A stretch of 64,000 nucleotides of DNA from Clostridiales bacterium (GTDB lineage Bacteria > Bacillota > Clostridia > Lachnospirales > WQUN01). Below the pieces are notes generated by a model that was not told the DNA's origin, made no database searches, and was given only the letters and a program-made list of their open reading frames with translations. The first letter of the stretch is position 1. The number at the start of each line of letters is the position of its first letter. The stretch covers positions 609-64,608 of the forward strand of contig JAITSQ010000028.1 in the NCBI GenBank assembly GCA_031287685.1, in the 5' to 3' direction. The translations under genes and the position numbers were made by a program. This document shows positions 1 to 64,000 of the stretch, in pieces.

Positions 1-404
1 ACCGGGAGGTTTTCGGCGGCTGGAGCGACGGCTTGCTCGCAATGCGCTATAAGGCGGAGCAGGTCTCGGTAATCCCTCCGTCCGTGGCGGCGCGCGCGTT
101 TGAGTCCGGCGGCGTGTCTTACATTCAGGTTCAGCCCACGTTTTTATACGAATCCCTGTGGAACGCGTTCGTTTTCGCGGCTTTGACCCTCCTCGCGCGA
201 AAAAAACGCTTTGACGGCCAGGTTTTATTCCTGTACTTTATCGGCTACGGAACCGGCCGGTTTTATATTGAAGGGATACGCACCGACCAGCTGTTTCTGG
301 GCAACACGGAGCTGCCGGTCTCGCAAGTGGTGTCCGCCGCGCTGATAGTGTTATCGGTTGCCGGACTGATAGTCGTCGGAAAAAGCTCGAAAAAAACATA
401 TTAG
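1..404 (+). CDS. lgt: Prolipoprotein diacylglyceryl transferase, C-terminal part (5' end outside window)
   Basis: Frame is open from the window edge. Product is hydrophobic and carries the Lgt-type motif GRFYIEGIRTDQLFLG. Confidence 0.7.
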   Translation, partial: REVFGGWSDGLLAMRYKAEQVSVIPPSVAARAFESGGVSYIQVQPTFLYESLWNAFVFAALTLLARKKRFDGQVLFLYFIGYGTGRFYIEGIRTDQLFLGNTELPVSQVVSAALIVLSVAGLIVVGKSSKKTY

Positions 405-419
405 TAATGATATTCACGC

Positions 420-448
420 TTGTATTCTTGGCCCCGCGGAGTTATAAT
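420..448 (+). promoter_or_regulatory. Putative sigma-70-type promoter (TTGTAT-17 nt-TATAAT)
   Basis: Hexamers at 420-425 and 443-448 with a 17-nt spacer, upstream of the 532 CDS. Confidence 0.35.
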
Positions 449-531
449 TTAGTTGCGAAATTTATTTAACCGCAATTTCGTTTTATAAGCCAGGCGGAAA
501 ACTCGAAATTGCTATGAAGGGAGATAATCTT

Positions 532-741
532 ATGGCAAACGTGACAAAAGAAATGACAATCGGAGAAATCCTGTCCATCGACGCGAACGGAATCGCCCCG
601 TTGCTGCTTGAGGCGGGTATGCACTGCTTAGGCTGCCCCTCCGCGCAAATGGAGACTCTTGAGGAAGCCGGCGCTCTTCACGGGAACGACGTTGACGCGC
701 TCGTTGACAAAATCAACGCTTATCTGGCCAGCGCGTCATAA
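532..741 (+). CDS. DUF1858 / hybrid-cluster-associated redox-disulfide family small protein
   Basis: Motif [21 protein letters not shown] 532 lies 6 nt after a GAAGGGAG Shine-Dalgarno (SD); the ORF track starts at 514. Confidence 0.65.
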
Positions 742-799
742 TTCAGCCGAGACGGCGGAACATGGCCCTCCGCCGCAAAAAATCAAGCAACGCTTTAAG

Positions 800-866
800 T
801 AAGAGCCTGTTCCTATAGGCAGAAACTCCGGATCCCGCGTTTATATCCTATGGGAACAGGCTCTAA
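800..866. repeat. Family A palindromic repeat, copy A1 (short form)
   Basis: Arms AAGAGCCTGTTCCTATAGG (801-819) and CCTATGGGAACAGGCTCT (847-864). Same arms occur at 5009-5253 and 14526-14593. Confidence 0.8.
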
Positions 867-884
867 AATCAAGGAGGGCGAGCA

Positions 885-2543
885 ATGCCTTTAATTACCG
901 ATATTGTCAAATCAGGGCCTTGCGCCGCCCTCTTTTCCGAACTCAGCGCCTTCGCGGAGGAGTCCCTGCGCGGCTACACGTCCGACTTATCCGAAAGTTT
1001 CTCCGAATCGCCCGCGCTTTCCCGCAAAGATATTTACGATATGGTGTGGGGCAGCGCGGAGTTTTCCCCGTTTGAGCTCTGCGTGCTCGACAGCCCGCTC
1101 CTTCAGCGCCTGCGCAGGGTCAGGCAGCTCGGTATGGTTTGCGCCGTCTATTGCAACGCGGACTTTTCCCGCTTCGCGCATACGGTCGGCGTGGTTCGCG
1201 CCGCGCACAAAATGGCGGCTGTCGTGGAACGCAAACTGCGCGAAAAAAAACGCTTTCTCTCCTTCGACTTCGTGTCCGCCGTGCGCTTGGCCGCTATTTT
1301 TCACGATACGGGCCATATGTTCTTCAGCCACGTTTCGGAGAGCTTTTTCACAAAAAACGTTAATTTCCCGCGATATGACGAAATCAGCGCCGCCCTCGCC
1401 TATTTTAACCGCGAAACCGGCGCGTATTCGTCGCTGCACGAGGTTTTCAGCGTGATGCTTGCCTCAAGCGAGGCCGTCCGGCGGCTCCTGCGCCTCGCCG
1501 CTGAAAACACGCCCTTTTCCGAACATCGCCCTAACCCCGAGGACTTGGATTCATTTTTAAACAGACTTACAGAATACATCTGCGCGTTCATCATAGGCGT
1601 GCCCGTTGACGCGGAAATCCTGCCGTTCTCCAGGCTGCTGAACGGCGCGCTCGACGCGGATAAGCTCGATTACCTCTTTCGAGACTCGAAATGCACGAAT
1701 ATTCCCATTTCCGTAGACATCGAGCGCCTTATACATAAACTTGAGGTCGTGAAGGCCGCGGCTTTCAGCCCGGCGCCGGTCTGGCAGGGCGCGGAGGGCG
1801 AGCCGCTGTATCTGACGGCGGTGAAATTTTCCGCGCAGAAGGTGCTGCTTCAGCTCTCGCTGGCCCGCGCCGTGATGTATGAAAGCGTTTACCTTCACCA
1901 CAAGGCGCTGACCCTTGAAAAAATGGCCGCCCTAGGCTGCGCGGACTTTTTCCGGCAAGTTTCCGCGAAATACCTGCGCTTCGACGGCATAATGCGCCTA
2001 ACCGACGATTCCTTCGGGGAAACGGCCCTGGCCGCCCTGGCCGGCGAGGACACGGCGGCCTTCAAAATTTTCGCCGACATAAGAAACCGCAAGCTCTACA
2101 AGCGGCTCGCGCTTTTTTCGGCTGAAACCGTCAAAACCGGCTTCGCTGAATTTTCCGCGAACATCGTCAAGGCGGACTTCTCGGCGGAACAGGCCGCTTT
2201 TTTCGCGGCCGCGGGCGCGGAATACGCCGCGCTGACAAGCTCCCCGCCGCCGTCGTTCGCTTTTATACGCTCCTCGACTTACGCCAACGAGTATACTTCT
2301 TTTGACATACCCATAGAATATGGAGACGGCGCCTACAAGCCCGCCGCCGAAGTCCTCCGGAATCCGGCTATGGCGACGGAGGGCTTTTACCTGATAACGG
2401 ACGCCCCGAAGCGGGATTACGCCTGCGCCGCGCTTCTGCGCGTATTGTCCCGCCTTTACGGAATCGAGCTGACCGACGACGCGCCCGCCTGCTCGAAATG
2501 CCCAAAAAACCGCATTGACGAACTATTGACGCCGCTCAGATAA
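885..2543 (+). CDS. HD-domain phosphohydrolase (COG1078 / SAMHD1-like dNTPase family)
   Basis: Motifs FAHTVGV, IFHDTGHMFFSH and DADKLDYLFRDS; AAGGAGGG SD before the ATG. Confidence 0.8.
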   Translation: MPLITDIVKSGPCAALFSELSAFAEESLRGYTSDLSESFSESPALSRKDIYDMVWGSAEFSPFELCVLDSPLLQRLRRVRQLGMVCAVYCNADFSRFAHTVGVVRAAHKMAAVVERKLREKKRFLSFDFVSAVRLAAIFHDTGHMFFSHVSESFFTKNVNFPRYDEISAALAYFNRETGAYSSLHEVFSVMLASSEAVRRLLRLAAENTPFSEHRPNPEDLDSFLNRLTEYICAFIIGVPVDAEILPFSRLLNGALDADKLDYLFRDSKCTNIPISVDIERLIHKLEVVKAAAFSPAPVWQGAEGEPLYLTAVKFSAQKVLLQLSLARAVMYESVYLHHKALTLEKMAALGCADFFRQVSAKYLRFDGIMRLTDDSFGETALAALAGEDTAAFKIFADIRNRKLYKRLALFSAETVKTGFAEFSANIVKADFSAEQAAFFAAAGAEYAALTSSPPPSFAFIRSSTYANEYTSFDIPIEYGDGAYKPAAEVLRNPAMATEGFYLITDAPKRDYACAALLRVLSRLYGIELTDDAPACSKCPKNRIDELLTPLR

Positions 2544-2922
2544 ACACCCTGTACACAAACTCAAAAAGCAGCCCCGCGCAAAACCAAAGCGGGGCAAAAT
2601 CAAGCCTTATCACACCCCCTACGCTATACTTGGCGCCGCTGTAGTCCCACGGGCAGGCGTCAAACCGGCGCAGGGCGCTGCCCGCGGCGTATTCCACAGC
2701 GAAAATGCAGACGGAGTAAACCGCCCCGCGCGCGAAAATCGGATATTCCGACAAAAAATCCATAACCGGCAGAAAAAACGCCGCCAGCCCGTATATGAAA
2801 AACATCCACAGCGACGTGACGCAGGAGAGCCGCCCGTCCCGCCGCGCCACGGACGCGAGTCCCGTGAAAACAACCTCCATACACAGCCCCAGAAGCCCGT
2901 AAATAACAAAATTTTTAATCAT
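2536..2922 (-). CDS. Small polytopic membrane protein (PF06541 'ABC-transporter type IV'-like)
   Basis: Four hydrophobic segments; CPWDYSGAKYSVGGVIRLDF matches the WDYS signature of that family. Confidence 0.6.
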   Translation of the reverse strand: MIKNFVIYGLLGLCMEVVFTGLASVARRDGRLSCVTSLWMFFIYGLAAFFLPVMDFLSEYPIFARGAVYSVCIFAVEYAAGSALRRFDACPWDYSGAKYSVGGVIRLDFAPLWFCAGLLFEFVYRVFI

Positions 2923-3053
2923 ACGCTTATTTTGCGCAAAAACCTCGAAAAAATTATAAAACCTCTATTAAATTTTTCGGAAAAGGTGTATAATAGAAAT
3001 TAATGAATAATTTAAGAAATAACTAGACACGTGACGTGGCGTGATGAAAGGAA

Positions 3054-4094
3054 ATGCGTATGTTTGGGGCGGACATTGGAATAGACTTAGGAACGGCGAA
3101 CGTTCTTATTTATATCAAGGGGCAGGGCATAGTCCTGCAGGAGCCATCTGTCGTGGCCATCGATAAAAACAAGAATCAGCTGCTGGCCGTCGGGGACGAA
3201 GCGCGAAAGATGCTCGGCCGCACCCCCGGAAACATTATCGCCATAAGACCTCTTCGCGAAGGCGTTATTTCTGATTATGAAATTACCGAAAAAATGCTCC
3301 GTTATTTTATAGAAAAAGCCGTGGGCAAGTCGCTTCTCGTGCGTCCGCGCATTTCCGTCTGCGTCCCCTCCTCCGTGACGGAGGTAGAGCGCCGCGCTGT
3401 TGAGGACGCCACGCGCCAGGCCGGCGCGCGTCAGGTCTTTATAATTGAGGAGCCGGTGGCGGCGGCTATCGGCGCGGGGATTGACATATCCCGCGCGTGC
3501 GGCAGTATGGTTGTGGATATAGGCGGCGGCACGACGGACGTGGCCGTCATCTCTCTTGGCGGAACGGTCGTCAGCACCTCCCTGAAAGTCGCCGGGGATA
3601 ATTTTGACGAGTCAATCGTCCGCTATATGCGCAAAAAACACAGCCTGCTCATCGGCGAGCGCACTGCGGAGGATCTGAAAATAAACATCGGCACCGCTTT
3701 CACGCGCGCCAACCCGGTCTCAATGGACATTCGCGGACGCAACCTTGTCACTGGGCTGCCAAAGACAATCAGCGTTTCTTCTGAAGAAATGCAGGAAGCC
3801 CTTTCCGAGTCCGTCGCCGCCATTGTCGAGGCGGTTCATTCCGTACTCGAGCGCACCCCGCCGGAGCTTGCCTCCGACATAGCCGACCGGGGGATTGTTA
3901 TGACCGGCGGCGGCAGCCTCCTTTACGGGCTTGACAAACTTATAAAGAAAAAAACCGGAATCAACGCGATAATCGCGGAGGACGCCGTCAGCTGCGTCGC
4001 GATCGGCACCGGCAAATTTATAGAATACGCCGCCAGTATGAATCCGCACAATTTCAGCGAATCGCGCTCCTTCAGCAGCCGGCGCGGAAATTAA
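3054..4094 (+). CDS. mbl: Rod-shape determining actin homologue MreB/Mbl
   Basis: Motifs DIGIDLGTANVLIY, VVDIGGGTTDVAV and GIVMTGGGSLL; sits before flhO-flhP as in Bacillus. Confidence 0.9.
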   Translation: MRMFGADIGIDLGTANVLIYIKGQGIVLQEPSVVAIDKNKNQLLAVGDEARKMLGRTPGNIIAIRPLREGVISDYEITEKMLRYFIEKAVGKSLLVRPRISVCVPSSVTEVERRAVEDATRQAGARQVFIIEEPVAAAIGAGIDISRACGSMVVDIGGGTTDVAVISLGGTVVSTSLKVAGDNFDESIVRYMRKKHSLLIGERTAEDLKINIGTAFTRANPVSMDIRGRNLVTGLPKTISVSSEEMQEALSESVAAIVEAVHSVLERTPPELASDIADRGIVMTGGGSLLYGLDKLIKKKTGINAIIAEDAVSCVAIGTGKFIEYAASMNPHNFSESRSFSSRRGN

Positions 4095-4201
4095 AATTAT
4101 CCGCTAAATATTTTCCTCAAAACCGCCGATATTATATTTGAGGAATAACTAAAATTTTTACCGCTTAAAATATTCGCGCGACGCGGGAAAGTTGGAAAGC
4201 A

Positions 4202-4975
4202 ATGGTACGCGGTCTTTACACGTCAGGAATGGGTATGATTACGGCTATGAACAAGTTTGACGTCATATCAAACAACATAGCCAACGCCGGCACCACCGGC
4301 TATAAAAAGGACAACGTAATAACGCAGAGCTTCTCGGAGGAGCTTATGCGCCGTTTGAACGACCCCGCGCTTAATCAGATAAGCGCGCCGGACGTTAAAC
4401 TCGGCCCGGTTAGCCTTGGCGTTTTTGTGGACAACATCTTCACGGATTTTTCAACCGGCGCTTTTTCCGTCACGGATAACCCGCTTGACCTATGCATACA
4501 GGGGGATGGCTTTTTCGCCGCTTCCGTCGCCAATTCCGCCGGGGAGACCTCCGAAATGTACACCAGGGACGGTTCGCTGACCCTTCTTAACGGCCTTCTC
4601 GTGACGAATGGCGGCGCGCCCCTTGTCGGACAGAGCGGCAGCCCCATAACCGTCCCCAACGGCAATATCTCCATAAACGAACACGGCGACGTTTACGTCA
4701 ACGGCGAGTTTATCGACCGCTTGAAAATGGTGAGTTTCACCGACAACGCCTCCTTGCGCAAACACGGAGACAACTTTTACACAACGACCGAGCAGAGCCA
4801 GCAGGCTGACTTTAAGGGCGCCGTGGCTCAAGGGATCGCTGAAAAATCAAACGTCAACTCCGTGCGCGAAATGGTTGATATGATTGCGGTCAACCGCCTT
4901 TACGACGCTAATCAGCGCGTAATAACGACGGTTGACGCCACCCTTCAGCAAGCCGTCAGCGAAATAGGCAAATAA
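4202..4975 (+). CDS. flhO: Flagellar basal-body rod protein (FlgF/FlhO-like)
   Basis: N-terminal ISNNIANAGTTGYKKD and C-terminal VREMVDMIAVNRLYDANQRVI rod-protein motifs. Confidence 0.85.
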   Translation: MVRGLYTSGMGMITAMNKFDVISNNIANAGTTGYKKDNVITQSFSEELMRRLNDPALNQISAPDVKLGPVSLGVFVDNIFTDFSTGAFSVTDNPLDLCIQGDGFFAASVANSAGETSEMYTRDGSLTLLNGLLVTNGGAPLVGQSGSPITVPNGNISINEHGDVYVNGEFIDRLKMVSFTDNASLRKHGDNFYTTTEQSQQADFKGAVAQGIAEKSNVNSVREMVDMIAVNRLYDANQRVITTVDATLQQAVSEIGK

Positions 4976-5008
4976 TCCAACGATAAAACGCGTTCAGCGA
5001 AAAAACAT

Positions 5009-5253
5009 TAAGAACCTGTTCCCATAGGTATAAATGCCGGATCCCCTCGTTTTCGCTTCGCGAAAACGCTCGTGACGAGCGAATTTTTACAGCTTCAAGG
5101 CGCGATGAGCGCCGCGTACCCGTACTCGGTGTTTTTTCGTGCCTAATGCCGCACGAAAAAGCCACCTTCTTGGTACGCAAGCGAAGCGCAACGAATAAGC
5201 CGTAAAAATTCGCCGTAAAGTCGGCGTCTATATCCTATGGGAACAGGTTCTAA
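5009..5253. repeat. Family A repeat, copy A2 (long form, ~190 nt extra interior)
   Basis: Arms AAGAACCTGTTCCCATAGG (5010-5028) and CCTATGGGAACAGGTTCT (5234-5251). The interior holds a nested hairpin GCGAATTTTTAC (5079-5090) / GTAAAAATTCGC (5202-5213). Confidence 0.8.
5125..5172 (-). repeat. Hairpin module H, single copy inside A2 (reverse orientation)
   Basis: The reverse complement reads CAAGAAGGTGGC-TTTTTCGTGC-GGCATTAG-GCACGAAAAA-ACACCGAG. This is near-identical in layout and loop to module 1 of B1 (8430-8479). Confidence 0.7.
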
Positions 5254-5277
5254 TACCCCGAAAGGATTGTTTTATTT

Positions 5278-6114
5278 ATGATGCGCTCCCTCTGGACGGC
5301 CGCCTCCGGCATGACCTCCCAACAGCTTAACATCGACACGATTTCAAATAATCTGGCCAACGTGAACACCACGGGCTATAAAAAGGAAAGAATGGAGTTT
5401 AAGACGCTCCTTTACCAGACTATGCAGAGGGCGGACCAAGACCCCGCCAACACCCCCGCGCGCCCCGTCAACCTCCAGGTGGGCCACGGCGTGCGCCCTA
5501 TAGCCACCGCCCGCGCTTTCACAACGGGTTCGTTTCAGCGCACGGATAACGCGCAGGATTTCGCCATTGAGGGCGACGGCTTCTTTATAATCAACCGCGG
5601 CGCAGACCCGGCCACCGGGGAGGACGACATTACCTATACCCGAGACGGCTCCTTCAAAACGGCGGTCGTCGCCGACGGGACAATGCTGACCACCGCCGAG
5701 GGATACCCCGTTTTAAGCGTGGACGGCGAACCGATTGTAATCCCGCCGGAAGTGCTTATGAAAGACGTGACCGTTGACGAGAACGGTAATATGGGATACG
5801 CCAACGCCGAGGGCCAATATGAGGATTTAGGCTTCCAATTCGCGCTTGTGCAGTTTAGCAACCCGCAGGGGCTTGAATCCGTCGGCTCTAACCTTTTCAA
5901 GCAGACCGTGGCTTCCGGCGAGCCTCTTTCGGAGGCGGACGGCGAGACGAACAAAACAAGCCGCCTGCGCCAGAATTTTCTTGAGATGAGCAACGTGGCC
6001 GTCGCCAATGAAATGGTTGACCTGATTATAGCCCAGCGCGCGTACGACCTCAACTCAAAGGTCATCACCACAAGCGACGAGATGCTTCAGACCGCGAACG
6101 CTCTGAAGCGGTAA
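5278..6114 (+). CDS. flhP: Flagellar basal-body rod protein FlgG/FlhP
   Basis: Motifs ISNNLANVNTTGYKK and NEMVDLIIAQRAYDLNSKVITTSDEML. Confidence 0.9.
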   Translation: MMRSLWTAASGMTSQQLNIDTISNNLANVNTTGYKKERMEFKTLLYQTMQRADQDPANTPARPVNLQVGHGVRPIATARAFTTGSFQRTDNAQDFAIEGDGFFIINRGADPATGEDDITYTRDGSFKTAVVADGTMLTTAEGYPVLSVDGEPIVIPPEVLMKDVTVDENGNMGYANAEGQYEDLGFQFALVQFSNPQGLESVGSNLFKQTVASGEPLSEADGETNKTSRLRQNFLEMSNVAVANEMVDLIIAQRAYDLNSKVITTSDEMLQTANALKR

Positions 6115-6190
6115 CAATAACTGAACTTTCTTGCAATTTTAAGGAAAATTTTCACAAGAAGTATCCGGAAAGCGGGAAGGGAGTGTTTTT

Positions 6191-6571
6191 TTGGACATAT
6201 CGGCAATCGGCGGAGGTTCCGCTTTAACCGGCCAAGCCGCGCGGACGGCGCAAACAGCCGCGGACGAACAGCGCGCGAAGTCCTTTGAGGAGGCCCTCCA
6301 AACGGCGCGGACCCGCGAAGACGACGCGGGGCTTAAGGAAGCCTGCTTTGAGTTCGAGTCATATTTTATTCAAACAATGTTTCGCGAAATGCGCAAAACT
6401 ATTGACGATTCACATTCGTTGCTGCCAAAAAGCAACGCGGAGAACATTTTTACAGATATGCTCGACGAGGAATATTCAAAAAATCTGGCGAAATCAGGCG
6501 GCATAGGCTTGGCCAAAATGCTCTATTCTCAGATTTCAAAAGAAGAAACGGCGCGGAAGCCTTCCGTATAA
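6191..6571 (+). CDS. Rod-binding protein (FlgJ N-terminal-like, no muramidase domain)
   Basis: FESYFIQTMFREMRKT matches the rod-binding family motif; TTG start. Confidence 0.65.
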   Translation: MDISAIGGGSALTGQAARTAQTAADEQRAKSFEEALQTARTREDDAGLKEACFEFESYFIQTMFREMRKTIDDSHSLLPKSNAENIFTDMLDEEYSKNLAKSGGIGLAKMLYSQISKEETARKPSV

Positions 6572-6595
6572 CCGGGCTTCAACGCCAATAAATAT

Positions 6596-6630
6596 CAAAA
6601 AAACACGCCCGTAAAACGGCGCGTTTTTTA
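6596..6630. terminator. Probable bidirectional intrinsic terminator
   Basis: A-run, ACACGCC / GGCGCGT imperfect stem, then a T-run, between convergent genes. Confidence 0.4.
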
Positions 6631-8247
6631 TTTGTTCTCTTTCTCCCTTGCCAGCATAGCCCTGTATTCGTTCGTGGCCATCCCCGTCAGCTGCTTGAAC
6701 ACCCCTCGGAAATGCGCCGCGTCGTCGTACCCTATTTTCAGGGCGATTACATTGTCGGTCATATCCAAGTTTTTAAAGAGCCTTTTCGCCGCGTCTATCC
6801 GCACCCGCACAATATAATCATAGCACGACATTTTGTCCGAATCCATAAAAAGGCGGTTCAGAAATTCGCTCGTCGTTTTAAGGCGCAAAGCGAGCTTGGC
6901 GAGCGTTATATTCTCATAGTAGTTTTCCTCTATATACTTCTGGGCGGTTTCCAGTATCTCGATATTGCGCTCCTTGCGAATCTGCTGGGTATAGGCACAA
7001 AGCTCCCGCAGGCAGCCCGACAGATATTCTATCGCCTCGCGCGCGGTTTTGAGGCTCAGCGCGTCGCGTACTGAAAAAAAGGAGGTCACGTCATATTCGG
7101 CGGTTTCGTCCTGTTCCATAGCGTAACGCCCTATTGAAAACATAAGCTCCATAACGAAACGGTGGACAAGTTTTTCCGACGCCCCTCCCCCGCTCTCAAA
7201 ATCATCCGCTATCTGGCGGAGCATGCTTTCGCAGTACTCGTATTCCCCTATTACGGCGGCGCGGGCCAGCCGCCCCTCTTTTTCCGGCGAACGCTTGTAG
7301 GTCAAGCGGTTGTTCGGCTCCATATAATGAATGGGAATCACCACGCCGCGCCCCATATAAAAGCGGTACTGAAGCGCGGAAAGGGCCTCCCGGTAAGACA
7401 CCGATATTTGAGACGGCGCTCCATACGTCCGCCCAAGCCCGATTGTAATCTTTATATTCAGCTTTTCCTCCGAATCGGCTATAATTTCCGAGCAAAGCTC
7501 CATCAGTTCCTCAAACTCCAAATTCTCCGAAAAAACGCACACGCCGCAGTTAAACCGCGGGATAAAGGCGAAGCCGGCGTATCCCTTCCTGGCTATGCTG
7601 TCGGCTATGAGGCAGTTTACCTTATATACCATAAGGTGCTTCTCCGCCTCGCCTATGTTGCGGATAAGCTGCTTAAACTTGTCTATACGCGCCACAAAAA
7701 CGGTATAAACGCTTTTCAGGCGAAAACCGAAATACTTGAACGAGCTTAAAATCTCGTTATCGTCGAGCACTCCGCCCTCGATGAGCATATGCAGGAATTT
7801 TTCCTTAAACATCGGCATTTCACGCCGGTAGTCTACGACGACACGCTCATCCCGCCGCTTTTTAGCGTAATAGTTGTCAAAAAAACGAATCGCGTGCTCC
7901 ATACACCGTTTGAAATCAAGCGGCTTTACCGGACGGTACATAAAGTCCAGCACGCCGTATTCCGTGACGTTTTTTAAATATTCCGCGTCGTTATACGAGC
8001 CGTACAGGATAAATTTAGTATTCGTATACGTTTTGCTGACGTCCTGGATTATTTTTTTGCCCGCCGCGCCGAAAAAGCGTATATCGGCTATAATAAGGTC
8101 AGGCGCGGACTCGGCCATGGCTTTGTCAAGCCCCGCTGACGACGACAGCGCGCTTACGTTTTTAATCGACGGGAAGGACATTCGCAAGTATGTCCTGAAG
8201 TTGCGCACGCTCTCCTGGTCGGTATCGAGTATTAAAAGTTTAAGCAT
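6628..8247 (-). CDS. Response regulator with AraC-type HTH output (YesN-like)
   Basis: Receiver motifs LLILDTD, LIIADIRF and RPVKP; C-terminal AraC HTH (IALKIGYDDAAHFRGVFKQLTGMATNEYR). Confidence 0.85.
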   Translation of the reverse strand: MLKLLILDTDQESVRNFRTYLRMSFPSIKNVSALSSSAGLDKAMAESAPDLIIADIRFFGAAGKKIIQDVSKTYTNTKFILYGSYNDAEYLKNVTEYGVLDFMYRPVKPLDFKRCMEHAIRFFDNYYAKKRRDERVVVDYRREMPMFKEKFLHMLIEGGVLDDNEILSSFKYFGFRLKSVYTVFVARIDKFKQLIRNIGEAEKHLMVYKVNCLIADSIARKGYAGFAFIPRFNCGVCVFSENLEFEELMELCSEIIADSEEKLNIKITIGLGRTYGAPSQISVSYREALSALQYRFYMGRGVVIPIHYMEPNNRLTYKRSPEKEGRLARAAVIGEYEYCESMLRQIADDFESGGGASEKLVHRFVMELMFSIGRYAMEQDETAEYDVTSFFSVRDALSLKTAREAIEYLSGCLRELCAYTQQIRKERNIEILETAQKYIEENYYENITLAKLALRLKTTSEFLNRLFMDSDKMSCYDYIVRVRIDAAKRLFKNLDMTDNVIALKIGYDDAAHFRGVFKQLTGMATNEYRAMLAREKENK

Positions 8248-8379
8248 CGCGCCGGCCTCCGAAACAAAATGAGTGACTATTTATTATATCACAACTTACA
8301 TTTTTACGCAACTGTCTTTTCTGACTTTTTAAGGCCTAATACTAATCCCTGATTTCTTTCCGGTGCGATTTTTGCGTTT

Positions 8380-8622
8380 TAGAGCAATTCCATGTTTGAT
8401 TGGCGTTCTTCAAGCCGAAAATCGCGGGCAAGAAAGGGGCTTTTTCGGGCGGCATTAGGCCCGAAAAAACACCGGCACGAAGGGGGCTTTTTCGCGGGGC
8501 AGTAACCGCGAAAAAACACCGGCACGAAGGGGGCTTTTTCGCGGGGCAGTAACCGCGAAAAAACACCGGCTTTAACGCGTTTTCGGAGCGGAATAACGCC
8601 AATATCAAACGGAATTGCTATA
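8380..8622. mobile_element. Family B MITE-like element, copy B1 (three H modules), nested in C1
   Basis: TA-GAGCAATTCC...GGAATTGCTA-TA. The uninterrupted site in C2 has a single TA. Confidence 0.8.
8430..8570 (+). repeat. Three tandem H hairpin modules (8430-8479, 8480-8526, 8527-8570)
   Basis: Unit AAGGGGGC-TTTTTCGCGG-GGCAGTAA-CCGCGAAAAA-ACACCGGCACG. Modules 2 and 3 are identical. Confidence 0.85.
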
Positions 8623-8807
8623 AGCGAAGTTTGACGACTATTTTAATCGGGATTAGTATAATAACATTATTTACGTTTATCATAACATAGCCGCCATAAA
8701 AAAATCAAGCCGGTTCCGCGCGAATCCGCAAAATTTTGTTGTGTTTCCCGCCGAGTTCAATTATAATTAAGACAATACCGTTACATCATTTATAAGGAGG
8801 ATTTTTT

Positions 8808-10796
8808 ATGAGCCAATCGGAAAACCAGACCATTTCCGCAATCCGTTTCCTGGCGGCGGACGCCGTGCAGAAAGCCAACTCCGGCCACCCCGGCCTGCCT
8901 CTCGGCGCGGCCCCGGCCGCCTATACCCTTTGGGCCAAACACCTTCGGCACAATCCCAAAAACCCGAAATGGCAGGCCAGGGACCGTTTCGTACTCTCCG
9001 CCGGCCACGGCTCAAGCCTTCTGTATTCGCTCCTGCATATTTTCGGCTACGGGCTTAGCCTGGACGATATGAAAAGCTTCCGCCAGGCGGGGAGCCTGAC
9101 CCCCGGACACCCCGAATACCGCCACACCCCCGGCGTGGAAGTGACCACCGGGCCGCTCGGCCAGGGCATAGCGAACGCCGTCGGCTTCGCTATGGCGGAG
9201 GCGCACACGGCCGCCGTTTTCAACACGCCCGACTTTAAGTTCGTGGATAACTATACCTACGCTCTCTGCGGCGACGGCTGCCTTATGGAGGGAATAGCGC
9301 ACGAGGCGGTTTCCCTGGCGGGAACTCTCCGGCTGAATAAGCTGATTCTGCTTTACGACTCAAACGGCATAACCATAGAGGGCAGCACGGGCATAGCCTT
9401 CCGGGAGGACGTGCGCGCGAGTTTCACCGCCTGCGGCTGGAACGCCCTGCTCGTAGAGGACGGCAACGACGTCTCCTCCATAGACGCGGCTATCGCGAAA
9501 GCCAAAACCTCCGACAAGCCCACAATAATTGAGGTTAAGACTATTATCGGCTACGGCGCGCCCAACAAGCAGGGCAAGCAATCCGCGCACGGAGAGCCGC
9601 TCGGCGCGGAGGAACTGTCCGCCGCCAAGAAAAACCTCGGCTACGACCATCCGCCGTTCACTGTGACGGAGGAAGTCCGCGCTCATATGGACAGCGTAAT
9701 CAAAGGCTTAGAGGCGCTTGAGGCCGATTATAACAAGCGGTACGACGCTTACCGGGCCAAAAACCCCGAAGCCGTAAAAAAATATGAGGATTTCCTGTCG
9801 GGAAAGCTCCCCGATTTGCTGAACAATGAGGATTTCTGGACATTTGAAGGGAATCTGGCCACGCGCGTATCCTCCGAAACCGTGCTGAATAAGGTGTGCG
9901 CGCTCGTGCCGTCGCTTTTCGGCGGCTCCGCCGACCTGGCCCCCTCTACAAAGACCCTGATGAAAGGGCGGGGCGATTTCTCGGCGGAAACCCCGGAGGG
10001 TTCTAATGTCCATTTCGGCATACGGGAGCACGCGATGACCGCCATAGCCAACGGAATAGCGCTTTACGCGCCGCTTATCCCCTACGTTTCGGGCTTCTTT
10101 GTTTTCTCTGACTATATGAAGCCCGCAATGCGCATTTCCGCGCTTATGGGCCTGCGCGTAATCAATATCCTGACGCACGATTCTATCGGCGTGGGCGAGG
10201 ACGGACCCACGCACCAGCCAATTGAGCAGCTGGCGGCGCTCCGGAGCATACCTAACTTTACCGTAGTTCGCCCCTGCGACTCCAACGAAACCGCCGCCGC
10301 TTGGTATATCGCGCTTAACAACACAAACGGACCCACGGCCCTCGCCCTGACCCGCCAAAACCTGAAGCTCCTGCCGGAAAGCGGCAAGGGCGCGCTTAAA
10401 GGCGCGTATATACTTAAAGATTCCGAAAAAGCCGTGCCTGACGTTTTGCTTATGGCCTCCGGCTCCGAAGTGGGCTTAATCTATGACGCTTGGGAAATCC
10501 TGCGGAAAGACGGCGTTGACGCGCGGGTCGTAAGCATGCCCTCCTGGGAGGTTTTCGAGAAGCAGGACGCCGCGTATAAGGAAAGCGTCCTCCCCCGCGC
10601 GGCGCGCGCTCGTCTGGCGGTGGAAGCGGCCTCCCCGTTCGGGTGGGAGCGCTACGTCGGCCTTGACGGGAAAATTATAGCTATGCCCGGCTTTGGCGAG
10701 AGCGCCCCGGCGGACGCGCTGTTCCCGAAATTCGGGTTTACGGTTGAAAACGTGGTCAAGGCGGCGAAAGAAGCCGCCGAGGCCAATAAAATATAA
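8808..10796 (+). CDS. tkt: Transketolase
   Basis: Motifs SGHPGLPLGAAP, GDGCLMEGI and THDSIGVGEDGPTHQPIE. Confidence 0.95.
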   Translation: MSQSENQTISAIRFLAADAVQKANSGHPGLPLGAAPAAYTLWAKHLRHNPKNPKWQARDRFVLSAGHGSSLLYSLLHIFGYGLSLDDMKSFRQAGSLTPGHPEYRHTPGVEVTTGPLGQGIANAVGFAMAEAHTAAVFNTPDFKFVDNYTYALCGDGCLMEGIAHEAVSLAGTLRLNKLILLYDSNGITIEGSTGIAFREDVRASFTACGWNALLVEDGNDVSSIDAAIAKAKTSDKPTIIEVKTIIGYGAPNKQGKQSAHGEPLGAEELSAAKKNLGYDHPPFTVTEEVRAHMDSVIKGLEALEADYNKRYDAYRAKNPEAVKKYEDFLSGKLPDLLNNEDFWTFEGNLATRVSSETVLNKVCALVPSLFGGSADLAPSTKTLMKGRGDFSAETPEGSNVHFGIREHAMTAIANGIALYAPLIPYVSGFFVFSDYMKPAMRISALMGLRVINILTHDSIGVGEDGPTHQPIEQLAALRSIPNFTVVRPCDSNETAAAWYIALNNTNGPTALALTRQNLKLLPESGKGALKGAYILKDSEKAVPDVLLMASGSEVGLIYDAWEILRKDGVDARVVSMPSWEVFEKQDAAYKESVLPRAARARLAVEAASPFGWERYVGLDGKIIAMPGFGESAPADALFPKFGFTVENVVKAAKEAAEANKI

Positions 10797-10895
10797 GGAA
10801 AGCGGCAAAAACGGCGGGCGGCTCAGCGGCGGCAAGCTGACGCGGAAGCGAATCGCGGCTGACGTCGATTAGCCCGAAAATAAGGAGCGGTTCAA

Positions 10896-12614
10896 ATGCC
10901 TCTTGACGGCACGGTGGTGGCGGCGGTCACGCGAGAGTTTCAGACTCTCGCCGCCGCCCGCATAGATAAAATATATCAGCCCGAAACGGACGAACTCATT
11001 ATCTCCGCGCGTGGGAACGGCGTTTCGCGCAAAATCCTGCTCTCGGCCGCTCCCTCCTGCCCCAGGGCGCATTTTACGCAGCTTAGCAAGCCCAACCCGG
11101 AGACCGCCCCGCAGTTCTGTATGGTGCTCCGCAAATTTTTGAGCGGCGGGCGGGTTTTATCCGTATCTCAGCCGGACTTTGAGCGCGTTATAGAGATACA
11201 AATAGAACAACTCGACGAAATGGGCGACCGCGTGACAAGAAGCCTCCTCATCGAAATTATGGGCAAGCACAGCAATATCATTCTCTGCGAGGGCGGCCGG
11301 ATTATCGACTCCATAAAACGCGTCCCGCACGAAAAAAGCAGCGTGCGGGAGGTCCTGCCGGGGCGGCCTTACCAGCCGCCGCCGTCTCAGGGCAAAACGA
11401 ACCCGCTCCTGCTTTCCTACGAAAACTTTATTGAAAATTTTTCCAAATATCCCGACGCGGAGACGGCCGTTTTTCAAGGCTACACCGGCATAAGCCCGGC
11501 GCTGGCCTCCGAAATTGTAAGCGCCGCGCAATCCGGAGAGCCGCGCGCGGTTTTCGAGTCCTTCTCTCTTGTTATGGAACGCGTTAAAAACGGAGACTTC
11601 AGCCCCGCCATTTATTCTGAAAACGGCAGAAACGTTGATTTTTCGGCAATCCCGCTGACCGCGTATAAACGCCCGGCCTCCCCGCGCCCCTCCGTCAGCG
11701 ATATGCTTGAGGCGTATTACGAAACGCGCGACCGCCAAGCGCGGGCCGCCGCCAAAGGCGCCGACCTCAAAAAACTGCTTAATAACCTGCTTTCTCGCGC
11801 CGCCGGCAAGCAGGAGGCGCACCGGCGCACCCTGCGCGAAATCTCCGGGCGTGAGCGCCTGAAGCTCCGCGGAGAGCTGATTACCGCGAATATTTACGCG
11901 CTGAAGGCAGGGATGACAGCGGCGGCGCTCGTGAATTTTTACAGCGAATCCGGAGAAACTGAGGAAATCCCGCTTGACCCGCAAAAAACGCCCGCCGAGA
12001 ACGCTCAGGCCTATTTTAAGCGGTACGCCAAGGAAAAACGCGCCTACGAAGCGGTGACGGCGCAAATCGACCAGACGGACGCGGAAATCTCCTACTTGGA
12101 ACAGGTGCGGCAAAACCTCCTTTTTTGCGAAGAGGAGGCCGCCCTTGACGAAATCCGGCAGGAGCTTCACGAAGAGGGATACATTAAAAAAGCGGCGAAG
12201 AAGCGGGGCGCAAAGCCCAGAAAGACCGCTCCTCTGCGCTTCCTGTCCTCCGACGGGCTTGAGATTTTTGTCGGGCGCAACAACCGCCAAAATGAGGAAC
12301 TGACTCTGAAAACGGCCGGAAATTCCGATATTTGGCTGCATACCAAGGTTATCCCCGGCTCCCACGTGATAATCCGCGCGGGAGGCGCCTCCGCGCCCGA
12401 CAGCACAATAGAAGAAGCGGCGCGGCTGGCCGCCTATTTCAGCAAAGGGCGCGGCGCGGGCCTTATCGCCGTGGACTACACCACGCGAAAAAACGTTAAA
12501 AAGCCGCCCGGCGCGAAGACCGGCATGGTAACCTACGACAATTACAAAACGGCTTACGTGGAGGCGGACGAAGCGATAATACAGCCGTTTCTGCTTAAAA
12601 ACATCGAAAATTAG
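10896..12614 (+). CDS. rqcH: Ribosome quality-control factor RqcH (NFACT / FbpA family)
   Basis: NFACT-N start (MPLDG...IDKIYQP) and C-terminal NFACT-R motif (DIWLHTKVIPGSHVIIR). Confidence 0.85.
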   Translation: MPLDGTVVAAVTREFQTLAAARIDKIYQPETDELIISARGNGVSRKILLSAAPSCPRAHFTQLSKPNPETAPQFCMVLRKFLSGGRVLSVSQPDFERVIEIQIEQLDEMGDRVTRSLLIEIMGKHSNIILCEGGRIIDSIKRVPHEKSSVREVLPGRPYQPPPSQGKTNPLLLSYENFIENFSKYPDAETAVFQGYTGISPALASEIVSAAQSGEPRAVFESFSLVMERVKNGDFSPAIYSENGRNVDFSAIPLTAYKRPASPRPSVSDMLEAYYETRDRQARAAAKGADLKKLLNNLLSRAAGKQEAHRRTLREISGRERLKLRGELITANIYALKAGMTAAALVNFYSESGETEEIPLDPQKTPAENAQAYFKRYAKEKRAYEAVTAQIDQTDAEISYLEQVRQNLLFCEEEAALDEIRQELHEEGYIKKAAKKRGAKPRKTAPLRFLSSDGLEIFVGRNNRQNEELTLKTAGNSDIWLHTKVIPGSHVIIRAGGASAPDSTIEEAARLAAYFSKGRGAGLIAVDYTTRKNVKKPPGAKTGMVTYDNYKTAYVEADEAIIQPFLLKNIEN

Positions 12615-12663
12615 CCGAAAATCGGCGTTCGCGCCCCAGCGCGCGTACCATAAACCCGGTTGG

Positions 12664-13200
12664 TCATTGCGCGCCGGCGGCCCCCTCGCTTTCCCACGCT
12701 TGAGAAAACTCCCGCTCGGCAAACAGCGAAGCCAGCCCGCTGATTTGCTTCAGGCGCAGAAGCTCGTCCGTATCCATACCGATATTCTTCATAATCCATT
12801 CGTCGCTTGCGCCAGACTCGACTAACCTCGCGACAATATCCACCATAAGATTAATTGAGTGGACGCCCCTGGCTCGGTTATGCCTGATTGTGCTCGCGAC
12901 GCGGTTGGCGAAGGGTTTGTTGATTACGGATACCGGCAGGCAATTTTTTTCGCGCTCAGCGATTTCCGGGCAGCTTTTCATCGCCATATACCGGTGAAAC
13001 CCGTCCACAATCTCGTAGCGGTCGATATCCGCGAGATAATAGCAAACGATAGGCATAGTGTAGCCGTCCTCCAGAATGGACTTAATCAGGAGCCTCATTT
13101 CAGGCGGCGGCACGCGGTTTGGGTTGTAAGCGTTGGCGTCTATTTTCTCAATGGAAACCGGGCGCACAGAGTAGACCGGGCTTACAAAATGCTCTCCCAT
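12664..13200 (-). CDS. ParB/sulfiredoxin-domain protein (IbrB / DndB-like)
   Basis: Motifs YNPNRV...ILEDGYTMPIV and IVDGFHRY. ATG 13200 is preceded by GGGAGGGAGG. The track ORF start at 13296 would overlap the upstream gene by 115 nt. Confidence 0.7.
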   Translation of the reverse strand: MGEHFVSPVYSVRPVSIEKIDANAYNPNRVPPPEMRLLIKSILEDGYTMPIVCYYLADIDRYEIVDGFHRYMAMKSCPEIAEREKNCLPVSVINKPFANRVASTIRHNRARGVHSINLMVDIVARLVESGASDEWIMKNIGMDTDELLRLKQISGLASLFAEREFSQAWESEGAAGAQ

Positions 13201-14495
13201 ATCGCTATCGCCTCCCTCCCCTTCTGCAGCTCGTCTTTCGTCTGGGAAAAGCCCATATATTTGCAGGAAGTATCGTTCTTCATAATAGTGACGCACATTC
13301 GCTTATAGCTCGGCAGGAGCCTGAAATCCTTCAGCTTGACGTCGTCCGGATATTCGGCGAAGCGGACGACTTCATACTCGCTCTTGTATTTCCGGTTGCC
13401 GGAGGGCTTTCCGAGGCTCTCAAACGCGATTCCGGCCCGCCGAAGCTCCGCCACGGTTCTTATGGGCAAGGCTCCGCCCTTTTCCAGCCAGTACCAGCAA
13501 GAGGATTCAAATTTACGCTCGTAAATATCCCGCGTTTTCCGCGGCAGGGTTTCTAAGAGGAATTTTACATAGGTTTTCCACGTATGCCCTTTGGGGAGGG
13601 AAATATCCCTGTAGCCGACGGCTTTCGTGCCGCCGTATATCGCTCCGAAATTCGCGCCGTTCACCCGCCCGACCAAGCGGCTCCAAGTGTTCGGCTCAAT
13701 CGCCCGGTAGAGTTTAAGCGCCTCCACGCCGCATTCGTGAAACGGGTTCGCCACCCGCATTTCCCCTATCGGGACCCCGGCCAGATAATACAGGTCATAA
13801 AGTTTGTTATAGTCAAAGCCAAACCGGGCGTTAGCCGTCCAGACGTCCTCCACCATCCAGTCGTACAAGGGGTAAAAGTTAAAAATATTCATGGATATGC
13901 GCGTGCTGTAAGCAATCCTGCCGAACATCCGGAAGGTATTGCTTCGCGTTACGGCGTGATAGCGGTTCAGACTCTCTTGAGAGCGTATCCCCACCAAAAC
14001 GGCGGTTCTTTTCGCGTTATTTTTCTTGTGCAGCCATTTCCCGAATTTAGTCTGAAAAACATAATCCGACATACCGACCTCGAAAAAATCAAAGTCGTGA
14101 TTATCAATCGTAATAGAGCCTTCCGGCCTTTCGCGGAGCCATATGTCCTTTTCCTCCGGATTCCACGGCAGCCAGGTCGATTGATGCATAGACACGCCGC
14201 ACGAAGCCGAAACCGGCATACATAGGTGGTAGTAGTCAAAGTAGGGATATTTCCGCATACAGCGGGCTACATAGTCTATAGTATGCTGATAGTTGCCCTC
14301 ATAATCAATATGATAAACGGAAACCTTAGAGGACGGGCGGCGGCGCGCGTAATAAAGGTTCACAAGCTCCAGCAGCAGCCCGGAGTCCTTCCCGCCGGAA
14401 AAAGACACGATTACGTGGTCAAATTTTGAGAAAATATATGTAAGCCTCTCCATAAAAGCGTCCAGCACATTTTTATCAATATATTTTTTCCCCAT
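13182..14495 (-). CDS. PP-loop ATP-pyrophosphatase, PAPS-reductase family (IbrA / DndC-like)
   Basis: PP-loop VIVSFSGGKDSGLLL plus a long C-terminal extension; overlaps the ParB-like gene by 19 nt. Confidence 0.8.
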   Translation of the reverse strand: MGKKYIDKNVLDAFMERLTYIFSKFDHVIVSFSGGKDSGLLLELVNLYYARRRPSSKVSVYHIDYEGNYQHTIDYVARCMRKYPYFDYYHLCMPVSASCGVSMHQSTWLPWNPEEKDIWLRERPEGSITIDNHDFDFFEVGMSDYVFQTKFGKWLHKKNNAKRTAVLVGIRSQESLNRYHAVTRSNTFRMFGRIAYSTRISMNIFNFYPLYDWMVEDVWTANARFGFDYNKLYDLYYLAGVPIGEMRVANPFHECGVEALKLYRAIEPNTWSRLVGRVNGANFGAIYGGTKAVGYRDISLPKGHTWKTYVKFLLETLPRKTRDIYERKFESSCWYWLEKGGALPIRTVAELRRAGIAFESLGKPSGNRKYKSEYEVVRFAEYPDDVKLKDFRLLPSYKRMCVTIMKNDTSCKYMGFSQTKDELQKGREAIAIWESIL

Positions 14496-14525
14496 ACACC
14501 GGCTCCCACTCGCGAAAAATTCACT

Positions 14526-14593
14526 TAGAACCTGTTCTCATTAGGTAGAAAGGCGGGAATCCGGCGTTTATATCCTATGAGAACAGGTTCTTA
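14526..14593. repeat. Family A repeat, copy A3 (short form)
   Basis: Arms TTAGAACCTGTTCTCATTAGG and CCTATGAGAACAGGTTCTTAA. Confidence 0.8.
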
Positions 14594-14643
14594 ATATTAT
14601 AGCGGATTTTTCATCAAAAATCTACAATTTTCGTGAAAATTCG

Positions 14644-14679
14644 CTAAAAAATCCGGCGCGGTTTAGAACGCGCCGGATT
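14644..14679 (-). terminator. Intrinsic terminator of the sugar ABC operon
   Basis: Stem AATCCGGCGCG / CGCGCCGGATT with an 8-nt loop, followed by T6 on the minus strand. Confidence 0.7.
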
Positions 14680-14712
14680 AAGTAAATTTAGCGTTCTCCT
14701 CGCGCCGGGGGG

Positions 14713-14934
14713 TTACAGGCCCAGGGCGGACTCAATCTTTTTGATAAACTTATCGTCGTCTGTCACGACAAGCACGGGTTCGTGAAAATCAAGCGCGAGC
14801 AACCCGAGCACGGACTTCGCGTCGGCTATGGCGCCCTTGTGGTCGTGCACGCCGATTTCATATTCCGATTCCCACGCCAAGTGCATAAATTTCGACAGTT
14901 CGCTCGACGTTTTAATTACTATGGACTGTTGCAT
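14713..14934 (-). CDS. Short HPr-like protein lacking the His-15 motif
   Basis: GAIADAKSVLGLLAL resembles the HPr Ser46 region (KSIMGVMSLG). No GxHARPA motif was found. Confidence 0.4.
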   Translation of the reverse strand: MQQSIVIKTSSELSKFMHLAWESEYEIGVHDHKGAIADAKSVLGLLALDFHEPVLVVTDDDKFIKKIESALGL

Positions 14935-14954
14935 TTTAACCTCCTAAAATCTTT

Positions 14955-16151
14955 TTAGCGTCCCTTTCCGCGGGTCCGCACGTCGAACGCCACAGCGATT
15001 ATGAATATAATGCCCTTAACGAGATACTGCACGGAAATATCAACGCCCATAAGGCCCATCCCGTTTGTCAGGGACATAATTATAAGCACGCCGATAATTG
15101 TGTTAGTCACTTTGCCGATACCGCCGGATACCGCCGTTCCGCCGATATACGCGGAGGCTATGGCGTCCATCTCAAAGCCTAGCCCGGCCGTGGGAGTGGC
15201 CGACCCGATGCGGGAGGTATACAAGATGCCGCCGAGCGCCGCCAATACGCTCATAGAACAGAAGGCGAAAAGCGTCACCTTTTTAACGTCAACGCCGGAA
15301 AGCTCCGCCGCCTGGTCATTTCCGCCAATACCGTAAATATAGCGCCCAAGCCGAGTCTTGTTCAGCATATAATTATACGCGAAAAGCACCACGCCGACAA
15401 TCACCGCCGTCCAGGGCAGACCACGGGAACCCTTGGAAAACGCCAGGGTGCGGATTATAACCATTATAATCGCCGACATAAACACAAGGGTGAATATAAA
15501 TACGGGCATCGACACAACCTCAAAGTTGTATTTAAGCCTGTTCACGCGCTCCCGGATTTTTGACCATATAAGCAGCGCCACCGCCGCCACGCCCAATAGC
15601 AGCGTCAGGATATGCGTGGTGTCCGTCCCGGCGGCGTGCTGAACAAAGTCGGGTATGAAGCTGCTTGAAAGCGCCTTGAACTTTTCATCCGGAATAATTA
15701 TCGCGCCGGTTTTTTGCAGGGACATACTCAGCAAACCCCTGAAAATGAACATCCCCGCGAGCGTCGTAACAAAAGCCGGCACGCCCAGCCGCGTCACCAG
15801 GACGCCTTGGTAAAGCCCGATGAGAAGCCCCATAATAAGGACAAGGATTATCGCCACCCAGACGTTAAGGTGCCTCTGCGTCATCAAAATCGCGGCGACG
15901 GCGCCAGAAAAGCCCGCCAGATAGCCTATCGAAAGGTCGATATGGCGCAGAATAAGAATCAGGGTCATACCAATAGCCAGAACCGCCACATAGCCCGCCT
16001 GATTAATCAAGCTGGCTATATTGTTAGCCTTCACAAAGTTGCCGCCCGTCTTAACGGAAAAAAATACCATTATTATAACAAGGGCGATATACATCATATA
16101 ATCTCTGATATTTGTTTTAATTAAGCCCGCTACTTCTTTTCCGATTTTCAT
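14955..16151 (-). CDS. Monosaccharide ABC transporter permease (CUT2; XylH/GguB-like)
   Basis: About 10 TM segments of the branched-chain/ribose permease type; operon context. Confidence 0.85.
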   Translation of the reverse strand: MKIGKEVAGLIKTNIRDYMMYIALVIIMVFFSVKTGGNFVKANNIASLINQAGYVAVLAIGMTLILILRHIDLSIGYLAGFSGAVAAILMTQRHLNVWVAIILVLIMGLLIGLYQGVLVTRLGVPAFVTTLAGMFIFRGLLSMSLQKTGAIIIPDEKFKALSSSFIPDFVQHAAGTDTTHILTLLLGVAAVALLIWSKIRERVNRLKYNFEVVSMPVFIFTLVFMSAIIMVIIRTLAFSKGSRGLPWTAVIVGVVLFAYNYMLNKTRLGRYIYGIGGNDQAAELSGVDVKKVTLFAFCSMSVLAALGGILYTSRIGSATPTAGLGFEMDAIASAYIGGTAVSGGIGKVTNTIIGVLIIMSLTNGMGLMGVDISVQYLVKGIIFIIAVAFDVRTRGKGR

Positions 16152-16190
16152 CTATACGCCTCCCAGTTTATTAAAATTCAGAGCGCGGTC

Positions 16191-17720
16191 TTATGAGTTA
16201 ACCGCCAGCGCCATAACTTTTTCTTCATTCGCTTCCTCCGCCGAAAGCTCTCCCGTTATTTTCCCCGCGCTCATTACATAGAGGCGGTCGCTCATTCCCA
16301 GAATTTCGGGAAGCTCCGAGGAAATCATAATAATGCTCATACCTTCCTCAACGAGCTTATTCATAAGCGAATAAATTTCAAATTTCGCGCCGACGTCTAT
16401 GCCGCGCGTGGGTTCGTCCAAAATCAGTATGTTCGGTTTCGCGAAAAGCCACTTGGCTATCTGAACTTTCTGCTGGTTGCCGCCGGAAAGCTGGCCCACT
16501 TTCTGCAAAATCGACGAAGATTTTATATTTATGGATTTTTTGAATTCACTGACTACTTTTATTTCTTCGTTTTCGTTTATCGCAAGCCCTTCCTGGAGCG
16601 CCTCAAGGTTGGCCAGCGTCACGTTGTATCTTATGTCCTGCATAAGCACAAGGCCGTTGCCCTTGCGGTCCTCCGAAACATAGGCTATACCGGCTTCTAT
16701 GGCGGATTTTGGATTCGGAAAGCTCTTTTTTTCGCCGTTTACAAAGACTTCGCCGGAACGGATTTTATAACCGGTGGGGTTGCCGAAAACGGAGAGCGCG
16801 CACTCCGTCCGCCCCGCGCCCATAAGCCCCTGAAGGCCGACGATTTCCCCTTTGCGCACGTTAAAAGACACGTCGTCAAGGATGCGGCGGCCGGTGGCGG
16901 GGTTATCCACAGTCCAATTTTTAACTTCAAAAAACACCTCGCCGATGTCGATTTTTTCGCGCTTCGGGTAGATATTCTCAATTTCGCGCCCCACCATATG
17001 CTTGATTATCTCGGCTTCGGTGACGGGTTTTTCGTGCGCGTCGAGAGAGCACACCGTCGTGCCGTCCCGGAGAATCGTAAGCGTATCCGCTATCGCGGTA
17101 AGCTCCTTCAGCTTATGGGAAATCATAATACAGGTGACGCCCTGTTCCTTAAGCTCACGTATGAGGCCAAGCAGGTTCGCGCTGTCGTCCTCGTTAAGAG
17201 CAGCGGTCGGCTCGTCAAGTATAAGCAGCTTTACGTTTTTACTGAGCGCTTTGGCAATCTCCACGAGCTGCTGATTGCCGACGCCAAGCGCTTTTACCTT
17301 TGTGGACGGGTCGATATTGAGGCGCACCTTCTTGAGCGCTTCCCCGGCGCGGACTATTGTTTCGTTCCAGTCTATGCCCATCGAACCCATAATTTCGTGG
17401 GCAAAGAAAATATTTTCATAAATGGACAGCTCCGGGATAAGCGCCAGCTCCTGATAAATTATGGCTATTCCCTTCGCCTCGCTGTCCGAGATTGACTTAA
17501 ACTGCTGAATTTCCCCGTTATAGACTATATCACCCTCATACGTGCCGTATTTCCACACGCCTGACAAAACCTTCATAAGAGTGGATTTGCCTGCGCCGTT
17601 TTCTCCTATGAGACAGTGGATCTCGCCGCGCTTGACCTTGAAGTTGATGTTGTCAAGCGCCAAGACCCCGGGGAACCGCTTGGTTATACCTTTCATTTCA
17701 AGAATATAATCTTCCGCCAT
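16191..17720 (-). CDS. Sugar ABC transporter ATP-binding protein (two NBDs)
   Basis: Walker A GENGAGKST, LSGGNQQK signature and a duplicated NBD. Start taken at MAEDYILEMKGI (17720). Confidence 0.9.
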   Translation of the reverse strand: MAEDYILEMKGITKRFPGVLALDNINFKVKRGEIHCLIGENGAGKSTLMKVLSGVWKYGTYEGDIVYNGEIQQFKSISDSEAKGIAIIYQELALIPELSIYENIFFAHEIMGSMGIDWNETIVRAGEALKKVRLNIDPSTKVKALGVGNQQLVEIAKALSKNVKLLILDEPTAALNEDDSANLLGLIRELKEQGVTCIMISHKLKELTAIADTLTILRDGTTVCSLDAHEKPVTEAEIIKHMVGREIENIYPKREKIDIGEVFFEVKNWTVDNPATGRRILDDVSFNVRKGEIVGLQGLMGAGRTECALSVFGNPTGYKIRSGEVFVNGEKKSFPNPKSAIEAGIAYVSEDRKGNGLVLMQDIRYNVTLANLEALQEGLAINENEEIKVVSEFKKSINIKSSSILQKVGQLSGGNQQKVQIAKWLFAKPNILILDEPTRGIDVGAKFEIYSLMNKLVEEGMSIIMISSELPEILGMSDRLYVMSAGKITGELSAEEANEEKVMALAVNS

Positions 17721-17807
17721 TAAGTCACGCACCTTTACAGTAAAAATAAAAAAGTATGTAAAGCCGCCGCCCTGTGAAAACAAGGCGGCAGTTTTACGAA
17801 AGATATC

Positions 17808-18968
17808 TTACTCAAGCCCTGTGAATTGGCTCGCGTCATAGTAGCCGGTGTCTATTATGGCCTCTTTTACGTTGTCCTTAGTGACGGTCTTAACGTCAAG
17901 TATCTTTGAGGGAACCTCCTTCGAGCCATTGTTCTGGGTGGTGGTGGTTTCCGGGGTTTCGCCGTTTAACACCTGAGAAGCGAGCTTAATCGCCGCTTCG
18001 GTAAGCTCCCTTGTGTCCTTGAACACCGTCATAGACTGCTTGCCGTCGATGATGTACTGAACTGACGGAATTTCAACGTCCTGCCCGGTGATTTCGTAAT
18101 GCGTCACAGCCGTGTCGGCCGCGAAGGTGTCGGCGATAGAACGGGCGGTGCCGTCGTTCGGCGCGAGAATAAACACGTTGCCCTTCAGCTTCGCGTCCGC
18201 CGAGGTCAGATTGGCTTCCGCCTTAGTCTTGGCGACATTAAAATCCCAGTCCGTGGTAATCTGGCCGAGAATCTTGCCAAGCTCTTCGCGGTCAAGCTCC
18301 GCTTTGTCGGCCAGCGCCAGAGCTTCGGAGGAGTTGGCTATAACGAAAGTGCCGTCTTGAATTTTCGGCTGGAGCACGCTCCAGGCGCCGGCAAAGAAGT
18401 CGAAAGCGTTGTTGTCCGTCGCCGCGCCGCTGTAGAGGTAAAGCGGGTTGCCGTTGCCGGTGGCCTTGCTTAAGAGATATTCGCCCTGAGCCTCGCCAAC
18501 GGCCTTGGAGTCGAAACCTACATAATAATCAAGGTTTTCGGTGTTCGTAATGAGACGGTCGTAGGCTATAACGGTCGCTCCGCTCTGCTTGGCCTCGTCA
18601 ACAGCGCCGGCCGCCGCCGTGCCGTCCTGGGGGCAGATGATGATTACTTTCGCGCCGCGCCCGACAAGCGCTTCGACGTTGCTGCGCTCCGTCGCGGAGG
18701 AACCCTGCGAGAACAGAACCGAACTCGTGAAACCCGCTTGGGTCAGGCCGTTCTCAAAACGGGTCTGATCCTGAATCCAACGCGGCTCGTCCTTGGTGGG
18801 CAGGATTATGCCGACTTGAACGTCGCCGGAGGAGTTGCTCGCGTTGTTGTCCTGGGCGGGCGGATTGCCGTTGCCGCTATTCGGGTCAGCCGGGTTGCCC
18901 GCGCCCCCGCCGCAACCAACGGACAGCGCCAGAAGTGACGCCGCGACGATACTAAAGAACTTCTTCAT
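17808..18968 (-). CDS. Sugar ABC substrate-binding lipoprotein (ChvE/XylF-like)
   Basis: Lipobox LSVGC and a periplasmic-binding-protein type I fold pattern. Confidence 0.8.
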   Translation of the reverse strand: MKKFFSIVAASLLALSVGCGGGAGNPADPNSGNGNPPAQDNNASNSSGDVQVGIILPTKDEPRWIQDQTRFENGLTQAGFTSSVLFSQGSSATERSNVEALVGRGAKVIIICPQDGTAAAGAVDEAKQSGATVIAYDRLITNTENLDYYVGFDSKAVGEAQGEYLLSKATGNGNPLYLYSGAATDNNAFDFFAGAWSVLQPKIQDGTFVIANSSEALALADKAELDREELGKILGQITTDWDFNVAKTKAEANLTSADAKLKGNVFILAPNDGTARSIADTFAADTAVTHYEITGQDVEIPSVQYIIDGKQSMTVFKDTRELTEAAIKLASQVLNGETPETTTTQNNGSKEVPSKILDVKTVTKDNVKEAIIDTGYYDASQFTGLE

Positions 18969-19102
18969 TACAAAAACATCTCCTTTTAGTTTTTTGGAGC
19001 GCGCCGCAGCGCGCGCCGGTTGTCCTATTAATTATATTACAAAAATGATAAACTTACAAAACAAATTTTACAAATTCGCGAAAAATTTTTCGCTTGATTA
19101 TT

Positions 19103-20104
19103 TTACGCCTTGAGCGCCCCCTCCACGGCTACGGCCACGGCTACCGTCGCGCCGACCATCGGATTGTTACCCATACCGAGGAAGCCCATCATTTCAACGT
19201 GCGCGGGTACGGAGCTGCTTCCGGCGAACTGCGCGTCGGAGTGCATACGGCCCATCGTGTCGGTCATACCGTAAGAAGCCGGGCCGGCCGCCATATTGTC
19301 CGGGTGAAGCGTGCGGCCCGTGCCGCCGCCCGAAGCCACGGAGAAATATTTTTTGCCGAGATCGACACATTCCTTTTTATAGGTGCCCGCGACGGGGTGC
19401 TGGAAGCGCGTCGGGTTTGTGGAGTTGCCCGTAATGGACACGTCCACGCCCTCCTTATGCATAATAGCCACGCCTTCGCGCACGTCGTCCGCGCCGTAGC
19501 AGCGAACGGTTTTGCGCTCACCCTGAGAATACTCGATTTCCTTTATTATGTTCAGCTCCCCGGACATATAATCGAACTGGGTCTGTACATAAGTAAAGCC
19601 GTTTATGCGGGAGATAATCTGCGCCGCGTCCTTGCCCAGGCCGTTGAGGATAACTCGCAGAGAGGATTTCCGGCTTTTGTTGGCGTTCCGGGCTATGCCT
19701 ATCGCGCCCTCCGCCGCCGCGAAGGACTCGTGTCCCGCCAGAAAAGCGAAACACTTCGTGTCGTCGCGAAGGAGCATCGCGCCGAGGTTGCCGTGGCCAA
19801 GCCCTACTTTCCTGTCCTCCGCCACTGAACCCGGTATGCAGAAGGACTGGAGGCCTATTCCTATATCCTCCGCGGCTTCGGCGGCGCCTCCGCGAGCCTT
19901 TTTCAGCGCGATAGCCGCGCCCACGACATACGCCCAGCAGGCGTTTTCAAAGGCAATCGGCTGAATCCCTTTTGTTATATTGTAGGGATCAATCCCCTTG
20001 TCCTTGCAGATTTTTTCCGCTTCCTCAATAGAGCCGATTCCGTTCGCGGACAGGGCCGCGTTTATTTTGTCTATGCGGCGCTCGTAGCTTTCAAATAATG
20101 ACAT
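19103..20104 (-). CDS. GGGtGRT family protein (function unknown)
   Basis: Contains the eponymous SGGGTGRTLHPD motif. Confidence 0.8.
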   Translation of the reverse strand: MSLFESYERRIDKINAALSANGIGSIEEAEKICKDKGIDPYNITKGIQPIAFENACWAYVVGAAIALKKARGGAAEAAEDIGIGLQSFCIPGSVAEDRKVGLGHGNLGAMLLRDDTKCFAFLAGHESFAAAEGAIGIARNANKSRKSSLRVILNGLGKDAAQIISRINGFTYVQTQFDYMSGELNIIKEIEYSQGERKTVRCYGADDVREGVAIMHKEGVDVSITGNSTNPTRFQHPVAGTYKKECVDLGKKYFSVASGGGTGRTLHPDNMAAGPASYGMTDTMGRMHSDAQFAGSSSVPAHVEMMGFLGMGNNPMVGATVAVAVAVEGALKA

Positions 20105-20121
20105 TTTAAGCCGCCCCCTTT

Positions 20122-20823
20122 CTACTGGTGACGCGGGTCGATATATTTTACCGCCCCGTCGGCTTCTGTGAAACGACCGTACTTGCTCGTGGCCGCTTTG
20201 AGCGCTTCGTTCGCGTCCGTACCTTTTTTAATGGCCTCCATGGCCTTGCCCAGGTGAATAAATTCATAGCCTATAACAAGGTCGCCGGAGTCGAGCGCCA
20301 GGCGGGTCACGTAACCCTCCGCCATTTCAAGGTAACGCGCGCCCTTGGCTTTCGTCCCGAACATAGTGCCTACTTGGGAGCGCAGGCCCTTGCCCAAATC
20401 CTCAAGCCCCGCGCCGATAGGCAGCCCGCCTTCGGAAAACGCCGTCTGCGAGCGCCCGTAGACGATTTGCAGGAAAAGCTCCCTCATAGCGACGTTTATC
20501 GCGTCGCACACAAGGTCGGTGTTCAGCGCCTCAAGGAGCGTCTTGCCGGGCAGAATCTCCGCCGCCATAGCCGCCGAGTGAGTCATGCCCGAACAGCCGA
20601 TGGTCTCTACAAGGGCCTCCTCGATTATGCCGTCCTTGACGTTGAGCGTCAGCTTGCACGCGCCCTGCTGCGGCGCGCACCAGCCCACGCCGTGCGTCAG
20701 CCCGCTGATGTCCTTGTTTTCCTTAACCTGGACCCACCTGCCCTCTTCGGGTATGGGCGCGGGCCCGTGGTACGCGCCCTTTGCTACAGGGCACATATGT
20801 TCTACTTCCGCGGAATACATCAT
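20122..20823 (-). CDS. NifU/IscU-N-terminal-like scaffold-domain protein
   Basis: GWCAPQQGACKLTL...ETIGCSGMTHSAAMAAE resembles an IscU-type Cys arrangement. Confidence 0.6.
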   Translation of the reverse strand: MMYSAEVEHMCPVAKGAYHGPAPIPEEGRWVQVKENKDISGLTHGVGWCAPQQGACKLTLNVKDGIIEEALVETIGCSGMTHSAAMAAEILPGKTLLEALNTDLVCDAINVAMRELFLQIVYGRSQTAFSEGGLPIGAGLEDLGKGLRSQVGTMFGTKAKGARYLEMAEGYVTRLALDSGDLVIGYEFIHLGKAMEAIKKGTDANEALKAATSKYGRFTEADGAVKYIDPRHQ

Positions 20824-20961
20824 TCCGTATATCCCCCCAGTTTATAGAATTTATGAAGCGGCGCAATCCCGCTTTTTTTATTGTAACGCTAATGACACAT
20901 AAAGTCAATAAAAAAATCGCGGATTCGGCGCGATTTTTAACTGAAATCTATTTTCCTTTAG

Positions 20962-21612
20962 TCATCTCGGCGTTTTCCTTGACTCGTCCAAAAATTTCAG
21001 CGGCTGAGCTATCGCCGGAACTATTATGAATCCCGAAATCGCCTCCGGCACGCCGTTCGTCACGGCTATTCCAAGGAGCAGGGCGCGCGCGGCGGCGGAG
21101 TCCGGATAGCCGTTCCGCGCCCAGACTGAGCTGCCCCTGTGCAGTAAATATATCCCGCCAAGGACGAATACCGTGTTTATAACCGCGCCCGCCGCGCCGC
21201 ACAGCGAGTACGCCAGGGCGCGCTTCACGGACGGGCCGCCCGGAAAAGGCTTCATTATAAAGTTAAAAAACCCGCACAGGTACGCGGGGGCCAGGCCCAC
21301 AACGGCGCGGGGCACGACCGACACGAGCGGGTCTCGCATAAGCGGCGTGAGCAGGCCCGTCGGCGCGACAATGGCTCGGGTCATCGAGAGAAGCCCCCAA
21401 ATAAGCCCGAGGACGACCCCCACCGGCGCGCCGTAAACAAGCGAGCCGGCGATAACCGTGATGTGTATCAGCGTAATGCTCAAAGGCCCGATAGTTATGT
21501 ATCCCCAACCGGGCACGGCGGTCTGTATTATTATTATGGCGACAAATACGCCAAGCACGGATATTTTGCGTATTTTAGAAGCCGATGCGTCCCGCGTCAT
21601 TTTTAGAATCAA
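20962..21612 (-). CDS. ECF-transporter S-component-like membrane protein (substrate unknown)
   Basis: About 6 TM segments, ~200 aa, with an S-component-like N-terminus ([18 protein letters not shown]). Confidence 0.5.
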
Positions 21613-22220
21613 CCCTTTTTGTTTTTTGAATAGGACTCCGCCATATACTGAGCTTTATAGGCCTGTACTTTCGGGACGTAAGCCCGCGTTTCCTCGTAAG
21701 GCGGCACCCCGCCGTATTTATCGACCGCGCCCGGCCCGGCGTTATACGCCGCCAGCGCCTTAGACTCGTCGCCGTTAAAACGAAGCAGCATTTCATAAAG
21801 ATAATGCGAACCGCCGTCAACATTCTGAAATACGTTGTATGAATCGACCACGCCAAGCCCCTCCGCCGTCCCCGGCATAAGCTGCATAAGCCCCCGCGCG
21901 CCGGCGGGCGACGACGCGTCCGGATTCCCGCCGCTTTCCTGTTTTATAACGGCGCGGATCAAGTTTTCGTCAAGGCCGTACTTTTGGGCGGAGGTCTTTA
22001 CGGCCACGTCGATCGCGCTTTTAAGACCCTCGTCGGAGCTGTCTCCATTGAGGTAATTCAGCAGGATTTTATTAAACTCCGGGTTTTGCGCCCCGGCCCC
22101 TGCGCCCTGTTCGGTCTTAGCCTTGGGCTTGAGCTTGGAAACATAAAAATCCGGCGGCGCGTAAACGCCGCTGAAATCCTTCATTATGTCGTTATAAATA
22201 GAAGAAGCAAGAGAATCCAT
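21609..22220 (-). CDS. Lytic transglycosylase (SLT domain)
   Basis: Motifs IKQESGGNP and [13 protein letters not shown]. Confidence 0.85.
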
Positions 22221-22258
22221 CGTTTACCCTCCGCGAACCGCGAGTAGTATAATAAGTC

Positions 22259-22363
22259 ATACTAACCTCAGATTAAAAAGGAGACAAACGAGCGCTGCAA
22301 AACGCCAGAGGGCGTTTTGCGTTTTAAGCGAAGTTTGACGACTATTTTAATCGGGATTAGTAT
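22259..22363. repeat. Family C repeat, copy C2 (uninterrupted)
   Basis: Termini ATACTAACCTCAGATT and AATCGGGATTAGTAT; internal hairpin GCAAAACGCC-AGAG-GGCGTTTTGC. Confidence 0.8.
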
Positions 22364-22395
22364 CTGCTTAATTATAGCACGGAAAGCCCCGTTTG

Positions 22396-22863
22396 TCAAG
22401 CGCGAAAACAAAAAAACCGCGGCGGCGGGGCTTTCTCCCTTATCCTTCCGAATATCGCAACCGAGTTTTTGGTTGGGTCGGCGTACATAGCCCGATATGT
22501 GTGCCGCGCGCTGAACGGAGGGTTGCCCGTTTTATTGCCTGTTGTAATCCCGTTATGGGCGCTTCCGCCGTCGGGCGCGACGTCGTCTCCATCCATTTGG
22601 TGCTCGTAGCACCCAGCTTGGTCAAAATCAAGATAAGGCCCGCCGAGCTTGGAGTTCGCGGTATCTCCGACTACATAATAATAATCGGCGCCGGCCAGTA
22701 TTTTGTAATTCTTAAAACCGTCGCCGCCGTAGTTAAAAGTCTGAGTCGCGTGGAGCTGTTCGATTGTGGCTTTCGGCGGCTCTATCGCGTCCGCGGCTTC
22801 CTCCGCGCCGGAATATGACGAGTCCTCGCCGACACGCTCGCTTAAGAATTTTTTGTTTTTCAT
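22396..22863 (-). CDS. Hypothetical protein
   Basis: ORF only; start taken at MKNKKFL (22863). No motif recognised. Confidence 0.45.
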   Translation of the reverse strand: MKNKKFLSERVGEDSSYSGAEEAADAIEPPKATIEQLHATQTFNYGGDGFKNYKILAGADYYYVVGDTANSKLGGPYLDFDQAGCYEHQMDGDDVAPDGGSAHNGITTGNKTGNPPFSARHTYRAMYADPTKNSVAIFGRIREKAPPPRFFCFRA

Positions 22864-23086
22864 TACGAAAAACCCTTTTTCCAAGTTCGCAATATTATAA
22901 GCTCGCGTAGCTTTATATCGCGCACTCATAGTATCCATAATTATTATAAGGCGGACTATACAATCCGTCAACCGGCGTAACGGTTTTGCAATATAAATTC
23001 CCCCTTGCCCGCTCCGCCATTTTATGTTAAAATATGAAGGAATATAATTTCGGAACGCAAAAGATATTTAATCAGGAGGAGTTTTT

Positions 23087-24025
23087 ATGGGTAAAGTGGA
23101 AATCACGCGGGACGTCTGCCCCGTATTCGGCAAGCGCGTAAAACTGACCAACGGCGTCGTGGAACTGGCGGCTTCGCTTGAGTTCGGGCCGCGCGTCCTT
23201 TCTTTCAGTCTTTGCGGCAAGGAAAATATGCTGTATAACGACAAAGATAAAAAGACGCTCGGCGATAAGTTCGACATATACGGCGGGGACCAGATACGCC
23301 TTTGCGGCGGGCACAGGATTTGGATAAGCCCGGAGGTGATGCCCCGGTGCTATCACCCCGACAACAAGCCCGTCGAGTGCGTGGAAATTGAGGACGGCCT
23401 TGAGCTTCGAGGCGCGGTCGAGGAAAAAAACAATATCCAGAAAATTATGGTCGTCAAGATGGACGAAAACTCCCCCCGCGTGTCTTTGCGCCATATCATT
23501 CGGAACACCGGGCTGTGGGACGTGGAGTTCGCCCCGTGGTGCATCACTATGATGGCGCCGGGCGGCAAGACCGTTATCCCTATGAGCACGGAAAAGACGG
23601 GCGCGCTCCCGAACCGTTACCTTACCCTTTGGGATTATTCCGATATGTCCGACCCGCGCGTAAACTGGGGCAAAGAATTTATCACGATTAAGCAGGACGA
23701 GTCTATGGCGAACCCCTTCAAAGTCGGCCTGAGCAACGACAAGGGCTGGGCGGCTTATTTCAACCGGGGCCAGGTTTTCCTGAAATTTTTCGAGCCGGAC
23801 TCCGTGTTGGGCAACTATCCCGACAACGGCTGCACCTACGAAAGCTACACGAACGATTTTATGCTTGAAATGGAAACTTTAGGAGAAATTATGCTAGTCT
23901 CCCCCGACGAGGAAGCGGAAATCACCGAGGAATGGGAGATTTACGAGGCCCCCGAGGCCCCCTCCGACGACGGCGAGGCTATAAAGGCCGCGCTGAAAAA
24001 TAAGATTGACTTTAACCAAACGTGA
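23087..24025 (+). CDS. Conserved hypothetical protein, possibly mutarotase-like beta-sandwich (DUF4380-like)
   Basis: AGGAGGAG SD and clean coding signal. The family assignment is only a recollection-level guess. Confidence 0.55.
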   Translation: MGKVEITRDVCPVFGKRVKLTNGVVELAASLEFGPRVLSFSLCGKENMLYNDKDKKTLGDKFDIYGGDQIRLCGGHRIWISPEVMPRCYHPDNKPVECVEIEDGLELRGAVEEKNNIQKIMVVKMDENSPRVSLRHIIRNTGLWDVEFAPWCITMMAPGGKTVIPMSTEKTGALPNRYLTLWDYSDMSDPRVNWGKEFITIKQDESMANPFKVGLSNDKGWAAYFNRGQVFLKFFEPDSVLGNYPDNGCTYESYTNDFMLEMETLGEIMLVSPDEEAEITEEWEIYEAPEAPSDDGEAIKAALKNKIDFNQT

Positions 24026-24152
24026 TAAATATAACGCCAGCAAGCGGCGATACCCGCCGGCGGGGCCTCCCCCCGCCGTACATACCGGCCGCGGCCGTTT
24101 AACGTAAAACCGGCCGTACCGCGACGTCTCAGGTTAAGCGAGGGCTTTATTA

Positions 24153-25772
24153 ATGAAAACCAAAAGCAATAAAAAATACATTTTTGTCACGGGAGGCGTG
24201 GTGTCCGGCCTTGGCAAGGGGATTACCGCCGCGTCTCTGGGGAATCTGCTCAAGGCGCGCGGCCTCTCGGTGACAATCCAGAAATTCGACCCGTATCTTA
24301 ACGCGGACCCCGGCACAATGAGCCCCTATCAGCACGGGGAGGTTTTCGTGACGGAGGACGGCGCGGAGACTGACCTTGACCTTGGGCACTACGAACGGTT
24401 CGTCGATGAAAATCTTACCGTCAACAGCAACGTCACGAGCGGCAAGATTTACTGGAGCGTTATTAATAAGGAAAGAAAAGGCGACTACCTCGGCAGCACG
24501 GTGCAGGTTATCCCGCACGTGACCGACGCGATAAAGGAGCGCATTTACTTCACGGGGAAGTCTTTCGGCTCCGATATTGTCATTACTGAAATCGGCGGCA
24601 CCGTGGGAGACATCGAAAGCCTGCCTTTCCTTGAGGCCATACGCCAAGTCTCGCAGGACGTGGGCAAGGAGAACGCGCTTTATATTCACGTGACGCTTAT
24701 CCCCTACCTCTCCAGGTCCGAGGAAATGAAAACGAAGCCGACCCAGCACTCCGTAAAGGAGCTGCTCTCCATAGGGATTCAGCCGGACATCATAGTCTGC
24801 CGGACGGAAAAGCCTATGAGTGAGGAAATGAAGGATAAGCTGACGCTTTTCTGCAACCTGAAGCCCGGCTGCATAATCCAGAATCCTGACTGCGACGTGC
24901 TTTACGAGGTGCCGCTCATTTTGGAACGGGAAAACTTCGCCCAGCGCGTGTGCGCCCTGCTCAGCCTGCCGTGCGCGGAGCCGGACCTTACCGAATGGAC
25001 GGAGCTTGTGTCCGTCTGCAAGAATTTAAGCCGGGAGGTCAGCATTGCCATAGTCGGCAAATACGTTGAGCTTCACGATGCGTATCTTTCAATCGTCGAG
25101 TCGCTTTCCCACGCGGGAATAGCCAACGGCTCGGCGGTAAAAGTGAAATGGGTTAACTCGGAGGAGATTGACGCGAGCAACGCCGCCGCCTGTCTGGAGG
25201 ACGTTTCGGGCGTTATAGTCCCCGGAGGGTTCGGCAACCGCGGCATAGACGGCAAAATCGCGGCCATAAATTACGCGCGGACGAACAACGTCCCGTTTTT
25301 AGGAATCTGCCTTGGTATGCAGCTCGCCGTGGTGGAGTACGCGCGAAACGCCGTGAACCTGCCGGACGCTCATTCCGCTGAAATTAAGCCGGACGCGCGG
25401 AATACCGTCATAGACATAATGCCGGAGCAGATAACCGTTGAGGATTTGGGCGGCACTATGCGGCTCGGCGCGTACCCCTGCCGCGTCGCCAAAGACACGA
25501 AAGCGTGGGCGGTCTACGGAGAGGACATTATTTTCGAGCGCCACCGCCACAGATACGAGTTTAACAACGTATACCGGAAAGATTTAAGCGACGGAAACTT
25601 CACCTTCGCGGGGCTTTCGCCCGACGGGCGGCTTGTGGAGATTATAGAACTGCGCGGTCATCCGTTTTTTATCGGCGTTCAGTTTCACCCGGAGTTTAAG
25701 TCCCGCCCGAATAAGCCGCACCCGCTTTTTAAAGCGCTTGTGTCCTCCGCTCTGGCTTTCCGCGGAAATTAA
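24153..25772 (+). CDS. pyrG: CTP synthase
   Basis: Motifs [23 protein letters not shown] and HRHRYEFN. Confidence 0.97.
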
Positions 25773-25811
25773 AAATAGGTATTCCGTTTTTGTGAAAGTT
25801 GGTGTATAATT

Positions 25812-26360
25812 ATGATTGAAATTCTTTATCCCGATATGTACGTGACTTCAGTATATTCCGTACCTTACAGGCGGCTTCGCCGGCGCGGGATAGACACGCT
25901 GTTTTTTGATGTGGACAACACTCTTGTGCCGCACGACGTAAAGCGGCCGACTAAGCGAGTCGCCGCGCTCTTCCGCCGCCTTACGGAAATGGGCTTTAAG
26001 ATATGCGTCGTCAGCAACGGGCGCAGGGGCAGAGTCGAGCGGTTCGTGTCGCTCCTGCCGCCGATTGCCGGATATGTTTATTTCGCGGTGAAACCCTTGT
26101 TTTACGGCGTTAAGAAGGCCTGCCGAATTACGGCGGCAAGCCCCCGCAGCATAGCGATTATAGGAGACCAGGTTTTTACGGACGTTCTCGCGGGCAGGCG
26201 AGCGGGTTTTTTCTCGGTTCTGGTGCGGCCCGTCTCGGAGCGGGACGAACTTACGACCGCGCTTAAACGCCCCGTTGAAAGAATCGTCATAAAAAAATAC
26301 AGAAGATCGAAACGGCGGCGGAAAAACGCGTTGATTTTTGACAGATACCTGCGCGCTTAA
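25812..26360 (+). CDS. yqeG: YqeG-family HAD phosphatase
   Basis: Motifs FFDVDNTLV, VVSNG and GDQVFTDV. Confidence 0.8.
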   Translation: MIEILYPDMYVTSVYSVPYRRLRRRGIDTLFFDVDNTLVPHDVKRPTKRVAALFRRLTEMGFKICVVSNGRRGRVERFVSLLPPIAGYVYFAVKPLFYGVKKACRITAASPRSIAIIGDQVFTDVLAGRRAGFFSVLVRPVSERDELTTALKRPVERIVIKKYRRSKRRRKNALIFDRYLRA

Positions 26361-26392
26361 AAACAAAATCTCTGGCAAAAGGGGTACTTTCG

Positions 26393-26677
26393 ATGGCGGA
26401 ACAAAAGGAAACGGTAAAAAATTACATGCGGGACTGCGTTAACGACGTTTTGAACGTGGTGATGGAAAAGGTGAGCTGCTGCAGCTGCGAGAAATGCCGT
26501 ATGGACGTGATAGCTATGGCGCTTAATGCCCTGCCGCCGAAATATATAGTGACGAAAAAGGGGGAGCTTTACAGCAAGCTCTCGAAGCTCCAGCAGCAGT
26601 TTGAGGTTGACGTGATGCGAGAGGTGGCCCGCGCGGCGGAGCTTGTGTCGAAAAGGCCCCGGCACGGCGATTCATAA
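26393..26677 (+). CDS. ComFB-family protein
   Basis: Motifs CCSCEKCRMDVIAMALNALPPKY. Confidence 0.7.
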   Translation: MAEQKETVKNYMRDCVNDVLNVVMEKVSCCSCEKCRMDVIAMALNALPPKYIVTKKGELYSKLSKLQQQFEVDVMREVARAAELVSKRPRHGDS

Positions 26678-26719
26678 CTTATTAAAAATGATTAAAATAT
26701 ATTTTCTTGGAGGATTTTT

Positions 26720-27283
26720 ATGATTTCCGCAAGCGAGTTTAGAAACGGCGTAACTGTAGGCATAGACGGCGATATTTTCACCGTCATAGAGTTTCAGCAC
26801 GTCAAACCCGGCAAGGGAGCGGCTTTCGTGCGCACGAAGCTCAAGAACATAATCACGGGCGCGGTTATTGAGCGCACCTTCCGCCCGACGGAAAAGGTTG
26901 AGCGCGCCCAGATTGACCGCAAGGATATGCAGTACCTTTACAAGGACGGCGAGCTGTTTCATTTTATGGACAACGAGTCCTTCGAGCAGATTGCCGTTTC
27001 CGCCGGGGATGTGGGCGATTCGCTCAAATTCGTCAAGGAAAACGAGACCGTTAAGGTGCTTTCTCACGAAAGCAAGGTTTTCGGCATAGAGCCGCAGTTA
27101 ATCGTGGAGCTTGAAATAACCGAGACCGAGCCGGGCTTCAAGGGGGACACCTCCACCGGCGCGTCCAAACCCGCCACCCTTGAGACCGGCGCCCAGATAA
27201 ACGTGCCGCTGTTCCTGTCCGTCGGCGAAAAAATCAAAATTGACACAAGAACGGGAGAATACGTCGGCAGGGCGCAGTCCTAG
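26720..27283 (+). CDS. efp: Elongation factor P
   Basis: Motifs [19 protein letters not shown]. Confidence 0.97.
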
Positions 27284-27328
27284 CTTAGGCTTAACTTATC
27301 TTAACATTCGCTTTTTAATTGTAAACTA

Positions 27329-27358
27329 TTGACGACCCTATGACTTACGTGTTATACT
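27329..27358 (+). promoter_or_regulatory. Promoter TTGACG-18 nt-TATACT with TG extension
   Basis: Hexamers at 27329-27334 and 27353-27358; TG at 27350-27351. Confidence 0.5.
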
Positions 27359-27394
27359 TACTTATCCGCGCAAGCAATACGCGGGCTGACGACA

Positions 27395-27650
27395 ACTGAA
27401 TATTCGCGCTTTTTGCGCCGGGGAGGCTTCCGCTTTAGGCGATGCCCCGCTCGGTGGGGAAATGGAATCCGGTGAAAATCCGGAGCGTGTGCGGCTGAAA
27501 AGCCAATCACCGACGCCGTGAGCGCATTGAGGCCGCAAGCCGAGGCGAAAGCCGGTCACTGTTCCTCCTTGGAATGGGAAGGCTGGGTTGCGGACGCGGA
27601 AATCCTCTTGGATTTCCGGAATTGCGTAAGCCGGAAGACGAGCAGGGGGC
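27395..27650 (+). promoter_or_regulatory. Cobalamin riboswitch (aptamer)
   Basis: GGGGAAATGGAATCCGGTGAAAATCCGGAGC, B12-box-like GGTCACTG...GGGAAGGC and 3' AAGCCGGAAGACGAGCAGG. Confidence 0.75.
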
Positions 27651-27658
27651 GTTATCCG

Positions 27659-27690
27659 CGCGGGGCGTTTCCGCTCCGGATTTTTTTACG
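27659..27690 (+). terminator. Riboswitch expression-platform terminator
   Basis: CGGGGCG-TTTC-CGCTCCG stem (one G-U pair) followed by GATTTTTTT. Confidence 0.55.
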
Positions 27691-27796
27691 CACCCGCGTT
27701 GGTTAAATGTTTATGGGAATACGGCCATTGACGACTTTTGTGTTGTCGTGGCCTTTTATATTGCGTCCGCGGAAAACGACCTACAGGAGGGGTTTT

Positions 27797-30796
27797 ATGA
27801 GAAACACAAGGTTTTCCGGGCGCTTCGCGGCGTTTTTGCTGTCGTTCTTAGCGGCGGTTTCCGGCCTGCGCGTCCCGGCGCTCGCGTCGGGTTCCGTCAG
27901 CGTTGCGCTGTCTTATCAGGCGGACGGCAGCGGGTTTCGCCTGGCGCGGCGGGCAGTCGCCGTTTCGCCGGGGCTTTCGGAGGAATACGGGTACGCGGAC
28001 GCGTATTACGGCACGGCCGCGACTGCCCTTGACGCTATTGTCGCCGCGCATATCGCGGCGCTCGGCGAAGGCAATGTAAGCGGCAGCCTAACGGTCGGCC
28101 CGACGGGCTTTTTGTCAAACTTTATGGGCGACGGCTCCGGTAATTTCGTCTATTTCGTCAACGGCTCCCTCTCGGGCGCGGCGGCGGGTTCTGTGCGGCT
28201 GAACGACGGCGACGCCGTGGAACTATTCTCTATACAGGACGCCTACGCTTATTCAGACGCGCGCGCCTGGTTCGAGCGCGACGGTAAGCGTGCCGGCGCG
28301 CTTACCGTCGGCAAGGGCGTTAGTTTCGACCTCGCCCTCAAGGGGATTGATTGCGTAATTTACGGCGAAGGCTCCGGCGCGGGCCTTTACGGATACAGGG
28401 ACGGGATTGAGGGCGCGCTTGCCGTCCTTCTGGCGGACGACCCCGACGGCGGCGCTTATATCGACGCCCCCTTAGGCGAAACGGGCGCGGGCGGCGTTAT
28501 TTCGCTTTCTTTCGACACTCCGGGGCTGTATATCCTTTCGGCGATTGATTATGACACCGATTACGGCTTTCCGCTGATGTCGCCGTGGCTTGCGGTCACG
28601 GTGACGAATAGCGGCGGCGCGCCCGCGGTCACGTCAAGCGGCTTTGCCAACCCGCCGCCCGCGCCCCTCGCGCCGTCGGAAGTCCGGACCGACGCGCGGA
28701 CGGCCCTCGGCGACACTTTGTCGTACCTAGTCAGCAGCCAGGCCCCCTCCCCCCAATACGGGCAAGAGTGGGAAATCCTCGCTCTGGCCCGCTCCGGGCG
28801 CTCCGTCCCGGCTGGATATTACGAAGGGTATTACGCCAGCGTCAAGGACAAACTGGCGCGAGTCAGCTCGAATCAGCTCTCCGCCAATTCCACGGATAAT
28901 TCCCGCCTGGCCCTGGCGCTGACGGCAATCGGCGTTAACGCGGCTAACGCGGAGGGGCGCAATCTGCTCGCTCCCCTCGCGGATTATGACTACGCCACGG
29001 GTCCGGGCATAAACGGCGCGGTTTACGCGCTTCTGGCTTTCGACGCGAAAAATTACGCCATACCGCCCGCGCCCTCCGGAGGCGCCCAAACGTCGCGGGA
29101 GAATCTCATAGCGTTTATTCTGGCGCGGGAGCTTCCCGGCGGCGGCTTTTCGTGGAGCGGCGCGGGCGAGATAGACCCGGACATAACGGCAATGGCCCTG
29201 CAGGCCCTCGCGCCCTATAAAAACAGCAGCGCGGACGCCGGCGCGGCAATCGCGCGCGCTCTGGCCAAGCTGACGGCGGCGCAGGATTATTATGGCGGGT
29301 ACGCCTCGTGGGGCAGCGTCAGCGCGGAAAATATGGCGCAGGTCATAGTGGCGGCGGCGGCGCTCGGCCTTGACCCCTCGGCGGACCCGCAATTTACGAA
29401 AGGCGGCGGCAGCGCCGTTTCCGCGATGCTCCGGTTTTACGCGGACGGCGGCGGCTTCCAAAGCGCTTCCTCCCCAGGCGCGGCTAACGCCATGTCCACA
29501 TATCAAGCGGCTTACGCGCTCGCCGCCTATAGCCGCCTGCTGAATCACCAAAATCCGCTGTACGATATGCGCGACTGCGATATCACCCTGACGGAGGGCG
29601 GCGGCGGTCAGTCCGGCGGCGGGGGAAGCGGCCCCGGCGGCTCCACAAGCGCCGTCACGGAGATAACTGTCGTTTTCCGGCTAATCGGCGGCACAATACA
29701 CCTTGACGGCGCGGAGGGCCACTCTCGGTATATCGAATGGATTCCGTACTCGCGGTATAGTTTTGAGCAAAACCAAGTCAGCGTCTGCGACGCGCTGCTT
29801 CGCGCGCTGAACGAAGCGGGGCTTGACCAGGAGGGCGCGGAGGGCAATTATCTTTCGGGAATCCGCGCGCCCGCCTCTCTTGGCGGCTATTGGCTCCGCG
29901 AGTACGACGACGGGCCGTATTCCGGCTGGCTGTACTCGGTAAACGGCGTTTATCAGCAAACCGGCATTAAAGATTATCTGCTTTCCGACGGCGACGTCGT
30001 GCTCGTGCACTACACCGACGATTATACGCGGGAAACGAATCTTGACAATTCAGGCGGCGGCACGGGCGGCGGCGGGGTCTCCGGCGGCGGGGCGGCCAGC
30101 GAAACCGAGCCGCCCCCTATCGCCGCTTCCGAAACCGCGCCGCCGAAGGAAAACACGCTCCCCGACGACGAGGGCGAGGACCCGGACGAAAAAACCGACG
30201 CGCCGCGAGAATTCCCCTCGGAGGGCTGGGAAAACCCCTTCAGCGACGTTTCCTCCGACGACTGGTTTTATGAGGCGGTCCGAGAGGCCCAGACAAGCGG
30301 CTTAATGGTCGGGCTTCCCGACGGCTCTTTCGCGCCGGATTCCCCGGCGACGCGTGCTATGGCGGCGCAAATCCTTTTCCGGTTTGAGAAAGAACCCGAA
30401 GCGGCGGGCGCCGAATTTGACGACGTTAAATCTGGCGACTGGTACGCGGACGCGGTGGCTTGGGCCAGCGAGCGCGGCGTCGCCCAAGGGTACGGCGGCG
30501 GGCGCTTCGGCGCGGGCGACGGCCTCACTAACGAGCAGCTAGCGGTTATGCTGCGCCGCCTCGCCGGGCTGATTGGCATAGACACGACGGAAACGGAATC
30601 GGAACATTATCCGCGCTTCGCGGATACAGGCGGCGCTTCGGAATGGGCCGAAGCCGCCGTGAAATGGGCGTATCCTAAGGGTTTGCTTGCTCAAGAATCC
30701 CCGGAGGCGATTAACCCAAAAACCGTCCTGACCCGCGCCGAAGCCGCGCATATAATTACAACATTTTTGAAGCTTGCTGTACAGCGAAGTGAATAA
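27797..30796 (+). CDS. Secreted SLH-anchored protein with two DUF4430 domains and a prenyltransferase/transcobalamin-like alpha/alpha toroid
   Basis: AGGAGG SD before ATG 27797. Signal peptide is followed by a DUF4430-like segment, toroid repeats (GGGFSW, DPDITAMALQAL), a second DUF4430 segment (YSVNGVY...DGDVVLVHY) and three SLH motifs. Confidence 0.8.
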   Translation: MRNTRFSGRFAAFLLSFLAAVSGLRVPALASGSVSVALSYQADGSGFRLARRAVAVSPGLSEEYGYADAYYGTAATALDAIVAAHIAALGEGNVSGSLTVGPTGFLSNFMGDGSGNFVYFVNGSLSGAAAGSVRLNDGDAVELFSIQDAYAYSDARAWFERDGKRAGALTVGKGVSFDLALKGIDCVIYGEGSGAGLYGYRDGIEGALAVLLADDPDGGAYIDAPLGETGAGGVISLSFDTPGLYILSAIDYDTDYGFPLMSPWLAVTVTNSGGAPAVTSSGFANPPPAPLAPSEVRTDARTALGDTLSYLVSSQAPSPQYGQEWEILALARSGRSVPAGYYEGYYASVKDKLARVSSNQLSANSTDNSRLALALTAIGVNAANAEGRNLLAPLADYDYATGPGINGAVYALLAFDAKNYAIPPAPSGGAQTSRENLIAFILARELPGGGFSWSGAGEIDPDITAMALQALAPYKNSSADAGAAIARALAKLTAAQDYYGGYASWGSVSAENMAQVIVAAAALGLDPSADPQFTKGGGSAVSAMLRFYADGGGFQSASSPGAANAMSTYQAAYALAAYSRLLNHQNPLYDMRDCDITLTEGGGGQSGGGGSGPGGSTSAVTEITVVFRLIGGTIHLDGAEGHSRYIEWIPYSRYSFEQNQVSVCDALLRALNEAGLDQEGAEGNYLSGIRAPASLGGYWLREYDDGPYSGWLYSVNGVYQQTGIKDYLLSDGDVVLVHYTDDYTRETNLDNSGGGTGGGGVSGGGAASETEPPPIAASETAPPKENTLPDDEGEDPDEKTDAPREFPSEGWENPFSDVSSDDWFYEAVREAQTSGLMVGLPDGSFAPDSPATRAMAAQILFRFEKEPEAAGAEFDDVKSGDWYADAVAWASERGVAQGYGGGRFGAGDGLTNEQLAVMLRRLAGLIGIDTTETESEHYPRFADTGGASEWAEAAVKWAYPKGLLAQESPEAINPKTVLTRAEAAHIITTFLKLAVQRSE

Positions 30797-30906
30797 AAGC
30801 TGAAAAACCGTGATAAAACCCTCGAAAACCCGATGAAGTCATTGACCGCGGGCGCGAAACCAGCGACGCGGCCGGCAAACTCACGCGGGTTCCGGCGACG
30901 CCAAGC

Positions 30907-30937
30907 AAATTGCCAACCTTCGAGGTTGGCAATTTTT
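30907..30937 (+). terminator. Intrinsic terminator
   Basis: AAATTGCCAACC-TTCGA-GGTTGGCAATTT followed by TT. Confidence 0.65.
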
Positions 30938-31022
30938 GAGCTTAATAATTTACCTCGCTTGGGCGAAAACGGAGGCGCCTTGCCCATTTCCTCAAGGCGA
31001 TAAACAGCGCTACAGGTTGAAA

Positions 31023-31256
31023 CTACCGCGTGATTGCAGAGGTTTTAGTTTCCGCGTTCCAGGCGACATTTGCGCCCAAAGCCTCTGAAGGAAACCTCAA
31101 GGCCACAAACAAGCAGTCATTTCGGATTTGAGCGGAAACGTCCAGCTCAACCAGGCCGCCATTTACATAGTCTGGGAAAGAGAGGATAGTAAACGCCTGA
31201 AACTCAGGCGTCAATAAGGAAAACGGTTGTCCATTTTTCCAAGATGGCGTCTGTGT
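31023..31256 (-). pseudogene. Remnant of a copper-amine-oxidase-N-terminal ('stalk') domain protein
   Basis: VNGGLVELDVSAQIRNDCLFVALRFPSEALGANVAWNAETKTSAIT. The frame opens directly after an in-frame TAG, with no plausible N-terminus. Confidence 0.5.
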
Positions 31257-31310
31257 CTACATCAATATCTAAAATAAACAGATTCTCTTTTAGTATCACG
31301 ATATGGTAAT

Positions 31311-31351
31311 AGTACACTGTGTTTTAAGTACACTGTGTTTTAAGTACACTG
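31311..31351. repeat. Tandem repeat, 16-nt unit AGTACACTGTGTTTTA x 2.6
   Basis: Direct reading of the sequence. Confidence 0.9.
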
Positions 31352-31572
31352 GCAGTTAATTGAACCTTATTTTTGGAAGGAGTCCAAATTACTCGGCCAT
31401 ATTCATCAGGCTCATACAACCCCAACTTTCGTTCAGGATCGAAAGCGCCCTCTGTTTCAGGAGGAATGGGGGCATAAAGCCATCCATTCCGAATGAAAAC
31501 CTGCCCCGAAATGAGGGCTTTCAGTTTCATTGAAAAACAAATTAATGAAAGTATCCGCGTCAGGCGCGCCAA
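31324..31572 (-). CDS. Hypothetical small ORF (possibly a gene fragment)
   Basis: ORF only, in a lower-GC patch; its 3' end runs into the tandem repeat. Confidence 0.25.
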   Translation of the reverse strand: MARLTRILSLICFSMKLKALISGQVFIRNGWLYAPIPPETEGAFDPERKLGLYEPDEYGRVIWTPSKNKVQLTASVLKTQCT

Positions 31573-31633
31573 TAGCAGGCGTATTACCCGCCTGTGCGGA
31601 TATGGCAGGAATAACGCTCCTTATTAAAATCCC

Positions 31634-32728
31634 CTAATCCAAATAATCCTTCAATTTCTTGCTCCTGCTCGGGTGCCTCAGCTTCCGGAGCGCCTTCGCC
31701 TCAATCTGCCTAATCCGCTCCCGCGTCACCTTAAACTCCCGCCCGACCTCCTCGAGCGTCCTCGCCCTGCCGTCGTCCAGCCCGAAGCGCAGGCGGAGCA
31801 CCTTTTCCTCCCTGTCCGTGAGAGTATCAAGCACCTCCATAAGCTGCTCCTTGAGCAAGGTGAACGCCGCGGCCTCGGCGGGGGCCAGAATGTCCTCGTC
31901 CGGGATAAAATCCCCCAAGTGGGAGTCGTCCTCCTCGCCAATCGGCGTTTCGAGGGAAACCGGCTCCTGGGCGATTTTCGTGATTTCGCGCACCTTTTCG
32001 ACAGACATCTGCATTTCCTTGGCCAGCTCGTCCGCGGAGGGCGCGCGCCCCAGCTGCTGAAGAAGCTGGCGCTCCACGCGAATCAGCTTGTTTATCGTCT
32101 CGACCATATGCACGGGAATCCGTATTGTCCGCGCCTGGTCGGCAATCGAGCGCGTAATGGCCTGACGAATCCACCAGGTGGCGTAGGTGCTGAACTTGAA
32201 GCCCTTGCGGAAATCAAACTTTTCGACCGCCTTAATAAGGCCCAGGTTCCCCTCCTGAATCAAATCCAGAAACAGCATTCCGCGCCCGACGTATCTCTTG
32301 GCAATGCTCACCACCAGGCGGAGATTGGCCTCCGCGAGGCGCATTTTCGCGGAGGAATCCCCCTGCTCCATACGCTTGGCGAGTTCGATTTCCTCATTGG
32401 CCGAAAGCAGCGGCACCTTGCCGATTTCCTTAAGGTACATGCGCACGTGGTCGTCAATGCTGACGCTGCCGTCGGCAAAGGAAAGCTCTATGTCTTTTTC
32501 TATGTCCGCGTCCGCTGAATCGTCTAATATGTCTATACCCTGCTCCTCCAAATATTCGTTGATTCTATCAATCGCCTGCGCGGGTAAGTCGCAATCCGCG
32601 AAAAACGCGTCGACCTCTTTATGGTCAAGCATATTTTTCTGACTTTTGCCTATCGCCGCCAGTTCTTTCAAGCGATTCAGGAAGTCCGCCTCGCCGATTG
32701 CTGTTTTCAACCCTACCAATCCCTTCAT
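31634..32728 (-). CDS. rpoD: Primary RNA polymerase sigma factor
   Basis: Motifs [25 protein letters not shown] and region 4 [20 protein letters not shown]. Confidence 0.97.
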
Positions 32729-32789
32729 ATATACTGTATTCTTAACAATACGTGACCGTTGTATACAAAATCCCCGCCTGCGGGGCCTG

Positions 32790-34475
32790 TCAAGGGCGGT
32801 TCTCCCGTGTTTTAAGGTAATCCCGCGCGAGCAGGTCCGCCGCGAAGTATTCCTCCTCCGTGCTGGCGTTCGCTATCAGCCGGGCTATGTGCCCTTCCGT
32901 GACCGCGCGTATCATTTCCCGCACGGTCTTTTCGTCCGTTATGCTTTCGTCAAGCTCCGCGCCGCTTCCCGAAAGGATTTCGGCGGCCCGCGCCTGTTCC
33001 TCCGCCGTTTCGTACAGGCTGACTATTTCGGAGGGGCGGACCGGCTCCCCCGCCGGGGCGCGCCGCGTAATTTCGGCGAAGATGGCCCGGTGCGCCTCCG
33101 TCGGCATATACTCCGGCGTTAGCTCCGCCGCCGCGATTACCGCGAAGTCCGGATTTTCGGCCATTACGCGCAGAAGCGCGCCCGACGCGGTTATATAGCG
33201 CTCAGGTCTTGCTTGCGGCGCATAGAGCTGTGTTTTCGGCGGCCGGGCGGGCGGCGCCCCCTCCTTTGCCGCCCGCGTCTCGACCTCGGCGGCTATCCCC
33301 TCGGCCGGCAGGCGGAGCTTCTCCGAAAGCTCCTTTATATGTACGCTTCGCTCAATCGGGCTTCTGCCCGAAAGAAAGGCCGCCGCCTCGTTCACGAAGT
33401 CAACCTTTCCCGCCGCCGAGCTTATGTCGTGCTTTTCCATAACGCGGGATATTATAAAGCTCACGGAGCTTTCCGCGCCGCCGAGCGCCTCCCGCATTGC
33501 CCTCGGGCCGTATTTGCCTAAAAACTCGTCCGGGTCTTTAGCCCCGCCGAGCAGCAGAACCTTAACGGAAACCCCCGCTCCCTCCAGAATGGGAATGGCC
33601 CGCTCCGCCGCCTTTACCCCCGCTCCGTCGCTGTCGAAAAGAAGGGTGACCTTTTTCGCCCAACGCCGTATAAGGCCCGCGTGTTTCTCGTTAAACGCGG
33701 TGCCAAGGGAAGCCACGGTTTCGGCAAACCCCGCCGAATACATAGCTATGGCGTCCATATACCCTTCCGTCAAAATAAACTCCCCTTTTGCCGCTTTTTT
33801 AGCGAAATTTATCGCGTAAAGGTTCCGGCTTTTGTCAAACACTGGCGTGTCCGGGGAGTTCATATATTTGGCGGCCTCCTGACCGGTAAGGTCGCGTCCG
33901 CCGAAGCCCGCCACGCGCCCCTGCGAGTCAAAAATCGGGAACATCAGCCGCCCTCTGAATTTGTCTATAAATCCGCTTTTTGAGCGGGTAATCAGCCCGG
34001 CGGATAAAAGTATATCGTCAGAAAAGCCGTCGGACTTTAGTTTTTTCCGTAATAAATCCCAATTATTTGACGAATAGCCCAAGCCGAAGCGTATGCGCGC
34101 GTTTTTTGACAGGCCCCTGCCGTCCATATAGGCGCAGGCCCCCGCGCCCTCCTCCGTTTTGAGGTTGTCGTAAAAAAAACGCGCCGCCGCCTTGTTGACC
34201 CTGTAAATTTCCTCTTTTTTCGCCTGTTCCTCTTTTTCCCCGCGGGAAAGCTCTTTTTCCGGCAGGCTCACGCCGGCGCGCCGCGCCAGCCGTTCGACGG
34301 CCTCCGTGAAGTTCAGGCCTTCTTTTTTCATAACAAAGGTGTACGCGTTGCCCGACTCCCCGCAGCCGAAGCAGTGATAAAGCCCCCTGTCGGGGTTCAC
34401 GGAAAACGACGGCGTTTTTTCCTTATGAAACGGGCACAGCCCCATATATGACGCGCCCTTCCGCTGAAGCGCCAC
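32790..34475 (-). CDS. dnaG: DNA primase (start uncertain; homologous frame continues to ~34547)
   Basis: Zinc ribbon [11 protein letters not shown]...CFGCG and a TOPRIM region ([13 protein letters not shown]). GTG 34475 is the first canonical start. Confidence 0.9.
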
Positions 34476-34574
34476 GTGTTCGCCTATAAGCCCGGCTATG
34501 TCCGTGGCGCTTGTTACTTCGTCCAGAACGTACTGCGGATATAAAATAAAACCGCCCCCCGTTCACTTCTGAAT

Positions 34575-34727
34575 ATAGCAGTTGAACAATGGGTTGACGC
34601 GAACTTGCTCGGTGTTTCTGATTGTCTAAAAAAGATTTAGACAATCAGAAGCCTCCTCCTTGTTCGCGGAAAACCCATTTGTGAGACTGCCGCTCTTTTA
34701 CTTTTCATGGTTCAGGAAAAGTAAAAG
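34575..34727. repeat. Family D repeat, copy D1
   Basis: About 90% identical by eye to 53487-53639. Long hairpin GCAGTTGAACAATGGG...CCCATTTGTGAGACTGC plus hairpin CTTTTACTTTTC/GAAAAGTAAAAG. Confidence 0.85.
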
Positions 34728-34731
34728 AACT

Positions 34732-36633
34732 CTATGCCTTGTCCTTTATTTCCTTTAATATTCTGTCAATAAACGGCTGCGCGGGCTGTTCGCCCTCCTC
34801 GCCGGCGCGGCTCCGGACGGAAACCGTGCCCGCTTCGGCCTCCTTTTCCCCCACGACAAGTATATACGGAACGCGCCCGTTCCTTGCCTCGCGGATTTTG
34901 AAGCCGATTTTCTCGGCGCGCAGGTCGGTCTCAACGCGGATTCCAGCTGTGTCAAGCTTTTCGGCGACGGCGGAGGCGTAATCCGCGTATTTGTCCGAAA
35001 TCGGCAACACCGCCGCCTGCACCGGCGAAAGCCACAGCGGGAACGCCCCCGCGAAATGTTCGGTAAGAATTCCTATAAACCGCTCAATACTGCCGAAAAC
35101 GACGCGGTGAATCATCACCGGGCGGTGCGCGGCCCCGTCCGCTCCGACGTACTCAAGCCCGAACCGCTCCGGCATCTGGAAGTCCAGCTGAACCGTGCCG
35201 CACTGCCACGTCCTGCCGAGCGAATCCTCAAGGTGAAAATCAATTTTCGGGCCGTAAAAAGCCCCGTCGCCCTCGTTCACGGCGTAAGGGAGGTTAAGGT
35301 CACCGAGAGCCTCTTTCAGCGCGTTTTCGGCGCGCTCCCAGTCCTGGGCGGCGCCCATGCTGTCCTCTGGGCGGGTGGACAGCTCCACGTAATACTTAAA
35401 GCCGAATTTTGTGTAAACGCCGTCAATAAGCGCGATTACTCCTTTTATCTCGTCCTTGACCTGCTCCGGCGTCATAAAGATATGCGCGTCGTCCTGCGTG
35501 AAGGCGCGGACGCGCATAAGCCCGTGGAGCGTGCCGGATTTTTCGTGCCGGTGGACTATACCAAGCTCCCCCATTCTGAGCGGCAAATCCCGGTACGAGC
35601 GGGTGTTAAGCCCGTAAACGAGCATTCCGCCGGGGCAGTTCATAGGCTTCAGGGCGTGCTCCTTGCCCTCGATTTCGGTAATGTATATATTGTCCTTGTA
35701 GTGGTCCCAGTGGCCGGAGCGCTCCCATAGGGCCTTATCAAGCATAAGCGGGCTTAAAATCTCCTTATAGCCCGCCGCTTTATGGATTTCACGCCAGTAG
35801 TTTATAAGCTCGTTTTTCAAAATCATACCCTTGGGCAGGAAAAACGGGAAGCCCTGACCCTCCTCCAGAATGGCAAAAAGCTCAAGCTCCCGGCCGAGTT
35901 TGCGGTGGTCGCGCTTTTTGGCCTCTTCTATCCGCTCAAGGCGCTCGGCAAGCTGGCTGGCTTTCGGGAAGCTAACCCCGTAAATCCGCGTCAGCATCTG
36001 GTTTTTCTCGCTCCCTCGCCAGTACGAGCCTGACACGGACGTCAGCTTGACCGCTTTGACCGGCGCCGTGGTCATTAAATGCGGCCCCGCGCAAAGGTCG
36101 ATAAAATCCCCCTGTTTATAAAAAGAAAGCGGAGCGTCCTCCGGCAGGTCGTTTATAAGCTCTATCTTATACGGCTCGCCGCGTTCCCCCATAAGTTTAA
36201 GGGCCTCCGCGCGCGGCAGCTCGAAATACTCAAGAGGCAGCTCCTCTTTGGCGATTTTTTTCATTTCCTCCTCAATCGCCGGAAGCTCCTCGGCCAGCAT
36301 CGGCCGCGAAAACTCAAAGTCGTAATAAAACCCGTTCGCGACAGCGGGTCCGATGGCCAGCTTCGCGTCCGGGTAAAGGCGCTTGACCGCCTGCGCCATT
36401 ATGTGCGAGCTTGTGTGCCAGAACGCCTTTCTGCCGCCCTCGCCGTCGAAAGTTTCTATGGACGCCTCCGCGTCCGCGTCTATGGGAAAGCGCAAATCCC
36501 GCAAGCGGCCGTCCACGACCGCCGCGCACGCAGCCTTCGCGAGCCCCGCGCCTATATCCCCCGCGATTCGGGCGGGGCTTACGGCTTCGGCGTATTCTTT
36601 TACCACGCCGTCTTTCAGCGTTACTTTAATCAT
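34732..36633 (-). CDS. thrS: Threonine-tRNA ligase
   Basis: TGS start MIKVTLKDG, class II motifs, and an AAGGAG SD before ATG 36633. Confidence 0.97.
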   Translation of the reverse strand: MIKVTLKDGVVKEYAEAVSPARIAGDIGAGLAKAACAAVVDGRLRDLRFPIDADAEASIETFDGEGGRKAFWHTSSHIMAQAVKRLYPDAKLAIGPAVANGFYYDFEFSRPMLAEELPAIEEEMKKIAKEELPLEYFELPRAEALKLMGERGEPYKIELINDLPEDAPLSFYKQGDFIDLCAGPHLMTTAPVKAVKLTSVSGSYWRGSEKNQMLTRIYGVSFPKASQLAERLERIEEAKKRDHRKLGRELELFAILEEGQGFPFFLPKGMILKNELINYWREIHKAAGYKEILSPLMLDKALWERSGHWDHYKDNIYITEIEGKEHALKPMNCPGGMLVYGLNTRSYRDLPLRMGELGIVHRHEKSGTLHGLMRVRAFTQDDAHIFMTPEQVKDEIKGVIALIDGVYTKFGFKYYVELSTRPEDSMGAAQDWERAENALKEALGDLNLPYAVNEGDGAFYGPKIDFHLEDSLGRTWQCGTVQLDFQMPERFGLEYVGADGAAHRPVMIHRVVFGSIERFIGILTEHFAGAFPLWLSPVQAAVLPISDKYADYASAVAEKLDTAGIRVETDLRAEKIGFKIREARNGRVPYILVVGEKEAEAGTVSVRSRAGEEGEQPAQPFIDRILKEIKDKA

Positions 36634-36924
36634 AGCAATCTCCTTTGTCAGTATTATTTCGTAACGGGGAACCCGCGCGGCGTTCGGAGGCACGTTTCTT
36701 CATCAATAGTTACTTCCGCGAATATCTACCATTATTTTTATGCCGCGTCTTTTCGCGCTATCCGCCGAGCCGCCGAAAACTTAAGGCGCCCTTCGTTTTT
36801 TCATAGCTATAACAAAAGCGCAATATTGAGATTATTATATCACTTCCGGCGGGATTTTGTCCATAAGTAAATGTAAGTTTTGCCAGCGCGGATATTTTTA
36901 TGTATAAATTTTTGTAAATTTTTC

Positions 36925-36953
36925 TTGACTTTTTTCTCGAAACAGTGTATTAT
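36925..36953 (+). promoter_or_regulatory. Putative promoter of rpsF-ssb-rpsR (TTGACT-17 nt-TATTAT)
   Basis: Hexamers at 36925-36930 and 36948-36953. Confidence 0.4.
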
Positions 36954-37027
36954 AATTATTACCGCGCCGAAAGCGCGTATCCTTGCTTCAAGCTTCGCTT
37001 GAGGCCAAGACCATAAGGAGGTGCAGT

Positions 37028-37312
37028 ATGAACAAGTATGAAATGGCGCTTGTGCTCAAACCGATTGAGGAAGCCGCCGCCAAAGAGGAATTTGAGAAAA
37101 TCAGCGGGATTATAACCCGTTTCGAGGGTTCGATCGATAAGGTTGACGAGTGGGGCAAACGCCGCCTCGCCTACGAGATTGATAAACTCAACGAAGGCGT
37201 CTATTATTTCGTTACTTTCCTGGCGGAGCCTTCCGCCCCGAAAGAAATCGAGTCCCGCGTGCGTATACGTGAAAACGTGCTTCGTTACTTGATTATCCGT
37301 GTCGATGAATAA
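37028..37312 (+). CDS. rpsF: 30S ribosomal protein S6
   Basis: MNKYEMALVLKP...WGKRRLAYEI. Confidence 0.95.
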   Translation: MNKYEMALVLKPIEEAAAKEEFEKISGIITRFEGSIDKVDEWGKRRLAYEIDKLNEGVYYFVTFLAEPSAPKEIESRVRIRENVLRYLIIRVDE

Positions 37313-37336
37313 GTCGGAATAATTAAGGAGTAATTT

Positions 37337-37828
37337 ATGAACAAAGTTATACTTATGGGGCGGCTGACCAAAGACCCCGAAGTGCGCTATTCCCAAGGCG
37401 CGGAACCTGTCACTATAGCCCGTTATACCCTCGCCGTGCGCAAGCAGTTCAAGCGCGAGGGGGAGGCCGACGCGGACTTTATTAACTGCGTGGCGATAGG
37501 CAAGCGCGGGGAGTTCGCCTCAAAATGGCTTCAAAAAGGGCGCCAGGTGGCCGTTTGCGGGAGGCTCAGCATACGCGAGTACGACGGGCAGGACGGCAAA
37601 CGCGCCTGGTTTACGGAGGTCGTCGTGGACGATCAGTATTTCGCCGACAGCAAAGGCGGCGACGGCGGTTCCTCCTCCGCGCCCAATCTGCCTTCGGACG
37701 ATTATTACGCTGAGGAAGCCCGGAGCCAGACGCGGGCCGAAAAAGCCGACAGCCCGACGAAGGGCGCGGCTCCCAAGGGTTTTTCCGCCCTTGACGAAAA
37801 TTTAAGCGACGACGATTTACCGTTTTAA
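37337..37828 (+). CDS. ssb: Single-stranded DNA-binding protein
   Basis: MNKVILMGRLTKDPE OB-fold start and a C-terminal DDDLPF tail. Confidence 0.97.
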   Translation: MNKVILMGRLTKDPEVRYSQGAEPVTIARYTLAVRKQFKREGEADADFINCVAIGKRGEFASKWLQKGRQVAVCGRLSIREYDGQDGKRAWFTEVVVDDQYFADSKGGDGGSSSAPNLPSDDYYAEEARSQTRAEKADSPTKGAAPKGFSALDENLSDDDLPF

Positions 37829-37843
37829 CATTATATTTCGGAG

Positions 37844-38083
37844 GTGTTGTTTGTGATTCAAAAAAGACGCGGGCGCAAGAAAAAACGTGTTTGCGCGTTT
37901 TGCGCCGATAAAGTTACGCATATCGACTATAAAGACTTGGCAAAGCTTCGCCGCTTAGTGTCCGAGCGCGGGAAGATCCTGCCCCGGCGAATTACGGGAA
38001 ACTGCGCGAAGCACCAGCGCACTCTCACCGTGGCGATTAAACGTGCGCGGCATATCGCGCTTCTGGCGTATACGCAGGAGTAA
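37844..38083 (+). CDS. rpsR: 30S ribosomal protein S18
   Basis: [13 protein letters not shown]...[15 protein letters not shown]. The true start may be GTG 37853, 9 nt after GGAGG. Confidence 0.9.
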
Positions 38084-38213
38084 AGCTCCCGAGAGGGCTT
38101 ACCTGATTTGCGTCCTATTTCGATTTATTTTGAGTTCATTTTCCGGCGGCAAGGGGCCTATGGCGCGCCGTAACGAAGCTTTACTAACGCGCTTAAACGC
38201 GCGGTTCTGCGGG

Positions 38214-38250
38214 AAAAGGGGGCGGAAGCTTATCGCCCCCTTTTCTTTTT
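38214..38250 (+). terminator. Intrinsic terminator after rpsR
   Basis: GGGGGCG-GAAGCTTAT-CGCCCCC followed by TTTTCTTTTT. Confidence 0.7.
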
Positions 38251-38487
38251 ATGCTTCATTTACCCCGCAACCGCAGGAATCTCGGGCGCTAACCGTTGCC
38301 GAATGGCTTTACGCGAAAACAGACGCTTATGCTTAGATTTTTACTTACTCAAAAGCAGCTTACGGGAATGATAGAATCCGCGCTTGCTTACGACGAAAGA
38401 GAAGCGAGCGAATAATCCGAGGCTTGCGGGATATGTCGATAAACCGCAAGTCATAACTTGAAACTAAAACCCTCGTGAGGAAACAAA

Positions 38488-38715
38488 ATGAGGAAAAGGA
38501 AAAAGGAAGTCCGGCAAGCATACTTAAACGCACAGGCTACGCCGCTAACAAGAAGCACGACAAAGAAAATACTAAGATATAGCAAAAAACAGCCTGGCGA
38601 GCAGAGCCTGTGACGCTTGACGGCAAAAAGCCGCTCGAAATCGCAAAGCGCGCGGGCGTTCACATAAGCAACATTTACCGTGAGTTTGGGCGCGGACTTG
38701 AAAATCGACAAAGAT
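38488..38715 (+). pseudogene. Frameshifted remnant of an HTH protein (IS/resolvase-type N-terminus?)
   Basis: A 41-codon ORF ends at TGA 38611. The next frame continues as TLDGKKPLEIAKRAGVHISNIYREFGRG. Confidence 0.3.
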
Positions 38716-38740
38716 CGAAAACTTGCCAGCCCTACGGAAA

Positions 38741-38768
38741 ACAGGGCCGCAATAAAAAGCGGCCCTGT
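38741..38768. terminator. Bidirectional terminator hairpin (rpoC 3' end)
   Basis: ACAGGGCCGC-AATAAAAA-GCGGCCCTGT with T-runs on both strands. Confidence 0.7.
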
Positions 38769-38789
38769 TTTTATTCCGTTTTTATTCTG

Positions 38790-42941
<4,152 letters not shown>

Positions 42942-42982
42942 AAAGTAAAGTCATTCCCTTCAAGAAGTTTGTATAAAAAACC

Positions 42983-46942
<3,960 letters not shown>

Positions 46943-47028
46943 AACTCCCGCTCCTTAAATAGGCTGAATTTCCTTCAATAAGAATAGGCTGAAAACAAAA
47001 GCTCTAAGCGATAAATACGCATTATAAT

Positions 47029-47057
47029 ATTATACTTCCCTGCAAAACCCTTGTCAA
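47029..47057 (-). promoter_or_regulatory. Consensus promoter for rpoBC (TTGACA-17 nt-TATAAT)
   Basis: Minus-strand hexamers at 47057-47052 and 47034-47029. Confidence 0.65.
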
Positions 47058-47100
47058 GCAGATATTTACAGCGGGTCAAAACCTCCGGCAATGTTAACGG

Positions 47101-47129
47101 TTGACAAATTCCGCGATAAACTTTATAAT
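47101..47129 (+). promoter_or_regulatory. Consensus promoter (TTGACA-17 nt-TATAAT) reading into B2 and the GH18-like gene
   Basis: Hexamers at 47101-47106 and 47124-47129. Confidence 0.6.
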
Positions 47130-47138
47130 TAACCTAAA

Positions 47139-47335
47139 TAGAGCAATTCCATGTTTGACTGGCTTGTTTCGAGCCGAAAATCGCGGGCAAGAAGGCGGCT
47201 TTTTGGCGCGGCAGTAGGCGCCAAAAAACGCCGAGCAAGAAGGGGGCTTTTTCGCGGTTACTGCCCCGCGAAAAAACACCGGCTTCAACGCGTTTTCGGC
47301 GACGAAAGAAGCCTATGTCAAACGGAATTGCTATA
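47139..47335. mobile_element. Family B MITE-like element, copy B2 (two H modules)
   Basis: TA-GAGCAATTCC...GGAATTGCTA-TA; modules at 47189-47236 and 47237-47283. Confidence 0.8.
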
Positions 47336-47349
47336 TCATTACTTGAGGG

Positions 47350-48411
47350 GTGTTCTGTACGATTAAGACATTTTTGCGCGCGGACCAGTTTGAGAATTTT
47401 ATAGCCTCCTCCGGCGAAGAGGCCGCGGCGGCCGCGCTTTCGCCGTTTTCTTGTATTTACCTGTCTTACGCCGCCATCCGGCCGGATTTTAACGTAAAAT
47501 CAAGCGCCTCGGCGGAGACCGTGGGGAAAATCCGCCGGGCGGCCCCGAAGGCGAAGCTCGTCCTGACCTTGGGGGATCGCTCCCCCGGCGGCATGGACGG
47601 TTTTTCGGACGTGGCCGGCTCCCCCCCCGCGCGGGCGGTTTTTATCCGCGGTCTGGCCGCTTTTCTTGAAAAGCGCGGCTTCGACGGCGTGGAGTTATAC
47701 TGGGACGCGCCCGGCAGCGCCCGCAGCGTCGGCAAAAACCGCCCGTCCGACAGGTCCGGCCTGACCGCTTTTGTCTCCGAACTCTCGGAAAAAACGGGCG
47801 GGCCGATTTCCCTGCGCGCGCAGGCCGACGCGTGGTGGGCCGAGTGCGTCGATATTTCCGCCCTCCGCGGTTTTGTCGGTTCCTGGAACATACTCACGGA
47901 TTCCTTCACCGGCCACTGGGACACGGAGACGAAGCATATCTCCAACCTGCGGCCAAGCTCCTACAACCCCGTCGCTTATAAAAGCCTCGATATAGAGAGC
48001 GTTATAACGCGGTTTGAGGAAGCCGGAATCCCCTCCGGGGGGCTGTGTTTCTCTTACGCCGCCCGCGGGCGGGAGTTTCTGGGCGTTTTCCCGCATAACA
48101 ACGGGCTTTATCAGAAATTCAACATAAAAGACCCGTCGTATTGGCCCGGAGGGCTTATCCCCTACTCCGTTCTCACGGAATTTTATATCGGAAAAAACGG
48201 CTTCGAGCGTTTCTGGGACGACGATTCTTACGTTCCCTACCTTTATAACGCCGAAACCCGCGCGTTTATCTCTTACGACGACGAGGACTCCTTGACCGCC
48301 AAGGCGGGCTTCGCGAAGCTCAAAAAGACCGGCGGGCTGATTTGCCGCGACCCCTTCGCGGATACGGAAAACAAGCTGATTAAGGCGTATCTCGCGGAAT
48401 ATAACAAATAA
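47350..48411 (+). CDS. GH18 (chitinase-like) fold protein with degenerate catalytic motif
   Basis: FDGVELYWDAP sits in place of the DGxDxDWE motif; GTG start. Confidence 0.65.
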   Translation: MFCTIKTFLRADQFENFIASSGEEAAAAALSPFSCIYLSYAAIRPDFNVKSSASAETVGKIRRAAPKAKLVLTLGDRSPGGMDGFSDVAGSPPARAVFIRGLAAFLEKRGFDGVELYWDAPGSARSVGKNRPSDRSGLTAFVSELSEKTGGPISLRAQADAWWAECVDISALRGFVGSWNILTDSFTGHWDTETKHISNLRPSSYNPVAYKSLDIESVITRFEEAGIPSGGLCFSYAARGREFLGVFPHNNGLYQKFNIKDPSYWPGGLIPYSVLTEFYIGKNGFERFWDDDSYVPYLYNAETRAFISYDDEDSLTAKAGFAKLKKTGGLICRDPFADTENKLIKAYLAEYNK

Positions 48412-48435
48412 GGACGACAATCGGGAGGAAATATT

Positions 48436-50307
48436 TTGAATACGGAAGAAACCGCTCCGAATATCCGCAACATAGCCATAATCGCCCATGTTGACCATGG
48501 CAAGACCACGCTCGTCGACGAGCTGCTCAAGCAGAGCGGCGCGTTCCGCGAAAACCAGGAGGTGGCCGAGCGCGTTATGGATTCCGGCGATTTAGAGCGG
48601 GAACGCGGAATAACCATACTTTCAAAGAACACTTCAATAATGTACGGCGGCGTGAAAATAAACATTGTAGACACGCCCGGCCACGCGGATTTCGGCGGGG
48701 AAGTCGAGCGCGTGCTTAAAATGGTTAACGGCGTGGTGCTCGTGGTGGACGCTTTCGAGGGGGCTATGCCCCAGACGCGCTTCGTGCTCAAGAACGCGCT
48801 CGACCTTATGCTCCCCGTCGTAGTCTGCGTGAACAAAATCGACCGCGCCGACGCGCGCCTCAAGGAAGTCGTTGACGAAATCCTCGAGCTTTTTATGGAC
48901 CTTAACGCGGACGACAAATATCTTGACTCGCCGTTTATTTTCGCCTCCGCGAAGCACGGCGCGGCCTATGAGGAAGCCGGCGACGCGGAGGCCGCCGAGC
49001 GCGCCGATTTTGAAACGACTGACTTAACGCCGCTTTTTTCGGCTATAATTAACCATATCCCCGCGCCGGGCGGCTCCCCCGACGCGCCGCTTCAGATGCT
49101 CATAACGACGATTGATTACAACGAGTACGTCGGCAAAATCGGCATAGGCAAAATCGAGAACGGCTCAATACAAACCGGGCGGGAGGTTGTTATAGTCAAC
49201 GCGCACGACGACGGCGCGGAGCTTCGGCGGCTTAAAATAACCAAAGTATATGTGTTCGAGGGGCTTTCGCGGGCGGAGTCCGTCTGCGCCTCCGCCGGGG
49301 AGATTGCCGCCGTTTCGGGCATAGAGGGCCTGAAAATCGGCGACACGATATGCGCTCCGGAAAACCCGGTTCCCCTGCCCTTCTCAAAAATATCCGAGCC
49401 GACCATCTCAATGAATTTTATCGTCAACGACAGCCCCTTCTGCGGCACGGAGGGCAAGTTCGTCACCAGCCGCCACCTGCGGGAGCGGCTTTTCGCCGAG
49501 CTTAACACCGACCCCAGCCTGCGCGTGGAGGAAACGGACTCCACCGAGATTCTCAAGGTGTCCGGGCGCGGAGAGCTTCACCTGTCCATTCTTATCGAAA
49601 CAATGCGGCGCGAGGGGTACGAGTTTCAAGTGTCAAAGCCGGAGGTGCTGCTTAAGGAAGCGGACGGCGAAATACTGGAGCCGATTGAAAACGCCGTTAT
49701 AGACGTGCCTGAGGAATATTCCGGCGCCGTCATAGAAAAACTGGGCCGGCGCAAGGGCGAGCTTACGCTGATGTCCCCCTCCGCCTCAGGGACGCTCCGG
49801 CTCAATTTCAGCATACCCTCCCGAGGCTTAATCGGATACCGCACGGAATTTTTGACCGACACGCGCGGCACCGGCGTAATCAACACTATTTTCGACAAAT
49901 ACGAGCCGCACAAGGGTCCGCTTTCCGCGCGGACGGAGGGTTCCCTCATAGCCTTTGAGGACGGGGAGGCCACCGGATACGGCCTTTTTGGCGCGCAGGA
50001 CCGCGGCCAGCTGTTCATCTCCTCCGGGGAGCGCGTTTACTCCGGTATGGTCGTGGGGCGAAACGCCAAGTCCGACGATATGGAGGTCAACGTCTGCAAG
50101 CGCAAACAGCTTACCAACATGCGCGCCTCCGGCAGCGACGACGCGCTTAAACTCTCGCCGCCGCTCGTGATGAGCCTTGAACAGTCTCTTGAGTTTATCG
50201 CGGACGACGAATTGCTTGAAGCCACCCCGAAAAGCCTGCGCATCCGGAAGAAACTGCTCGACCATACTCAGAGAAAACGCGCCGCGCGGGGGGCTGAAAA
50301 ACCTTGA
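48436..50307 (+). CDS. typA: Translational GTPase TypA/BipA
   Basis: IRNIAIIAHVDHGKTTLVD and DTPGHADFGGEVER. Confidence 0.97.
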   Translation: MNTEETAPNIRNIAIIAHVDHGKTTLVDELLKQSGAFRENQEVAERVMDSGDLERERGITILSKNTSIMYGGVKINIVDTPGHADFGGEVERVLKMVNGVVLVVDAFEGAMPQTRFVLKNALDLMLPVVVCVNKIDRADARLKEVVDEILELFMDLNADDKYLDSPFIFASAKHGAAYEEAGDAEAAERADFETTDLTPLFSAIINHIPAPGGSPDAPLQMLITTIDYNEYVGKIGIGKIENGSIQTGREVVIVNAHDDGAELRRLKITKVYVFEGLSRAESVCASAGEIAAVSGIEGLKIGDTICAPENPVPLPFSKISEPTISMNFIVNDSPFCGTEGKFVTSRHLRERLFAELNTDPSLRVEETDSTEILKVSGRGELHLSILIETMRREGYEFQVSKPEVLLKEADGEILEPIENAVIDVPEEYSGAVIEKLGRRKGELTLMSPSASGTLRLNFSIPSRGLIGYRTEFLTDTRGTGVINTIFDKYEPHKGPLSARTEGSLIAFEDGEATGYGLFGAQDRGQLFISSGERVYSGMVVGRNAKSDDMEVNVCKRKQLTNMRASGSDDALKLSPPLVMSLEQSLEFIADDELLEATPKSLRIRKKLLDHTQRKRAARGAEKP

Positions 50308-50341
50308 AGGGCTTTCAGCCGGCCCTGGAGGGACGTGAATT

Positions 50342-52006
50342 ATGCAAAGCAGAACAAAAGACGAACAGATAAACAAGCCGCAGTCCTTCGTCAAGCAGGC
50401 GGCGCTGCTGGCGTCGGCGGCGTTGCTGGTCCGCGTGATAGGGTTTATATACAAGCTCCCCCTCACGAATATGATAGGCGACGCGGGCCAGGGCATTTAC
50501 GCCGCCGGATACCAGGTGTACAACTTTTTATTGATATTGTCGTCGGCGGGATTACCCGCCGCCATTTCAAAAATGGTGTCCGAGCGTATCGCGCTGAAAC
50601 AATACGGCAACGCCCACCGAGTGTTCAGAATATCCCTGGCGGCGGCGGCGGCGGCGGGAGCTTTTTTTTCGATACTGCTCTGGGCGCTGTCGGCGCATAT
50701 AGCGAACGCCGTCAAAAACCCGGACAGCCAGGCCACCCTCCTGACGCTGGCCCCGACAATTTTCCTCGTGGCGGTTATGTCCGTTTTCAGGGGGTACTTT
50801 CAGGGCCTTAATAATTCCGTTCCCACGGCGTTGTCTCAGCTTGTGGAGCAGATAATAAACGCCGTTTTTTCCGTGCTTCTGGCGTATTACTTTATGAAAT
50901 GGTGGGACGGCGACGTGGCCCTCGGCGCCGCCGGCGGCACAGCCGGCACGGGCCTCGGCGCGCTCTCCGGCCTTATCGTTATGTGCCTCGTATATAAGCT
51001 CAACCGCCCGCGGATATATAAACGCATCAACGCGCAGAAACAGCAGGCTCACGAAGTAATCCGCTTCGACGGACGGCGCAAAATCATCGTCGAGCTTTTG
51101 AAAACGGCGTTCCCTATAATCGCGGGAGCCGCCATTTTCAGCTTTACAAATCTTGTCGATATGCAGATGGTTATGAAGCGCCTCACGGAGGCGGCGGGCT
51201 TCTCCGATCGTGAGGCCCTGGCCCTTTACGGCCAGCTGTCGAACAAATACGTTTCCATATCGACGCTCCCGGTGGCTATTTCGTCGGCTATGGCCACCGC
51301 CTCTATCCCCAGTATCGCCGCGAGCAACGTACTTAAACAGAAAGCCGCCGTAATCAAAAAAACAAACACCGCCCTCCGCCTGGCTATGTCGGTGTCAATC
51401 CCGGCGGCGGCGGGGCTTTTTGTCTTGCCCGACCAGATTCTGCTTATGCTTTTCAAGCACTATCCCGACGGCGGGCTGCTCCTGCGCATCGGCTCGATAA
51501 GCGTCGTATTCCTCGCGCTGGCGCAGATTTCAACCGGTATGCTGCAGGGAATCGGCAAGATTTACGTCCCGGCGATTGCCGCCGCCGCCGGCGTATTGGT
51601 AAAAATCCCCATAAACTATATCCTGCTCGGCGACCCGCGGATAAACGTGGCGGGCGCCGTCGTCGGCACTATTTGCTGTTACGCGGTCTCGTCCATAATC
51701 GACCTTTCAAGCCTGACCAAAGCCACCGGCGCGACGCTTGATTTTGCCGGCATTTTAATCAAACCCGCCCTCGCGAGCCTGTTTATGAGCCTTGTCTGCT
51801 ATGTGTGCTACTACACGCTGTATTTTTATACAAAGGCGAACACCCCGTGCGTCCTGACGGCCATAGCGGCCAGCGTTTTCTCCTACGGCGCGGCTATGCT
51901 CTATCTCGGCGGCTTGCGCGAGTCCGACATAAAAACTATGCCTATGGGCAAAAAGGCGCTGAGTCTCCTCGGTAAAATGGGCCTTTCCGGCTGCCTTAAG
52001 CGTTAA
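50342..52006 (+). CDS. MOP-superfamily flippase (SpoVB / polysaccharide biosynthesis protein type)
   Basis: About 14 TM segments with a SpoVB/MurJ-like N-terminus (LLVRVIGFIYKLPLTNMIGDAGQGIY). Confidence 0.75.
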   Translation: MQSRTKDEQINKPQSFVKQAALLASAALLVRVIGFIYKLPLTNMIGDAGQGIYAAGYQVYNFLLILSSAGLPAAISKMVSERIALKQYGNAHRVFRISLAAAAAAGAFFSILLWALSAHIANAVKNPDSQATLLTLAPTIFLVAVMSVFRGYFQGLNNSVPTALSQLVEQIINAVFSVLLAYYFMKWWDGDVALGAAGGTAGTGLGALSGLIVMCLVYKLNRPRIYKRINAQKQQAHEVIRFDGRRKIIVELLKTAFPIIAGAAIFSFTNLVDMQMVMKRLTEAAGFSDREALALYGQLSNKYVSISTLPVAISSAMATASIPSIAASNVLKQKAAVIKKTNTALRLAMSVSIPAAAGLFVLPDQILLMLFKHYPDGGLLLRIGSISVVFLALAQISTGMLQGIGKIYVPAIAAAAGVLVKIPINYILLGDPRINVAGAVVGTICCYAVSSIIDLSSLTKATGATLDFAGILIKPALASLFMSLVCYVCYYTLYFYTKANTPCVLTAIAASVFSYGAAMLYLGGLRESDIKTMPMGKKALSLLGKMGLSGCLKR

Positions 52007-52400
52007 ACTTGCGAAAGAAACCCCGCCCGGCGACGGCCATCGCCGCCGCCGCCGCCGGCCCCCCGTCCGCGGCCGTTTTTTCGGCCTCGGCTCGGAGCTT
52101 AAAATACTCCCCCGCGAATATAAGAAGCTCGTCGCAGCCCGGAAATTTCCGCAAAACCGCGCCTGTTTCCGAAAGCGAAAACGTCTCTTTTAATTCCTCG
52201 ATTAAAAAAAGCGCCAGAACGTGCCGCTTGCCGTAGCGCCGTCCGTCCGGCGGCGGAAGCGCCCCCTGGCGCACATAATTCTGAATCGTGGTCTTATTAA
52301 GCTCACGCCCGTGCCGCGCCAGATATGCCGAAACGCCCGAAAGCGAAAGCTCGCCCGCTATAAACCGAAGCCCCTCCGCGAATCCGGAAAAATCCCCCAA
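51996..52400 (-). CDS. DUF1836-like protein
   Basis: LNKTTIQNYVRQGALPPPDGRRYGKRHVLALFLIEELK pattern. Confidence 0.5.
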   Translation of the reverse strand: MGDFSGFAEGLRFIAGELSLSGVSAYLARHGRELNKTTIQNYVRQGALPPPDGRRYGKRHVLALFLIEELKETFSLSETGAVLRKFPGCDELLIFAGEYFKLRAEAEKTAADGGPAAAAAMAVAGRGFFRKFNA

Positions 52401-52403
52401 TTC

Positions 52404-52979
52404 TCACATCTCCCTCCTGTAGGACAGCGCGCGGGAGAGCGTCACGCTGTCTACATATTCTATGTCCCCTCCGACCGGCACCCCATGGGCGATTCTCGTA
52501 ACCAGCGCTCCCGCCGCCGCCTTGATTATTTTTGAGATGTACATAGCCGTGGCCTCCCCCTCCACGTTCGGGTTCGTGGCCAATATGACCTCCTCCACTC
52601 CGTCTTTCAGGCGCTCTAAAAGCTCTCGTATCCTTATGTCGTCCGGCCCGACCCCCGCCATTGGGGAAATCGCCCCGTGCAGGACGTGATATACCCCCCG
52701 GAACTCCCCCGTTTTTTCATACGCCGCCATATCCCGCGGATCCTCAACGACCATAATGACGGATTTATCGCGCTTTCCGGAGCCGCATATCCCGCACGGG
52801 TCGCTGTCCGTCATATTGCAGCACACGGAGCAGTATTTTATGTTCTCTCCGGCGTCCGTTATAGCGGCGGCCAGGGCGGCGGCGCGCTCCCTCTGGCTTA
52901 TGACGTAAAACGCCATTCTTTGGGCCGACTTCGCGCCGATTCCGGGCAGCTTGGCAAATTCCTCAATCAGCCGGTTCAT
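52404..52979 (-). CDS. recR: Recombination protein RecR
   Basis: [16 protein letters not shown], a C4 zinc finger and a Toprim domain. Start taken at MNRLIEEF. Confidence 0.95.
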
Positions 52980-52993
52980 ATAGCCGCCGTACA

Positions 52994-53356
52994 CTACATC
53001 AGCCCCCCCGGAAAGTTAAACCCGCTCGGCATAATCCCCCGGCCGGCGCTCTCCACGGCTTCAGTCGCTTTGCGTATGGACTCGTTCACGCTTGTAAGAA
53101 TCAAATCCTCAAGAGTCTCCACGTCGTCGGGGTCAACCGCCTCCGGCGCTATTTTTATTTCCTTAATCACCCTTTTGCCGGTAATTACGACTTTGACCGC
53201 GCCGCCGCCGCTCGTGACCTCAAATTCCTTCGTGTCAAGCTCCGCCTGCATTTCCTCAAGCTGCTTCTGCATCTTCTGGGCCTGCTTCATAAGGTTATTC
53301 ATATTCATTCCGCCGCCGAGATTCATCCCGCCCATACCGCCGTTATGTTTCGCCAT
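52994..53356 (-). CDS. ybaB: Nucleoid-associated protein YbaB/EbfC
   Basis: [22 protein letters not shown]...[11 protein letters not shown]. Confidence 0.9.
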
Positions 53357-53383
53357 TTTTAATACCTCCGAATATTTTTTTTA

Positions 53384-53489
53384 TAGAGCAATTCCTTGTT
53401 TGGCTTGCTGCTTTCGAGCCGGAAATCGCGATGCTTTAACGCGTTTCCGGCGATGAATAAGGCGGCTTATGTCAAACGGAATTGCCATA
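53384..53489. mobile_element. Family B MITE-like element, copy B3 (no module)
   Basis: TA-GAGCAATTCC...GGAATTGCCA-TA. Confidence 0.8.
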
Positions 53490-53639
53490 GCAGTTGAACA
53501 ATGGGCTGCCGAGAACTTGCTCGGTGTTTGTGATTGTCTAAAAAAGATTTAGACAATCACAAGCCCCCTCCTTGCTCGCGGGAAACCCCTTGTGAAACTG
53601 CCCACACTTTTACTTTTCATAGTTCTTGAAAAGTAAAAG
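53487..53639. repeat. Family D repeat, copy D2
   Basis: Homologous to 34575-34727; abuts B3 at the shared TA. Confidence 0.85.
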
Positions 53640-53643
53640 CGCT

Positions 53644-55317
53644 TTAGTCCTTCAGCTCAACCTTGATTCCAAGCAAGCCCTCCGCGTTTCTGGCTATTTC
53701 CTCAGCCGTCCTTTCGCGGGGCTTTGCCGGCTCGTCGAACCGCGTCTTGTATTCCGACGCGCCCACGTATTCTATTTCCGTTTCCGGGGAAACGCCGAAT
53801 TTTTCCGCCATAAGCGGCAGGATAACCGCGCTGTAGGCCGACGCCCGCGCCCGCACCAAGGTTTCCACCCCGTCCTCCACTATTATAAGCAGCCGCCCGC
53901 CGTCCGGCGCGGCGCGGCTTTTGCCCAGAAGCTCCTTTATGGGAAGCTCCTTTGAACCGTCGGAAAACGAGCCTGTGAAGCCGGCCCAGCCCTCCGCGAT
54001 TTTTTTAAGCTCCGCCGAGCCGGGCGGGCGGAGCTTACGTTTGTCCGCCGCTTTTTTCTTTTCGGGCGGCCCCGCGGCTTTTTCCGCCGGTTTCCCCCGT
54101 TCCTCGGACAAGGCCCGGACGGCCTTCCGCAGTTCCTCCAGCTGCGCCTTAAGCTCGCCGATTTGCTCCGCTTGCTCCTCGCCGGCCTGAGGAGCGCCCC
54201 CGGCGCGGGCCGGGCCGGCCGCCTCCGGGCGGCAGAGCGCCACGCACGCCGCCTCAAGCATAACCCGCTCGGACGCCGCGTAGCGCAGATTCCCCAAAAG
54301 CTCGGAAAACGCCTCAATCCCCCGGATTATCAGGCTCATCGGAAGGCGCGCCGCCTGCTCCCGCAGGAGGGCGATAGTCTCTCCCGAAGCGCTGACGCTT
54401 ATATTGCCGTTTTGCTGAACCTTGGCCGCCAGCAGGTTGCGGAAATGCGAAAGCGCCTGCCTCGCGAAGCCGGAAATATCCCGCCCAAGGCAGGCCTGCC
54501 CGTCTATAAGGCTCATACATTCCCCCATATCGGCCTTAAGGACAGCCTCCGCCAGCGCGAAAAACACGGAAATATCCGACGCTCCCAAAAGCTCCAGCGT
54601 CTTTTCAAGGCTGATTTCCTCGCCGAAGTAAAACGACGCGCACTGCTCCAGAATACTCAGGCAATCCCTCATAGCCCCGTCCGACGCGGAGATTATAAAC
54701 CGCAGGGCCTCGTCTTCTATCTTTATGCCCTCGGCGGCCGCGTACCCCCTCACCGCGTCAAACATCACCGCGCCGCTTATGCGCTTAAAATCAAAGCGCT
54801 GACAGCGGGAATGAATAGTCGCGGGGATTTTCTGCGGGTCGGTCGTGGCCAGTATGAAAATGACATATCCCGGCGGCTCCTCAAGGGTTTTGAGGAGCGC
54901 GTTGAACGCGCTCGCCGACAGCATATGCGCCTCGTCGATGATATATACCCGGAAATTTCCCGACGACGGAGGGTAGGCGGATTCCTCTATAATCCCCCGG
55001 ACGCTGTCAACGCCCGTGTAGTCCGCCGCGTTGATTTCCGATACGTTCAGCGAAGCGTCCCGCAGTATCTCAAGGCAGACCGGGCAGGCGTTGCAAGGCT
55101 CCCCCTCCCGCGGGTTTTCGCAGTTGACCGCGCGGGAGAGGAGCTTCGCGGCGGAAGTCTTTCCGCAGCCGCGCGTGCCGCAAAAAAGGTAGGCGTGGGC
55201 GAGCCTGTTCGATTTCAGCTGATTTATAAGCGTTTTGACAATATGCTCCTGCCCGAGAACGTCCGAAAAGTTTTTCGGGCGCAGCTTCCTGTAAAGAACC
55301 GTATGACTTGCTGACAT
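53644..55317 (-). CDS. dnaX: DNA polymerase III subunits gamma/tau
   Basis: HAYLFCGTRGCGKTS and VYIIDEAHML. Confidence 0.95.
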   Translation of the reverse strand: MSASHTVLYRKLRPKNFSDVLGQEHIVKTLINQLKSNRLAHAYLFCGTRGCGKTSAAKLLSRAVNCENPREGEPCNACPVCLEILRDASLNVSEINAADYTGVDSVRGIIEESAYPPSSGNFRVYIIDEAHMLSASAFNALLKTLEEPPGYVIFILATTDPQKIPATIHSRCQRFDFKRISGAVMFDAVRGYAAAEGIKIEDEALRFIISASDGAMRDCLSILEQCASFYFGEEISLEKTLELLGASDISVFFALAEAVLKADMGECMSLIDGQACLGRDISGFARQALSHFRNLLAAKVQQNGNISVSASGETIALLREQAARLPMSLIIRGIEAFSELLGNLRYAASERVMLEAACVALCRPEAAGPARAGGAPQAGEEQAEQIGELKAQLEELRKAVRALSEERGKPAEKAAGPPEKKKAADKRKLRPPGSAELKKIAEGWAGFTGSFSDGSKELPIKELLGKSRAAPDGGRLLIIVEDGVETLVRARASAYSAVILPLMAEKFGVSPETEIEYVGASEYKTRFDEPAKPRERTAEEIARNAEGLLGIKVELKD

Positions 55318-55349
55318 CGGCGCGCTCCAATCGTTTAGAATCTGTACTC

Positions 55350-55449
55350 ATAGAGCAATTCCATGTTTGACCGGCTTGTTTCGAGCCGAAAATCGCGGGC
55401 TTCAACGCGTTTTCGGCGATGAAAGAAGCCGGTCAAACGGAATTGCTCT
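55350..55449. mobile_element. Family B MITE-like element, copy B4 (minimal 100-nt form)
   Basis: Near-perfect long hairpin TAGAGCAATTCCATGTTTGACCGGCTT...AAGCCGGTCAAACGGAATTGCTCTA. Confidence 0.85.
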
Positions 55450-55511
55450 AGTATAAAGGCCGCCTCGCTTAGCCTTTTCGCCTATTTAATGGCACATTTC
55501 TAATTTCTATC

Positions 55512-55540
55512 TTGAAAAATCTTTCCCCAACGATTATAAT
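55512..55540 (+). promoter_or_regulatory. Promoter for ftsY (TTGAAA-17 nt-TATAAT)
   Basis: Hexamers at 55512-55517 and 55535-55540. Confidence 0.55.
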
Positions 55541-55583
55541 TGTAACAAACGCAGCGCGAATTGTAAACCCCGCAGGAGGATTT

Positions 55584-56531
55584 ATGGACAACGAAAAAGG
55601 CTTCTTTCAAAAACTGAAAACCGGGCTTGAAAAGACGCGCAAGCTCCTGACGACGGACGTGGACGACCTTCTGTCGGGCTTCGCCGCCGTTGGCGACGAA
55701 CTTTTCGACGAGCTTGAGGAAGCGCTTATCCTGGCCGATTTGGGCGCCCCGGCGGCAAGCGCCGTCACGGAGTCCGTCCGGGCGCGGGCCAAAAAAGAGC
55801 GCGTGCTTGAGCCGGCGAAAATAAAGGGTCTTGTGGCGGAGGAGATAGCCGGAATACTCCTTAAAAATCCCGCGAGAAAGCTGACTTTTCCCGTCGTCCT
55901 GCTTATAATCGGCGTAAACGGCGTGGGCAAGACGACCTCTATAGGCAAGCTGGCCCATCTCTTTAAGTCGGAGGGGAAAAAGGCGCTCATAGCGGCGGCG
56001 GACACCTTCCGCGCGGCGGCTTCGGACCAGCTTGAAATCTGGGCGGAGCGGGCGGAAGTCCCCATAATAAGCCATAAGCAGGGTAAGGGAGACCCGGCCG
56101 CCGTGGTGTTCGACGCGGCCAGAGCCGCCAAAGCGCGCGGCGCGGACGTCCTGCTGTGCGACACGGCGGGCCGGCTCCACAATAAAAAGAATTTAATGGA
56201 GGAGCTTAAAAAAATCCGCCGCGTCATAGAGCGGGAGCTTCCGGACTGGCGCGTTGAAAGCCTGCTGACTCTTGACGCGGCCACCGGCCAGAACGCCCTC
56301 TCCCAGGCGAAGCTCTTTAAGGAGGCGGCCGGGGCGACCGGGCTTATCCTGACAAAGCTTGACAGCACGGCCAAAGGCGGCGTAATAGTCGCCCTGGCGC
56401 AGGAAACTGATTTGCCCGTGCTTTTCGCGGGCGTGGGAGAGGGAATAGACGACCTCCGGGAGTTCGACCCAAAAGATTTCGCCGCCGCCGTCTTTGGCGA
56501 AAGCGCCGGCAAAGCCGTTGATAAAGGGTGA
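55584..56531 (+). CDS. ftsY: Signal recognition particle receptor FtsY
   Basis: GVNGVGKTTSIGKLA, DTAGRLHNK and TKLDSTAKGG; AGGAGGA SD before ATG 55584. Confidence 0.95.
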   Translation: MDNEKGFFQKLKTGLEKTRKLLTTDVDDLLSGFAAVGDELFDELEEALILADLGAPAASAVTESVRARAKKERVLEPAKIKGLVAEEIAGILLKNPARKLTFPVVLLIIGVNGVGKTTSIGKLAHLFKSEGKKALIAAADTFRAAASDQLEIWAERAEVPIISHKQGKGDPAAVVFDAARAAKARGADVLLCDTAGRLHNKKNLMEELKKIRRVIERELPDWRVESLLTLDAATGQNALSQAKLFKEAAGATGLILTKLDSTAKGGVIVALAQETDLPVLFAGVGEGIDDLREFDPKDFAAAVFGESAGKAVDKG

Positions 56532-56535
56532 TTAT

Positions 56536-57042
56536 ATGCCGCTAAGTATAGCCGTTTTCCTCATATGCGTGATAGCGGCGTTTATCGCCCTCGGATACGG
56601 CTACGTGCTGTACTGGAAAAGCCGGATCGCCGCGTGCAAGCGCGACATAAAGGCGCTTTTTGACAACAAATTCGCGCTGTGCGGCGGCCTGTCCGGGGTC
56701 GTCGCGGACATCCACTCAAAGGACAGCGCCGTGACCCTGGCTCTCTCCCGCAACCTGACGCGCTATATAAAGGCGCGGGATATGGCGGAGTTCGCCGCCG
56801 CCGACCGCCGAATGAGCGTCGTAATCAAAAAAATTGACGCGCTCGTGGCTAAATATCCCCTCCGCTATATCTCGACGAATTACGAAACCCTCTCCCGCTC
56901 GCTGACGGCCGTCGAGGAAAAAATCGAGTTCTCCCGCCAGTTCTACAACGACGCGGTGGAGGGCTATAACGAGAAGCTGTTTAATTTCCCTATGAACATC
57001 GTCTCGGCGATTTTCAGCGTAAAAAGGGAAGCCTATATCTGA
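56536..57042 (+). CDS. lemA: LemA family protein
   Basis: N-terminal TM segment and FSRQFYNDAVEGYNEKLFNFPMN. Confidence 0.85.
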   Translation: MPLSIAVFLICVIAAFIALGYGYVLYWKSRIAACKRDIKALFDNKFALCGGLSGVVADIHSKDSAVTLALSRNLTRYIKARDMAEFAAADRRMSVVIKKIDALVAKYPLRYISTNYETLSRSLTAVEEKIEFSRQFYNDAVEGYNEKLFNFPMNIVSAIFSVKREAYI

Positions 57043-57070
57043 GAATCCGTAAGAAACAGGGGGAGAATCA

Positions 57071-58261
57071 ATGCGAAACACACCCGGCAGCAACCAGCCA
57101 AGCCGCGGGAGCGGCCCGCGCCCGGCCCGGCGCGGCGCCATAAGCTCACACCGCCGCCGCGCTCAAAAAAACATCAAGCGGAAACGCCAGCGCGGAGGGC
57201 GCGGCCCGCGAAGCCTGCCCGCCTTAATAATAACCGTAATCGGCATTAACCTTAAAAAGCTCTCAAAGCGGTTTGGGGGCGCCGCCGGGCGCATCCCGCT
57301 CGGAGCGCTTGACGGGTTCCGCTCGCACATTTTCGCGGCGGGGGCGTTTGTCTGCGCGCTCTCCGTCGCCGCGGTCATCTGGGCTCTCACCAACAAGAAC
57401 GCCTGGGCGGTTTATATTGGTGATTCGCTCATAACCCACGTAAAATATGACAAAAACCTGGACGCCGAATACCTCACCCATATGGCCGCCTCCACGATTG
57501 AAAACGCGATCCGGACAAACGTGAAAATAAACGAGGCTATTTCCCTCAAGCGCAAGCACGCGGGGAAATCCGAGATTATTCCGAACGAGGCCCTTTTCAC
57601 TATGCTCTCAAGCTCCCTGTCATATCAGATAGAGGCGGATTCAATTTCCGTGAACGGGCAGGAGGCGGCCGTGCTTAAAAACGACGCGGACACGGAGTCC
57701 CTTAAGGACAAGCTGTGCGCGCCGTACATTAAGGATCCCGAGGCCGTCCTCGAAAAAGAGGTCGTGGGGCTGACTGTGGAGAAGCGCTTCGTCGACAGCT
57801 CGGAGGTGCTCTCGGTGGACGACGCCGCGGCCCTGCTCTCGAAGGAGGTCGATATGGAAACGAGCTACACCGTGGCCCCAGGCGATTATATGCAGTCCAT
57901 CGCCGCGAAATTCAACACCTCCGTCGAAAGCCTGTGCAAGCTGAACGACATAGCGCCGGAAAACGTGGCGAAAATTCAGGTGGGGCAGACGCTCAAAATT
58001 CTGGCCAAAAAGCCGCTTCTCGACATTCGCACGCTCGAGCTTGAAAAACACCGGGAGCCAAGCCAGCCGCAGGTCGTAACGCGGGAAAACGCGGCGAAGC
58101 CTAAGTCTTACACGCAGGTTCTCCAGGCGGGCGCGCCGGGAGAGGACGAAGTGACCGAGCACGTGGAGAAACTCAACGGCCTGGAGGTCTCGCGAGAGGT
58201 CGTCGGCAAGACCCCCGTCGTCCTCGCGCAGGACAGGCTTGTGGAAGTGGGGACGTTATGA
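57071..58261 (+). CDS. Membrane-anchored LysM + G5 domain protein
   Basis: LysM motif YTVAPGDYMQSIAAKFNTSVESLCKLN; C-terminal G5-like segment (EDEVTEHVEKLNGLEVSREVVGKTPV). The start is uncertain. Confidence 0.7.
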   Translation: MRNTPGSNQPSRGSGPRPARRGAISSHRRRAQKNIKRKRQRGGRGPRSLPALIITVIGINLKKLSKRFGGAAGRIPLGALDGFRSHIFAAGAFVCALSVAAVIWALTNKNAWAVYIGDSLITHVKYDKNLDAEYLTHMAASTIENAIRTNVKINEAISLKRKHAGKSEIIPNEALFTMLSSSLSYQIEADSISVNGQEAAVLKNDADTESLKDKLCAPYIKDPEAVLEKEVVGLTVEKRFVDSSEVLSVDDAAALLSKEVDMETSYTVAPGDYMQSIAAKFNTSVESLCKLNDIAPENVAKIQVGQTLKILAKKPLLDIRTLELEKHREPSQPQVVTRENAAKPKSYTQVLQAGAPGEDEVTEHVEKLNGLEVSREVVGKTPVVLAQDRLVEVGTL

Positions 58262-58977
58262 GGCTCTACTACGATTTGCATATGCACAGCGCGCTCTCCC
58301 CTTGCGGGGACGCGGATATGACGCCGAACAACATCGTGAATATGTCGCTCCTGAACGGGCTTGACATTATCGCCCTGACCGACCATAACTCCTGCAAAAA
58401 CGCGGCGGCGTTCCTGAAAGCCGCCGAAAACACGGAGCTTCTCGCCCTTCCCGGTATGGAGCTTGAAACTTCGGAGGAAATCCACGTCGTCTGCCTTCTG
58501 CCGGATTTGGCGGCGGCGGCGGCGTTTGACGAGTACGTTGAAGCGCGGCTTATGAAAATCCCTAACAAACCCGGCATTTTCGGAAACCAGTCCCTAATGG
58601 ATGAAAACGACGAAATTACCGGGGAATACCCGCACCTGCTCATTACGCAGACCTCCATCGGCCTGAGCGAGCTGCCCGCCCTGCTGCGCTCCTTCGGCGG
58701 GGTCTGCGTGCCCGCGCATATCGACAGAAGCTCAAACAGCGTCGTCTCAAACCTCGGTATGGTTCCGCCGGATTTTGACGCGCCTTTTATTGAGCTGTCG
58801 AAACGCGCGGGGGATTTCACGCTCCGCAACGCGCGCCTGCTTCCCCGAAAATACGGCGTAATCTCAAGCTCCGACGCGCATTACCTGCAGGATATAAACG
58901 AGCGCGTAAATTACTTGGAATTCCAACAAAAACCAACGGCAAAGGAAGTCATAGAGCGGCTATGGACGAGCGTATAA
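58258..58977 (+). CDS. PHP-domain metal-dependent phosphoesterase
   Basis: YYDLHMHSALSPCGD and IIALTDHNS. Confidence 0.8.
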   Translation: MRLYYDLHMHSALSPCGDADMTPNNIVNMSLLNGLDIIALTDHNSCKNAAAFLKAAENTELLALPGMELETSEEIHVVCLLPDLAAAAAFDEYVEARLMKIPNKPGIFGNQSLMDENDEITGEYPHLLITQTSIGLSELPALLRSFGGVCVPAHIDRSSNSVVSNLGMVPPDFDAPFIELSKRAGDFTLRNARLLPRKYGVISSSDAHYLQDINERVNYLEFQQKPTAKEVIERLWTSV

Positions 58978-59939
58978 ATCTTACTGACTGGATAGAATGT
59001 ACTGTGGAAACGGAGCGGGCCGCCGCGGAGGCGGTCTGCGCCGCCCTTGAGACAGCCGGCTTCCGCAATTTTGAAATAGACGACCCCGCTGAAATGGCGG
59101 AGTTTCTGGCGGAAAACCCCCTCAACTGGGACTATGTGGACGAAGCTCTCTTAAACGCCCCCAAATCCCCGCCGGTAATTAAATTTTACGCCGCGGCGAA
59201 TGAAAACGGGCGGCGGCAGGCCGACTTCGCGCGATTAATCCTTGACGACTTGAAAAAGGCGGATTACGGGCTTGATTTCGGCTCCCTGCGCTTCACCGCG
59301 CGGGAAGTGCGCGACGACTGGAGCGACAAGTGGAAAGAGCACTACAAGCCCTTTACTGTGGGGGAGCGGCTCCTTATCCGCCCGCCTTGGGAGGAAGCGC
59401 CGGAAGCGGGCGGCCGCGCCGTCGTGACGCTCGACCCCGCCTCCGCCTTCGGCACCGGACAGCACCACAGCACCCGAATGTGCCTCGAAGTCCTTGAGCG
59501 AAAAGTGACTCCCGGAATCCGCGTGCTTGACATAGGCTGCGGCAGCGGTATTCTGGCGCTTTCGGCGCTCCTGCTCGGCGCTTCGCGGGCGGTCCTCCTC
59601 GACATAGACCGGAACGCCGTCGAAATCGCCCTGCAAAACGCCGCCCTGAACGGGATCCCCCCGGAAAAAATAATCGCCCGAGCGGGAGATTTGGCCTCCC
59701 TCGCCGGACTCGTCGAACCCGGCTTTGACATAGTTGTGTCAAACATCGTCGCGGACGCTATCATAGACCTGTCGCCGCTCGTCCCGCGTTTTATCCGGCG
59801 CGGCGGCGCGTATATCTCAAGCGGCATAATCAGCGGGCGGGAAAATGAGGTTATCGACGCCTTGAAAAAAGCCGGCTTTCACGATTTGGAAATTTTTTCC
59901 TCCGAAGACTGGCGGTGCGTTTTATGCGTTTTTTCATAA
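58962..59939 (+). CDS. prmA: Ribosomal protein L11 methyltransferase
   Basis: DPASAFGTGQHHST and VLDIGCGSGILAL. Confidence 0.9.
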   Translation: MDERINLTDWIECTVETERAAAEAVCAALETAGFRNFEIDDPAEMAEFLAENPLNWDYVDEALLNAPKSPPVIKFYAAANENGRRQADFARLILDDLKKADYGLDFGSLRFTAREVRDDWSDKWKEHYKPFTVGERLLIRPPWEEAPEAGGRAVVTLDPASAFGTGQHHSTRMCLEVLERKVTPGIRVLDIGCGSGILALSALLLGASRAVLLDIDRNAVEIALQNAALNGIPPEKIIARAGDLASLAGLVEPGFDIVVSNIVADAIIDLSPLVPRFIRRGGAYISSGIISGRENEVIDALKKAGFHDLEIFSSEDWRCVLCVFS

Positions 59940-60634
59940 ACGAGCCTCCCGCGGACGGCGTTTTTACTATTGGCGGCGGCGACGCGCGGCACATAACGCG
60001 CTCCTTGCGCTTGAAAATTGGCGCTCACATAAAAATTTCCGATTCCTCCGGTTTTGACTATGAGTGCGTTATTGTAGAAATCAAGGATTCCTCGGTTCGC
60101 GCCAAAATTACCGATATATCAAAAAACGTCTCCGAGCCGTCCGTGCGGCTCACCCTCTTTCAGGCCCTGCCTAAGGGCGCGAAACTTGATTTGATTGTCG
60201 AAAAATGCGTCGAGCTGGGCGTGTATGAAATAACTCCCGTCCTGACGGAGTTTTGCGTCACGAGGGAACTAAACGAGCATAAATCGGCCCGGCTAAACAA
60301 AATAGCGGAAGCCGCCGCGAAGCAGAGCGGGCGCGGAAGCGTCCCGAAAGTCGCGCCGCTCCTGCCCTTGGCGCAAGCCGCCGAAAGGCCGTTCGACCTC
60401 TCGCTCGCGCCGTATGAGAAAGAAACGTCGGCAAGGCTGTCGGACGCGCTCCGAGGCTTCTCCGGCAAGACGGCGGCTATTTTTATCGGCCCGGAGGGCG
60501 GCTTCTCCCCCAAAGAAATTGAGCTTTTGCGCCGGAATTCGGCCATAGTCACGCTGGGCCGGCGGATTCTGCGGACGGAGACCGCGCCTATTGTCGCGGC
60601 GGCCTTATTTTTTAACGAAACGGGTGACTTATGA
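59915..60634 (+). CDS. rsmE: 16S rRNA (uracil1498-N3)-methyltransferase
   Basis: MRFFI...GDARHITRSLRLKIG and IGPEGGFSPKEI. Confidence 0.9.
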   Translation: MRFMRFFINEPPADGVFTIGGGDARHITRSLRLKIGAHIKISDSSGFDYECVIVEIKDSSVRAKITDISKNVSEPSVRLTLFQALPKGAKLDLIVEKCVELGVYEITPVLTEFCVTRELNEHKSARLNKIAEAAAKQSGRGSVPKVAPLLPLAQAAERPFDLSLAPYEKETSARLSDALRGFSGKTAAIFIGPEGGFSPKEIELLRRNSAIVTLGRRILRTETAPIVAAALFFNETGDL

Positions 60635-61740
60635 TTTATCTTGACAACGCGGCCACGACCGCGCCCCTGCTGGAATTGCGGGATTTACCGCCGCTTTATA
60701 ACCCGTCGTCGCTCCACGGCGCGGGGCTTGCCGCTGAAGAGGCCGTAAAAGCGGCTTCGCGAACGCTCGCCGAAATCCTTAGGGTCAGCCCGGAGGAGCT
60801 TATCTTCACCTCCGGAGCCACGGAATCCAACAATACCGCTATTTTGGGCGCTTTAACGGGAGAAACCGGCGCGCCGCGCGGCAAGGCCCGCGAAATCATC
60901 ACGACGGAAATCGAGCACCCCTCCGTCACGGAATGTTTCCATAATCTGGAAAAGCGCGGATTCAAGGGCGTTTACCTGAAAGCGGACGAAACCGGGCGCA
61001 TCAGCCGCGACGAGCTTTTAAGCGCCGTTTCGCCGCAAACCGCTCTCGTGAGCCTTTTTTACGTCCACAATGAAACGGGCGTAATCAACGACATTCCCGG
61101 CCTCGCCGCCGAAATCAAAGCTGAAAGCCCCGAAACCCTCATTCATACCGACGCGGCCCAAGCCTTCGGCAAAATCTCGCTGAACCTCAAAAACGTGGAT
61201 TTCGCGTCGTTTTGCGCCCATAAAATCCACGGCGGGAAAGGGGCCGGCGGCTTGCTTGCCCGAAAGGCGCTCACCCCGCTTATGCTCGGCGGCGGACAGC
61301 AGAACGGCCGCCGCTCCGGCACTGTAAACGCGGAGTCCATCCGAGATATGGCTTTCGCTGCTGATTTTTTTCACAATCACTATGAGAAGTTTTTGGAGCG
61401 CGCCGAAAGCCTCCGCAAAAATATACTTCAAGTTCAAGAAAAATCAGGCATAACCGTCATAGACGGCGGCGGGAGGCGAAGCCCGTATATCCTGAGCTTG
61501 AGCGTCCCCGGCGCGCGGGGAGAGGTGCTTCTGAACGCGCTTTCCGCCGAGGGGATTTACGTTTCGGCCGGTTCGGCCTGCAATTCCCGCCGCCAGAAAG
61601 CCGGCGTAATCCGGAAAATCAACCCCCGCGCCGCCGAGGGCAGCCTGCGCGTGAGTTTCGCGTATTCAACGACCCCAGAAGAGTGCGAGGCGTTCAAAGA
61701 AGCCCTGCTGCGCCATACATCCAGCTTAAGGAGAAATTAA
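60631..61740 (+). CDS. Cysteine desulfurase (class V aminotransferase, NifS-like)
   Basis: FTSGATESNN, the PLP lysine in SFCAHKIHG, and the active-site SAGSACNS. Confidence 0.85.
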   Translation: MIYLDNAATTAPLLELRDLPPLYNPSSLHGAGLAAEEAVKAASRTLAEILRVSPEELIFTSGATESNNTAILGALTGETGAPRGKAREIITTEIEHPSVTECFHNLEKRGFKGVYLKADETGRISRDELLSAVSPQTALVSLFYVHNETGVINDIPGLAAEIKAESPETLIHTDAAQAFGKISLNLKNVDFASFCAHKIHGGKGAGGLLARKALTPLMLGGGQQNGRRSGTVNAESIRDMAFAADFFHNHYEKFLERAESLRKNILQVQEKSGITVIDGGGRRSPYILSLSVPGARGEVLLNALSAEGIYVSAGSACNSRRQKAGVIRKINPRAAEGSLRVSFAYSTTPEECEAFKEALLRHTSSLRRN

Positions 61741-61743
61741 TCA

Positions 61744-63006
61744 ATGAAAACTACGCCGGTAAACGGAACAAAGGAATACCTCCCTCAGGAGGCGGAATTA
61801 CGGGATTTTTTGGAATGCCAGATTATGCGGGCCTATCGGGAAAGCGGCTTCAGGCGAATATACACGCCGATTCTTGAGGATATCGACAATTTAGACAAGA
61901 GTGACGGCGGCGAAAACCTGGCCATAATCTTTAAGGTGCTCAAACGAGGCGAAAAGCTCGAAAAAGCCATAGCGGCGGACGGCCCTCTGGCGGATTTAGG
62001 CCTGCGCTACGACCTTACCCTGCCGCTGGCCCGGTTCTACGCGAACAATCGCTCGAAGCTCCCGAATCCTTTCAAATGCATACAAATTGACCGTGTATAT
62101 CGCGCGGAGCGTCCGCAAAAAGGCCGCTTGCGTGAGTTTCGTCAGTGCGACATAGACATAATCGGCTCTTCCTCCACCGACTGCGAGACTGAGCTTATAC
62201 TCGTAACCGCCAGCGCCCTGCAAAAACTGCTCGGCAGACGCTCCATAATTGTCCATATAAACGACAGGGCGTTGCTTAGCATTGTTTTGTCGAGGCTAGG
62301 TTTCGATGATTTATCGACTGTTTGTATGACGCTTGATAAATACGATAAAATCGGGGCCAGCGGGGTGCTCGACGAATTGTCCGCCAAAGGGCATGACAAG
62401 ACGCTTATTGAAAAATTCCTAAAAGCGGCGGAAAACAGCGCCTCCCCGCGGGCTTTCGCCGCCCTCGCCGGAGAGGGAGCCGCGGACTCCCCCGCCGCAA
62501 GCCTCTCCACGATTATAGACAATGTACGCACATTGTCGGACGTCGACATAAAGTTCAACCCGTTGCTCGTGCGCGGGCAAGGCTACTACACCGGCGCGGT
62601 GTTTGAGATTGAGGCGGCGGGCTATCCCGGTTCGGTCGCGGGCGGCGGACGCTACGACGGTATGATAGGGAAATTTATAGGCGAAGATGTGCCCGCTGTG
62701 GGCTTCTCTATAGGTTTTGAGCGAATTTTCGACATTCTGAGCAAAACCGCTTCCTGCATTATTATACCTGACAAGCCCAAAATCACTCTGTTTTATGAGG
62801 AAAGTTCGGGATTCAAGGCGGTATGGCGCGAAACCGAGAAATTAAAAGAAAAGTATCTTGTCACCCTTAAAACAATGCCTAAAAAGCTAGGCAAGGCGCT
62901 TGACCGCGAGTATTCGGACGGCGCGAACGGCTTTATGATATTCGGGAAGGACGAGGCGCCGCGAATGTTTGAAAAAGAGCGGCAGGCGGCGGAAGCGCGC
63001 GTATAA
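61744..63006 (+). CDS. hisS: Histidine-tRNA ligase
   Basis: LRYDLTLPLARF, YRAERPQKGRLREFRQCDIDI and GGGRYDGMIGKF. Confidence 0.9.
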   Translation: MKTTPVNGTKEYLPQEAELRDFLECQIMRAYRESGFRRIYTPILEDIDNLDKSDGGENLAIIFKVLKRGEKLEKAIAADGPLADLGLRYDLTLPLARFYANNRSKLPNPFKCIQIDRVYRAERPQKGRLREFRQCDIDIIGSSSTDCETELILVTASALQKLLGRRSIIVHINDRALLSIVLSRLGFDDLSTVCMTLDKYDKIGASGVLDELSAKGHDKTLIEKFLKAAENSASPRAFAALAGEGAADSPAASLSTIIDNVRTLSDVDIKFNPLLVRGQGYYTGAVFEIEAAGYPGSVAGGGRYDGMIGKFIGEDVPAVGFSIGFERIFDILSKTASCIIIPDKPKITLFYEESSGFKAVWRETEKLKEKYLVTLKTMPKKLGKALDREYSDGANGFMIFGKDEAPRMFEKERQAAEARV

Positions 63007-63032
63007 GAAGCGCGGGCTAAATTGCCGCAACC

Positions 63033-63070
63033 AAAAACCCCCGCCGTTTGGCTTGGCAGGGGTTTTTTTA
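63033..63070. terminator. Bidirectional intrinsic terminator
   Basis: AAAAACCCCC...GGGGTTTTTTT between convergent hisS and the PFOR gene. Confidence 0.65.
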
Positions 63071-63076
63071 TTGTTC

Positions 63077-64000
63077 TTAGATAACTCCGCTTTCGTTAAG
63101 GCGTTTATAGGTCTTAAGCCGTCTTTCGGCGTTGGCTTTCGCCGAGTCAAACAGCCCGTCCGCCACGTCCGGGAAGGCCCGCTTGAGAGACGAGTATCGC
63201 ACTTCGGAGCCGATAAACTCCTTGAAATCCGCCGTCGGCTCCTTCGAGTCGAGCACGAAGGGATTCTTGCCTTCGTCCTCCAGAATCGGGTTGTAGCGGA
63301 AAAGGTGCCAGTAACCCGCCTCAACGGCCTTTTTAGTCTCAAGCTGAGTGCAACCCATACCAACGGTCAGCCCGTGATTGATACACGGAGCATAAGCTAT
63401 AATGAGCGACGGACCCGGGTATTTCTCCGCCTCGACAAGAGCCTTTATGAGCTGAGACTGATTCGCGCCCATCGCCACCTGCGCCACGTACACGTACCCA
63501 TAGCTTATGGCAATCATACCAAGGTCTTTTTTGCGCACGCGTTTGCCGGCCGCCGCGAATTTGGCTATCGCGCCGACTGGCGTGGATTTGCTGGCCTGGC
63601 CGCCCGTGTTTGAATACACCTCCGTGTCGAACACGAGCACGTTTACGTCCTCTCCGGAAGCGAGCACATGGTCAAGCCCGCCGAAGCCTATGTCGTAGGC
63701 CCAGCCATCGCCGCCCAGAATCCATTGTGACTTTTTAACAAGGAAATCATCGTTTTCCAAGATATATTTAGCTATTTCGCCTTCTTCGCCGGAAGCCTGA
63801 ACGCTCTTAAGCGCCGCCGCGAATTTGGCCGAAGCCTCCTTGGAAGCCTCCCCGTCCGCGAAAGCGTCCGCCCAAGCGGCGGCGGCGTCCTTAACCTCGC
63901 CGTTTCCGCTGATTTCGGCAAGGCGGGCGGCTTTCGCCTTTATGCCCTCGCGGATATGCTTAACGGCGGTATACATACCCAGCCCGAATTCCGCGTTGTC
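63077..64000 (-). CDS. nifJ: Pyruvate:ferredoxin (flavodoxin) oxidoreductase, C-terminal TPP domain (5' part outside window)
   Basis: GGDGWAYDIGFGGLDHVLASGEDVNVLVFDTEVYSNTGGQ; the frame is open to the window edge. Confidence 0.9.
   Translation of the reverse strand, partial: DNAEFGLGMYTAVKHIREGIKAKAARLAEISGNGEVKDAAAAWADAFADGEASKEASAKFAAALKSVQASGEEGEIAKYILENDDFLVKKSQWILGGDGWAYDIGFGGLDHVLASGEDVNVLVFDTEVYSNTGGQASKSTPVGAIAKFAAAGKRVRKKDLGMIAISYGYVYVAQVAMGANQSQLIKALVEAEKYPGPSLIIAYAPCINHGLTVGMGCTQLETKKAVEAGYWHLFRYNPILEDEGKNPFVLDSKEPTADFKEFIGSEVRYSSLKRAFPDVADGLFDSAKANAERRLKTYKRLNESGVI

Follow-up and report, generated by a model that had tools for sequence, protein, structure and literature searches.

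A TA-flanked miniature element inserted in a second small repeat, with its empty site, in an uncultured Clostridiales lineage

Introduction

Bacterial MITEs smaller than 200 bp have been described that combine terminal inverted repeats (TIRs) and a terminal TA with target-site duplications and long stem-loops; they include RUP and the 107/155-bp Correia elements (PMC2229807). The target of RUP is TA, and IS630-Spn1 has been proposed as its partner (PMC2229807). Small repeats are also found inserted into one another, as seen for BOX, RUP and SPRITE, and BOX elements are modular (PMC3049150).

Here we describe a family of small repeats, B, in a 64,000-nucleotide stretch of DNA from an uncultured Clostridiales lineage. 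The whole of this stretch is referred to below as the window. One of its four B copies, B1, interrupts a copy of another small repeat, C, and the two long copies, B1 and B2, carry tandem hairpin modules, E.

RUP, from Streptococcus pneumoniae, is like B a non-coding Firmicute element of about 100 nt, with TIRs and TA at both ends and an intergenic location (PMC2229807). Its TIRs are likewise paired in a tight fold, and it too inserts in other repeats (PMC2229807; PMC3049150). The likeness is one of description and not of sequence; RUP differs in that a candidate partner with matching TIRs is known for it, and B in having long forms with internal tandem modules. BOX (boxA-boxB(n)-boxC), also from S. 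pneumoniae, resembles B in that its arms surround a variable number of tandem modules, and in that lone modules occur elsewhere (PMC3049150). The module counts in B are 0, 0, 2 and 3 units of 47/48 nt. Again compared by description, B differs from BOX in that its modules are located at the tip of a palindrome, its TIRs are flanked by TA, and each module is a perfect hairpin with covarying stems.

The Correia or NEMIS elements of Neisseria are TA-flanked and bounded by TIRs, and fall into size classes of about 107 and 155 nt with an internal difference of about 50 bp; their ends were defined from empty and filled sites, as for B, and their transcripts are long stem-loops (PMC2229807). They differ from B in phylum and sequence, in their 24–26-bp TIRs and in their IHF or promoter motifs, whereas the extra segment in B is a tandem hairpin array. 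Stowaway-type MITEs, which are mobilised by Tc1/mariner transposases, duplicate a TA, have short TIRs and can potentially fold into a single hairpin. B has these same three features, but the hosts of Stowaway are eukaryotic and the sequences are unrelated.

Nested MITEs, TA duplications and modular hairpin repeats are textbook features of RUP, BOX and Correia, and B is therefore an ordinary bacterial MITE of this kind, with no new mechanism. What it provides, for an uncultured Clostridiales lineage, is a clean, computed family of TA-duplicating MITEs in which one empty site is verified, and a view of the intergenic regions of this lineage as layered with small mobile palindromes. The elements are found in the promoter or leader regions of tkt, rpoB, dnaX, ftsY and a response-regulator gene, which is of relevance for the annotation of MAGs, and also for strain typing. 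The placement of the E modules at hairpin tips might be one thread leading towards something new.

A filled and an empty site

The locus at 8339–8659 lies within a 560-nt gap between a minus-strand gene for an AraC-type response regulator (6628–8247) and the transketolase gene (8808–10796, plus strand). It is made up as follows, and the second copy of C is listed with it.

8339–8379, plus strand: left part of C1, ATACTAATCCCTGATT...TTTTGCGTTT, the terminus being an inverted repeat of the right end of C
8380–8622, plus strand: B1 including both TAs, with the 239-nt element at 8382–8620
8380–8381, no strand: target TA, left duplicate, equivalent to the single TA at 22325–22326 in C2
8382–8429, plus strand: left arm of B1, with the terminal repeat GAGCAATTCC(AT)GTTTGA; 88–90% identical to the left arms of B2 and B4
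8430–8570, plus strand: three tandem 47-nt E modules of B1 (8430–8476, 8477–8523 and 8524–8570), of which units 2 and 3 are identical
8571–8620, plus strand: right arm of B1, ending in ...CAAACGGAATTGCTA
8621–8622, no strand: target TA, right duplicate, from the alignment of C1 and C2
8623–8659, plus strand: right part of C1, ending in the C inverted repeat AATCGGGATTAGTAT
22259–22363, plus strand: C2, the empty-site copy of C, with a single TA at 22325–22326

The two copies of C can be compared directly. C2 reads ...TTTTGCGTTT-TA-AGCGAAGTTTGACG..., and C1 reads ...TTTTGCGTTT-TA-(GAGCAATTCC...GGAATTGCTA)-TA-AGCGAAGTTTGACG..., where the parentheses enclose B1. When the 239-nt element and one TA (8382–8622) were removed in silico, C1 and C2 gave an ungapped match of 49/49 over the junction. 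This match is TTTTGCGTTT-TA-AGCGAAGTTTGACGACTATTTTAATCGGGATTAGTAT, consisting of 10 nt on the left, the TA, and 37 nt on the right; the right part of C1 and the TA at 8621–8622 are thus identical to C2 at 22325–22363 (39/39). The 10 nt on the left side of the TA are expected to match by chance about once per million trials at a fixed position, and the junction is therefore real. Because the deletion restores the 49/49 match, B is a real insertion with a 2-bp TA duplication, and at this one site, C1/C2, the duplication is seen against an empty site.

The original prediction had proposed this filled-site/empty-site pair, with the TA duplicated on insertion of B1, and had named a computed alignment of the C1/C2 junction as one way to overturn it. 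The pair is borne out, since the alignment survives and there is one TA in C2 and two in C1. The length of 243 nt given for the element counts both TAs, so that the insertion stands and the length of the element proper becomes 239 nt. The proposed relative age, with C older than B at this locus, also holds: B1 is inserted in a copy of C that already existed, and is younger than C1 whether C is a MITE or a leader.

The B family in the window

The remaining copies of B are as follows.

47139–47335, plus strand: B2, TA + 193 nt + TA, with two E modules
53384–53489, plus strand: B3, TA + 102 nt + TA, a short form without E modules, adjoining the left edge of repeat D
55351–55450, plus strand: B4, TA + 96 nt + TA, a short form with a perfect 10-nt terminal repeat

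A scan of the window with the right-end motif CAAACGGAATTGCTMTA, allowing up to 3 mismatches, found exactly 8 ends against 0.20 expected, and none of 100 shuffles reached 8. These ends form four head-to-tail pairs, which is four copies in 64 kb. All 8 flanks are TA, in the target contexts T-TA-A, A-TA-T, A-TA-G and A-TA-G. The 10-nt terminal repeat is matched at 10/10 positions in B4, at 9/10 in B1 and B2, which end in GGAATTGCTA, and at 8/10 in B3, which ends in GGAATTGCCA. Allowing for a 2-nt indel, the inverted repeat extends to about 19 nt (GAGCAATTCC-AT-GTTTGAC against GAGCAATTCC-GTTTGAC). The copies are 76–98% identical in the left arm and 69–86% in the right arm.

The four copies have different neighbours, all of them housekeeping genes: the response-regulator gene with tkt, rpoB with a GH18-like gene, dnaX with ybaB, and dnaX with ftsY. 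All four have the same orientation, which is not significant (n = 4, p about 0.125), and GC skew is negative across almost the entire window. At 96–239 nt, the elements have no sizeable ORF; the listed ORFs that touch them, an 88-aa reverse-strand ORF over B1 and a 71-aa ORF starting in B2, are read as mechanical. The initial description of B as a multi-copy, TIR-bounded and non-coding element with TA on both flanks of all four copies is thus confirmed. Its 10-nt TIRs are present in every copy, and perfect in B4 only; four copies were correctly listed, at 8380, 47139, 53384 and 55350, of which the last moves to 55351.

Relatives in other genomes

A scan of a genome collection (596 Gb) with the 17-mer GAGCAATTCCWTGTTTG returned at least 113 loci, nearly all of them chance or gene matches, the pattern being too short. 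A metagenome scan used a 19-mer, and the matches listed were mostly one unrelated sequence from many contigs, the counterparts of which in the genome scan (L016/L082) are Phocaeicola/Bacteroides. B-like elements were found in both scans: at least three (L028, L052, L068) in a 36% GC MAG described as 'uncultured Eubacteriales' (CAZTAY01), and at least three (L135, L143 and L180, the last of which shows a left end and then runs off the contig) in two metagenome records. These relatives have the same terminal 20 nt or so as B in the window. Invariant 20-nt ends that are common to the window and to the 36% GC genome point to a widespread putative transposase.

The search pattern excluded the TA, and TA is present at 5/6 left flanks and 2/5 right flanks, the right end of L180 being missing. 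The non-TA flanks (4 of the 11 observable) are AA, TG, TT and TT, each of them one substitution from TA, and are assumed to be decayed TA. The relatives are located between unrelated housekeeping genes; on their flanks are DegV with purL, a gene resembling phenylacetate-CoA ligase with an ACT-domain gene, patatin, and an MCP. In L052 (2805–2807) and L180 (9942–9944), TA and the first G of the element make up the TAG stop codon of the upstream ORF; insertion at the TA of a stop codon keeps the reading frame closed. L028 (387–430) is a 'mini' B-like element of 38 nt with little beyond two ends of about 19 nt (TAGAGCAATTCCTTGTTTGAGTCTCAAAGGGAATTGCTATT), which suggests that it is the ends by themselves that are retained as a unit.

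Searching for B4 in plasmids with blastn gave chance matches only, and a full-text literature search for the TIR string found only primers. The transketolase of the window corresponds to MDR3091749.1 (100% identity), encoded on a 68-kb contig; identity falls to 72% for the next homolog, so that there is no close relative to compare for polymorphic sites.

Hairpin structure

B is an imperfect palindrome over its full length, and is predicted to form one long hairpin. B1 folds at −104.8 kcal/mol (z = −8.3), as a long stem with three hairpins at its top. Six short-form elements, two of them from the window and four from two unrelated sources, were aligned (alignment A1). The alignment folds as one hairpin with 35 pairs, in which 93.8% of cells are paired, compared to 34–46% when the partners are slid by 1–3 columns. 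The outer helix has 16 pairs, of which 12 are invariant and none compensatory, whereas 11 of the 35 pairs, all in the inner two helices, are compensatory, with changes on both sides. None of 500 column shuffles reached the observed pairing values. The terminal 20 nt or so are therefore invariant across the six copies, and the inner arms vary yet remain complementary.

Conservation of the ends is thus at the level of sequence, which fits a protein-binding site, and that of the interior at the level of the palindrome. Binding by a transposase does not require the inner arms to covary, and their covariation hints at a further constraint beyond the MITE model. We read the palindrome as a DNA-level property, for example in bringing the ends together or in homogenisation of the arms, and not as a selected RNA, because the orientation of the copies relative to neighbouring transcription is inconsistent. 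There are 20 G-U pairs against 5 A-C mismatches on the strand starting GAGCAATTCCATG; an RNA-level function as the main reading of this excess is rejected on account of the same inconsistent orientation. A secondary RNA effect of inserted copies is possible. The original prediction had passed over the covarying hairpin, the array of 47-nt modules in B1 and B2, and the occurrence of C as only two copies, both in leaders.

The E modules

In addition to the three modules of B1, E is found at the following positions.

47189–47236 and 47237–47283, plus strand: two E modules of B2, as 47/48-nt units
5127–5172, minus strand: solo E module outside B, 91% identical to unit 1 of B1, with a compensatory stem change; at the tip of the palindrome G

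In the B hairpin, the array occupies precisely the tip loop, following ...CGCGGGC, with three units in B1, two in B2, and none in B3 or B4. Each module has the plan T5-stem5-loop8-stem5-A5. The stems of the units in B1 and B2 (CGGGC, GGCGC and CGCGG) differ from one another and are always perfectly complementary; with CGTGC, there are four variants overall. Unit 2 of B2 has the same stem (CGCGG/CCGCG) as units 2 and 3 of B1, with the 8-nt loop inverted. The inversion is of the loop only (47248–47275 compared to 8488–8515 and 8535–8562; loops GGCAGTAA and TTACTGCC), as expected from recombination or template switching between the arms of the stem. In both B1 and B2 a type-1 unit is followed by a type-2 unit, which argues that the composite transposed as a unit and that one module was later duplicated in B1.

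It is conceivable, although we consider it improbable, that E is a mobile or selected module in its own right, settling specifically in the tip loops of larger palindromes. The basis for this suggestion is that E is present at the tips of B1, B2 and the unrelated G, that its stems covary perfectly, and that one loop is flipped. Were E to target extruded loops, or to be under selection as a structural cap, there would be three levels of nesting at the locus, of E in B in C. This nest would then have been built by a hairpin-loop-seeking nano-element, a variant that is undescribed for bacterial MITEs. The E hairpins were also considered as classical intrinsic terminators, and rejected, as on both strands the T-run is 5' of the stem and the A-run 3' of it; one weak match was obtained.

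Proposed mobilisation of B

Overall, B is probably a non-autonomous DNA transposon (a bacterial MITE) that is mobilised in trans, most likely by an IS630/Tc1-mariner-type DDE enzyme. It has TIRs, a TA duplication seen against an empty site, a small non-coding sequence, dispersed copies with unrelated flanks, and ends that are conserved across genomes. We infer the mobilisation in trans, the cut-and-paste chemistry and the transposase family. A transposase encoded at another place in the genome would bind and cleave at the invariant ends of about 20 nt, excise B and insert it at a TA dinucleotide, and the TA would be duplicated as the staggered cut is repaired. At 8380, B would have inserted in the resident C1, itself another small TIR-bounded repeat, leaving the uninterrupted site in C2. 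B1 and B2 would represent a subfamily that gained 47-nt hairpin modules in its tip loop before transposition, with one module duplicated later in B1.

A transposase was sought in several ways. In a comparison of 40 of the 48 non-overlapping window ORFs of at least 90 aa with NCBIfam or Pfam, no transposase family was matched; the matches were all to housekeeping families, and for a few ORFs nothing was matched. In six-frame translation, neither the window nor loci L001–L233 (233 of the 235 loci fetched) contains the YSPxLNPIE-type signature of IS630/Tc1. No autonomous element or IS630-family transposase with ends matching those of B was found in the window, in the listed genome and metagenome loci, in viral contigs or in plasmids, and no longer element with B ends within 6 kb was present in any fetched locus. 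Scans of viral contigs with both end motifs gave nothing, or chance matches. The earlier view that B behaves as a MITE in a window that lacks a transposase, with TIRs, a TA duplication and no coding capacity, agrees with all of these results.

Strict TA duplication is the signature of IS630/Tc1-mariner elements, and the duplication is TA at 8/8 window flanks. It is because this group characteristically duplicates TA that we favour such an enzyme; the link can reasonably be drawn from the strict TA duplication alone, by analogy with RUP and IS630-Spn1. Duplications of 2 bp are also made by a few other IS groups, and IS5-family (IS427/ISL2-type) and IS30-type enzymes can leave duplications of 2–3 bp. 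B could thus be a MITE moved by an enzyme of one of these types, a reading in keeping with the lack of an IS630 partner in the places searched, and with the presence in the same window of the F family, whose 3-bp TAA/TTA flanks suggest that non-IS630 transposases have probably been active in this genome. We consider it unlikely, because all eight window flanks are strictly TA and the target surroundings have no CTAG or TNA pattern.

Two further readings were considered. B might be a non-mobile cis-regulatory or small-RNA module, such as an attenuator, stabiliser or processing site, kept for its hairpin and copied by recombination. Its strong fold (as given above for B1), the compensatory changes and pairing values of alignment A1, the G-U excess on one strand, and the location of 3/4 copies in divergent promoter regions are all what such a module might show. 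It would not be expected to have sharp boundaries at inverted repeats, a TA duplicated where an empty version exists, unrelated flanking genes for every copy in every genome, or an inconsistent orientation to genes (B3 and L143 are antisense, and L052 sense), and there is no Rfam match, so that this reading is very improbable. With Rfam 15 at the gathering threshold, the only match in the whole window was a cobalamin riboswitch, and at E≤1 there was none over B1/C1, the B3–B4 region or C2. The palindromic architecture, the covarying stems of the four E variants, the one inverted E loop and the single orientation of the four B copies on a strand of constant GC skew would be compatible with B or E being REP-like palindromes, handled as single-stranded DNA by a RAYT or IS200/IS605-type Y1 transposase. 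To our knowledge, Y1 transposases neither duplicate their target nor use terminal inverted repeats. B has both a duplication and such repeats, and the single orientation is not significant, making this scarcely credible.

The C repeat

C has only two copies in the window, and may be a second MITE or a shared leader. Its ends are inverted repeats (ATACTAATCCC(T)GATT... and ...AATCGGGATTAGTAT); in C1, 15 bases match between the 16-nt left end and the 15-nt right end in reverse complement, with one gap of 1 nt. The parse TA|CTAATCCC...GGGATTAG|TA is possible for both copies. In the left halves, C1 and C2 have in common the terminal ATACTAA..GATT and the 10 nt at the TA, and the rest (31 compared to 55 nt) cannot be aligned. 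Both copies have the same orientation, and form 5' leaders of minus-strand genes, for the AraC-type response regulator (C1) and a lytic transglycosylase (C2), downstream of minus-strand promoter-like sites.

C could then be a non-mobile 5' leader or operator common to the two genes, in which case the nest would be a MITE inside a regulatory leader. There being only two copies, both oriented alike between a minus-strand promoter-like site and a gene start, and with left halves that are unalignable next to 49 nt of complete identity, gives this idea some force. It is however doubtful, as the homology begins and ends exactly at inverted repeats of 15–20 nt, the parse with TA at both ends fits both copies, the upstream promoters are unrelated in sequence, the genes for the response regulator and the lytic transglycosylase give no evident sign of being regulated together, and there is no Rfam match.

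Several promoter-like sequences are found around C. On the minus strand at 22371–22399 there is a perfect extended sigma-70 consensus (TTGACA-17-TGnTATAAT), facing C2 and the lytic transglycosylase gene (21609–22220), and the transcription start predicted from it is approximately at the boundary of C2. Weaker minus-strand promoter-like sites are present at 8708–8655, before C1. The right end of both copies (8631–8659 and 22335–22363, plus strand) contains an outward promoter-like sequence, TTGACG-17-TAGTAT (9/12), which in C1 faces the transketolase gene.

Other small repeats and features

The F family consists of elements of about 61 nt with the TIR GAACCTGTTCCCATAGG, at 800–866, 5009–5253 and 14525–14593. 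They are flanked by 3-nt direct repeats, these being TAA/TAA for F1 and F2 and TTA/TTA for F3, a TWA duplication that we take to be of the IS5/IS1031 or PIF/Harbinger type. An insert of about 176 nt, G, divides F2, which in comparison with F1 and F3 is a second filled/empty configuration of the window. G (approximately 5047–5222) is a long palindrome (−79 kcal/mol for 5040–5226), with the solo E module at 5127–5172 as its tip. It has no TA flanks and no likeness to the arms of B, and is located between flagellar rod genes at 4202–4975 and 5278–6114 (flgG).

Repeat D has two copies of about 160 nt (34577–34740 and 53489–53652), which are 89% identical over 154 nt and contain two strong hairpins. 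Both directly follow a minus-strand stop codon, of thrS at 34732 and of dnaX at 53644, and the next minus-strand gene past D is dnaG for the thrS copy and ybaB for the dnaX copy. Rfam gave no match for the copy at 53489–53652. The left edge of this copy, at 53489, adjoins B3 at the TA. B3 and D were considered as another filled/empty pair and set aside, as the homology to the first D copy starts essentially at the TA, which is compatible with the model but uninformative.

The cobalamin riboswitch (RF00174, 39.1 bits) is at 27425–27661, upstream of a gene for a 1029-aa SLH-domain protein (27707–30796).

Follow-up and report, generated by a model that had tools for sequence, protein, structure and literature searches.

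A 47-nt hairpin module at the tips of intergenic repeats in an uncultured Clostridiales bacterium and its likeness to streptococcal BOX elements

Repeat elements of the locus and their hosts

The DNA analysed here is a 64-kb stretch (referred to throughout as the window) of chromosomal DNA from an uncultured Clostridiales bacterium, with a GC content of about 55% and a complement of housekeeping genes that includes lgt, mreB, flgF/flgG, tkt, a gene of the NFACT family, ABC transporter genes, pyrG, efp, sigA, dnaG, thrS, ssb, rpoC, rpoB, typA, recR, ybaB, dnaX, ftsY, prmA and hisS. The transketolase (8808-10796) is 100% identical to the MAG protein MDR3091749.1, and its next relative is 72% identical and has a different upstream synteny. 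A Pfam scan of about 48 ORFs in the window found no transposase of any kind, Y1/HUH included. Between the genes lie repeat elements that stand beside the core genes tkt, rpoB, dnaX, thrS and flgF-flgG, some of them inside operons, and it is in these elements that a short hairpin module, which we call H, and a variant of it, H', are found. The hosts and related sites are as follows:

5011-5251, forward strand: host A2, a palindrome of the A family with arms AGAACCTGTTCCCATAGG and an insert of roughly 180 nt
5079-5213: A2 inner hairpin, inside the roughly 180-nt insert, with H at its tip
8382-8620, forward strand: host B1, a MITE with terminal inverted repeats (TIRs) GAGCAATTCC(AT)GTTTGA / TCAAACGGAATTGCTA; TA at 8380-8381 and 8621-8622; three H
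22315-22363, forward strand: empty site with the B1 flanks uninterrupted, TTTTGCGTTT-TA-AGCGAAG...; family D7, 100% identity
34575-34679, reverse strand: host D4a, a palindromic repeat downstream of thrS
47141-47333, forward strand: host B2, TA on either side; two H
53386-53487, forward strand: host B3, TA on either side; no H; between dnaX and ybaB, abutting D4b
53490-53591, reverse strand: host D4b, 91% identical to D4a; downstream of dnaX, adjoining B3
55353-55448, forward strand: host B4, TA on either side; no H; loop GGC/TTCAA, the slash marking the empty H insertion point

The best defined of these hosts is B, which without H is about 100 nt long, is intergenic and folds into a long hairpin. 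Its 5' end (GAGCAATTCC..GTTTGA) matches the reverse complement of its 3' end (TAGCAATTCCGTTTGA), and TA borders the element on both sides in all four copies. The 49 nt at 22315-22363 are equal to the left and right flanks of B1 joined via a single TA, and comparison of the filled B1 site with this empty site shows that TA was duplicated by B. Host B is thus shown to be a mobile MITE with TIRs and TA duplication, and no cognate IS for it was found in the window.

In single-strand DNA folds of hosts B1, B2 and A2, each H lies in the apical loop of the hairpin formed by its host, as the first-pass annotation had maintained, and folds of D4 place H' at the apex in both copies. Within the B arrays, both MFE and centroid folds show the H units at the host apex as separate 10-bp hairpins, one per unit, and in the folds of B1, B2, B3 and B4 the two arms of B (GAGCAATTCC(AT)GTTTGA... 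and ...TCAAACGGAATTGC) pair with each other. In these folds an apical H is shown to fold on its own and to leave the host stem undisturbed. The A2 inner hairpin is single-copy in the window. Short direct repeats are present at the junctions, although their length and sequence are inconsistent (GGC in B, GAGCAAG in D4b and GTAC in A2), and these may be target duplications, partial units, chance matches or microhomology used in a copying event.

The number of H units per host ranges in the window from 0 to 3 in tandem, and for B1 to B4 it is 3, 2, 0 and 0, so that H is absent from two of the four B copies; these numbers derive from a short-read MAG assembly and may be inaccurate. When H is left out of the comparison, B2 and B4 share 95% identity in their arms, whereas the arms of B1 are 86% identical to those of B2 and 84% to those of B4. 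Thus, the presence of H is incongruent with the relatedness of the host arms, since of the closely related B2 and B4 only B2 has H, and H is found also in the more distant B1. Moreover, the B4 loop, CGCG-GGC/TTCAA-CGCG, is the exact remainder of B1 or B2 after removal of the array. The earlier proposal that H is separable from its hosts is therefore upheld by its occurrence, in D4 as the variant H', in three unrelated host families, by two empty B copies out of four, and by this conflict between presence and arm relatedness.

Structure and variants of the module

H is a 47-nt unit present six times in the window. It is made up of a perfect hairpin, whose 10-bp stem carries an 8-nt loop, set between a conserved 5' box, AAGRAGGnGGC, and a conserved 3' box, AACACCG(A)GC. 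The only inverted repeat within it is the central hairpin. The H and H' units are:

5125-5171, reverse strand: H module in A2; stem TTTTTCGTGC/GCACGAAAAA, loop GGCATTAG; 71.4 bits
8430-8476, forward strand: H module B1-M1; stem TTTTTCGGGC/GCCCGAAAAA, loop GGCATTAG; 73.4 bits
8477-8523, forward strand: H module B1-M2; stem TTTTTCGCGG/CCGCGAAAAA, loop GGCAGTAA; 75.1 bits
8524-8570, forward strand: H module B1-M3; sequence equal to B1-M2
34608-34661, reverse strand: H' variant at the tip of D4a; H flank boxes AAGGAGGAGGCTT ... AAACACCGAGC, with a 15-bp hairpin unlike that of H; 25.3 bits, E 8e-5
47189-47236, forward strand: H module B2-M1, 48 nt; stem TTTTTGGCGC/GCGCCAAAAA, loop GGCAGTAG; 68 bits
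47237-47283, forward strand: H module B2-M2; stem as B1-M2, loop TTACTGCC; flipped hairpin
53520-53573, reverse strand: H' variant at the tip of D4b; 24.9 bits

The inventory of H given by the first-pass annotation, with three units in B1 (the second and third identical), two in B2 and one in reverse orientation in A2, agreed with our check of coordinates and sequences, as did its loop assignments, and both the covariance model scan and inspection of the sequence found B3 and B4 to be without H. The H core pattern gives 11 strand-matches at 6 loci on both strands of the window, against 0.02 expected. A covariance model made from the six window units scores these at 64-75 bits (E 1e-14 to 1e-17), with everything else at 35 bits or below. 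The A2 copy, whose homology was one of the points on which the earlier proposal could have failed, scores 71 bits and is identical to B1-M1 at 41 of 47 positions; one pair of the stem differs in both partners. It is clearly homologous to the other H units.

In B1 the array has a period of 47 and 3.1 copies by Tandem Repeats Finder, and the units of both the B1 and B2 arrays run strictly head-to-tail with a 47-nt period. B1-M3, being identical to B1-M2, reads as a recent tandem duplication of it. The two arrays have a common unit order, in which a unit with a TAG loop (M1-type) is followed by one with a CGCGG stem (M2-type), and for this reason they are probably homologous. If so, for B4 to be empty, either its lineage would have lost the array precisely or an array would have passed from one B copy to another.

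The stem of H is paired throughout. All 50 of the 50 sequence-by-pair cells of the 10-bp stem are paired, all of them Watson-Crick and none G-T; three pairs show changes on both sides, and the observed score was reached by none of 500 shuffles and by no slid register. The loop of B2-M2, TTACTGCC, is the reverse complement of the loop of B1-M2 and B1-M3, GGCAGTAA, at 8 of 8 positions, between the same stem and flanks, just as had been noticed at first pass. In keeping with a flipped hairpin, the reverse-strand covariance score of the B2-M2 hairpin is 35 bits, compared with 19-22 bits for the other five H. Taken together, the inverted loop and stems free of G-T pairs point to an origin of the hairpin pattern at the DNA level, and not in selection on RNA. 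Outside the stem, an outer 4-bp helix, GGCG/CGCC, is intact in B2-M1. As a separate and only suggestive observation, the full outer helix GGXG/CYCC occurs only in B2-M1 and A2, where X:Y is C:G and T:A, respectively.

The two D4 hosts revealed a variant of the module that is new here and absent from the first-pass annotation. H' has the same flank boxes as H (AAGRAGGnGGCTT ... AAACACCGAGC) around a 15-bp hairpin with a 5-nt loop; aligned with H, its boxes read C-AAGGAGGnGGCTT ... AAACACCGAGC-AAG. The two H' sites are the next-best covariance matches after the six H, with E about 1e-4, and between D4a and D4b the H' stem differs by one compensated pair, C:G to G:C. The combined flank-box pattern for H and H' has eight matches in the window, namely the six H and the two D4 tips only, against 0.08 expected. 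The left box free of mismatches is found only in H and D4. An extra left-box match at 20108-20120 is the ribosome-binding site of a gene starting at 20104 and was set aside. As the boxes of H' are those of H around another hairpin, the best definition of H is a pair of conserved boxes enclosing a hairpin that is perfect but can be replaced, and this arrangement is found in three unrelated hosts. A covariance scan for solitary and nested copies, as proposed at first pass, was run within the 64-kb window; it recovered the six nested H and the two H' in D4, and neither the H model nor the flank-box pattern found a solitary H there. The sample is one of six H and two H' units, effectively two or three independent host contexts, in 64 kb of one MAG.

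We also looked for relatives of these elements among known families and in other genomes. Rfam 15 gave no match on H, A, B or D4 at gathering or permissive thresholds, even at E up to 5. The sole passing Rfam match in the window is a cobalamin riboswitch at 27425-27661, and a search for tRNA and tmRNA found none. Across genomes and metagenomes, the exact H core pattern had a single match, at a locus whose orthologues stand in a MAG of the Oscillospiraceae and in a metagenome contig; it falls on a 5'-UTR hairpin that lacks the H flank boxes and whose stem is imperfect, and it was taken as due to chance. B1 had no BLAST matches among plasmids and phages, and the B terminus had none in viral contigs. 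A loose flank pattern matched at least 120 loci in viral contigs, of which 80 were rescored with the H model, all at 21 bits or below. No ORFs called across B or H were found in the protein database. Two other identities were considered and rejected. An intrinsic terminator does not fit, as the T-run lies ahead of the stem and is base-paired to the A-run, and the stem is not followed by a U-tract; a terminator scan returned one weak minus-strand candidate, not above shuffle level. Nor does a CRISPR-like array (27-29 nt constant and 18 nt variable), as the variable parts are related palindromes and there are no spacers.

Accounts of the spread and maintenance of H

We propose, with somewhat better than even confidence, that H, like boxB, is an internal module of variable number in composite repeats of the BOX type, riding with its hosts and altered by slippage and template switching. 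On this proposal, H would spread mostly as a passenger of host B. The copy number (0, 0, 2 and 3) would shift by replication slippage or unequal exchange between the 47-nt units, for which the identity of B1-M2 and B1-M3 gives support, and whole arrays would be precisely lost or moved between B copies, which would explain why B4 is without H though no other copy is as close to B2. By analogy with what is described for RNA genes, template switching within a strand as it is replicated could keep the stem Watson-Crick through double changes, and the same process could turn the loop around, as seen in B2-M2. We infer slippage, the loss of arrays and template switching from one assembly of one strain. 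The first entry of H into three unrelated hosts may have come about by rare insertion or by short-homology recombination at exposed tips.

Besides the small sample, two features count against this proposal. Conserved flanks around a stem that varies but is always perfect would equally be produced by recognition by a structure-specific enzyme, and an exactly apical position in every context is not obviously predicted by passive processes. An alternative is that H is an actively mobile miniature element, which a structure-specific enzyme, perhaps a Y1/HUH RAYT-like transposase or a member of a palindrome-targeting IS family, inserts into single-stranded hairpin or cruciform tips. We consider this unlikely, although several features fit it: H or H' sits at the exact tip of three unrelated host hairpins, its flank boxes are conserved and its stem sequence is free as long as structure is kept, as is typical of the sites of structure-specific recombinases, its presence does not follow host-arm relatedness, short direct repeats (GGC, GAGCAAG, GTAC) mark the junctions, and insertion sequences that target palindromes are documented (PMC1525189). 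However, there is no transposase among the window ORFs and no solitary H in the 64 kb, the module lacks a GTAG/CGTC tag and forms head-to-tail arrays and not the inverted dimers typical of REPs (PMC3733652), and the junction repeats differ in both length and sequence. Since the B1 and B2 arrays look homologous, there may also have been as few as three insertion events. A bolder version, which we hold to be doubtful, is that H-type units form a distinct class of tiny mobile 'hairpin cassettes' that an ssDNA structure-specific enzyme inserts into the apical loops of other palindromic repeats and that live as parasites of MITEs, in which case the apical recurrence, the swappable hairpin (H versus H') and the host mismatch would be footprints of tip targeting. 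If H were truly targeted to hairpin tips, an undescribed structure-directed insertion mechanism would be indicated.

A reading to which we give a little less credence still is that H is a cis-acting element selected for its structure, perhaps a hairpin that affects the stability or processing of RNA, or else a site bound by protein. Perfect stem pairing kept via compensated changes would be expected of such an element, as would an intergenic place beside core genes and partly within operons, and boxB is reported to modulate the expression of neighbours (PMC3049150). However, flipping of the loop within the same stem is a DNA-level event that wholly changes the RNA loop sequence, and there is no G-U among the 50 stem cells; moreover, otherwise similar hosts have from 0 to 3 copies, neither an Rfam match nor a terminator-like tail is seen, and the orientation of H to the flanking genes is inconsistent. 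Finally, the tandem copies and flipped loop are very improbable as artefacts of short-read metagenome assembly, for although this is a MAG contig and repeats of 47-240 nt are near typical short-read lengths, the units differ in a structured and compensated way, the junctions with the unique flanks are clean on either side, independent loci show the same architecture again and an assembler has no obvious route to an 8-nt loop inversion inside a 28-nt palindrome whose context is kept, which leaves only the exact copy number (2 versus 3) at risk.

Comparison with known repeat systems

The first-pass annotation had likened H to REP/BIME-RAYT systems, and there are indeed common features: both are short intergenic palindromes of about 30 nt, with subfamilies that differ by alternative complementary residues in the stem and with clustered arrays, and REPs are proposed, as H might be, to be processed as single-stranded hairpins (PMC3733652, PMC3333891). 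In REPs one foot of the palindrome bears a tag, GTAG or CGTC, and the units mostly form inverted (head-to-head or tail-to-tail) dimers (PMC3733652); REP stems often include G-T pairs, and in a survey of GTAG/CGTC repeats the Firmicutes are not among the listed phyla (PMC3733652, PMC3333891). In contrast, the feet of H read GGC/TTTTT and AAAAA/AC in all copies with no such tag, GTAG occurring only within the B2-M1 loop, its arrays are head-to-tail and its stems are free of G-T pairs. On these features of foot tag and array orientation the analogy fails. A RAYT gene is usually flanked by REPs, and none was found among the window ORFs.

Host B has parallels of its own in Neisseria Correia elements, which are likewise TA-duplicating MITEs with terminal inverted repeats. 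Pneumococcal RUP, with TIRs like those of IS630-Spn1, is a further TIR MITE with TA duplication (PMC3049150). These likenesses concern host B only. H itself has no inverted repeat beyond its own hairpin, and its junction repeats, which may or may not be target duplications, are not consistent. For mobile DNA entering small intergenic palindromes, a precedent is provided by IS1397, ISKpn1, IS621 and ISPpu9, insertion sequences that target palindromic repeats; however, elements of the IS1397 type are full-length and encode a transposase, whereas H is 47 nt and non-coding (PMC1525189).

The pattern of stem and loop changes in H has a counterpart in template switching, which is reported to introduce multi-base compensatory changes in one event, leaving perfect stems (Monttinen and Loytynoja, 2022; PMC8794818), and to invert loops of up to 7-8 nt between unchanged stems (PMC8794818). 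That study dealt with RNA genes across phylogenies, whereas our comparison is of paralogous units in one genome, from which the process is deduced (PMC8794818).

The BOX elements of Streptococcus pneumoniae and S. suis (Croucher et al., 2011) come closest to what is seen here. BOX has the form boxA-(boxB)n-boxC, with a variable tandem array of about 45-nt boxB units between boxA and boxC; boxB folds with few contacts to boxA and boxC and may thus be absent or multiple, and the length of the array differs among strains (PMC3049150). Terminal inverted repeats and target-site duplication are reported for BOX, and its boxB modules are reported to modulate the expression of neighbouring genes (PMC3049150). 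B-(H)n and BOX are alike in being intergenic composites of under about 650 nt, in having terminal modules that are partly complementary, pair with one another and bound the element, and in having an internal head-to-tail module of about 45-47 nt that varies in number, may be absent and folds largely apart from the terminal modules. BOX elements cluster with, and insert into, other repeats (PMC3049150), as do the repeats of the window. S. suis has two families, one with terminal modules A and C and the other with E and F, and both enclose one and the same boxB (PMC3049150). This use of one internal module in different terminal settings is resembled by H, which is common to B and the A2 inner hairpin and whose flank boxes are found also in D4.

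The likeness of H to BOX is one of architecture only, and homology is not expected given taxon and GC content. Unlike BOX, H lives in a host of a different phylum-level lineage with about 55% GC, and its compensated 10-bp stem, its flipped copy and the variant with the same flanks around another hairpin are features not found described for boxB in the passages used here (PMC3049150). If the BOX-like reading is true, composite repeats with variable hairpins would not be peculiar to streptococci and would occur also in distant uncultured Firmicutes, and the locus would be a compact natural example of nested small repeats with precise gain and loss of an internal module, as well as of DNA-level hairpin maintenance, by compensated stems and a flipped loop, attributed to template switching. 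Repeats of this kind, which lie beside rpoB, dnaX, tkt and the genes of the flagellar rod, can mislead assembly and gene calling; they can also mislead inferences about RNA structure, because compensatory changes here need not mean a functional RNA. We conclude that H is a real and new repeat family with a BOX-type modular architecture, and a fairly ordinary one, for which, by analogy of design, streptococcal BOX is a closer precedent than REP/BIME-RAYT.

Nested and compensated host palindromes

The A family comprises three palindromic repeats, whose arms are AGAACCTGTTCCCATAGG and CCTATGGGAACAGGTTCT:

802-864, A-family palindrome
5011-5251, A-family palindrome A2
14527-14591, A-family palindrome

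Two of the copies measure 63-65 nt. A2, which sits inside an operon between flgF and flgG, is lengthened to 241 nt by an apical insert of ~180 nt. This insert contains two more hairpins, one at 5048-5068 and another at 5079-5213. The latter carries the 47-nt hairpin module H, so that nesting at A2 has three levels.

In host B, a MITE with terminal inverted repeats, the arms likewise carry compensated changes between copies (GATTGGCG/CGCCAATATC, GACTGGCTT/AAGCCTATGTC and GACCGGCTT/AAGCCGGTC):

8400-8409/8599-8608, compensated B arm segments
47160-47168/47310-47318, compensated B arm segments
55371-55378/55429-55436, compensated B arm segments

The AT bulge of the B left terminus is conserved, and the host hairpin is thus maintained too, but asymmetrically.

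The public match to the H core

The strict H core has one public match only, a conserved hairpin in the 5' UTR ahead of a gene whose product is probably a secreted or lipoprotein-type protein. It is present both in an Oscillospiraceae MAG from sheep omasum and on one contig from a metagenome (L001 2509-2546 and L002 1014-1046). Since its stem is imperfect and the H flank boxes are absent, this hairpin is probably unrelated to H.

The 49-nt duplicate and other features of the window

An exact 49-nt duplicate occurs at 22315-22363 and, split by the B copy B1, at 8370-8381 plus 8621-8659. It includes a promoter-like site, TTGACG-17-TAGTAT (8631-8659), followed in the B1 copy by TATAAT, upstream of tkt. 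Just upstream of the copy at 22315-22363 lies an intrinsic-terminator-like hairpin, GCAAAACGCC-AGAG-GGCGTTTTGC, whose 3' arm extends into the beginning of the duplicate.

Elsewhere in the window, Rfam places a cobalamin riboswitch at 27425-27661 (RF00174, with a score of 39 bits that exceeds gathering), upstream of a gene (27707-30796) whose 1029-aa product has SLH and DUF4430 domains. The ~800-nt region downstream of this gene (30797-31633) contains only an 82-aa ORF (31324-31572, minus strand) and, at 31311-31351, 2.6 perfect tandem copies of the 16-nt unit AGTACACTGTGTTTTA. A weak, sub-threshold Rfam match to sraL (38738-38875, minus strand; 26.9 bits vs gathering 39, E 0.057), overlapping the rpoC 3' end and short tandem repeats at 38767-38867, is probably due to chance.

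D4 composites and repeat mosaics

The D4 palindrome forms, with a neighbouring AT-rich 14-16-bp hairpin (CTTTTACTTTTC...GAAAAGTAAAAG), a composite repeat of ~166 nt, found twice:

34575-34740, composite repeat; AT-rich hairpin at 34694-34728
53487-53652, composite repeat; AT-rich hairpin at 53606-53640

Both composites directly follow the stop codon of a core gene on the minus strand, thrS for the first and dnaX for the second. The AT-rich hairpin lacks a T-tail and is therefore ruled out as a canonical terminator.

The second D4 copy, D4b, adjoins the B copy B3, with the TA at 53488-53489 common to both, and the two (together 53386-53591) fill the dnaX-ybaB intergenic space within the dnaX-ybaB-recR gene cluster. 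The repeats of the window cluster as mosaics, like BIME, BOX and RUP clusters.

Follow-up and report, generated by a model that had tools for sequence, protein, structure and literature searches.

A stand-alone IbrA/IbrB-family gene pair in a Clostridiales genome and its possible role in DNA modification

INTRODUCTION

The closest described relatives of the locus reported here are E. coli gene pairs, YbdN/YbdM of K-12 (b0602/b0601) and IbrA/IbrB of genomic islands (ECOR-9, O157 SpLE1-type), all with an A gene followed by an overlapping B gene. To judge from the title of Sandt et al. (2002; cited in PMC6008420), the island genes were named for activating prophage eib genes, and homologues carry names such as 'Co-activator of prophage expression IbrA' and 'IbrB-like domain-containing protein' in the sources. 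A PerC-family regulator gene adjoins the island copy. YbdM figures among predicted transcription factors, and the dedicated repressor CitR controls ybdNM (PMC9068703). The corresponding pair lmo1309/lmo1310 is core in L. monocytogenes (PMC7020466), and E. coli likewise has the pair as core genes, with 5415 of 5426 genomes carrying it. Our literature and PDB searches found no biochemical, structural or functional study of IbrA/IbrB.

A comparable partnership is found in Dnd systems. DndC/DndB (also SspD and BrxP) combine a PP-loop ATPase of the PAPS_reduct superfamily with a ParB/Srx-fold protein, as do IbrA/IbrB. DndB carries a D-G-x-H-R motif that may correspond to the DGFHR of IbrB, and is a dispensable regulator of Dnd systems. 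By analogy, it is plausible that a ParB-like protein governs a DNA-modifying PP-loop enzyme here too. Two further groups of proteins resemble the partners individually: CysH and CysD share with IbrA the PP-loop alpha/beta fold and the Pfam PAPS_reduct domain, and the CTP clamps ParB/Spo0J, Noc and KorB have N-terminal nucleotide-binding and helix-turn-helix (HTH) domains that superpose on the model of IbrB.

Here we analyse a predicted minus-strand gene pair, encoding a 437-aa PAPS_reduct + DUF3440 protein and a 178-aa ParB-N + HTH protein, located in a 64-kb stretch of DNA from a termite-gut Clostridiales bacterium (the window). An initial annotation of the sequence had described it as an isolated IbrA/IbrB-type cassette.

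RESULTS AND DISCUSSION

Two overlapping genes

The ibrA-like gene (13182..14495, minus strand) starts with an ATG, and its 437-aa product comprises a PP-loop ATP pyrophosphatase domain (about residues 1–240) followed by DUF3440 (residues 240–424). The ibrB-like gene (12664..13200, minus strand) encodes a ParB/Srx N-domain and an HTH domain, and no C-terminal dimerisation domain. It is contained in a longer open reading frame (12664..13296, minus strand), in which the ATG at 13200 gives a product of 178 aa. This is the correct product, since 32 of 32 aligned homologues begin at the Met of that ATG (MGEHFVSPVY...).

The ibrA stop and the ibrB start overlap by 19 nt (13182..13200, minus strand), exactly as the initial annotation had it. 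The overlap is 19 nt in all close homologues (identical in loci L001, L002, L003–L007 and L008) and 4–28 nt in distant ones, and its conservation strengthens the earlier suggestion of translational coupling. Direct reading revealed a Shine-Dalgarno-like GGGAGGGAGG within ibrA, 10 nt 5′ of the ibrB ATG (13211..13220, minus strand), the initial annotation having also pointed to a sequence preceding this ATG, and a Shine-Dalgarno-like GGGAG 7 nt 5′ of the ibrA ATG at 14495 (14503..14507, minus strand). Chance open reading frames are excluded: ibrA and ibrB are real genes.

IbrA: a PP-loop domain followed by DUF3440

Pfam searches, a check proposed in the initial annotation, detected both PAPS_reduct (PF01507; E = 1.5e-12, 48.3 bits, cut-off 22.5) and DUF3440 (PF11922; E = 1.1e-78, 263.6 bits, cut-off 25, positions 1–181 of 182) above cut-off in IbrA, and ParB_N just under it in IbrB (E = 2.5e-05, 24.6 bits, cut-off 26.3). 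The long C-terminal extension remarked on earlier proved to be the DUF3440 domain. IbrA also matches PHROG 2302 (2.7e-102). Its PP-loop, a loop that binds the alpha/beta-phosphates of nucleotides, reads SFSGGKDSG (residues 31–39; 14379..14405, minus strand), as already recognised. This sequence is invariant in 38 close homologues and present in E. coli, Klebsiella and phage members, and GKDS is kept in all 80 viral relatives.

The family alignment defined a C-terminal motif, RMCVTIMKNDTSC (residues 399–411; 13263..13301, minus strand), in which R399, C401, N407, D408 and C411 are invariant between the window protein and the E. coli, Klebsiella plasmid and phage members. Among the 80 viral relatives, N407/D408 are kept in 79–80, C411 in 73 and C401 in 54, the latter being replaced by Ala in 23. 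C92, C99 and C255 of the window protein are missing from enterobacterial members. The idea of an Fe-S cluster or Cys pair formed by C92, C99, C255, C401 and C411 is weakened, since only C411 (and C92 in part) is broadly conserved.

A structure model of IbrA (pLDDT 74) was matched by Foldseek to NcsA, CysD, PAPS reductase, TtuA, TilS and FAD synthase. The best fold matches are tRNA-modifying enzymes, and the best PDB sequence matches are FAD synthase; no solved structure of an IbrA or IbrB relative was found by PDB sequence search. Residues 407–437 have pLDDT below 50, and the RMCVTIMKNDTSC tail is probably flexible, judging from the model. Domain fusions in longer IbrA relatives were uninformative, one ABC_tran fragment being probably a gene-call artefact. 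A look-up of the exact window IbrA protein found no record of it.

IbrB: a ParB-like protein with a diverged box II

IbrB matches PHROG 2159 (4.6e-73) and also PHROG 498, a phage family annotated as DNA methyltransferase. Its structure model (pLDDT 80) matches KorB, ParB and Noc over 140–167 columns, KorB being the best match, so that the N-domain and the HTH domain of these proteins are each covered. The model confirms the ParB fold, in agreement with the ParB/Srx N-domain and the IVDGFHRY motif that had been assigned to the 178-aa protein. SbnI, SerK and sulfiredoxin are also in the Foldseek list, and the best NCBIfam match is the serine kinase SerK, at 22.1 bits against a cut-off of 380.

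IVDGFHRY (residues 64–71; 12988..13011, minus strand) occupies the position that box II, GERR(W)R, has in ParB: in the HMMER alignment to Noc (7ol9), GFHRY lies opposite GERRW. Across 32 homologues, D66, G67, H69 and R70 do not vary. Alignments including E. coli YbdM define a second invariant family motif, STIRHNRARG (residues 103–112; 12865..12894, minus strand). IbrB has neither the ParB box I arginine nor GERR.

A widespread and mobile family

The locus is almost certainly a stand-alone, horizontally mobile module of the IbrA/IbrB family, the same family as YbdN/YbdM and the IbrAB island, and the IbrA/IbrB assignment of the initial annotation therefore holds. IbrA has the same architecture, PAPS_reduct followed by a complete DUF3440, and aligns with YbdN from end to end (34% identity; 37% with a Klebsiella plasmid copy), and IbrB is 48% identical to YbdM. 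Members of the IbrB/YbdM family were taken to be about 170–210 aa long; the window protein contains DGFHR, TIRHNRARG and a C-terminal HTH, and an IbrA-type gene adjoins and overlaps its gene. SFSGGKDS, GxRxxESxxR, YPxYDW and R-x-C...N-D-x-x-C are common to E. coli YbdN/IbrA and the window IbrA, as are DGFHR, TIRHNRARG and GMDxDExLRLKQ to YbdM/IbrB and the window IbrB. About 75 columns are invariant among seven diverse IbrA members. The enterobacterial proteins differ in an N-terminal extension of IbrB of about 40 aa, missing in the window, and in having about 30 residues fewer than the window IbrA in the middle part of DUF3440. A further difference is that the LysR repressor gene citR adjoins ybdNM, whereas no regulator gene is found beside the window pair.

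The closest homologues, 81–63% identical, come from Clostridia, Bacillus, Enterococcus and Lactococcus and stand among unrelated neighbours. Full-length cassettes at 63–81% identity occur in a Clostridiales MAG (GCA_031265685), Bacillus sp. HSf4, Enterococcus, Lactococcus and Listeria (lmo1310/lmo1309). These Firmicutes chromosomal DUF3440/ParB cassettes are, as in the window, lone pairs with a 19-nt overlap, and their neighbours are wholly different in each genome; the window adds only a new host and a new insertion site. An IbrB homologue from the alphaproteobacterium Devosia (P0239) is still 73% identical. Relatives were found on 732 plasmid records, including large virulence and resistance plasmids, and on 226 phage records: the pair is mobile among chromosomes, plasmids and phages. 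More than 4800 clusters of IbrA homologues carry the names DUF3440 or IbrA. The locus is an ordinary copy of a widespread module already recognised by Pfam, SEED, PHROGs and NCBI, and what makes the family noteworthy is its high conservation across phyla together with its movement among chromosomes, plasmids and phages.

Comparison with Dnd, CysH, partition ParB and defence systems

The pair is not DndC, CysH or a partition ParB, since the curated models of these families are missed widely, and IbrB is probably not a DndB. The parallel with DndC/DndB drawn in the initial annotation stands at the superfamily level only: IbrA scores 25.8 bits against the DndC model TIGR03183 (cut-off 290.4), over only about 75 residues of the PAPS_reduct core (residues 163–237), and the PADLOC DndC model gives 33 bits over the same stretch. 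DndC has no DUF3440, and the window pair has no DndA, DndD or DndE. Membership of a dndBCDE cluster (with or without dndA) was rejected, the neighbours being tkt, rqcH, a 73-aa ORF and a sugar ABC transporter. The pairing of IbrA with IbrB is obligatory, unlike that of DndB in Dnd systems.

The possibility, raised beforehand as a refuting case, that IbrA is a CysH of a sulfur operon can be dismissed. Its scores are 20.7 bits for cysH TIGR00434 (cut-off 165.1), 16.5 for PRK02090 (cut-off 154) and 19.9 for the ATP sulfurylase CysD (cut-off 195); no sulfate-assimilation genes occur within about 10 kb on either side of ibrAB, and IbrA differs from CysH/CysD in its canonical ATP-type SGGKDS loop and the extra 200-aa DUF3440. 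A partition ParB or Noc was likewise rejected for IbrB (TIGR00180, 19.5 against 58.45 bits; TIGR04285, 22 against 315): compared with the ParB clamps it has GFHR for GERR (GFHRY for GERRW), NPN for QPR and RHNRAR for ENLQR, and it has no C-terminal dimerisation domain, ParA partner or parS context.

The initial annotation had proposed a PADLOC search and named defence among the possible roles. No described anti-phage system of PADLOC-DB v2 was recovered: IbrA gave weak DndC, BrxP and MTase matches, their partner genes are missing, and IbrB matched no family at E up to 0.01 (the set may hold no DndB model).

Phage contexts

The same pair is found in S. thermophilus phage D4276 (gp30–32, together with an SNF2 gene), streptococcal prophages, Flavobacterium phages FCV/FCL-2 and many IMG/VR contigs, its proteins being 33–50% identical to those of the window and having the same invariant residues. 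An IbrB relative lies beside the IbrA relative, on the same strand, in 78 of the 80 viral contigs that have IbrA. The two genes can stand in either order (A-B or B-A); some phage modules place the ParB-like gene before ibrA, the reverse of the window.

In 21 of 68 viral loci, the gene immediately upstream of the pair encodes an SNF2-family DNA translocase of about 400 aa, and SNF2 plus pair occurs in two gene orders, in Streptococcus and Flavobacterium phages. Neither the 64-kb window nor any of the cellular loci examined has this partner. Phage D4276 has the pair three genes downstream of AcrIIA5; elsewhere it is found at prophage ends, behind lysis genes, or just before terminase, a position often occupied by phage DNA methyltransferase genes. 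The SNF2, AcrIIA5 and terminase contexts point to action on DNA and give a testable direction, DNA-directed ATP-dependent modification. For such experiments, ybdNM of E. coli and the module of the S. thermophilus phage are better entries than the uncultured termite-gut host.

A proposed mechanism and its rivals

The reading that we prefer, tentatively and at somewhat less than an even chance, is that IbrA is an adenylating PP-loop enzyme that covalently modifies DNA under the guidance of IbrB. It starts from the gene structure, folds, motifs, family membership, mobility and phage contexts described above; the complex, the DNA substrate and the chemistry are what we infer from them. IbrA and IbrB would be made in fixed proportion from the overlapping genes and would form a complex acting on DNA. 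With its ParB/Srx nucleotide-binding domain, in which an Srx/DndB-like G-x-H-R replaces GERR, and its ParB-type HTH, IbrB would bind DNA and nucleotide and recruit or gate IbrA. IbrA would spend ATP to adenylate its target group instead of reducing PAPS, a distinction suggested by the canonical SGGKDS PP-loop; the activated group on the nucleic acid would then be substituted. The near-invariant C-terminal K-N-D-x-x-C tail may be the nucleophile or a sulfur carrier. The outcome would be a covalent DNA mark altering how other proteins read DNA, which in cells could affect the expression of horizontally acquired genes and in phages or plasmids could allow restriction to be escaped or imposed.

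That IbrA uses ATP is suggested by GKDS in 80 of 80 viral relatives, by fold matches of its model to adenylating PP-loop enzymes (NcsA, TtuA, TilS, CysD and FAD synthase) and by the missed CysH models. The modelled HTH of IbrB, the SNF2 linkage and the PHROG 498 match point to DNA as the target. Partnership of a ParB-like protein with a DNA-modifying enzyme is known for DndB with DndC. DpdB with DpdA provides a further example (PMC12839542). A conflict or regulatory role would be consistent with the nearby AcrIIA5, the prophage-end and pre-terminase positions, the 732 plasmid records and the eib naming. Several observations weigh against the proposal: beside the window pair there is no sulfur donor, DndD/E-like partner, glycosylase or restriction gene, the SNF2 partner is missing from the window and the cellular loci examined, the leading fold matches of IbrA act on tRNA, its Cys residues are not universal, and IbrB lacks both GERR and the box I arginine of ParB. 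In its boldest form, which we regard as doubtful, IbrA/IbrB would be a minimal self-contained two-protein DNA-modification machine, aided by SNF2 in phages, that writes an undescribed covalent mark, for example a thio- or adenylyl-derived modification of backbone or base distinct from Dnd/Ssp phosphorothioation. If so, it would serve cells, plasmids and phages of many phyla, E. coli with its core ybdNM genes among them, in controlling gene expression or in evading or imposing restriction.

Other explanations have to be weighed against DNA modification. The pair could be a transcription switch, leaving no covalent mark, in which IbrB, a nucleotide-gated DNA binder like KorB or VirB, opens or counter-silences promoters of acquired genes, assisted by IbrA, which would sense or supply a nucleotide ligand. 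The founding phenotype, prophage eib activation (title of Sandt et al. 2002, cited in PMC6008420), agrees with this, as do the transcriptional repressor KorB as best structural match of IbrB, the PerC-family regulator beside the E. coli island copy, the listing of YbdM as a predicted transcription factor and the control of ybdNM by CitR (PMC9068703). We nevertheless consider a switch of this kind, IbrA's part included, unlikely: it leaves unexplained the obligate coupling to a PP-loop enzyme with an invariant catalytic core, the SNF2 partner in phages, and the extreme conservation across phyla without common target promoters (e.g. the 73% identity of Devosia P0239). A toxin–antitoxin pair, in which IbrA would be the toxin and its ParB-like partner the antitoxin, fits the overlapping two-gene layout on mobile elements, and TASmania pairs lmo1309 (ParB) with lmo1310 (DUF3440) of L. 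monocytogenes by guilt by association (PMC7020466). It is very improbable, however, given that deletion of ybdM alone in E. coli raises fitness by 1–2% and is not toxic, that overexpression costs only 10% of growth rate (PMC8764527), that gene order is not fixed (A-B or B-A) and that both proteins are much more conserved than typical toxin–antitoxin pairs.

The remaining rivals concern the substrate of IbrA. On fold alone RNA would be an equally natural one, since tRNA-modifying enzymes, namely NcsA, TtuA (5ztb) and TilS with tRNA, head the Foldseek matches of IbrA. IbrA might thus thiolate or otherwise modify a nucleoside of RNA, most likely tRNA, like TtuA, NcsA, TtcA or TilS, with IbrB as an NTP-dependent helper, and mobile elements would then retune translation. 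The core status of the pair in E. coli (5415/5426) and L. monocytogenes (PMC7020466) is what a housekeeping modifier might show. The Pfam and NCBIfam matches, however, belong to the PAPS_reduct branch (CysH, CysD, DndC, FAD synthase) and not to TtcA/TilS, the modelled HTH of the partner is of the ParB type that binds dsDNA, the phage linkage to an SNF2 dsDNA translocase favours DNA, and the Pfam search found no THUMP, PUA or other RNA-binding domain in IbrA or IbrB; we judge RNA modification to be quite improbable. Small-molecule chemistry seems to us improbable as well. Here IbrA, like ATP sulfurylase or FAD synthase, would give AMP to a small acceptor, IbrB would act like SerK, SbnI or sulfiredoxin, and a nucleotide-derived metabolite or signal would be made or destroyed; the reading of the phage gene as a sulfur auxiliary metabolic gene belongs here too. 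Phage papers routinely take the gene for CysH-type sulfur metabolism (bioRxiv 2021.01.05.425418; PMC12323421), a preprint's candidate defence operons combine a nucleoid protein and a PAPS reductase, in some cases together with a ParBc protein, and the FAD synthase, SerK, SbnI and sulfiredoxin matches given above point the same way. Yet the sulfur-metabolism reading is unsupported by the curated CysH models, and the matches are all far under their thresholds (cysH 20.7/165.1, CysD 19.9/195, SerK 22.1/380). IbrB, moreover, has a full HTH domain, which the kinases do not, sulfur-assimilation genes are not near ibrAB, and the SNF2 linkage would be left unexplained.

Genomic neighbourhood and the insertion question

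Transketolase (tkt) and rqcH flank the pair on one side, and an ORF of 73 aa followed by the operon of a sugar ABC transporter on the other; the cassette is indeed isolated, as first described. No Dnd, restriction or other modification gene adjoins it in the window, nor does a sulfur donor, a DndD/E-like partner or a glycosylase.

Upstream of ibrA, the operon terminator and the hairpin repeat of the initial annotation were both recovered. The terminator-like hairpin, CCGGCGCG-N8-CGCGCCGG followed by a T-run (14646..14676, minus strand), was read directly and is absent from the scan list; it closes the upstream ABC operon and its 73-aa ORF. The repeat (inverted repeat I1) is a hairpin of 67 nt and one copy of a dispersed element. 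It lies 30 nt 5′ of the ibrA start (14526..14592, minus strand), probably in the ibrA 5′ leader or overlapping the transcription start. Its arm has six matches in the window against 0.02 expected, and its RNA fold has −35.6 kcal/mol (z −2.9). No Rfam family reached threshold (best 27 against 42 bits). A shared regulon signal was rejected because the three genes downstream of copies are unrelated, and the repeat was not found at the other ibrAB loci examined. A TATAAT hexamer just upstream of the hairpin (14596..14601, minus strand), read directly, is a possible −10 box without a good −35 at 17 nt, and a weak candidate, since the promoter scan did not call it. At the other end, where 49 nt separate the ibrB stop from that of the convergent rqcH, the scan detected a short terminator-like hairpin, GCCGATTTTCGGC with a T-rich tail (12614..12626, minus strand).

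The initial annotation had read the cassette as an accessory insertion, partly from codons judged more A/T-rich than those of the neighbours. The compositional argument did not survive. GC content is 50.5% in ibrA and 54.0% in ibrB, against 57–60% in tkt and rqcH, but the ABC genes are equally low (49.6–51.5%); relative to the mean of the window's genes, ibrA is only 1.7 sd lower in GC and 0.6 sd lower in GC3, and for a gene of this length its codon usage is unexceptional. These values fall inside the range of the window, and composition and codon usage were therefore rejected as evidence of foreign origin. Flanking repeats were also rejected as insertion scars, only short repeats at chance level being present. 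The accessory insertion itself remains likely from sequence comparison, because the nearest homologues are in unrelated neighbourhoods and identity across phyla is very high.

A scan of 148 RqcH loci (GTDB species genomes and JGI metagenomes) gave best relatives only 49–52% identical, and among these loci neither ibrAB, tkt nor the ABC operon was in synteny with rqcH. The scan is neutral on insertion, since close relatives of the host are absent from the collections. In public reads the region was found in two runs, one of them a termite gut metagenome, and as short contigs only, among which no joint skipping the cassette was seen. The strain in these reads is about 97% identical and also carries the cassette.

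Two overlapping genes of the IbrA/IbrB family

The two genes lie on the minus strand. ibrA (13182-14495) encodes 437 aa from its ATG, with a GGGAG found 7 nt ahead of the start; ibrB runs from an ATG at 13200 to 12664 and encodes 178 aa. The ORFs overlap by 19 nt and a Shine-Dalgarno-like GGGAGGGAGG (13211-13220, minus strand) is located 10 nt ahead of the ibrB ATG, an arrangement which suggests co-translation. A longer, GTG-initiated version of IbrB (210 aa) was considered and rejected because all 32 aligned homologues start at the Met encoded by ATG-13200 (MGEHFVSPVY...). The PP-loop SFSGGKDSG corresponds to IbrA residues 31-39. ORFs, overlap and PP-loop are therefore as described in the initial annotation. 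Of the Pfam families, IbrA matches PAPS_reduct (1.5e-12) and, along the full length, DUF3440 (1.1e-78). IbrB scores 24.6 bits against ParB_N, slightly below the curated threshold of 26.3 bits. Both proteins have thousands of homologues and match phage protein families, PHROG 2302 for IbrA (2.7e-102) and PHROG 2159 for IbrB (4.6e-73). Both genes are real.

IbrA is 34% identical to E. coli YbdN and IbrB 48% identical to YbdM, with the same domain architecture in both proteins. We compared motifs between the window proteins and their counterparts from E. coli, a plasmid of Klebsiella, a phage of Streptococcus and three members from Firmicutes. IbrA invariably has SFSGGKDS, G-x-R-x-x-E-S-x-x-R, Y-P-x-Y-D-W and, C-terminally, R-x-C...N-D-x-x-C; IbrB invariably has V-D-G-F-H-R, T-I-R-H-N-R-A-R-G and G-M-D-x-D-E-x-L-R-L-K-Q. 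The family assignment proposed initially was thus correct. In RefSeq the partners from E. coli appear as 'IbrB-like domain-containing protein'; the name 'Co-activator of prophage expression IbrA' is used by some sources for homologues from Firmicutes.

The parallel also drawn with DndC/DndB of phosphorothioation systems is valid at the superfamily level only. Curated models were missed by far, by IbrA for DndC (TIGR03183, 25.8 bits for a cut-off of 290.4), cysH (TIGR00434, 20.7 for 165.1) and CysD (19.9 for 195), and by IbrB for parB_part (TIGR00180, 19.5 for 58.45) and noc (TIGR04285, 22 for 315). With PADLOC, IbrA gave only weak DndC, BrxP and methyltransferase matches over about 75 residues of common core, and IbrB gave none. 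Judged from these sequence comparisons, the locus adds one member to a known, widespread family, which will not surprise the specialist.

Predicted folds and conserved residues

The IbrB model (pLDDT 80) matched KorB, ParB, Noc and Spo0J across 140-167 of its 178 residues. The match takes in the helix-turn-helix DNA-binding domain as well as the nucleotide-binding N-domain; a C-terminal dimerisation domain is absent. By itself, the N-domain matched sulfiredoxin, SbnI and a serine kinase. In a HMMER alignment with Noc, the position of the CTP-binding GERRW is taken in IbrB by GFHRY, and that of QPR by NPN. The H-R dyad is the form known from sulfiredoxin and DndB. The models thus show IbrB as a ParB-fold nucleotide-binding protein with a predicted DNA-binding helix-turn-helix.

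The IbrA model (pLDDT 74) matched PP-loop ATP pyrophosphatases: NcsA, CysD, PAPS reductases, TtuA, TilS, FAD synthase and LarE. Its last 30 residues, which include the N-D-x-x-C motif, were modelled with low confidence and are probably flexible. Apart from these distant matches, PDB chains included no relative of IbrA or IbrB by sequence. Enzymes that bind ATP and release pyrophosphate are characterised by a canonical SGGKDS loop, whereas the loop of genuine PAPS reductases is degenerate; from its motif, IbrA is therefore expected to adenylate and not to reduce PAPS. Among 80 viral IbrA relatives, GKDS of the PP-loop and R171, E174, S175 and R178 were conserved in all 80, N407 and D408 in 79-80, C411 in 73, C92 in 71 and C401 in 54. 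These data show IbrA as a PP-loop enzyme of the ATP type whose catalytic core is invariant.

Surroundings of the pair and its likely insertion in the window

To the left of the pair lie a transketolase gene and a convergent rqcH (NFACT domains, 1.2e-142), whose stop codon is separated from that of ibrB by 49 nt with a short terminator-like hairpin. On the other side, the tail of a sugar ABC transporter operon ends with a 73-aa ORF (14713-14934, minus strand). This is followed, in the direction of ibrA, by a GC-rich hairpin with a T-run read from the sequence (14646-14676), a TATAAT hexamer (14596-14601) and a 67-nt hairpin (14526-14592, minus strand; RNA fold -35.6 kcal/mol, z -2.9). The 73-aa ORF matched no Pfam or PHROG family; by eye, its segment DAKSVLGLLAL is HPr phosphocarrier-like. 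As stated initially for Dnd and restriction genes, the genes adjoining the pair include no restriction, Dnd, Ssp, cysteine desulfurase, helicase or integrase gene. No tRNA gene was found in the window. At 27425-27661 on the plus strand, a cobalamin riboswitch (RF00174) whose 39.1 bits exceed the gathering score precedes a 1029-aa ORF (27707-30796).

The pair was likely inserted at the site between rqcH and the ABC operon. None of 148 rqcH loci of other species carried ibrAB or synteny to the window, with RqcH relatives at best 49-52% identical. GTDB species genomes and JGI metagenomes contained no close relative of the host (loci L010-L015, L090-L098) and no genome or contig near enough for an empty-site comparison. 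Fragments of the region were present in two public runs, one of them labelled termite gut metagenome; they include a strain about 97% identical that has the cassette, and no contig of these runs skips it. Since the nearest hits are also from termite-gut MAGs or metagenomes, the host is probably an uncultured termite-gut member of Clostridia.

Composition was rejected as a mark of foreign origin, and the argument initially made from A/T-rich codons fails. The GC content of ibrA is 50.5% (window gene mean 56.0 ± 3.2) and its GC3 64.6% (67.9 ± 5.5), but the adjacent ABC genes are equally low and its codon-usage distance is typical for its length.

Distribution of the pair in cells and plasmids

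The closest IbrA (81% identity) was found in a Clostridiales MAG, between a germination protease/spore-coat group and a GyrI-like gene. In Hungatella (72%) a LacI-regulated sugar locus is on one side and a sigma-54 activator on the other, in Bacillus sp. HSf4 (71%) nitrate reductase and a WxL surface-protein cluster flank the pair, and in Enterococcus (66%) it lies in a variable region with IS fragments. In each case the pair is alone and keeps the 19-nt overlap. IbrB homologues reach 73% identity in the alphaproteobacterium Devosia (P0239) and 71% in a Caudoviricetes record (P0227); for comparison, the top RqcH relative anywhere is 49-52% identical. Such high identity across taxa, while the neighbourhood is not conserved, is consistent with strongly constrained genes that spread horizontally.

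Clustering at 50% gave 335 family clusters (E ≤ 1e-30) among 1.84 billion representatives, a small family. Relatives were present in 732 plasmid records, Klebsiella and E. coli predominating, and in 226 phage records; on an IncFIB/IncHI1B plasmid the pair is flanked by the siderophore genes fec and iro. Of 5426 complete E. coli genomes, 5415 have ybdNM. A second, island-borne E. coli paralogue (about 2080 records) is at least 80% identical to the plasmid type, and in one strain its neighbour is the gene of a PerC-family regulator, IS elements being present in the vicinity to the left and right.

WxL/WxLIP surface-protein clusters lie beside ibrAB in the Bacillus sp. HSf4 locus (L002, 2415-6560) and in Enterococcus loci (L003-L007, 3297-4361 and 13440-19788). 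This linkage in two unrelated genera is reminiscent of that between E. coli IbrAB and surface immunoglobulin-binding proteins; it may reflect mere common placement in variable regions. In L002, 2.1 kb directly upstream of ibrA (7853-10000) has no called gene.

The pair in phages

In the virulent S. thermophilus phage D4276, AcrIIA5 (an anti-CRISPR gene) is followed by one small ORF and then, as second gene downstream onwards, by a module of overlapping or abutting genes (L158, 4779-7765): gp30, a 411-aa SNF2-family helicase (SNF2-rel_dom and Helicase_C), IbrA-like gp31 and IbrB-like gp32. The same trio follows the lysis genes at the end of streptococcal prophages, and in Flavobacterium phage FCV-11 the order is SNF2, ParB-like, IbrA-like. 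Modules were also located at 7490-10513 in L165 and 3270-6134 in L163 (phage or prophage loci) and among the IMG/VR contigs (L168-L247).

In 78 of 80 IMG/VR contigs with an IbrA relative, an IbrB relative was adjacent on the same strand (55 with IbrA first, 23 with IbrB first), and a SNF2 gene was directly upstream in 21 of the 68 with sufficient upstream sequence. The pairing is obligatory in cells, plasmids and phages, with a SNF2 DNA translocase as frequent partner in phages. When IbrB comes first, the pair can directly precede the gene of the large terminase; examples are Mycobacterium phage Athena (L161, 1-5236), Faecalibacterium phage Taranis (L162, 4294-9773) and contigs L217, L233 and L235. 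In Athena, two 'ParB-like nuclease domain' genes flank a PAPS-reductase-like gene lacking DUF3440. In the retrieved flanks, no SNF2 gene accompanied the window pair, the pairs of the other cellular loci, ybdNM of E. coli or the plasmid copy from Klebsiella, and the papers found in our literature search do not mention the linkage.

SNF2 enzymes are translocases on double-stranded DNA. Together with the recurrence of the trio in two gene orders, this is good contextual evidence that the pair acts on DNA.

Possible modes of action

Our tentative reading, to which we give somewhat less than an even chance, is that IbrB guides an adenylating IbrA that leaves a covalent mark on DNA. IbrB would bind DNA together with ATP or another NTP and bring IbrA to it. 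IbrA would adenylate a group on DNA and the adenylate would then be displaced, possibly by sulfur or another nucleophile supplied by the flexible N-D-x-x-C tail; the mark could alter transcription or restriction sensitivity. The same ParB fold could instead serve a non-covalent transcription switch, which we consider rather unlikely. The family was named after island genes of E. coli ECOR-9 that activate prophage eib genes, according to the title of Sandt et al. (2002) cited in PMC6008420, and the K-12 ybdNM operon is itself repressed by the adjacent LysR regulator CitR/YbdO (PMC9068703).

In virome papers the enzyme is read as a sulfur gene of the CysH type, one paper reporting a DUF3440-bearing clade (bioRxiv 2021.01.05.425418; PMC12323421). 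Small-molecule nucleotide chemistry seems improbable to us, and so, to a similar degree, does RNA modification, set beside the SNF2 context that points to DNA. In a Listeria study, lmo1309/lmo1310 of the core genome are listed as a putative toxin-antitoxin pair, solely through guilt by association (PMC7020466). We hold this function to be very improbable, since E. coli deletion data speak against it: loss of YbdM, termed 'completely uncharacterized', increased fitness by 1-2%, and its overexpression reduced growth rate by 10% (PMC8764527). A 2026 preprint lists candidate defence operons combining a nucleoid protein and a PAPS reductase, one cluster also with a ParBc protein. Our literature search gave no study of the IbrA/IbrB mechanism, whether biochemical, genetic or structural. 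As an experimental handle the window locus has no advantage over the phage modules or ybdNM of E. coli; should the family indeed make a new DNA modification, the family-wide question would be of much greater interest than the locus.

A dispersed hairpin repeat

The 67-nt hairpin upstream of ibrA (14526-14592, minus strand) is one of three copies of a dispersed repeat, the others being at 802-866 and 5010-5252 on the plus strand, the latter with an insert of about 170 nt. The arms are AGAACCTGTTCYCATAGG / CCTATGRGAACAGGTTCT, with a conserved loop portion AAA-N2-CCGGATYCC. All three copies end 18-30 nt 5′ of a start codon, in equal orientation relative to the gene, and the downstream genes are unrelated (HD-domain hydrolase, flagellar rod protein, ibrA). 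The repeat matched no Rfam family; it could be a MITE/REP-like element that provides a gene with a hairpin in the 5′ leader or with a promoter directed outward. The cellular homologue locus L001 has a similar arm, ATGAATACAGGTTCT, at 5530-5545, about 300 nt upstream of its ibrA. Within the window, a long imperfect hairpin CATAGAGCAATTCC...GGAATTGCTCTAG lies at 55330-55450 between divergent dnaX-like and ftsY-like genes, and its left end resembles the repeat arm with 2 mismatches in 15.

Follow-up and report, generated by a model that had tools for sequence, protein, structure and literature searches.

A gene for an SLH-anchored transcobalamin-like protein downstream of a cobalamin riboswitch in a Clostridiales bacterium: a probable corrinoid-capture unit

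Bacterial surface proteins that combine an SLBB domain with an alpha/alpha toroid were described by Burroughs, Balaji, Iyer and Aravind (2007, Biol Direct 2:4; PMC1796856), who predicted computationally that they scavenge B12 together with CbiO/CbiQ-like transporters and left "a distinct metabolite" possible in archaea. Proteins of this large family have a signal peptide, an SLBB (DUF4430) domain fused to the toroid in either order, and extra Ig or cell-surface tethering domains. Their operons encode a paralogous second SLBB protein, a CbiO-like ATPase, and a CbiQ-like membrane protein, and the predicted function is scavenging of B12 or its precursors. Neither the word riboswitch nor the word SLH occurs in that paper (PMC1796856), and a CbrT-like S component could not have been known at that time. 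The gene described here belongs to the same family, and the idea of such a scavenger is not new. It differs from the operons described in 2007 in that it is not accompanied by transporter genes.

Proteins of the same folds occur in other systems. The mammalian carriers transcobalamin, intrinsic factor, and haptocorrin are likewise built of an alpha/alpha toroid and a beta-grasp domain, and the beta domains share the Pfam family PF14478. In Lactobacillus sakei, the Lsa1836-1840 operon encodes an ECF-like transporter with the transcobalamin-like proteins Lsa1839 (beta) and Lsa1840 (alpha); it was linked experimentally to heme uptake, and docking into homology models put heme between these two proteins (bioRxiv 10.1101/864751). 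The L. sakei pair is likewise secreted by a Gram-positive bacterium, and it works with an ECF-type transporter. Acquisition of B12 in Bacillota is also represented by ECF-CbrT of Lactobacillus delbrueckii (6FNP), a proven importer of cobalamin and cobinamide that was characterised without an extracellular binding protein (eLife 2018; PMC5997447). Finally, the B12 transport loci of Bacteroides encode BtuG and BtuH, proteins that capture corrinoids at the cell surface (eLife 2018; PMC6143338).

In the analyzed window, that is, the whole 64-kb stretch of Clostridiales DNA, one plus-strand ORF (27797..30796; 999 aa and a stop codon) encodes a secreted, SLH-anchored transcobalamin-like protein and is preceded by the ribosome-binding site AGGAGG (27785..27790), 6 nt before the ATG. 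The product is identical to the NCBI MAG protein P0001, named "S-layer homology domain-containing protein". A signal peptide (aa 1-30; 27797..27886) was recognised by eye from the basic N-terminus, the hydrophobic core, and ALA/SG, with predicted cleavage after ALA. It is followed by a divergent SLBB/DUF4430-like domain (aa 31-150; 27887..28246) and by an Ig-like beta-sandwich (aa 151-290; 28247..28666), for which the AlphaFold model consists entirely of beta strands. The alpha/alpha toroid (aa 300-582; 28694..29542) is recognised from AlphaFold helices, Foldseek, and the family profile. A Gly-rich linker (aa 600-619; 29594..29653; pLDDT <50) connects it with the C-terminal SLBB/DUF4430 beta domain (aa 620-745; 29654..30031). 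A Gly/Pro/Glu-rich spacer (aa 746-811; 30032..30229), seen in the sequence, leads to the cell-wall anchor of three S-layer homology motifs (aa 812-999; 30230..30793). These motifs match Pfam PF00395 in three stretches (E 1e-25 and 6e-28 in two scans), and in a PDB search the region matches the SLH domains of Sap and other proteins. The gene has its own intrinsic terminator (30907..30937), a strong hairpin with a 13-bp stem followed by UUUUU (-20.6 kcal/mol, z -4.7). Every feature proposed in the initial annotation, from the promoter and the riboswitch signatures through the single ORF with its signal peptide, toroid repeats, and three SLH motifs to this terminator, was recovered at about the same position.

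The two SLBB-type segments differ in the strength of their sequence matches. The whole protein matches the Pfam DUF4430 model (PF14478; cut-off 23.8 bits) in two stretches with a joint score of 45.2 bits (E 1.3e-11). Taken alone, the C-terminal segment (aa 641-760) scores 35.9 bits (E 1.1e-8), above the cut-off, and the beta-family profile has 5NO0, the beta domain of transcobalamin, as its best PDB match (E 0.0034). The N-terminal segment alone scores 17.8 bits (E 0.0046), below the cut-off. Profile-profile comparison by hhalign relates the N-terminal family to the beta-domain family (97% probability, E 1e-10), whereas Foldseek returned just weak Ig-like matches for the model of the N-terminal and Ig-like domains. 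Of the two DUF4430-like segments proposed earlier, the C-terminal one is supported by Pfam, and the N-terminal one, a putative SLBB domain, by hhalign. The toroid family profile matches squalene-cyclase-type repeats (E 5e-13), and sequence comparison places the alpha domain nearer to the repeats of terpene cyclases than to transcobalamin. Among the Pfam searches recommended in the initial annotation, DUF4430 and SLH are significant, but PF01122 (Cobalamin_bind) gave no match at E up to 1 for the whole protein and up to 10 for its segments, and none of the prenyltransferase/cyclase models is significant on the protein (PF13243, E 0.083).

The AlphaFold model of residues 29-760 has a pLDDT of 80.8, with values mostly >90 in the toroid helices. 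When it is compared with the PDB in Foldseek, transcobalamin, intrinsic factor, and haptocorrin take the first 13 places (E 5e-9 to 7e-7), and these alignments of about 480-495 columns cover both the alpha and the beta domains. The toroid matches also include prenyltransferases and terpene cyclases. The protein is 12-16% identical to the animal carriers, and the model superimposes on them with an rmsd of about 13 A and a target-normalised TM score of 0.43-0.49. The modelled orientation of the domains thus differs from that in the carriers, and the closed arrangement of transcobalamin is not reproduced; because the linker has low confidence, this orientation is uninformative. The toroid is the counterpart of the transcobalamin alpha domain, and the C-terminal SLBB domain is the counterpart of its beta domain. 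Beyond the two domains of the mammalian carriers, the window protein has an SLBB-like domain at the N-terminus, an Ig-like domain, and SLH motifs as a wall anchor, and its gene is predicted to be riboswitch-regulated. Its likeness to BtuG and BtuH is a functional analogy only: those are Gram-negative outer-membrane lipoproteins that work with BtuB, their fold is, as far as is known, unrelated, and we saw no sequence relationship to them, Pfam finding only SLH and DUF4430 on the window protein.

The leader of the gene begins with a sigma-70-type promoter-like site (27329..27358, plus strand) composed of TTGACG, 18 nt, and TATACT with TG upstream (10/12 matches). Such a site is also present at the equivalent position of the homologous leader of L006, the closest homologue, in an alignment read by eye. 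Between this site and the ORF lies a cobalamin riboswitch aptamer (27425..27661, plus strand), which matches Rfam RF00174 over the full length of the model (positions 1-189) with 39.1 bits (E 2.2e-6), above the gathering score of 31.5 bits; this is the sole Rfam hit in the whole 64 kb. The core motifs GGTGAAAATCC at 27471, GGTCACTG...GGGAAGGC at 27554 and 27576, and AAGCCGGAAGAC at 27628 were all located, and cmscan aligns the conserved cores, namely the GGUGAAAAUCC loop region and the B12 box (27554-27583), to the consensus. The score is modest, and in the alignment made by cmscan the P1 helix shows poor pairing. The orthologous L006 leader, 81% identical, scores 48 bits and also passes the gathering score.

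Downstream of the aptamer there are two terminator-like hairpins on the plus strand. The first of them (27661..27687; stem 27661-27678 with 7 pairs, then GATTTTTTT, a U7 run) corresponds to the terminator with T7 that had been assigned to 27659-27690. It is present but of low stability (about -12 kcal/mol, z -0.7), and, being deleted in the L006 leader, it is not conserved. The second (27723..27761; hairpin 27723-27753 followed by UUUUAUAUU), absent from the initial annotation, is the more stable of the two (-18.7 kcal/mol, z -4.2) and has a conserved counterpart in L006 (-21.2 kcal/mol, z -6.3), where the differences in the stem keep the pairing. Possibly, this second hairpin is the real expression platform.

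The association of the family with cobalamin riboswitches is common. In our survey of 85 non-redundant related loci, 58 of which have intact upstream sequence, a cobalamin riboswitch is found at 49 loci, and at 43 of the 58 (74%) it is on the same strand as the gene. All 66 riboswitch hits obtained with nhmmer lie on the strand of the gene; at about a quarter of the loci with intact upstream sequence no riboswitch was seen. ECF genes adjoin the family gene at 53 of the 85 loci, the usual operon order being riboswitch, alpha protein, small beta protein, EcfT, EcfAA', and EcfS. For one representative S component from these operons, the best match is CbrT of ECF-CbrT (6FNP_A, E 1e-8). The riboswitch frequency, the ECF adjacency, and the CbrT-like representative S component are what the survey adds to the 2007 prediction.

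The window copy follows another layout. ORF reading and Pfam reveal neither btuFCD nor a complete ECF transporter, and no CbrT, in the 64-kb window, which extends 27 kb upstream and 33 kb downstream of the gene. The only S component in the window is a solitary one on the other strand (20962-21612, identified by Pfam), 6 kb upstream of the gene; it matches 6ZG3/4RFS, not 6FNP, and thus is not CbrT-like. Its presence suggests a shared ECF energising module in this genome, which a CbrT could use too. In such shared-module systems, the S components are typically scattered in the genome. The orphan layout, with a riboswitch and the gene but no ECF genes within 6 kb, recurs at 14 surveyed loci plus L006. 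The observation that the gene is encoded alone is true for the window, yet it describes a layout that recurs at only a minority of loci in a family normally linked to ECF genes: alpha and beta are fused in one SLH-anchored protein, and the 64 kb hold no transporter. In L. sakei, by comparison, the transporter operon itself encodes alpha and beta as separate proteins, for which heme was proposed as the ligand, whereas the window protein is a fusion, SLH-anchored, encoded apart from any transporter, and preceded by a cobalamin riboswitch.

Based on these data, the wall-anchored transcobalamin-like protein very probably traps corrinoids at the Gram-positive cell surface, as a wall-tethered scavenger of the kind suggested in the initial annotation. 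This reading is supported by the significant RF00174 match, the Pfam DUF4430 and SLH domains, the carrier-like AlphaFold model, and the linkage of the family to riboswitches and ECF transporters. The first three are the outcomes of the computational checks that the initial annotation recommended, and all of them agree with it; the same function was independently predicted for the same architecture (PMC1796856). We also consider it likely that the locus, consisting of a promoter, a cobalamin riboswitch with one or two terminators, one gene, and a terminator, is a self-contained unit repressed by B12. At low intracellular cobalamin, the riboswitch would permit read-through, and the protein would be displayed on the wall, held there by its three SLH motifs. 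The predicted ectodomain comprises the toroid, the flexible Gly linker, and the SLBB/DUF4430 beta-grasp domain, preceded by the divergent SLBB-like and Ig-like domains. Its alpha and beta domains may close round a corrinoid as in transcobalamin and so concentrate it at the surface. The corrinoid would then be handed over to an importer in the membrane whose genes lie elsewhere in the genome; going by most relatives, this is most likely an ECF transporter with a CbrT-type S component. Once the cell has enough cobalamin, its binding to the aptamer would end transcription within the leader.

A different ligand, heme or another tetrapyrrole, is improbable. It is suggested by the L. sakei operon with its link to heme uptake and the docked position of heme between Lsa1839 and Lsa1840 (bioRxiv 10.1101/864751), by the fact that heme and corrinoids are both large tetrapyrroles, and by the distinct metabolite allowed for archaea (PMC1796856). 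However, docking is part of the basis for assigning heme in L. sakei, a cobalamin riboswitch is predicted to control the window gene and most of its relatives, and the B12-specific CbrT is the best match of the S component taken to represent the relatives' transporters. The protein could also bind corrinoids but feed no importer, serving for storage, for starving competitors, or for selecting cobamide analogues. The missing transporter genes on both sides, the recurrence of the orphan layout, and the two SLBB-type domains related by hhalign would fit such a stand-alone trap. Yet a gene repressed by B12 is what one would expect for acquisition, the majority of family members share an operon with an ECF transporter, and, given the scattering of S components that is typical of shared-module ECF systems, the transporter may be encoded elsewhere; we thus regard a trap without an importer as unlikely.

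The most doubtful explanation, with very little probability in our estimate, is that the toroid is an enzyme of the terpene-cyclase/prenyltransferase type or an alpha-2-macroglobulin-like thioester trap, with a substrate in the wall or among lipids and only a secondary link to the riboswitch. The profile match to squalene-hopene-cyclase-type proteins points in this direction, as do the Foldseek matches to farnesyltransferase beta, drimenyl diphosphate synthase, and the thioester domains of complement and alpha-2-macroglobulin. The aligned stretch (321-454), however, is a generic toroid repeat, and the catalytic Asp that was mutated in the solved drimenyl diphosphate synthases (D303) precedes it. 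The window protein has neither the DxDD motif of class II terpene cyclases nor the thioester motif CGEQ and contains just 3 Cys and 7 His. The extracellular location and the lack of significant matches to prenyltransferase/cyclase Pfam models also argue against an enzyme. Finally, the structural match over the whole architecture favors the cobalamin carriers, and the matches to thioester proteins are weaker. Capture of corrinoids for import is thus the preferred reading.

Independence from extracytoplasmic binding proteins is, to our knowledge, part of how ECF transporters are defined. We see an even chance that in many Bacillota transcobalamin-like proteins capture corrinoids for CbrT and form an extracellular layer devoted to supplying an ECF importer with B12. 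If so, the operon that recurs across the family, with a riboswitch, a wall-bound or secreted alpha protein, a membrane-anchored beta protein, EcfT, EcfAA', and a CbrT-like S component, would contradict this definition. Such a layer would be present in abundant gut bacteria, including Oscillospiraceae and Ruminococcus. It would be the Gram-positive counterpart of BtuG, and the ancestor of animal transcobalamin would have its living relative there. The window copy, with its fused alpha and beta domains, putative second SLBB domain, SLH motifs, and no linked transporter, would then stand alone at the surface as a trap for a transporter whose genes lie elsewhere.

The 999-aa protein has its own complete transcription unit on the plus strand. 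The unit starts with a sigma-70-type promoter-like site at 27329-27358 (TTGACG, 18 nt, TATACT, with TG upstream), followed by a cobalamin riboswitch at 27425-27661, an AGGAGG located 6 nt upstream of the ATG at 27797, the ORF (27797-30796), and a 13-bp hairpin with a U5 tail (30907-30937; -20.6 kcal/mol, z -4.7) that closes the unit. The riboswitch matches the full-length Rfam model RF00174 with 39.1 bits (gathering threshold 31.5; E 2.2e-6), and this was the sole Rfam family detected across the 64 kb of the window. Long insertions keep this score modest, and the cmscan alignment shows poor pairing in the outer helix. The riboswitch signatures quoted in the initial annotation were located at 27471, 27554, 27576, and 27628, and the riboswitch, ORF, domains, and final terminator that it described are all found where it placed them.

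One element of that description, a terminator hairpin followed by T7 directly after the riboswitch, has to be revised. The hairpin is present at 27661-27687, but its fold is weak (about -12 kcal/mol, z -0.7), no better than that of shuffled sequence. Forty bases beyond it, we observed a second hairpin at 27723-27753 (-18.7 kcal/mol, z -4.2) followed by UUUUAUAUU; this stronger terminator-like structure spans, with its tail, 27723-27761 on the plus strand. The closest homologue of the protein, P0002 (58% identity), is encoded on a metagenomic contig, L006, in a gene neighbourhood unlike that of the window. The leaders of the two genes are 81% identical, and RF00174 also recognises the L006 leader (48 bits, above the gathering threshold). 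L006 lacks the T7 hairpin by deletion but retains the second one, with different stem sequences and preserved pairing (-21.2 kcal/mol, z -6.3). Thus, as judged from the two leaders, the regulated terminator is no less likely to be the second hairpin than the first. The leader may contain two tandem terminators, or the second hairpin alone may be functional.

In a Pfam scan of the whole protein, SLH is matched three times (E 1e-25) and DUF4430 over two stretches (E 1.3e-11). A motif search found no LPXTG. Scanned alone, the C-terminal DUF4430 segment passes the Pfam cut-off of 23.8 bits with 35.9 bits, and the N-terminal segment stays below it (17.8 bits, E 0.0046). The central region, scanned in the same way, yields only an insignificant match to a squalene-cyclase family (E 0.083). 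The AlphaFold model of residues 29-760, for which 25 homologues were used (mean pLDDT 80.8, pTM 0.57), begins with an N-terminal module rich in beta structure, which is followed by a helical toroid (approximately 300-582, mostly at pLDDT above 90), a Gly linker that is disordered, and, at 620-745, a small alpha/beta domain. In the Foldseek search against the PDB, the top 13 matches are transcobalamin, intrinsic factor, and haptocorrin of rat, human, and bovine origin (E 5e-9 to 7e-7), with 470-496 aligned columns that cover both domains. Weaker E-values were obtained for the thioester domains of complement and alpha-2-macroglobulin, the farnesyltransferase beta subunit, and drimenyl diphosphate synthase. 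The model superimposes on the cobalamin carriers with an rmsd of ~13 Å and a target-normalised TM-score of 0.43-0.49, so that the architecture matches and the closed, ligand-enclosing orientation is not reproduced; since the linker is modelled with low confidence, the domain orientation is uninformative either way. In the PDB, the beta-domain profile (41 domains) matches best to 5NO0, the transcobalamin beta domain on its own, with a marginal E of 0.0034.

The initial annotation also counted two DUF4430-like segments. Sequence profiles agree with this count, as the N-terminal domain family matches the beta-domain family in a profile-profile comparison (97% probability, E 1e-10). For a separate model of the N-terminal module (pLDDT 78.8), the Foldseek matches were all weak and Ig-like, reflecting the second half of the module, so the structure search did not confirm the SLBB fold of the N-terminal domain.

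The SLBB superfamily was defined by Burroughs, Balaji, Iyer, and Aravind in 2007 (PMC1796856). Its bacterial transcobalamin-like members were described as having signal peptides, an alpha/alpha toroid fused on either side, and additional Ig and tethering domains, and as occurring with paralogous second SLBB proteins and in operons with CbiO-like and CbiQ-like genes; a role in B12 scavenging was predicted for them (PMC1796856). The protein studied here is a member of this family. Compared with the 2007 description, three elements are new: control by a riboswitch and how often it occurs, anchoring through SLH motifs, and the assignment of the S component to CbrT; the words "riboswitch" and "SLH" do not occur in the text of PMC1796856. 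No experimental demonstration of corrinoid binding, or other experimental characterisation with B12, was found for any bacterial member in the literature searched. BtuG and BtuH of Bacteroides are functional analogues only.

The protein itself is identical to an NCBI MAG protein assigned to "Clostridiales bacterium", and its family is very large. A HMMER search with the alpha and beta region against 1.84 billion representative proteins retrieved 5,047 clusters (50% identity) at E <=1e-10, many of which are giant multidomain surface proteins. A scan of GTDB with one genome per species confirmed at least 545 relatives; the best 79 of these loci, which were kept, belong to Bacillota, apart from one Coriobacteriales MAG, and include Paenibacillus, Bacillus, Cohnella, Ruminococcus bromii, Ruthenibacterium, and many Oscillospiraceae. 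ORFs were called in 85 non-redundant loci, and the query domains were mapped onto them. The alpha and beta domains are observed there in every order and number, fused or separate, and often with SLH motifs. Some family members (P0121-P0263) are up to 5,079 aa long and contain up to seven matched stretches in one protein, hence several copies of the alpha toroid per chain, which suggests multivalent surface capture arrays.

Clustering of the neighbouring ORFs in the 85 loci yielded three dominant groups: a fused double ABC ATPase (50 loci), an EcfT-like membrane protein (40 loci), and an ECF S component (21 loci). The second group (297 aa) was taken as EcfT on the basis of CbiQ matches in two of the surveyed loci, L001 and L002; its cluster representative has no Pfam match. 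The third was assigned from PF12822 and PF07155. The recurrent gene order is an alpha protein, a small membrane-anchored DUF4430 protein, EcfT, EcfAA', and EcfS. The name CbrT was reportedly given to an S component by Rodionov et al. in J Bacteriol in 2009. One representative neighbouring S component has its best match in 6FNP chain A (E 1e-8), the CbrT chain of the ECF-CbrT crystal structure; this transporter has been shown to import cobalamin and cobinamide (PMC5997447). In three Paenibacillus loci (L077, L078, and L081, at ~3000-6000), a riboswitch-preceded alpha-SLH/beta/ECF operon stands back to back with a LysR-type regulator and metE, the gene for B12-independent methionine synthase; this region thus joins two B12-sparing responses.

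The cobalamin riboswitch is a frequent companion of the family. When subsets of the loci were scanned with Rfam, RF00174 was present upstream of the gene, on its strand, in 3/4, 1/4, 6/10, and 10/11 loci, and an nhmmer profile derived from ten RF00174 matches gave 66 matches over all loci, all on the plus strand. With a locus counted as positive at nhmmer E <1e-10 or upon Rfam confirmation, the riboswitch is present in 49 of the 85 loci, and in 43 of the 58 (74%) where the contig end spares the upstream region. Fourteen positive loci, plus L006, have no ECF gene within 6 kb; thus, the "orphan" layout of the window, a riboswitch and a gene apart from ECF genes, is a recurrent minority form. Three relatives with the N-Ig-alpha-beta-SLH arrangement (L001, L008, and L009) yielded no riboswitch even at E <=0.1; L008 is cut at its 5' side, so that its upstream region is incomplete. 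Several riboswitch matches occur in some other loci, each ahead of a different alpha/beta or transporter gene. An Aminipila MAG (L067, 689-12211) has four within 14 kb, L073 (4444-8803) has two, and L088 (163-685) has two adjacent ones.

In the window, the gene is preceded by genes for CTP synthase, a HAD hydrolase, and elongation factor P and followed on the opposite strand by sigA, dnaG, thrS, ssb, rpoC, and rpoB, as identified from reading the translations and, for some, from Pfam. Among the window ORFs of at least 200 aa, read by eye, there is no btuFCD, complete ECF transporter, or B12-dependent enzyme, and the sole ABC system is of the sugar type (Peripla_BP_4, BPD_transp_2). The minus strand encodes a solitary ECF S component (20962-21612; PF12822, E 8.8e-13), which overlaps the end of a lytic-transglycosylase-like gene. 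It was rejected as the missing CbrT, since 6FNP is not among its matches and the closest PDB entries are 6ZG3_C and 4RFS_S (E 1e-22), which we take to be pantothenate-type S components. Its presence suggests that another part of the genome encodes a shared ECF energising module.

The GC content of the gene is 63.7%, compared with 55.6% for the window. At 0.73, its GC3 is the same as in the surrounding housekeeping genes (0.70-0.745), which traces the excess to codon positions 1 and 2 and an Ala/Gly/Pro-rich composition; recent horizontal transfer was rejected on these grounds. Genes converge at ~31 kb, and a local positive GC skew spans 22-28 kb; a replication-terminus signal was rejected, as the skew over the whole window tracks the coding strand alone. 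The 47% GC spacer between the terminator of the gene and sigA contains a perfect 16-nt tandem repeat, AGTACACTGTGTTTTA, in 2.6 copies (31311-31351). At its 3' end, a minus-strand ORF of 82 aa without a Pfam match (31324-31572) overlaps with this repeat. Two further observations concern the minus strand. At 19103-20823, a GGGtGRT-family protein (PF14057, E 1.6e-190) adjoins a weakly NifU-like protein (E 2.6e-4, just under the Pfam cut-off). At 12664-14495, overlapping ORFs of 437 and 210 aa resemble by eye a PAPS-reductase-type and a ParB-like protein, an IbrA/IbrB-like pair.

The initial annotation interpreted the gene as a wall-bound corrinoid capture system, and the riboswitch, the domains, the similarity to cobalamin carriers, and the linkage of the family to riboswitches and ECF genes all support this interpretation. 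At low cobalamin, the leader would be read through, and the protein would be secreted and held at the wall via its SLH motifs. The alpha and beta domains would then close on a corrinoid in a transcobalamin-like manner, and the corrinoid would be passed to an importer encoded elsewhere, most likely an ECF-CbrT-type system. The analysis directly observed the riboswitch match in the RNA, the domain content, the resemblance in fold, and the genomic linkage across the family; the transporter is supplied by comparison, and the ligand, the hand-off, the direction of regulation, and the active terminator are inferred. Overall, we consider corrinoid capture with hand-off the best-supported reading and a probable one.

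The main rival is that the ligand is a different tetrapyrrole. An operon of Lactobacillus sakei that encodes separate transcobalamin-like alpha and beta proteins together with an ECF-like transporter has been linked to heme uptake (bioRxiv 10.1101/864751); for the present family, this is countered by the riboswitch and the CbrT-like S component. An enzymatic role would agree with the PDB matches of the alpha-domain profile (41 domains), which are squalene-hopene-cyclase-type proteins (E 5e-13). However, the alignment covers residues 321-454 of the best match, a generic repeat of the toroid, and excludes the region of D303, the catalytic Asp mutated in the solved enzymes, and a motif search of the 999-aa protein found no DxDD or CGEQ thioester motif. 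The toroid was therefore rejected as an enzyme or a thioester trap, and an enzymatic role is less likely than corrinoid capture with hand-off. The same grade applies to a role in sequestration only, in which the bound ligand would not be handed on; the layout of the window gene, apart from ECF genes, would allow it, and the recurrent operons with ECF genes point to transport.

In the gut and in the environment, microbial communities are shaped by competition for B12 and related compounds (its analogues). To our knowledge, B12 capture machinery is well described for Gram-negative bacteria only (BtuB, BtuG, BtuH, and BtuF). The transcobalamin-like family, very large, found in Bacillota, and apparently uncharacterised, is the best candidate for a Gram-positive equivalent. 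The gene in the window is a well-supported yet expected member of this computationally predicted family, and its value lies mainly in the family picture. The arrangement of a riboswitch, transcobalamin-like candidate capture proteins, and a CbrT-type ECF transporter is widespread in Bacillota, and by linking these elements the survey turns the domain-level prediction of 2007 into a concrete, testable system. It also touches on wider questions, namely accessory binding proteins for ECF transporters and the origin of animal transcobalamin. As a rule, ECF transporters work without extracellular binding proteins; if confirmed, the arrangement observed in this family would qualify that rule.
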